Made by a program: the position numbers and the translations under genes. DNA of 26,125 nt from Actinomycetota bacterium (GTDB lineage Bacteria > Actinomycetota > Actinomycetes > Nanopelagicales > Nanopelagicaceae): the NCBI GenBank assembly GCA_009704555.1, contig WLDY01000001.1, forward strand, positions 1-26,125, read 5' to 3'. Below, piece after piece: positions 1 to 26,125 of the stretch (position 1 is its first letter; the number at the start of each line of letters is the position of its first letter). The notes under the pieces are model-generated. The model was given only the letters and a program-made list of their open reading frames with translations. It had not been told where the DNA came from and made no database searches.

Positions 1-303
1 AGGAACCTTCTCCAATGCCTCTCTCCGTATAAGGCGACCGTATGCGATCACAACTACGAGATCAGGGTTGGCCTGGTCTAGCGCGTTGAGGATCTCAGAA
101 GGGGTATTGGGCTTCCATATTTCCAAAACGTTCGTTGATAGATGCTCGACCAATTCGTTCGGAGAGGGCGTCCCATGGCGCCCCTTGGGCCGATCTGGGG
201 TCGAGAGAATCCCTACGACCTCGAGATCCGATCTCATCTTCAAGGCATGAAGGGTCGGGAGGGCGAGAAGAGACGAGGAAGCTAGTAAGACTTTCTTGCT
301 CAT
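1..303 (-). CDS. fmt: Methionyl-tRNA formyltransferase, N-terminal 101 codons (runs off the window's left edge)
   Basis: Not in the ORF track; translated by hand from ATG at 303: MSKKVLLASSSLLALPTLHALKMRSDLEVVGILSTPDRPKGRHGTPSPNELVEHLSTNVLEIWKPNTPSEILNALDQANPDLVVVIAYGRLIRREALEKVP. TPDRPKGR and PDLVVVIAYGRLI are Fmt-type motifs; lies directly downstream of def. Confidence 0.9.
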   Translation of the reverse strand, partial: MSKKVLLASSSLLALPTLHALKMRSDLEVVGILSTPDRPKGRHGTPSPNELVEHLSTNVLEIWKPNTPSEILNALDQANPDLVVVIAYGRLIRREALEKVP

Positions 304-312
304 GAGGGAGGG

Positions 313-861
313 TCAGATACCTAACCCGCGCGTGGCATGGGGCGACACCCGGATCTCAGGGCCTTGCCCCTCTTGAAACCAAACTGACTCGCGGATCTCT
401 CGCATCGCCTCGCGACGCATCTCTGCGCTCATGCGATCGATGAAAAGGATCCCATCAAGGTGATCGACTTCATGTTGAAGAGCTCGGGCGAGGAACTCGG
501 TACCTTCAACGACTATCGGCTCCCCATGCATATTGAAACCTCTTGCGACCGCACGGAACGCGCGTGGCGTCTCATACCGCAACTCGGGGAATGAGAGACA
601 TCCCTCCTCCCCTTCCTGCAACTCTTCCGAGAGATCTAATGTGGGATTGATGAGATGACCGAACTCGTCATCGACATGCCAGGTAAAGACTCTCAACCCG
701 ACCCCAATCTGAGGCGCAGCCAATCCCGCTCCCGGTGCGTCAACCATAGTTTCGGTGAGATCCCTCACCAGATTTCGCAATTCCTTGTCAAAGGCAGTGA
801 CTTCTTCCGCCCTCGTGGTTAGAACTGGATCACCGAAGTGCCTGATCGTCCTGATAGCCAT
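313..861 (-). CDS. def: Peptide deformylase
   Basis: All three PDF motifs present: GAGLAAPQIG, EGCLS, QHEVDHLDG; adjacent to fmt. Confidence 0.97.
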   Translation of the reverse strand: MAIRTIRHFGDPVLTTRAEEVTAFDKELRNLVRDLTETMVDAPGAGLAAPQIGVGLRVFTWHVDDEFGHLINPTLDLSEELQEGEEGCLSFPELRYETPRAFRAVARGFNMHGEPIVVEGTEFLARALQHEVDHLDGILFIDRMSAEMRREAMREIRESVWFQEGQGPEIRVSPHATRGLGI

Positions 862-867
862 AGGACG

Positions 868-873
868 ATCATA
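868..873 (-). promoter_or_regulatory. Candidate -10 hexamer TATGAT, 6 nt before the def ATG (possible leaderless transcript)
   Basis: Minus strand reads TAG(priA stop)-tcgg-TATGAT-cgtcct-ATG. Fits TANNNT; no Shine-Dalgarno in the 16-nt gap. Confidence 0.45.
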
Positions 874-877
874 CCGA

Positions 878-2761
878 CTACATATCCTCTGGATCGAAGT
901 CGTAATCGATTCGAGGCAATCGCTTTGCGCTTCGAATGCGAGTCATCTCCTGTAGCAGACGGAGCAACTCCAAGCGCTGCTCGGAATCGATCTTGAGAAT
1001 CATTCGACCATCGTGAACCGGGAAGATCACGTTCTGCGGATTTCGGAAGAGTTGGTCAGATTCGAGTGAGATACGCAATCGCTGGAGTACACGATCCTCT
1101 CCCTTGAGAGCTACAAGTCCGCTGAAGGGCGGTAATCCAAGTTCGGAACGTTCTCTCATCACGATATCAAGACCACGCGGGTTACCAGGCTGCTTGAGCT
1201 CCTGGTACTCGGGGTGGTTCGCCTCCACATCAACGAGAAAGAGAGCCTCCTTCGGATGGCTTAGTCCAAGTAGCCTCCCCCAGGCCAGCCGAAAGCGATC
1301 AACTCGGGCGATAGATGGTGAGGAGAAGGCTGCACGACCACCGATCATGACCACAGCGTCATAGCCGTAACGCTTTCCGTCTTCACTCCGAATGCGGGGC
1401 TCGCTCCCTTGAGTTGCAACGACGACGGTATGACGTGCCGATCCGATCACATCATCCTTCAGCGCATTCGAATTCGAGATGATGATTTGGGCCCCTTTGA
1501 TGGACTTGCCGATACTAAGACCCAGCGCCTCGCCACCGCCCCTAACTGCAGTTAGATTCGAGCCACCACAATGACGACAGAGGTAGAGCGTGAATTCACG
1601 TAGACACTTCTCGCAACTGGGTGGCGCTCCTCTCTTGGGTACTGTCAGCGAGAACCCACAATCACAGATCCCTCGATTCCTACAAGATGAACAGATGAGT
1701 CCGCTAGCGAAGGACTTGTCGTTGAGGCTCACCAGTACCCATGCGCCATTCGGCTTGAGCCTTGTTGCCTTGGAGATGTCCCTGACGATTCGATCCGTCG
1801 ACGTGATCTCGAATGAAGGCTTGCAGCCACCTTTGCCTAGAGTGAGAGTTTGCTTCTCTCGCATGGAATCGAAGGTTCGAAGGTAAGAGATCTTGAGAAC
1901 TTGTCCAGTATCAGACCACATTGAGGAATCATCCACTCGGAAGTAAGGAGAGCGCCCTTCTCGATGATTCTCATCTCCCGGATCGATGATGATGACTCGT
2001 TCCGGATTGATGGGTGCAAGCGCTGCGCTCCTGGTCCCGATGACCAAGCTCGCTGATTGCTCACGAAGACGACGATATGCAGAGGCCCGCTCGCTTTTCT
2101 TCAAAACAGAAGAGATCGTGACGTGATCCTTGATTCCTCTTTGTCGCAAGGATTCATCCAAGAAGCGCAGTTGACGCTCCGTCGGCACCAAGACGAGCGT
2201 CGAGCGAGGTTCCGCCAACAGGAGTGAGACTGTCACGCGGTCCCAAAGAACTCCTGGGGGGACCACGAGGGTCATCCTTTTGTTTGATCTCCATTGTTGC
2301 CCGAAGAGCCTCTCGAGATAATCGAGGTCACTCCTAGAGGGTTTCAAGATGGAGGACGAGGTCCTTCCGTCCACACCATCGCCGCGTGAGCGCCAGGATG
2401 GATTCGCCGCTGAGATGATAGAGAAGAGTGAGGATCCATAGAGTTCAGCAATCCTTTGATAACGCATGAGATGCGGCGCTTCGAAGAGTGGTTGTGGATG
2501 AAGTACCGACAGAATGCGCTTCAATGATGTGTCTGAACCATCATCTTCCTCTATCCGCACGACGAAACCGAAGGTCTCACCTTGCCCGAATGGGATCTTG
2601 ACGACACTCCCCAGCGACGCAGCTTCTCTCTCTGCTCGATATGAATAGAGGCCTTCGAGATGTGGCACCGGCACGCTGACCGCAACTGTGACGATCTCCC
2701 ACTCGACGCCCGGCGCGACCGGATTCGGCACCGCCGGGTTCTTCAGTTTGAGTCGTGCCAC
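878..2761 (-). CDS. priA: Primosomal protein N' (PriA), actinobacterial type with degenerate helicase motifs; 627 aa from GTG at 2761
   Basis: Start moved from 2929 (inside metK) to GTG 2761, 10 nt after the metK stop. Has an N-terminal 3'-DNA-binding-like segment (HLEGLYSY...VKIPFG), VIGTRSAALAP, a Cys-rich region CSSC/CDC/CEKC/CRHC and ERSELGLPPF; sits in the metK-priA-def-fmt context. Confidence 0.85.
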   Translation of the reverse strand: MARLKLKNPAVPNPVAPGVEWEIVTVAVSVPVPHLEGLYSYRAEREAASLGSVVKIPFGQGETFGFVVRIEEDDGSDTSLKRILSVLHPQPLFEAPHLMRYQRIAELYGSSLFSIISAANPSWRSRGDGVDGRTSSSILKPSRSDLDYLERLFGQQWRSNKRMTLVVPPGVLWDRVTVSLLLAEPRSTLVLVPTERQLRFLDESLRQRGIKDHVTISSVLKKSERASAYRRLREQSASLVIGTRSAALAPINPERVIIIDPGDENHREGRSPYFRVDDSSMWSDTGQVLKISYLRTFDSMREKQTLTLGKGGCKPSFEITSTDRIVRDISKATRLKPNGAWVLVSLNDKSFASGLICSSCRNRGICDCGFSLTVPKRGAPPSCEKCLREFTLYLCRHCGGSNLTAVRGGGEALGLSIGKSIKGAQIIISNSNALKDDVIGSARHTVVVATQGSEPRIRSEDGKRYGYDAVVMIGGRAAFSSPSIARVDRFRLAWGRLLGLSHPKEALFLVDVEANHPEYQELKQPGNPRGLDIVMRERSELGLPPFSGLVALKGEDRVLQRLRISLESDQLFRNPQNVIFPVHDGRMILKIDSEQRLELLRLLQEMTRIRSAKRLPRIDYDFDPEDM

Positions 2762-2771
2762 GCTCGGGAAA

Positions 2772-3971
2772 CTACCCCCTCGAAGCGTCAATGAGGGCTT
2801 GGGCCCTATCCGTTCTTTCCCAAGTGAACTCGGGAAGCTCTCTGCCGAAGTGTCCATAGGCAGCGGTCTTCTTGTAGATCGGACGGAGAAGATGCAAGTC
2901 CCGGATGATCGCTGCTGGCCGCAGATCAAAGACCTCGGTTATTGCTCGCTGGATGCTCTCCTCGCTGACCTTATTGCTTCCGAAAGTCTCAACGAAGAGG
3001 CCGACGGGTTGGGCCTTACCGATCGCGTAGGCAACCTGGACCTCACATCGATCTGCGAGGCCAGCGGCCACGACGTTCTTAGCAACCCAGCGCATCGCAT
3101 AGGCAGCTGAACGGTCCACCTTGGATGGATCCTTTCCGCTGAAAGCGCCGCCACCATGACGAGCCATTCCGCCATAGGTGTCAACGATGATCTTTCGACC
3201 CGTAAGACCGGCATCGCCCATTGGTCCACCAATCACGAATCTCCCGGTGGGGTTGATGAGAGTTCGCACCTTCGAGAGATCGAGCCCACTCCCCGCGAGC
3301 ACTACATCGATCACATGTTCCTTGATATCTGGGGCAAGCTTCCGATCCACATCGACGTCTTCCGCGTGTTGGCTCGAGATAACGATGGTGTCGATGGTGA
3401 CGGGTCGATCCCCTTCATAGCCGATCGTGACTTGGGTCTTCCCATCAGGACGGAGATAGGGCAACAATCCTGACTTCCGAACCTCGGTCAGACGTTCTGC
3501 AAGTCGATGGGAGAGGTAGATCGGCAGCGGCATCAGCGAAGGTGTCTCATTGGAGGCATAACCAAACATCAACCCTTGGTCTCCGGCTCCTTGCAGATCG
3601 ATTGGGTCACTTGACTTGGTGACGCGCTCTTCCACAGCATGGTCAACGCCTTGGGCGATATCGCTTGACTGCTGACCGATCGAGATGGAGACGCCGCAAC
3701 TGTTGCCGTCAAAACCCTTCTCAGAGGAGTCATAACCGATTCCTAGGACGGTTTCGCGCACCAGGGACATCACATCTGCAAACCCCGAAGTGGTCACCTC
3801 ACCTGCAACGTGAACCTGTCCAGTCGTTATCAACGTTTCGACAGCGACCCTCGACTTTGAATCTTGGCTAAGGAGGTCATCAAGGATCGCATCAGAGATC
3901 TGATCCGCAATCTTGTCTGGATGTCCCTCCGTGACAGACTCAGAGGTGAACAAGCGAACTGCTTTACTCAT
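2772..3971 (-). CDS. metK: S-adenosylmethionine synthetase, 399 aa
   Basis: [37 protein letters not shown]. Start set at ATG 3971 ([12 protein letters not shown]), overlapping the coaBC stop by 8 nt. Confidence 0.98.
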
Positions 3972-5172
3972 GAGAGATCCTTTCCGAGATCGCATCCAAC
4001 AATCGATCAGCCATCTGCCTCTTGCTGACAGCCGTGAAACTCTCTATGACCCCACTCTTGTCCAAAAGGAATCCGCTGGTCTCATCAGAACCGAAGACTG
4101 CTCCAGCACTCACGTCATTGACGTAGAGGAGATCGACTCCCTTGCGCGCCAACTTCTCGGAGCCAAGACGAATAAGGTCCACTTCCGCAGGCTCGGTTTC
4201 AGCGGCAAATCCGACGAGAATCTGCCCTGGACTCCTTCTACCCGCAGCACGCTGCAATAGGTCTGGGTTCTCCTCTAGCAGGATCGCGCCAAGTTGATCC
4301 TTCTTGATCTTCCTGTCTTCCCGCACCACGGGACGCGCGTCAGCAACGGCCGCGGTCATGACGAGTACATCGCATTGCCCTTGATGGTGTTGGAGCGCAT
4401 CGCCCATCTCTTCTGCGGTCTCTACTGAAACGCTTGTGATCCCTTCGATATCGGGGAGCGAATTGGGTCCCATGATCAGTGTGACCTGAGCACCTCTCAG
4501 CGCTGCTCGCTCGGCTATCTCATGAGCCTGTCGACCGCTAGAACGGTTACCGATATATCTGACGGGATCGATCGGCTCCCGAGTACCGCCACCAGTGATG
4601 AGGAATCTCGCGCCGATCAAGTCTGCACGACGCCCGTAACTTGCTTCCACGAAATCGATGATCTTCGAACTCTCGGGGAAACGACCTACGCCGACATCCT
4701 CACCGGTGAGCCTTCCGACATCCGGATCCATGACGAAGATACCTCGCTCACGAAGTACCTCGACATTGCTGACCGTTGCTGGGTTCTGCCACATCTCAGG
4801 ATGCATGGCTGGGATCAGTATCACGGGTGCTTTCGTGCTGATCACGACGGAAGTGAGAAGGTCATCGGCTCGACCACTAGCAATGCGCGCGATCAAATCC
4901 GCAGTGGCTGGGGCAATGACGACCAGATCGGCTCTCTTCCCGATCTCTATATGCGGAACCTTTGCTACGTCACTCCAGAGTTCGGAGATGACCGGTCTAT
5001 GCGATAACGCCTCCCAGGTCGCCTTGCCAACGAAATGAAGGGATGAAGGGGTAGGAACAACCGTTATAAGGAAGCCTCTCTCCTGAAGACGACGGAGGAG
5101 GTCGCAAGATTTATAAGCTGCGATCCCAGCACCAACACCAAGGACGAGTTCTCGTCCGCGAGGGAATCCCAT
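3964..5172 (-). CDS. coaBC: Bifunctional phosphopantothenoylcysteine decarboxylase / phosphopantothenate-cysteine ligase
   Basis: [50 protein letters not shown]; rpoZ-coaBC-metK synteny. Confidence 0.97.
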
Positions 5173-5193
5173 CTCCTGCCTCGACTGGTCGGA

Positions 5194-5460
5194 CTACTTG
5201 CCGGAGGTCGGTTCCAATTGCTCGATGGAGAGTAGGTTCCCGTTTATCTCACGGAGCGCGATGGAGAGCGGCTTCTCGTGAACGTTGGTCTCAACCAACG
5301 GGCCTACATATTCCAAGAGCCCTTCACCGAGCTGGGAATAGTACGCATTGATCTGACGAGCCCGCTTTGCCGCGTAAAGGACGAGTGAGTACTTCGAGCC
5401 AGTCTTCTCTAAGAGATCATCGATCGGAGGATTGGTGATTCCTTCAGACTTCAACTCCAT
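5194..5460 (-). CDS. rpoZ: RNA polymerase omega subunit
   Basis: [11 protein letters not shown]...[35 protein letters not shown]...[11 protein letters not shown], the typical actinobacterial RpoZ sequence; follows gmk. Confidence 0.97.
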
Positions 5461-5513
5461 AGTGCATCTACCTTCTTCTACTCGTCATGTACTCGAACCA
5501 AGCGACTCGCGTT

Positions 5514-5544
5514 CGGATGCGAATGTCTATTCGAAACGGATGCG
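5514..5544. repeat. 8-bp direct repeat CGGATGCG (5514-5521 and 5537-5544) in the gmk-rpoZ intergenic region
   Basis: Read directly from the sequence; copies are 23 bp apart start to start. Function unknown and could be chance. Confidence 0.3.
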
Positions 5545-5555
5545 GGGGCTCCCGG

Positions 5556-6461
5556 CTATGAGGTCGCTAAGGCTACCAGCCTCGATACGACCTGAGCGAC
5601 CTCAGAATTGACCAGCACGTGATCGAATTCCTTCGCGGCAGCCATCTCTTCCTGGGCAATGGCTAATCGCTCTCGAATCCGTTCATCGCTGTCGCTGCCT
5701 CGACCCCTGATCCTGCCTTCTAATTCCTCCCAAGATGGAGGCGAGATGAAGACCAAAACCGCCTCCGGATGGACTTCCTTCACCTGACGCGCCCCTTGGA
5801 GCTCGATCTCCAGTAGAACATGCTTTCCTGCAAGACGATGGCGTTGAACATCCTCTTCCAATGTGCCATAGAGGTTGCCGGCGAATTCGGCCCATTCCAT
5901 GAATTCGTTATTGGCGATACGTGCTTCGAATTCGGCACGTGTTACGAAGTGATAGTGAACCCCATCTTGCTCGCCATCACGTGGAGGTCTAGTCGTGACG
6001 CTAATACTGAGGAAGAAGTCTTCGAATCGTGCGACTTCTTGCGTGATCGTACTTTTGCCCACGCCACCAGGGCCGGAGATGACAAAGAGGCGACCATAGA
6101 AAGCGCTGGACATAGCGCCAAGAGTACTGAGCATCTTGGATGGGATGTTTCTCTCCACCAGTGTCAAGAGCTCTCTTCGCTGTCTGACTCCGAGACCAGC
6201 GATACGCCGCGTCCGCGAGATTCCTACCTTCTCCATCAAGCTCTCGGCGCGAAGCGGTCCCATCTGCGGCAGCGAAGTGAGAAGTTCGATCACTCGCATC
6301 CGTTGTGCGGCGGCGCTACTTGAATCGAAAATCTCTCGCATGGAGAGTGAACCCTCCTTGAGTGCGCTCTTTATCTTCGAGCGCTCCCGGCGGGCTGCGA
6401 TTGCAAGCTCAGCGTTTCGTCGGCGCGTCTGGGGATCAAGAGAGGGTGGCGGATTCTTCAT
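5556..6461 (-). CDS. gmk: Single 301-aa ORF: N-terminal actinobacterial integration host factor (mIHF/sIHF-like, about aa 1-104) fused to guanylate kinase (about aa 117-301)
   Basis: N-terminal part AARRER...LK...MRVIELLTSLPQMGPLRAESLMEKVGISRTRRIAGLG..Q matches the sIHF/mIHF pattern. C-terminal part has P-loop SGPGGVGKST, SVTTRPPRDGEQDGVHYHFV, YGT, LEIELQGARQV, FISPPSWEELEGR. The junction was read codon by codon and has no stop. Confidence 0.9.
   Translation of the reverse strand: MKNPPPSLDPQTRRRNAELAIAARRERSKIKSALKEGSLSMREIFDSSSAAAQRMRVIELLTSLPQMGPLRAESLMEKVGISRTRRIAGLGVRQRRELLTLVERNIPSKMLSTLGAMSSAFYGRLFVISGPGGVGKSTITQEVARFEDFFLSISVTTRPPRDGEQDGVHYHFVTRAEFEARIANNEFMEWAEFAGNLYGTLEEDVQRHRLAGKHVLLEIELQGARQVKEVHPEAVLVFISPPSWEELEGRIRGRGSDSDERIRERLAIAQEEMAAAKEFDHVLVNSEVAQVVSRLVALATS
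6121..6126 (-). promoter_or_regulatory. Candidate internal -10 hexamer TACTCT, 7 nt before ATG 6113 (Met117, start of the Gmk part)
   Basis: Minus strand reads cag-TACTCT-tggcgct-ATG TCC AGC. Fits TANNNT at leaderless spacing; no functional data. Confidence 0.35.
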
Positions 6462-6464
6462 GGA

Positions 6465-7145
6465 TCAGCCCAGCGAACGAATAATCGAATCTGCAGCTTC
6501 TGCAGGAAAAGGTGCGGCCGTGATCGGGCGACCGATCACCAAGTAGTCACTGCCAGCAATAAGAGCCTCTTTCGGGGTCATGACGCGGCGTTGATCGTCA
6601 CCGGCTGACTCAATTCTGATCCCAGGAGTGATGATCTTCATGGTCGGCAATCCTCGTTTGAGGACCTCCACCTCATGCGGCGAGGCGACAAGGGCTCTCG
6701 CACCACCTTCAAGCGCGGTACGAGACAAACTCAAGGCTAGATCCGTTAGTCGAGAATTCACACCCATGGAATCGAGCGCACCTTGATCGAGGGATGTCAG
6801 CACCGTGACAGCCGCGACCATCGTGCCAGGTAAGTTCTCCGTAGCCGCCCTAATCATCTCTACCCCGCCCGAAGCGTGGACCGTGAGAATGAAGGGATCG
6901 AGTTCGGCGACAGCTGCCGCCGCCTTCCCTACCGTATTTGGGATGTCGTGGAGCTTGAGATCCAGGAAGATCTTCAGGTCCATCTCGCGCTTTATCTCTC
7001 TCAACGTGGAGAGCCCATGTCGGAGGTAGAACTCAAGTCCGAACTTGTAGATTCCGATGTACGGTCTCGTAGCCTCGATCAGCGATCTTGCTTTTGCTAG
7101 ATCAGTGGTATCGACAGCAAGGATGATTGGCGAATCAACGTTCAT
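6465..7145 (-). CDS. pyrF: Orotidine-5'-phosphate decarboxylase, 226 aa
   Basis: ILAVD, FLDLKLHDIPNTV, TVHASGG, VTVLTS, TPGIR, VIGRPIT. Start set at ATG 7145 (MNVDSPIILAVD), overlapping the pyrD stop by 11 nt. Confidence 0.96.
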   Translation of the reverse strand: MNVDSPIILAVDTTDLAKARSLIEATRPYIGIYKFGLEFYLRHGLSTLREIKREMDLKIFLDLKLHDIPNTVGKAAAAVAELDPFILTVHASGGVEMIRAATENLPGTMVAAVTVLTSLDQGALDSMGVNSRLTDLALSLSRTALEGGARALVASPHEVEVLKRGLPTMKIITPGIRIESAGDDQRRVMTPKEALIAGSDYLVIGRPITAAPFPAEAADSIIRSLG

Positions 7146-8061
7146 GAGCGACGCCAACCGCATCTGAGAACCTTGTGAAGCCATGGTCTTGGATCAATGT
7201 CGAAAGACGATCTCGAATCTCAATCACACTCATCGGATTTCCGAAGGATGCAGTACCGATCGAGACCGCATCTGCACCCGCAGCCACGAGTTCCAGCGCA
7301 TCTTCGCCGTGAACCACGCCACCCATCCCCACAATGGCAACCGATGGGAATCTCTCCCGAACTTGAAAGATCGCCCTAACGGCCACTGGACGAATCGCGG
7401 GTCCAGAGAGCCCACCAGTCTTGCCTGCTAAGTGTGGCCGCAAAGTCTTCGGATTTATGACCATGCCAAGCAAGGTGTTGATGAGGGCAAGGCCATCTGC
7501 ACCCGCTTCGATGACCTCCCTAGCGATGGCGACGATATCGGTCACGTCGGGTGAGAGCTTGGCGATGATGGGGAACTCACCACCAAGGTTGATTCGAACT
7601 GCCTCTATCGCGGCACGGGCAGTCACTGGATCGCAAGAGAAGACCTGACCACGATTAGCCACATTCGGACAGGAGATATTGACCTCGATCGCCTTGATTC
7701 CTCGTTGTCCTCGGAGACGGCGAGCAAGGGCACCATACTCATCGACCGTCTCACCTGCGATTGAAACGATCACATCACATGATTGGGTTTGAAGCCACGC
7801 CAGATCTTCTTCGATGAAGGCATCGATGCCCGGTCCTTGCAATCCGATCGAGTTGAGCATCCCCGAGGGAGTTTCGGCCATACGGGGTGTGGGTCGTCCG
7901 GAGCGCGCTTTGAGCATGATCGACTTTGTCACCACCGCACCCAACTCCTTGAGCGGGAAGAACTGCGAGAGCTCCTTCCCTGATGCGGCGCAACCACTTG
8001 CCGTGAATATGGGATTCTTGAAGCGCACCCCAGCGATCGTGGTCGAGAAGTCGAGGGTCAC
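7135..8061 (-). CDS. pyrD: Dihydroorotate dehydrogenase, class 1B catalytic subunit
   Basis: KNPIFTASG, NSIGLQGPG, EVNISCPN (class 1 Cys), KLSPD, INTLLG, GGLSG; no N-terminal membrane anchor; adjacent to pyrK. Confidence 0.95.
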   Translation of the reverse strand: MTLDFSTTIAGVRFKNPIFTASGCAASGKELSQFFPLKELGAVVTKSIMLKARSGRPTPRMAETPSGMLNSIGLQGPGIDAFIEEDLAWLQTQSCDVIVSIAGETVDEYGALARRLRGQRGIKAIEVNISCPNVANRGQVFSCDPVTARAAIEAVRINLGGEFPIIAKLSPDVTDIVAIAREVIEAGADGLALINTLLGMVINPKTLRPHLAGKTGGLSGPAIRPVAVRAIFQVRERFPSVAIVGMGGVVHGEDALELVAAGADAVSIGTASFGNPMSVIEIRDRLSTLIQDHGFTRFSDAVGVAHER

Positions 8062-8885
8062 CTAGCGACCTCATCCCAAGCGATTTCTTCACCATCAATG
8101 ACGGGTCCCTCTATGCAGGTCCGAACCATCTTCACTTTGTCGCCACGCATCATTGGCAGGACGCAGGTCATGCAGATGCCGACACCGCAAGCCATCGCTT
8201 CTTCTACCGACACCTGATGCGGAATAGAAAGGCTACGGGCGATGTCATCGACGGCTCGAAGCATTGCCATAGGGCCACATGAGTAGATGAGATCGATCCT
8301 CTGTCGTGTGATGATCTCTGGTAGAACGTCCGTGACCCGCCCCTGTATCCCAGCGCTCCCGTCATCGGTCGTGACCGTAACTGAGTTGACGGTTCTCTTC
8401 CCTTCAAGGGGGGCGAAGACCTTCGAACTGGTGGCCGCTCCGATAATGGCATCCACACGACAACCCCGCGCCTTGAGATGATCTGCGAGATCGAAGAGTG
8501 GTGCCGCGCCATATCCGCCTCCAACGATGGCGACATTGACCGGATCAGCCGGGAGTGGGAATGAGGTCCCAAGTGGCCCGGTGATCTTCAAGAGCGTGCC
8601 CTCACTCTGTGCGACCAACCAATCACTGCCCTTACCGCTTCGGGCAACGATCAATTCGATGACCGCACCATGCGAGGGATCCTGACGACTTCGATAGATG
8701 GCGAAGACTCGATGCAGGAGCATGCTGCTCTGGTCGCCACCCACGGATAATGCAATGAAGTTGCCTGGTTTGGCACCCTCCGCAATTCCTTCTGCTTGCA
8801 ATACGAGATGAAAGTATGTGCCCACTTTTCGTATCGAAAGAAGGCGTCCAGTCGTATGCCGGGCAGCCTTATTGATCTGTCTCAA
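8058..8885 (-). CDS. pyrK: Dihydroorotate dehydrogenase electron transfer subunit (FAD, [2Fe-2S]), 275 aa
   Basis: [35 protein letters not shown]...C. Start set at TTG 8885, with GAGGAG 6 nt upstream and a TTGA overlap with the carB stop. Confidence 0.92.
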
Positions 8886-11800
8886 TCCGCGCTCCTCGTG
8901 GCAAGCCAATCTTGCAGGGACTTCACGGACAGCTCCTCATCACGGAGCGCTCGCATCGCTTCCACTGCCGCCTTCAGTGCAGCTGTCGTCGTAAGGCATG
9001 GAAGATTCTTGACGATCGCGGCGGTCCTGATCAATCGGCCATCTTGACGCTGATCCCGTCCAAAGGGAGTATTCACAACAAGATTCACCAAGCCCTGACT
9101 GATCAGGGTCAGAGCGGTCCCCTCAGTCGATCCTTCATGAGATGCATCGATTGACTCGAAGTGCTTCCTTACCCGAACTGACGGAATACCCATGCTTGAG
9201 AGGAAATCGTGAGTGCCGGCGGTCGCAAAAATTGAATAACCCATCTCATTCAATTGCTGAAGGGAGTGTCCAGCTGCGGCCTTATCTTTATCGGCAAGCG
9301 AGACGAAAATCGATCCACTCTTTGGAAGCGCTCCGAAAGCGCTGATCTGACTCTTCGCAAAGGCGGCTCCGAAGGTTGGAGCGATCCCCATCACTTCGCC
9401 GGTCGATTTCATCTCCGGACCAAGGACGGTGTCAACACCCTCACCATTCCTTCGCCGGAAGCGATTCCATGGCAGCACTGCCTCCTTCACTGCGACAGAT
9501 CCAGTAGAAGGTAGATCTTGGAGTAATCCGCCATCTCTCATCTCCGCGATACTGACCCCGACTGCGATCTGAGCGGCGGCCTTTGCTAACGGATAACCCG
9601 TGGCCTTGCTAACGAATGGCACTGTGCGAGAGGCCCGAGGATTCGCCTCTAAGACGAAGAGTTTCTCCGAACCTGGAGCACCAGCAATCGCAAATTGAAT
9701 ATTGATAAGTCCCCGAACACCCACCGACCGAGCGATACGGAACGTAGCCTCCTCTATCTCCTTCAACATCTCACTCGATATCGATTGTGGTGGGATGACG
9801 CAAGCACTATCCCCACTGTGGACCCCAGCCTCTTCGATATGTTCCATGACGCCGCCCATGAAGAGTTGATCGCCATCGAAGAGCGCATCGACATCGACCT
9901 CTGTCGCTGAGTCAAGGAACTTGTCGATCAAGACCGGTCGGCTGGGCGTGATCTCTGTCGCTCGTTCGATGAAGGATGCCAGCGAAGTATCGTCATAGAC
10001 GATCTCCATCCCGCGTCCGCCAAGAACGAAGGAAGGGCGCACCAATACTGGGTATCCGACGCGATTGGCAATCTCCCGTGCTTCTTCGATATTCACAGCC
10101 ATTCCGAACTCAGGTGCATTCAGCCCTTGGTCAATGAGGAGCGTTCCGAACGCTCCTCTCTCCTCTGCAAGATCGATCGCATCCGGTGCGGTCCCAAGAA
10201 TTGGAATACCCTCATCGGCAAGAGCCCGTGCGAGACCTAGTGGAGTCTGACCACCTAGTTGGACGATGACGCCCAAGACAGGTCCCGCAGCCATCTCAGC
10301 ATGGATCACTTCCAAGACATCTTCCAAAGTGAGCGGTTCGAAGTAGAGGCGATCCGACGTGTCGTAATCCGTAGAGACCGTCTCCGGATTGCAGTTGACC
10401 ATCACCGTCTCGTAACCAGCTGCGCTCAGCGTGAAACAAGCATGAACACAGGAGTAGTCGAACTCGATACCTTGCCCGATTCGATTCGGTCCCGAGCCCA
10501 GGATGATGACCGCAGGCTTCTCTCGAATAGCGACTTCGCTCTCCTCATCGTACGAGGAATAGTGATACGGAGTCTTCGCTTCGAACTCAGCTGCACAGGT
10601 ATCGACCGTCTTGTAGATGGGTCGGACAGCGAGGCGATGGCGCGTTCTTCTGACTTCGGCTTCGTCGAGACCACGAATCTGAGCGATCTGTGCGTCCGAA
10701 AAACCATGTCGTTTCAACTTATGAAGAATCTCTGCATCAAGTTCCACCGCATCTCGACACTCCGCTGCAAGGGTGTTCAAGAGATGGATCTGTTCAAGCA
10801 CCCATGGATCGAATCGGGTGATCTTCTCCACCTCGTCGAAACTGACTCCAGCGAGTAGGGCCCTTTGGATCCCGACGAGGCGAGCGTCAGTCGGTTCACT
10901 GATCACCCTTAGGAGTTCTTCTCTCGATTGGGTTATCGGCACGAACGAGAAAGTTGAACCTTTCTTTTCAAGCGATCTCATCGCTTTTTGCAGCGCTTCA
11001 GTGAAGTTCCTCCCGATCGCCATCGACTCCCCCACCGACTTCATCGTGGTCGTGAGGCGCGTATCAGCATCAGGGAACTTCTCAAATGCAAAGCGAGGCA
11101 CCTTCACGACGATGTAGTCCAACGTAGGCTCGAAGGAAGCGGGTGTGGCGGCGGTTATGTCATTAGGAATCTCATTGAGCGTATAACCGATCGCTAATTC
11201 AGTGGCGATCTTCGCGATGGGGAATCCGGTCGCTTTCGATGCGAGTGCTGAGGATCGCGAGACGCGTGGGTTCATCTCGATGACGATGATCCTGCCATCC
11301 GTTGGATTGATGGCAAACTGGATGTTGCATCCACCAGTATCGACACCTACTTCACGGATTATCCCGATCGCAAGGTTTCGAAGTCGTTGAAGTTCGACGT
11401 CAGTCAGGGTGAGTGCGGGGGCGACGGTGACGGAGTCACCGGTATGCACACCCATCGGATCGATATTCTCGATGCTGCATACGATCACGACATTGTCGAG
11501 ACGGTCGCGCATTACCTCGAGTTCGTATTCCTTCCAGCCGATGATCGATTCCTCAAGCAAGACTTCACTCGTCGGAGAATGGCGCAGTCCTGCACCCGCA
11601 ATCAGACGTAGTTCCTCTAGGGAGTGAGCGATACCGCTACCTAGACCCCCCATAGTGAAGGAGGGGCGCACTACCACTGGGAATCCGAGCTGCGTTGCGC
11701 CAGCTTCACACTCAGCCATGGTGTGACAGATGATCGAGCGAGCAGACTCACCACCGACCTTCGCGACGATCTCCCGGAAGAGCTCTCGATTCTCTCCACG

Positions 11801-12172
11801 ATTGATCGCCTCGACATCTGCACCGATCAGCCGGACACCGTATTTCTCGAGAATTCCATCGCGAGCAAGTGCCATCGCAGCATTGAGGGCGGTTTGACCT
11901 CCGAGCGTGGCAAGGATCGCATCCGGGCGCTGCTCCTTGATGATCCGCTCGAGGAACTCAGTCGTGATCGGTTCCACGTAGGTCGCGTCAGCGAACTCCG
12001 GATCGGTCATGATCGTCGCCGGATTGCTGTTGACCAGGATGACGCGAATACCTTCTTGCTTGAGAACACGACAGGCCTGTGTGCCTGAGTAGTCGAACTC
12101 GCATGCTTGTCCGATCACTATCGGACCACTACCGATCACAAGTACCGAGGAGATGGAAGTGTCCCTAGCCAC
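8882..12172 (-). CDS. carB: Carbamoyl-phosphate synthase large subunit
   Basis: [19 protein letters not shown], two ATP-grasp halves ([10 protein letters not shown]; EANPRASRT), [16 protein letters not shown]-terminal MGS-like domain; 1096 aa, GTG start. Confidence 0.99.
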
Positions 12173-13313
12173 GAGATGCCGATCCGATCTTCTTCTCGTT
12201 CTCCATCATCGAAACGAAATCATCGAAGAGATAGTTCGCATCGTGAGGCCCTGCTGCAGCCTCAGGGTGGTACTGAACTGAAAAGGCAGGTCGCTCGATC
12301 AAGCGTATGCCTTCCACGACACCATCGTTGAGGCATACATGGGTGACTTCGCCCGGTCCGTAGACAGTTTGAAAATGTCCGTCGACAGGAGCTTCGAGAG
12401 CGAAACCATGATTATGTGCCGTGATCTCAACTCGCCCGGTCGTCCTATTGAGAACCGGTTGGTTGATTCCCCGATGCCCGAATTGCAACTTATAAGTTTC
12501 GAACCCGACCGCACGACCCAGGATCTGGTGTCCGAAACAGATACCGAAGACAGGCAAGGATCTGCCCAAGAGTTCTCGAACCAACATCACTACCTCGTCC
12601 ATCGTGCTTGGATCACCCGGACCATTGGAGAGGAAGAAGCCATCAGGTCTGATGCGTTCGATCTCACTCAGGAGGCGCTCCATCGTCCAATTACTAGGTA
12701 GGACATGGACTTCGATACCGCGTTCCGACATGTTCTTCGGTGTAGCAGCCTTGATCCCAAGATCCAGTGCTACGACCGTGAAACGCTTCTCACCACGAGC
12801 ACGGACCAGATAGGGCTCGACTGTCGAGACTTGGTCAGAAAGCTTCGAACCTTCCATCCGTGATGAATTTCGAACAGCAATCACCATCTCCTCGCGACTG
12901 AGACTCTTGCCCGAGAAGATTCCGGCTCTCATTGCCCCTCGGTCTCGAAGATGCCTTGTGATAGCTCTGGTATCAATCGACTTGATCCCCACGATGCCTT
13001 GTCGTTGCAGTTCACCCTCAAGGTCGGTGTCTGCTCGCCAACTACTTACGCGAGGTGACGGATCACGTACCGCGAAACCTGCAACCCAGATCTGAGAACT
13101 CTCATTGTCCTCAACATTCATCCCCGTGTTGCCTATGTGCGGAGCAGTCATCACAACGATTTGCTTGTGATACGAGGGATCAGTGAGGGTCTCTTGATAG
13201 CCACTCATGCCCGTCGCAAAGACTGCCTCACCGAAAGTCTCACCAACGGCGCCCCACGGCTCTCCTCGGAAGATACGTCCATCATCAAGGACCAGGAAGG
13301 CGTCAAGGCTCAC
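12165..13313 (-). CDS. carA: Carbamoyl-phosphate synthase small (glutaminase) subunit
   Basis: [25 protein letters not shown] (catalytic Cys), [12 protein letters not shown]. Confidence 0.98.
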
Positions 13314-14611
13314 TTGATGACCGTACCTTCTCGCATCACCCAGGTACCTCTGTATAGGACGTCATGTACGTAACATCCGACCTCAAGTCCATGGAAGGGG
13401 GTGTTCTTACTTCGCGATACGGTCAATTCCCTATCGATCTGCCACTTCCGGTCACGATCGACCACCATCAATGAAGCGAGGCGTCCCACCTCGAGAGGCT
13501 TGATGTGATCCGTGTAACCAGCAATCTCAGCAGGTTTACTGCTCATTCGAGCGATCAACTCGGTGAAGCTCATCAACCCGGAGTCGACCATAGCTCTGCT
13601 TGAGATCGCCAAAGCAGTCTCTAGGCCGATCATCCCAAAGGCAGCCGCATCCCATTCGCACTCCTTCGCTTCTTCGGGATGAGGAGCATGATCCGTTGCA
13701 ATGACATCGATCGTTCCGTCAGCTAGGCCCTCACGGAGCGCCATGACATCGGAAGTATGTCGCAGAGGTGGATTCACCTTGTAGACCGGATCGAAAGTGG
13801 TGGCAAGTTCATCGGTCAACAAGAGATGATGAGGTGTCACTTCAGCTGTGACATTTATTCCACGCTCCTTGGCCCATTTGATGATCGCCACGCTTCCCGC
13901 GGTGCTGACATGACAGATGTGCAATCTTGATCCGACATGATCGGCAAGGAGTACGTCTCTCGCAATGATTGCTTCTTCCGCTACCGCGGGCCAACCTTTG
14001 AGTCCTATTCGAGCAGAGACAGCACCTTCATTCATCTGAGCACCACGGGTGAGAGCAGGGTCCTGGGCATGTTGCGCAATCACGCCATCAAAGATCTTGA
14101 CATACTCGAGCGCACGTCGCATGAGAACTGGATCAGAGACACAATGACCATCATCACTGAAGATTCGAACGCGCGCTCGTGATTCGGCCATGGCTAGGAT
14201 CTCTGCGAGGCGTTCTCCTTCTTGACCCACGGTGACTGCGCCGATCGGAAAGACGTCACATAACCCCGCTTCGACTCCGAGCGAGAAGACTTGCTCGACT
14301 ACTCCTGCAGTATCCGCAACAGGGTTCGTGTTCGGCATCGCACTGATCGCTCCGAATCCACCACGAACCGCGGAAGCGCTTCCACTCTGCACCGTCTCGG
14401 CATCTTCCTTGCCAGGTTCCCGTAAGTGGGTGTGAAGGTCGACCAATGTTGGGGCGAGGGTCATTCCCTGCATGTCGATCACTTCAGCATCATGAGCAGA
14501 AATCTGAGATGCATCTCGTGAGAGTGCTGCAATCCTCTCCCCGTCGATCAGGATGTTGATGCTATTACCATCGGTATCGACACCATTGCTCAAAAGGGTT
14601 CGAGTCATCAT
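13310..14611 (-). CDS. pyrC: Dihydroorotase
   Basis: [37 protein letters not shown]; AGGAG upstream of the start. Confidence 0.97.
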
Positions 14612-15582
14612 GCTCTCTCCTGATCCAACGCGTTCTCCGGCAATTCATGGCTACCAGCCATGAGGAGGTAGAGGACTGCCATCCTGACGAAGACTCCATT
14701 GGCGACCTGATCGACGATCAGGGATCTCGCACTATCAGCGCTTGAAGCGTCGATCTCGACACCGCGGTTCATGGGACCCGGATGCAGGATCACTGCTTCT
14801 GGCTTCATCTTTGCGACGCGGTCGATGTTGAGTCCGTAGTGACGCGAAAACTCGCGCTCAGTGGGGAAGAAACCCTGATTCATCCGTTCCCGTTGAATGC
14901 GAAGCGGCATGACAACATCGAATTCCTCAATACTCTCATCGATGCGATACGAGACTTCTACGGGCCACTCCCCTATTTCGACAGGTAGGAGCGTCGGCGG
15001 TGCGATCAAAGTGACTTTTGCGCCAAGCATCGACGCCAGGAAGATATTGCTCCGTGCAACACGGGAGTGCAGGATGTCGCCGACGATTGCAAGACGAAGC
15101 CCGTCCAAACCGCCTCCAACTCCTCCGAAGCGGTTTCGCATTGTGAAGGCATCAAGAAGGGCTTGGGTAGGGTGCTGACGAGTTCCATCACCGGCATTGA
15201 TGACTGGACCTTTGATCCAACCAGAATCAGCGAGCCTCTGAGGAGCACCCGAAGATGGATGCCGGATGATTACAGCATCAGCACCCATCGCCTGAAGCGT
15301 CAGTGCGGTGTCCTTCAGGGATTCACCTTTGCTTACGCTGGAACCTTTAGCATTGAAATTGATGACATCCGCTGAAAGGCGCTTCGCTGCGGTTTCGAAG
15401 GAGATCCTTGTTCTCGTTGAGTCTTCGTAGAAGAGATTGACCACTGCGCGACCACGGAGGGTCGGCAACTTCTTCATCTTTCCCTCGCTCAACTGTGAGA
15501 GTTGCGCGGCGGTGTCAAGGATCGCGATGGCGCTCTCTCGCGTGAGGTCATCCACCGAGAGAAGGTGGCGTGGGATCTTCAT
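14608..15582 (-). CDS. pyrB: Aspartate carbamoyltransferase catalytic subunit
   Basis: [49 protein letters not shown]. Confidence 0.98.
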
Positions 15583-16106
15583 CCTTCGATCACCACCTCA
15601 TCGACTTCTTCAAATGGCATCAAGCGGACCCGCACGCTCTCGCTCCGGGCCGTTGGGATGTTCTTGCCGACATAATCAGCGCGAATCGGAAGTTCACGAT
15701 GCCCGCGGTCGACAAGAACGGCGAGCTGTACCGTGGCAGGGCGACCTATCTCTCCAAGGGCATCGAGAGCTGCCCGGATGGTTCGCCCGGAAAAGAAGAC
15801 ATCATCAACTAAGACGACATCTCTACCTTCCACACCACTGACCGGGATCTGGGTGGGACTGAGGGGACGGGGTGGGCGAAGGCGGAGGTCGTCGCGATGG
15901 AGAGTGATGTCGATAGAGCCCATTTCAACTGGGCGACCTTCGATCTGGGAGATATCTCGTTGAAGACGTTGAGCCAACGTCACGCCTCGGGTTGGGATCC
16001 CCAACAGAAGTAGATTTTCCGCACCTTTGTTTCGCTCAAGTATTTCGTGCGAGATGCGTCGGATAGCGCGAGAGATATCCTCGCGGGACAAAACGATGCG
16101 CGTCAT
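15579..16106 (-). CDS. pyrR: Bifunctional pyr operon regulator / uracil phosphoribosyltransferase, 175 aa
   Basis: [48 protein letters not shown]. Start set at ATG 16106, with AAGGAGG 5 nt upstream. Confidence 0.97.
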
Positions 16107-16114
16107 TGACGCCT

Positions 16115-16146
16115 CCTTCACCGCCTCACAGGACGGCACTTAAAGG
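16115..16146 (-). promoter_or_regulatory. PyrR-binding RNA stem-loop overlapping the pyrR Shine-Dalgarno
   Basis: Minus strand reads CCUU-UAAGUG-CCGUC-CUGUGA-GGCGG-UG-AAGG(AGG). Contains CUUUAA and UCCNGNGAGG, the conserved parts of PyrR binding loops; the lower-stem 3' arm is part of the RBS. Confidence 0.85.
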
Positions 16147-16153
16147 TGGTCGA

Positions 16154-16159
16154 AGCATA
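16154..16159 (-). promoter_or_regulatory. Candidate -10 hexamer TATGCT for the pyr operon; implied start at A 16147
   Basis: TATGCT-tcgacc-A, with the A immediately before the PyrR hairpin. No clear -35 at canonical spacing. Confidence 0.5.
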
Positions 16160-16182
16160 TACCAAGGTGGCGAGGGCGCTGC

Positions 16183-16204
16183 GGCAATAGCGAAAGCGCT
16201 TGCC
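16183..16204 (-). terminator. Small hairpin just after nusB (possible terminator or stabilising structure)
   Basis: Minus strand GGCAA-GCG-CTTT-CGC-TA-TTGCC; short, bulged, and without a U-tract. Confidence 0.25.
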
Positions 16205-16210
16205 CGGGGA

Positions 16211-16606
16211 TTATGCGAGGGTGTCTGCGAGAGAGGAGATGCGAGCGAGTAACCCATTGATAAAACGAGCAGAGTCTTCAGTGGACAACCGCTCCGCCAA
16301 AATGACCGCCTCGCTGATAGCAACCGAATCATCGACATCTCCCCAAAGGATCTCGAATATCGCAATCCGCAGGATGTTTCGATCAACGGCTGGTAGACGA
16401 TCCTTATCCCAGCCCTCAGCGTAGGTGTGGATCAACGTGTCGATACGATCGCGATGGGCGTTGACACCTGAGATAAGTTGATCGGTGTATTCCCGATGTT
16501 CCCGTTCCATCAAATCCAATTCCAGCGGATTTGGAAGCTGCCCCTTGAGGTCAGCGGCGAATATCAGATCGAGGGCAGCCTTGCGAGCCTTGGCACGCGC
16601 ACTCAT
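16211..16606 (-). CDS. nusB: Transcription antitermination factor NusB
   Basis: [43 protein letters not shown]; TAATG overlap with efp. Confidence 0.96.
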   Translation of the reverse strand: MSARAKARKAALDLIFAADLKGQLPNPLELDLMEREHREYTDQLISGVNAHRDRIDTLIHTYAEGWDKDRLPAVDRNILRIAIFEILWGDVDDSVAISEAVILAERLSTEDSARFINGLLARISSLADTLA

Positions 16607-17163
16607 TACGCGCGACCGAGATACTCACCAGTGCGCGTATCGACAAGGACCTTCTCCCCTTGCTTGATGAAGAGTGGGACCTGAATCGTGATTCCAGTTT
16701 CGACTGTCGCTGGCTTCGACCCCGCATTGGAGCGATCCCCTTGGAGACCAGGCTCCGTGTAGGTGATGTCGAGGGCTACCGAGGCTGGCAATTCGATGAA
16801 GAGTGGATTTCCTTCATGTATAGCGACCACAGCATCCGTGTTCTCCAGCATGTAGTTCGCACTCTCTCCGACTGTCTCCCCAGGAATTGTCATCTGGTCA
16901 TACGAGGCTGAGTCCATGAAGACGAAGTCTTCGCCGTCCTTGTAAAGAAACTGCATCTCGCGTCGCTCAAGGATCGCAACTTCCACTTTGATCCCAGCGT
17001 TGAAAGTCTTCTCGACGACCTTGCCGGAAAGGACATTCTTCAGCTTTGTCCGCACGAAGGCCGGGCCCTTGCCAGGCTTCACGTGTTGAAACTCGACCAC
17101 GGTCCAGAGTTGACCATCGATATCCAAGGTCATGCCGTTCTTCAAGTCGTTAGTCGTTGCCAC
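16606..17163 (-). CDS. efp: Elongation factor P (actinobacterial PGKGP-loop type)
   Basis: [54 protein letters not shown]; GTG start. Confidence 0.98.
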
Positions 17164-17261
17164 GATTCAGTCCATCCTCAGGTTCATCGAAGGTAATTCC
17201 TTGGTCTGTCGCATGATCAAAGCCGATGCCGACACCCTCACAGGACATCCCATGAGGACTC

Positions 17262-17696
17262 TTATTCTACGAGGGAGTCCATGGCTATCAGAGCCAAACG
17301 ATAGGAATCCTCTTTGAACCCAGCGATCGTTCCCGTGGAAACGCCGCTGATAAGAGAGGTATGACGGAATTCCTCCCGGGCAAGTGGATTTGAGAGATGC
17401 ACCTCGATCAAGGGAGCCCGGAGCATTGCGCAGGCATCGCGTAGCGCAATCGAATAATGCGTGAAAGCAGCCGGATTGAAGATCACAGGTATCGCCTTCT
17501 CCATCGCTTCGTGGAGCCAACCGATGAGGACTGCTTCATCATCACTCTGACGGATCTCCACAGCCAGATCGAGTTCTTCGGCGCTTCTTTTGATGAAGTC
17601 ACAGAGTTGTCCATAATCGAGGTCGCCATAGAACCTATGTTCACGAGCTCCGAGCTTGCCGAGATTGGGACCATTGAGGACGAGGATCTCTTTCAT
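17262..17696 (-). CDS. aroQ: Type II 3-dehydroquinate dehydratase
   Basis: LNGPNLGKLG.RE..FYG, NPAAFTHYS.ALRDA, IEVHLSNPLAREEFRH. Confidence 0.96.
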   Translation of the reverse strand: MKEILVLNGPNLGKLGAREHRFYGDLDYGQLCDFIKRSAEELDLAVEIRQSDDEAVLIGWLHEAMEKAIPVIFNPAAFTHYSIALRDACAMLRAPLIEVHLSNPLAREEFRHTSLISGVSTGTIAGFKEDSYRLALIAMDSLVE

Positions 17697-17707
17697 TGAT
17701 TCACATC

Positions 17708-18757
17708 CTACGCAATCGCCACGCGTTGGTTGAAGACTCTTCTCGCCGTGTCGACGGATATCTCACTGCTCAGTACGGGTTCTCCCGGGGCCTGAAGGGT
17801 AACGAATCGAAGTTTTCCATCCTTCACTTTCTTGTCGCGCTCCATGATCTGAAGCAAGCGGTCAAAGGAACCAGCCTTGTACGAAGTGGGTAGGTTCAAT
17901 CTCCGTAGGAGATACCGGTGGCGATCTACGATCTTCGGGTCCAGACCGTTGACCTCGACACTAAGTTCAGCAGCAAAGACCATGCCGATCGCAACGGCTT
18001 CGCCATGGCGCATCTGGAAGTCCTCCGCAACTTCGATCGCATGGCCGAGCGTGTGACCGTAATTGAGGAATGCACGCTCTCCTCCCTCACGAAAGTCCCT
18101 GGAGACGATTCCTTCTTTGACGGCGACGCTCTTCTTGATGATCTCACTCAAGGAGGCAGAGTCAGAAGGGTTTGCGAGATCCGAATCAGTCATGCCCTCT
18201 GCTAGATCAAGGATCTCTGTATCTGCGATGAATCCACACTTGATCGCCTCCGCAAGACCCGCAGCTAGATCACGAGAAGAGAGACTTTCCAAGAACCTTT
18301 GATCAATGAGGGTCGCAACAGGTGCGTGAAAGGCACCGACCAAGTTCTTCCCAGCTGCCATGTTGATACCGGTCTTCCCACCGATTGCTGCATCAACCAT
18401 GCCTGCCATGGTGGTGGGTATGGCTATCCAGCCAACACCCCGCATCCAGCATGCCGCGACGAAACCTGCAAGATCCGTGGTGGCCCCGCCTCCAACGCCG
18501 ATGATGAGACCGTCTCTTGGGAAGTTCACCTCACCCAATCGCTTCAAAACTCTTTCGAAGTTATCGAATGACTTCTGCGCCTCCCCGTCTGGGAGATGGA
18601 TGACTTCTGAACTGACCGCGGCTGCCTTGAGAAGCCCATCGAGATTTACATGACTGGCTACCTCGTTGGAAGAGATGGTGACTACTTTGCGCCCAAAAGC
18701 GAGCTTGGCGATGACTTCTTCAATCGTTCTCGTGAAGATGACTTCTCCGTGCGGCAT
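17708..18757 (-). CDS. aroB: 3-dehydroquinate synthase
   Basis: LPDGEAQKS, GGGATTDLAGF, PTT..GMVDAAIGGKTGIN, KNLVGAFH, LNYGHTLGHAIE, HGEAVAIGM. Confidence 0.97.
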   Translation of the reverse strand: MPHGEVIFTRTIEEVIAKLAFGRKVVTISSNEVASHVNLDGLLKAAAVSSEVIHLPDGEAQKSFDNFERVLKRLGEVNFPRDGLIIGVGGGATTDLAGFVAACWMRGVGWIAIPTTMAGMVDAAIGGKTGINMAAGKNLVGAFHAPVATLIDQRFLESLSSRDLAAGLAEAIKCGFIADTEILDLAEGMTDSDLANPSDSASLSEIIKKSVAVKEGIVSRDFREGGERAFLNYGHTLGHAIEVAEDFQMRHGEAVAIGMVFAAELSVEVNGLDPKIVDRHRYLLRRLNLPTSYKAGSFDRLLQIMERDKKVKDGKLRFVTLQAPGEPVLSSEISVDTARRVFNQRVAIA

Positions 18758-18761
18758 CGCT

Positions 18762-19298
18762 CTACCTCCACCCTGAGATGATCTTGGCTACTACCTGATC
18801 CGGAGCATCTTCATTTGTATCCACGATCCGTGTTGCCAACCTGGAGTAGATCGGTCTTCGCTTATTCATCAATTCCTGCCAGCTGGCTCGTGGATTGACG
18901 AGCAGGAGCGGTCTCTCTCGATTGAAACCAACTCGCGGTGCTGCATAGGCGATCGTCACATCGAGGAAGATGACTTCGCAATCCCCTTCGCTCTTTAGCG
19001 AGCCAATCCTCTTCTCTACCACTTCACTCATCACCGCACCGCCACCAAGGGCAATAACACCACGGGCATCGAGGAGAGATTGCAGCACCACTTCTTCCTC
19101 GATTTTCCTGAAGTGAGGTTCGCCATCCTCAACGAAGATCTCCGAGATCCTCTTTCCAGTGCGCTCTTCGATCTCGTGATCGGTGTCGGTGAAATCGATT
19201 CCTAACTCCCGCGCCAAGAGACCACCTACTGTGCTCTTTCCAGCGCCAGGCGGACCTATCAAGATGATCCGTCGCGGGATACCAAGGCTCTTCGTCAT
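18762..19298 (-). CDS. aroK: Shikimate kinase
   Basis: [36 protein letters not shown]. Confidence 0.97.
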
Positions 19299-20470
19299 CG
19301 AACTGAGATGTTCTCCATGAAGGAGCGGAAATTCCTCTTCGTCTCCTCAATGTGGTCGCCGCCAAACTTCTCTAGCAGCGCTTCCGCCAGAACGAGGGCG
19401 ACCATAGCCTCACCGATCACACCAGCGGCAGGTACGGCGCAAACGTCCGATCGCTGATTGATCGCCTTTGCGCTCTCACCTGTCGTAACATCGATGGTCG
19501 CGAGGGCCTTTGGCACGGTCGAGATGGGTTTCATCGCACCGCGAACTCGCAATCTCTCCCCCGTAGTCATGCCACCTTCGGTGCCGCCAGAGCGATTGCT
19601 AAGTCGAGTGATGGAGCCATCCTTTTTTTCTATCTCGTCGTGAGCAGCGCTTCCACGTCGCGCTGCAGAGGCGAAGCCGTCACCGATCTCAACACCTTTG
19701 ATGGCTTGGATTCCCATGATCGCTGCGGCAAGTCGTGAATCGATGCGTCGATCCCAATGGACGTGGGACCCAAGACCGATCGGACAGTTTTCGACAACGA
19801 CTTCAAAGACTCCGCCGAGGGTGTCGCCTTCGCGATGCGCCTCTTCGATCTCGGTCACCATTGCCGCTGAGAGATCCGACCAGGCAGCTCTCACCGGACT
19901 CTCATCGATCAGAGCCCGATCCTTGTAACTTGGAGAGGTGCGTTCGCCTGAATCAATCTTTCCTATCGCTATGACGTGACTGAAGATTTCCGTGCTGGCA
20001 ACCTCTCTCAGAAGTTGACGGGCGACGACGGAGAGCGCCACTCTCATCGCAGTCTCACGCGCGCTTGCCCGTTCCAAAATAGGTCGTGCATCGGTGAAAC
20101 CGTATTTCTGCATACCGACGAGGTCCGCATGTCCGGGGCGAGGACGAGAGAGGGGCTCATTTCGGGCGAGACCTTGGAGTTCTGAGGGATCGACTGGGTC
20201 CGAAGCCATCACCTTCTCCCACTTGGGCCACTCACTGTTAGCGATCTCGATCGCGATGGGCCCACCCTGCGTTACTCCGTGACGAACACCTGACTTGATG
20301 GTGACTTGATCTTCCTCGAACTTCTGTCGCGCACCACGTCCAAAGCCAAGTCGCCGGCGTCCTAGTTCAGACTGGATGTCACTCGTGGTCAGCGGAACCC
20401 CAGCGGGAATTCCTTCGATGATTCCAGTGAGCGCCGGACCATGCGATTCGCCTGCAGTCAACCAACGCAT
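19295..20470 (-). CDS. aroC: Chorismate synthase
   Basis: [56 protein letters not shown]. Confidence 0.98.
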
Positions 20471-20530
20471 TCGCGAATTCTCCCATAGTCATGATCGTCA
20501 GGCTCAGCATTTCAAGGGCAACGCGGTACC

Positions 20531-20959
20531 TCAGCCAAGGGCAACGAGTGTTCCAAGGGTAAGGAGAGGTGCGAAAGGGATGCTCGATTGCGATCGACCC
20601 CGAAAAAGCAAGAGAAGGAGGGTCAGAGTAGAAACCGAGGCCACGCCCATAAGCCACTCAAAGAGATTCAGATGCGGCACCATGAAGAGGATCAGATACC
20701 CAGTCAACTTGATGTCTCCCATGCCAATGGTTCCAAGAATGTGCACTCTCAATCGACGTGACGCAAAGAGTAAAGTCAAAGACCCCAGATAGAGCGCAAA
20801 TGAGTTCCATCCCAGTACCGGTCTTTCAAAACTGACCGAGATCACAAGGTGAAGAAGGAAGGCCACGCCCAGCAGGAGATTCGGGATCCTTCGAGTGAGG
20901 AGATCAATGAGACCGGCGAGAACGAGAGTGATGAGCGCTAGGAGTAGATGCAAAGACAC
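20531..20959 (-). CDS. Small prepilin peptidase (A24 family aspartic membrane protease)
   Basis: Highly hydrophobic 142 aa; DLLTRRIPN and GMGDIKL carry the two Asp motifs; C-terminal IPFAP; GTG start. Confidence 0.85.
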   Translation of the reverse strand: MSLHLLLALITLVLAGLIDLLTRRIPNLLLGVAFLLHLVISVSFERPVLGWNSFALYLGSLTLLFASRRLRVHILGTIGMGDIKLTGYLILFMVPHLNLFEWLMGVASVSTLTLLLLLFRGRSQSSIPFAPLLTLGTLVALG

Positions 20960-20965
20960 GTACGG

Positions 20966-20971
20966 ACGATA
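20966..20971 (-). promoter_or_regulatory. Candidate -10 hexamer TATCGT, 6 nt before the A24 peptidase GTG (possible leaderless transcript)
   Basis: Minus strand reads cgaagcaca-TATCGT-ccgtac-GTG; no Shine-Dalgarno in the 23-nt gap. Confidence 0.4.
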
Positions 20972-20982
20972 TGTGCTTCGAG

Positions 20983-21795
20983 CTACTCAGTGGCTGCGAT
21001 GCTCCGAACTGTGGACAACAAGACTGTTCGATACATCCCATCACGATCGAATTCCACCCCACTGAAGAGGACCGCTTGATCAACTGCCTGCGCGACCAGA
21101 ATCGGAAGACCTGAAATCACTCTTCCTGAAGCAACTCCAGCCAAGACCGAGGGCCATGGCGCATAGGAGAAGTCGATCAAGGTTCCGCTAAAACCCATCA
21201 GGTTTGCGGAGATGAGACTCTGGCTAGTTGCCGGCAGAGTTGAGATGACAAGCTGCCTGTCATTGAGAAGAACCCCCGAGAGCTCTTCCATGGACCTCGT
21301 CTTGATTGAAACCCGTCCGGAGGTAGGGAGTGATTGATCTCGCGATTGATTTCGACGATAGATGGTGACCGACGAGGATGAACCAATCGCCTCGAGCGCA
21401 ATCAGAACGGATCGGGCGGTTGCACCGTTACCCAAAAGAACTACTGAATCTGAGTCGACTCCTTCGACCTTCATTACTCGCTGTAAACCAGAAATGTCAG
21501 TGTTGAAAGAACCTCTAGGAGTGATCGTATTGATGGAATGTGCAGCTAGGGCCACAGGGTCGATTGGAAGGTCAAGTGAGAAACCGACTTCCTTCAGCGG
21601 CATCGTCAATGAGAAACCACTCCAATTCTCATCGCCTTCGGCAAAACTGCGTTCGATCAGCTCTCTCGCCTGGACTTCATCAGCTTCAATACGGCGATAG
21701 TCATACTCGATACCCAATTCTTTGTAGATGAGACCGTGAACGAGTGGTGAGAGGGAATGATCAATTGGTTTGCCAAGGACTGCTGCCCTAATCAT
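20983..21795 (-). CDS. aroE: Shikimate dehydrogenase, 270 aa
   Basis: AVLGKPIDHSLSP, LTMPLK, NT...NTD, GNGATARS, GLPILVAQA. Start moved from 21888 to ATG 21795 (ATGATTAG, an 8-nt overlap with the mltG stop). Confidence 0.94.
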   Translation of the reverse strand: MIRAAVLGKPIDHSLSPLVHGLIYKELGIEYDYRRIEADEVQARELIERSFAEGDENWSGFSLTMPLKEVGFSLDLPIDPVALAAHSINTITPRGSFNTDISGLQRVMKVEGVDSDSVVLLGNGATARSVLIALEAIGSSSSVTIYRRNQSRDQSLPTSGRVSIKTRSMEELSGVLLNDRQLVISTLPATSQSLISANLMGFSGTLIDFSYAPWPSVLAGVASGRVISGLPILVAQAVDQAVLFSGVEFDRDGMYRTVLLSTVRSIAATE

Positions 21796-22822
21796 CAAAA
21801 AGACCTTTTCGATAGTTTTCGCGATAGAGACGCTTCCACTCCAGGAATTCTTCATATGAGTTCGTGAAGCGCGTCTCCAGTGGTGCAACTGTTATGAAGT
21901 AGGTCCAGTTGCCCTCCTCCGGCTTCAGGGCCGCTTCAATTGCAGCACGAGTAGGAGACCCGATCGGACCAGGCGGAAGACCGCGAACCCGATAAGTGTT
22001 GTAAGGACTATTCACCTTAGTCTCATCAAGAGTGAGTGAAATCTCGCCGCGCGAACCCTGAAGGTAGTGAACCGTTGAGTCCAGCTGCAGCGCCATTCCC
22101 TTCTCCAAACGGTTGTGGATCACCCGTGAAACCTTGGCGAAGACATCGGGAGTTCCCTCCGCCTCGATCAAAGATGCGACGGTGATGATCTCCTCTGGAG
22201 CCAGATCGAACTCATTCTCACGGATCTCAAGTCCCTCAATGGCAGCGTTGAACCTACGCAACATCGAACGGATGACATCCTCGGTGCTCGTACCTGGTTC
22301 GAAGGAGTAACGTGCTGGATAGAGATACCCCTCTAGTGACCTCGCGTTGAATCCTTCAGGTGCTGGTGTTGCCTCAAGGACTTCCGCAACTTTCGCGTAC
22401 CCAAGTGAAGTCAAGAGCTCTTGAACCTCACTGAGCCTTACTCCATCACGCAAAGTGATCAAGCCTTGAATTCGCTTCGGATCCAAGAGTTGGTTCAATG
22501 CTTCCACTGCAGGGATCCTGGTGTCGAGAAGGTAGCTTCCTGGAGCGATCCGTTCGGCTCTCGCATCATTGATGGCCAATTGGAAGAAGACTTGCCATGA
22601 GTCGATGACGCCAGCCCTATCCAGTTTCCTTGCTATCTCTTCTCCTGTGTCTCCCTCTTCCACCACGATCTCAACGCCTGCCTGACTCTCTCCTGCAGGG
22701 AAGTCTGAGAACCCTTGCGGACGATTTGCCACCTCTCGGATGCCGAGCGTTACTACCACCAACAAGAGTGCGACTACCGAGATAACTCTTTGGTTTGACC
22801 GATCCTTCAAGGTTTCAAACAT
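21788..22822 (-). CDS. mltG: Endolytic transglycosylase MltG (YceG family)
   Basis: N-terminal TM helix, LEGYLYPARY, ASLIEAE (catalytic Glu region), LQLDSTV.Y, SPYNTY...GLPPGPI.SP. Confidence 0.95.
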   Translation of the reverse strand: MFETLKDRSNQRVISVVALLLVVVTLGIREVANRPQGFSDFPAGESQAGVEIVVEEGDTGEEIARKLDRAGVIDSWQVFFQLAINDARAERIAPGSYLLDTRIPAVEALNQLLDPKRIQGLITLRDGVRLSEVQELLTSLGYAKVAEVLEATPAPEGFNARSLEGYLYPARYSFEPGTSTEDVIRSMLRRFNAAIEGLEIRENEFDLAPEEIITVASLIEAEGTPDVFAKVSRVIHNRLEKGMALQLDSTVHYLQGSRGEISLTLDETKVNSPYNTYRVRGLPPGPIGSPTRAAIEAALKPEEGNWTYFITVAPLETRFTNSYEEFLEWKRLYRENYRKGLFDD

Positions 22823-22826
22823 GGAG

Positions 22827-23291
22827 CTAGAGCTCGCTTCCGGCGTATCTCAACGTATTTCGCTCAGTCAGGAGGACTCCCTCAAGAAGAAGAGTTGCAG
22901 CTACCGCATCGACTTCGCCTCTACCTTCCTTCTCACTCTTTCCGCTGGCACGCATCTCGCTGAGCGCGCTCTTCGTCGTAAGTCGCTCGTCGACGAGTCG
23001 AATCTGAATCGCATGCATGGATGCGACCTCGATCGCGAATTCACGCGCCAAGCGCGCCGAGCTACCGGCATCTCCAGATAGGTTCACGGGATATCCGATG
23101 TAGATGATCACGGGTTCATACTCCTCGAGGATCTTCGAGAGGTCCGTCTCCCATGCTTGGGCATCCAACACCGAGGTCGGGAATGCAAACTGCCCATCGG
23201 GATCACTGACAGCGACTCCGATCCGCGAAAGTCCGAAGTCGAGCGCAAGCCGCCTCCCCTTCAGAAGCGAAGGAGAGGGAATCTCACTCAT
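22827..23291 (-). CDS. ruvX: YqgF/RuvX family nuclease (putative Holliday junction resolvase / pre-16S rRNA nuclease)
   Basis: [32 protein letters not shown]; alaS-ruvX-mltG synteny. Confidence 0.95.
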
Positions 23292-25969
23292 GATGCGGCG
23301 ATCGACTTCGCTAGTTCGTCACGCATAGTCGCGAGGGCCTCACTGACCTTCTCGCTCGCTACCCCACCGCCTTGTGCAAAGTCATCCTTTCCGCCACCAC
23401 CGCCGCCCAGGACGGTTGAACCTGACTTTACGAGCGATCCAGCTCTCGCTCCCTTTTCCCGGGCGAGGGCATCAGTTGCGGCGACAAGGACAACTTTTCC
23501 ATTAGTAATGGACGCGAGCGTGATGACTGTTCCACTTGCTAAATCCCGAAGCGAAAGCGCGATCTCACGCAACTCATCTCCGGTAAGACCTGCTGGAAGC
23601 AATCTTCCAAACCAGCCAAGTCCATTCACTGAATCCGCGGATTTCAGTGCCGCGGAAAGTTCCTCCACCTGATTCTTGACTCGCAGTTGACCGAGTGAGC
23701 GCTCGGCCTCTTTGAGAGACGATAAGACGGACTCGATTCGCTCTGGCAATTCCTCGCTTCGAGTTACTTTGACGAGGTCCATAACGCGAGATAAGAGAAT
23801 ATGTTCGCGGGCGAGGAACGAGAATGCATCGTTACCAACCAGCGCTTCGACGCGTCGCACGCCTGATCCAATCGAAGATTCACTCATCAATTTCACTAGA
23901 CCGAGCTCACCAGAGGCATTGACATGTGTTCCGCCACAGAGCTCTCGTGCCCAATCACCGACGCTTACGACCCTTACCCTGTCACCGTACTTCTCACCAA
24001 AGAGCGCCATCGCTCCCATTGCGCGAGCCTCATCTTGACTCATCTCAGCAGCAGTAACTGGAAGATTCGAGAGGAGTAGTTCATTGACTCGCCCTTCAAC
24101 CTCTTCCATTGCGATGCTCGAAACTGGCGACGTCGATGGGAAATCGAATCGGAAACGGCCAGGCGCATTCTCAGAGCCTGCCTGCGTTGCAGTCTCACCG
24201 AGTACTTCGCGGAAAGCCTTATGAACCATATGTGTTGCGGTATGCGCGCGGGAGATTCCTCGTCGTCGATCGATGTCGATCTTTGCGTGCGCGCTACTTC
24301 CGATCTCCGCTTCGCCCTCAAGCATCTCACCACGATGTATGAAGAGCCCTGGTATCGGTGATTGAACATCGAAAACATCGAAGATGGCTCCATTGCCCAG
24401 ATGGATCTGACCATGGTCAGCGAGCTGACCGCCACCCTCGGCGTAGAACGGTGTGCGATCAAGAACGATCTCTACCGATCCTTGGCCAGCAGCTACTGAC
24501 TTGCCGTCGGAGATGATTCCCACAATCTTCGACTCGGAGTCGGTCCTGCTGTACCCGACGAAATCAGTCGGTGCGTTCGATTCAAGCACTTTGCGATATT
24601 CGCTGAGATCAGTGTGTCCACTCTTCTTCGCCTTGGCATCGGCCTTGGCGCGCTCCTTCTGTTCTCGCATCAGGGACTTGAATCCACCTTCATCGATGGC
24701 AAGCCCTGCCTCAGCTGCCATCTCCAGGGTCAGATCAAAGGGGAAGCCATAGGTATCGTGAAGTTTGAATGCATCACTGGCATCGAGACTCTTTGAGCCG
24801 GAATCCTTCGCTCGCTTTGCAGCGATATCGAAAATCTGAGTTCCACTCTTGAGGGTCTCTAGGAAGGTGGCCTCCTCGGCTGCCGTCACTTCTTCGATCC
24901 TGCCGCGATCCCTCTCGAGCTCCGGATATTGCGGCGCCATGGCTTCGATTGATGAGCGAACCAATTCGACCAACGTCGGGTCTTCGCTACCCAGCAACCG
25001 CATATTCCGCACGACTCGACGCATCATTCGGCGCAGCACATAGCCGCGCCCCTCATTTCCTGGAGTGACGCCATCGCCAATCAGCATCGCAGCGGTACGT
25101 GCGTGATCGGCAATCACTCGAAGTGAGACATCGTTCTTGACTTCGTTTCCATACCGGACACCAGTGAGTTCGGAGGCCTTGCGCAAGATGATGCTCGTGG
25201 TATCGATCTCGTAGATGTTCTCGACACCTTGCAAGAGCGCGGCGGTCCGCTCCAATCCCAGACCCGTGTCGATGTTCTTAGCAGGCAACTCGCCAAGGAT
25301 CGGATACCCCTCTTTGCCAGGTCCATCACCTCGTATGTTCTGCATGAAGACGAGATTCCAGATCTCGAGATACCGATTCTCATCCTCGACGGGACCGCCT
25401 TCTTTGCCGTATTGAGGCCCCCTGTCGAAGTAGATCTCGCTGCACGGCCCACATGGCCCGGGAACTCCCATCGACCAGAAGTTGTCAGCCATGCCGCGAC
25501 GCTGGATCCGATCCTTCGGAACACCTACATCCCGGTGCCAAATCTCGGCAGCCTCATCATCATCAAGGTAGACAGTCACCCACAACCGCTCAGGATCAAA
25601 TCCGTACCCGCCATCACTTTGTGAACGTGTCAGCAACTCCCAAGCAAGAGAGATGGCGCCTTCCTTGAAGTAATCACCAAAGGAGAAGTTTCCGCACATC
25701 TGGAAGAAGGAGGCATGACGAGTCGTCTTACCCACTTCATCGATATCTAGGGTTCGCACACACTTCTGTACCGATGTCGCCCGAGAGTAAGGCGGAGTGA
25801 TCTCGCCGAGAAAATATGGCTTGAATGGCACCATACCCGCATTGACAAGGAGAAGATTGGGATCGTTCAGCACTAGAGATGCAGATGGAACGACGGTGTG
25901 CGTAAGGCCCTGACGATTGCCAGACTCGAAGAAGTCCAACCACCGCTTTCGAATCTCGGCGGAGTTCAC
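23288..25969 (-). CDS. alaS: Alanine--tRNA ligase
   Basis: [52 protein letters not shown], editing HTATH and ELCGGTH, C-terminal GGGG..DFAQGGG; 893 aa, GTG start. Confidence 0.99.
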
Positions 25970-25975
25970 AGTCGG

Positions 25976-26125
25976 CTAGAACTCCTCATCCTCGTCGTAG
26001 GTGCTGCGCTTCGACTTCGAACGACTGGTTGAGTTTGCCTTACCCTTTTTGCTCGACGGCTTTCCACCACGACGTTTGCTAGTGGCAGCCGAAACGACAG
26101 TGCCGAGCAACTTGAGCGCAACGGC
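25976..26125 (-). CDS. C-terminal end of an unidentified protein (runs off the window's right edge)
   Basis: Open frame from 26125 to TAG at 25978-25976: AVALKLLGTVVSAATSKRRGGKPSSKKGKANSTSRSKSKRSTYDEDEEF. Ends 6 nt before alaS; its last codons supply GAGGAG as a likely alaS RBS. Family not identifiable from this fragment. Confidence 0.6.
   Translation of the reverse strand, partial: AVALKLLGTVVSAATSKRRGGKPSSKKGKANSTSRSKSKRSTYDEDEEF

Follow-up and report, generated by a model that had tools for sequence, protein, structure and literature searches.

In mycobacteria, mIHF is an essential and abundant organiser of the chromosome, and guanylate kinase (Gmk) carries out an essential step of GTP synthesis and is a target of (p)ppGpp. 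In sIHF, the 'lid' is the main contact with the DNA backbone, and the protein, which touches DNA through two surfaces, may act as a bridge between DNA segments (PMC3627587). A derivative of sIHF carrying eGFP at the C-terminus complemented a Streptomyces sIHF mutant (PMC3627587), so cargo at this end is compatible with IHF function. GMK is reported to be a dimer in which the contact between lid and C-tail at the interface sets the sensitivity to (p)ppGpp; in the inhibited enzyme of the Firmicutes/Actinobacteria type, the C-tail keeps the lid open, which allows (p)ppGpp to bind the active site (PMC6783271). The gene order in Mycobacterium tuberculosis is mihF-gmk-rpoZ (PMC6155035).

The window analysed here is a stretch of 26,125 nucleotides from a metagenome-assembled genome of 0.86 Mb that is 60% complete. 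In this window, mihF and gmk occupy a single uninterrupted frame of 301 codons on the minus strand, from the ATG at 6461 to the stop at 5556-5558. The first-pass annotation of the sequence had described this frame and a junction without a stop; the junction reads exactly as quoted there, and the three codons that it had located are correctly placed: GAG at 6153-6155 is E103, AGA at 6150-6152 is R104 and AAG at 6135-6137 is K109. The features of the locus are as follows.

5194..5460, minus strand: rpoZ, the downstream operon gene (PF01192).
5556..6461, minus strand: fused mihF::gmk ORF, 301 aa plus stop; the ORF call, both domains and independent contigs agree.
5565..6095, minus strand: guanylate kinase domain, residues 123-299 (TIGR03263).
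6051..6077, minus strand: P-loop SGPGGVGKS, residues 129-137; S129, G130, P131, G133, V134, G135 and K136 invariant.
6096..6149, minus strand: linker NIPSKMLSTLGAMSSAFY, residues 105-122 (18 residues), with the genus-specific motif K109-x-L111-S112-T113-L114.
6111..6113, minus strand: ATG of M117, probable former gmk start codon, from alignment with standalone Gmk starts.
6162..6446, minus strand: actinobacterial IHF (mIHF/sIHF) domain, residues 6-100, long N-terminal helix and H2TH core (NF041260).
6189..6224, minus strand: 'lid' GISRTRRIAGLG, residues 80-91; R85, R86, G89, L90 and G91 invariant in 26 fused homologues.
6246..6272, minus strand: H2TH motif LPQMGPLRA, residues 64-72; P65, G68 and R71 invariant in 26 fused homologues.
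6465..7184, minus strand: pyrF, OMP decarboxylase (PF00215, 151 bits).

The fusion is flanked by pyrF and rpoZ, the neighbours named in the first-pass annotation, and its ATG lies 3 nt from the pyrF stop. All genes of the region are on the minus strand and tightly packed in the order pyrC-carA-carB-pyrK-pyrD-pyrF-[mihF::gmk]-rpoZ-coaBC-metK-priA-def, the canonical actinobacterial array. The architecture is PF22525 followed by PF00625, with the IHF domain N-terminal, in the slot between pyrF and rpoZ.

The IHF domain is recognized by the NCBIfam model actino_IHF (NF041260) over residues 6-100 with 90.2 bits (cut-off 60; profile positions 3-99 of 102), and the genome-level profile search gives 93.6 bits at 6162-6446. 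The Pfam model H2TH_5 (PF22525) matches residues 34-99 with 62.6 bits (cut-off 27). The domain aligns with residues 4-96 of sIHF (4ITQ, E 1e-15) and residues 8-103 of mIHF (6TOB). In the AlphaFold2 model, helices are found at residues 10-36, 57-62, 69-79 and 92-104, with a block-mean pLDDT of 82-93 over residues 10-104; the fold comprises the long N-terminal helix, the H2TH core and, separating helices 4 and 5, the basic lid. The conserved patterns are RRxxGLG in the lid and PxxGxxR in the H2TH motif, both of which correspond to elements through which sIHF contacts DNA (PMC3627587), and Q94, just past the lid, is also invariant in the 26 fused homologues. The domain does not end at the standalone size of the family (about 105 aa) and continues in frame into Gmk. 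NCBI assigns NF041260 the type 'equivalog_domain', which is used for models of one domain within a longer protein.

The kinase part is matched by the equivalog model guanyl_kin (TIGR03263) over residues 123-299 with 223.8 bits (cut-off 160.45) and by Guanylate_kin (PF00625) over residues 123-295 with 168 bits. The Gmk structures 3TAU and 1ZNW are matched in the PDB at E 2e-43, and Foldseek gives TM values by hit of at least 0.9 to several Swiss-Prot Gmk entries or models. The block-mean pLDDT of this domain is 85-96. Residues S129-K136, S152, S154, T156, T157, R158, R161, E164, Y170, E189, Y198, G199, T200, R250, R254 and R265 are invariant among the 26 fused homologues. They include the P-loop, the GMP-binding motif S/T-T-R-x-P-R...E...Y, the Y-G-T motif and the lid arginines, where the assignment of residues to motifs is our own reading against the alignments with PDB Gmk structures. 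The domain is predicted to be catalytically complete.

The two domains are joined by a linker whose residues 107-119 have a pLDDT below 50. In 18 genus-type sequences, K109, L111, S112 and Y122 are invariant, and the motif K109-x-L111-S112-(T)-L114 is a fixed feature of the window's genus. Linker and IHF domain are equally conserved there, each with a mean pairwise identity of 59%. Synonymous codon differences among the species show that the linker is under selection as a peptide. The conservation of KxLSTL exceeds what a passive tether needs. Linker length is about 8-12 aa in other genera versus about 18-20 aa in the window's genus, and is different again in Microbacterium and Tropheryma.

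The junction retains recognizable ends of both partners. In the window's genus the IHF part ends in '...LLELVEKN', which resembles '...LLELMKAN' directly before the stop codon in the split genus g18. Some 11 additional residues separate this end from M/V117-S-x-x-F-Y-G-R-L, the counterpart in the alignment of 'MSKRGKL' and 'MSRGRL' at the N-termini of standalone Gmk. M117 itself falls on the initiator Met of the standalone enzyme in split genera (g18, MSKRGKLIVLSGP; genome G020, MSRGRLIVLSGP), and its ATG is probably the former gmk start codon. The simplest reading of these alignments is that a former spacer of about 33 nt is now read through into the old gmk start.

The open frame was examined in independent data. 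At least 14 DNA runs, produced by at least 10 freshwater or lake metagenome studies, contain the window stretch. A contig of a different study covers 6061-6238, and the junction check that the first-pass annotation had proposed gives no stop and zero differences there. No indel was found inside the ORF in the four runs compared; the sole indel, at 5499, is intergenic. A contig from an RNA library runs through rpoZ and the Gmk domain into the linker and stops at 6154 with adapter sequence; its differences within the linker (6096, 6102, 6108, 6114, 6117 and 6123) are all at third codon positions. This RNA contig stops short of a full-length transcript.

The protein search proposed in the first-pass annotation, for sequences carrying both domains, gave more than 120 homologues of 299-308 aa with 68-100% identity, all with PF22525 and PF00625, one of them titled 'MAG: guanylate kinase [Candidatus Nanopelagicaceae bacterium]'. 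In about a dozen genera, the fused frame persists even where identity has dropped to about 46-55%. Within the genus, NG86 gives dN/dS values of about 0.10-0.13 (IHF), 0.04-0.35 (linker) and 0.014-0.057 (Gmk); these values are imprecise, rough upper-level indications because every available species pair has a saturated dS (above 1.3). Purifying selection acts on each of the three segments.

The distribution of the fusion was studied in an order sample composed of the window genome and 150 relatives, all relatives belonging to one family (f1, Nanopelagicaceae-like). The genes are fused in about 130 of the 151 genomes, including more than 50 that consist of a single contig. The uninterrupted frame is present in genera g1 (the window's own), g2, g4, g5, g6, g8, g16 and g17; separate genes are present in genera g7, g9, g10 and g18 (17 genomes), and the state is uniform within each genus. 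A second sample of relatives adds g3, g11 and g13 as fused and g12 and g15 as split. In split genera the genes are in different frames, and the distance from the mihF stop to the gmk start ranges from -1 (a 1-nt overlap) to about 45 nt; the boundary in genome G016 reads 'gatTAATGcgc'. In G020 (g14) both genes are in the same frame with TAG-TAG in between. Outside the family, the genes are separate in every genome of the class in which both were found. This bears out the earlier statement that mihF and gmk are normally separate neighbours, as does the mihF-gmk-rpoZ order of M. tuberculosis (PMC6155035). Of the genomes used here and in the phylum sample below, G030, G264, G501, G224, G483, G178 and G296 are flagged as unpublished; they count only among genomes with separate genes and carry no specific claim.

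It had also been suggested that a second mihF be looked for. Five closed or near-closed fused relatives contain exactly one actino_IHF and one gmk match each, both inside the fused frame, which is thus their only mihF and their only gmk. The window's own 60%-complete genome likewise has one match of each kind above the cut-off. No second mihF or gmk was found in these six genomes, and in all of them the fused gene is the sole housekeeping gmk.

The fused arrangement recurs elsewhere in the phylum. In 56 of 400 sampled actinobacterial genomes, mihF and gmk share a frame with only one to three stops between them, so the boundary would easily be lost. Four of the 400, from family f23, which includes Microbacterium, have no stop between the genes at all. 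Taken with the recurrence described next, these counts point to a labile mihF/gmk boundary in evolution and to fusion as a common state.

Whether the fusion was already in databases had been left undecided in the first-pass annotation; it is. RefSeq, UniProt and JGI hold such proteins under the name 'guanylate kinase' with both Pfam domains precomputed. Beyond the family, the two-domain search extends to Microbacterium, Tropheryma whipplei and probably Leifsonia. Microbacterium has hundreds of 'guanylate kinase' entries of 302-303 aa with both domains (RefSeq, UniProt). The fusion of T. whipplei is WP_011102530.1 (304 aa), for which Swiss-Prot has 193 aa from an internal start. The Gmk of Leifsonia xyli (Swiss-Prot Q6AF82, 254 aa) aligns structurally from query residue 53; the entry therefore begins inside the IHF domain, and L. 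xyli probably carries the fusion too. In an exhaustive search of representative sequences, full-length fusions made up about a dozen clusters at 50% identity. No published description of an IHF-Gmk fusion was found in the literature searched, with subscription journals outside the coverage. The fusion is genuine and apparently unstudied; it is not rare, being common and unlabelled in public genomes.

Its history within the family was reconstructed from a tree of IHF, Gmk, PyrF and RpoZ. The split lineages G020, G013/G021 and G015/G018 are basal in the family. A starred clade contains 18 fused genomes together with the split genomes G016 (g10) and G024 (g18), which group with the window's genus with a starred support of 99/96. 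Monophyly of all fused members of the family is rejected by the AU test (p = 0.029). The independent CarB tree (1091 columns) agrees in its backbone and again has the starred clade of 20 genomes, and its branch nesting G016 and G024 among fused lineages is supported at only 93/91. A single origin of the fusion within the family is disfavoured by the AU test and the trees, and the state probably changed more than once, which is likely rather than proven. One gain with re-splitting and two or three separate gains would be about equally parsimonious on these trees. The fusions of Microbacterium, Tropheryma and Leifsonia belong to different families and are therefore separate events.

Genome streamlining was considered as a sufficient cause and rejected: split and fused genera are alike in genome size (1.2-2.2 Mb), and Microbacterium is fused at 3.4-4.0 Mb.

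The IHF part of the fused proteins is more diverged than its standalone counterparts. Fused proteins mostly score 56-95 bits with actino_IHF versus 107-139 bits for standalone ones: 90-94 for the window, 83 for G008, 93 for G022, 91-95 for two more cluster representatives, 57-80 for four clusters outside the family, 66 for Microbacterium and 56 for Tropheryma. The exceptions are the fused genera g5 and g17, which keep 119-134 bits. The ratio of IHF to Gmk divergence is 2.3 in the window's genus, 1.4 in other fused genera and 1.5 in Microbacterium versus 1.05-1.2 in split lineages; neither the scores nor the ratios are phylogenetically independent between fused and split proteins. Because of this greater divergence, the IHF part may have changed its role or its expression level in fused lineages. 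A relaxed or altered constraint fits the divergence, and we see lower expression of IHF, once tied to the enzyme, as a possible cause.

The locus probably encodes a single bifunctional, tethered polypeptide, in which the two domains work side by side and which arose by loss of the boundary between mihF and gmk. As adjacent, co-directional genes of one operon, the two would have lost the stop and start that separated them. The product would be one chain of about 33 kDa with an intact IHF domain, a flexible 18-residue linker, made partly of the former spacer and partly of the Gmk N-terminus, and a Gmk domain. The domains would most likely act side by side and not as one machine. Equimolar synthesis and tethering of Gmk to DNA-bound IHF would be the consequences, and the fusion may have been kept because it does no harm or brings a mild benefit, in that the two parts are co-expressed in equimolar amounts and one translation start is saved. 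Three elements of this proposal are inferred: that one chain is translated, that its domains act independently and that a lost boundary gave rise to it. The divergence of the IHF part and the strong conservation of the linker motif count against it. Unlike Gmk, mIHF usually reaches a very high abundance, and a forced 1:1 synthesis therefore needs explaining.

A selected coupling of DNA binding with guanine-nucleotide metabolism would be a different reason for keeping the fusion, and we regard it as unlikely. Two forms of it can be imagined, both raised in outline in the first-pass annotation: Gmk dimerization could create a two-headed, DNA-bridging IHF whose geometry is altered by GMP, ATP or (p)ppGpp, or Gmk held on the nucleoid could supply GDP/GTP locally. 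The persistence of the fusion over about a dozen genera, its repeated origin and the conservation of the linker motif at the peptide level would permit such a role. So would the reported dimeric state of GMK, with its lid/C-tail contact that sets (p)ppGpp sensitivity (PMC6783271), the two DNA-contact surfaces of sIHF and its possible bridging of DNA (PMC3627587), the presence of a full-length RelA/SpoT homologue (RSH) in the window's genus and the position of rpoZ, a subunit of a GTP-consuming machine, as the next gene. However, AlphaFold2, run with a 26-sequence alignment, gives two confident domains (mean pLDDT 86.6) with a pTM of 0.59 and the low-confidence linker noted above, so no fixed packing or contact between the domains is predicted. 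The variation of linker length and sequence by lineage argues against one conserved coupling geometry, and the presence of split sister genera, with a state that probably changed more than once in the family, suggests near-neutrality. A complex prediction with two full-length copies returned a score of 0.00, 'no answer', and counts neither way.

The most specific proposal of this kind is a long shot, drawn by analogy. If Gmk dimerizes here as in Staphylococcus aureus and Escherichia coli, the fusion could form a two-headed DNA bridge; head spacing and nucleoid compaction might then track the open/closed cycle of Gmk, and thus GMP, ATP and (p)ppGpp, with the KxLSTL linker as transmission element.

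The long ORF might instead be mostly nominal, with Gmk also or mainly produced from an internal start at M117, or with the linker cleaved, so that separate IHF and Gmk are kept at different levels. We consider this improbable. It would resolve the mismatch in abundance between a nucleoid protein and an enzyme, M117 coincides with the standalone Gmk start, codon 117 is ATG (4) or GTG (4) across all 8 species of the genus, residue 117 is only M or V in the 18 sequences, and database starts conflict (193 versus 304 aa in Tropheryma, 254 aa in Leifsonia). Yet no Shine-Dalgarno site at usable spacing precedes M117 in the window, and in three species a GGAGG lies only 1 nt from the GTG, again an unusable spacing; dual initiation is therefore not supported. 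The four GTG codons represent only about two independent lineages, no conserved Met is found in the linkers of other fused genera, and the linker upstream of M117 is conserved as a peptide through synonymous changes, which argues for its translation and its importance.

A sequencing or assembly error, or a fresh stop loss in one genome, both raised in the first-pass annotation and suggested by a 60%-complete metagenome-assembled source and by several junction codons one base away from a stop, has next to no chance of explaining the frame, which independent contigs reproduce at the junction, which recurs in at least 14 runs, and which more than 120 homologues and over 50 closed genomes preserve, to about 46-55% identity and with dN/dS well below 1 in all segments.

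A single tethered polypeptide of this kind is a natural, recurrent and long-lived covalent link between mIHF and Gmk, and it raises the question of whether nucleoid architecture senses guanine-nucleotide status. A second question is how cells tolerate a structural protein and an enzyme at equal copy number. Cultured Microbacterium strains have the same architecture, and both questions can be taken to the bench there. The under-annotation is systematic: 'guanylate kinase' is the sole name given to hundreds of these proteins, and the Swiss-Prot entries of Tropheryma and Leifsonia use internal starts, so these genomes seem to lack mIHF.

Compared with mIHF (Rv1388, 6TOB) and sIHF (SCO1480, 4ITQ), the window protein shares the full-length match of residues 6-100, the H2TH motif and the RRxxGLG lid, and it occupies the same genomic slot, after pyrF and before gmk/rpoZ. 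mIHF and sIHF are standalone proteins of about 105 aa, of a family marked by nucleoid association and by binding to dsDNA that is not sequence-specific, whereas the window protein runs on into Gmk and is a putative DNA binder. Its IHF domain scores 90 bits versus 107-139 bits for standalone relatives with the actino_IHF model, and its rate of evolution within the genus is about 2.3 times that of the attached Gmk.

Compared with bacterial Gmk (M. tuberculosis 1ZNW; S. aureus 4QRH/2J41; 3TAU), the kinase domain has an equivalog-level score, shares the P-loop, GMP-site and lid residues, and is 45-55% identical to the solved structures; the window protein differs by an N-terminal extension of 122 residues, made up of the IHF domain and the linker.

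The closest counterparts in architecture are the fusions of Microbacterium, Tropheryma and Leifsonia, which have the same two domains in the same order, about 300 aa and the same operon position, and are likewise named only 'guanylate kinase'. They are only 35-43% identical to the window protein and their linkers are unrelated to it. A longer linker bearing the KxLSTL motif is particular to the window's genus.

Relative to Gmk, the IHF domain has evolved faster in fused than in split lineages. At mihF/gmk loci L004-L041, the IHF:Gmk relative evolutionary rate is 1.4-2.3 in fused lineages, as against 1.05-1.2 in split ones. At the same loci, the scores of fused-lineage IHF domains against the NCBIfam actino_IHF profile NF041260 are below those of split ones, although these score and rate comparisons are not phylogenetically independent and the fused genera g5 and g17 keep high scores. 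The two domains are joined by a short linker:

Window 6096-6149, minus strand: linker, predicted to be disordered.

Its motif K-x-L-S-T-L is invariant across 18 genus-type sequences, and the codons for this motif vary synonymously.

In G020, a genome of the split genus g14 near the base of the family tree, mihF and gmk share a frame and are separated by two adjacent TAG codons (L018:1813-1818). An ATG lies 27 nt beyond the double TAG, with the translation MSRGRLIVLSGP. The locus of this basal family member looks either one step short of the fusion or split again after it.

The start of the fused gene of Tropheryma whipplei (P0307/P0308) differs between databases: the product has 304 aa in RefSeq and in strain Twist versus 193 aa in Swiss-Prot KGUA. 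The Leifsonia xyli entry (Swiss-Prot Q6AF82) has 254 aa, with an annotated start falling within the IHF domain. Because of such conflicting start annotations, both genomes seem to lack mIHF. Four proteins (P0121, P0131, P0143 and P0145; 1102-1403 aa) that were among the top-scoring representatives in the search for fusions each carry 3-7 separate guanylate-kinase-like stretches.

Elsewhere in the operon, the listed pyrD ORF and pyrF start share 50 nt (window 7135-7184, minus strand), and the real pyrF start may be a codon further downstream; several further operon genes overlap by 4-30 nt. In two relatives with closed or near-closed genomes, a single in-frame stop interrupts the carB match: TGA in G023:C1:760114-763377 and TAG in G011:C2:450045-453305. 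A split carB, a sequencing error or recoding could account for this.

The genus of the window is so far represented solely by metagenome-assembled genomes, whose labels are Actinomycetota or Ca. Nanopelagicaceae. Nanopelagicales are characterised as 'low GC' in the abstract of PMC12817590, whereas the G+C content of the window is higher, at 51-57% over its whole length (1-26125).
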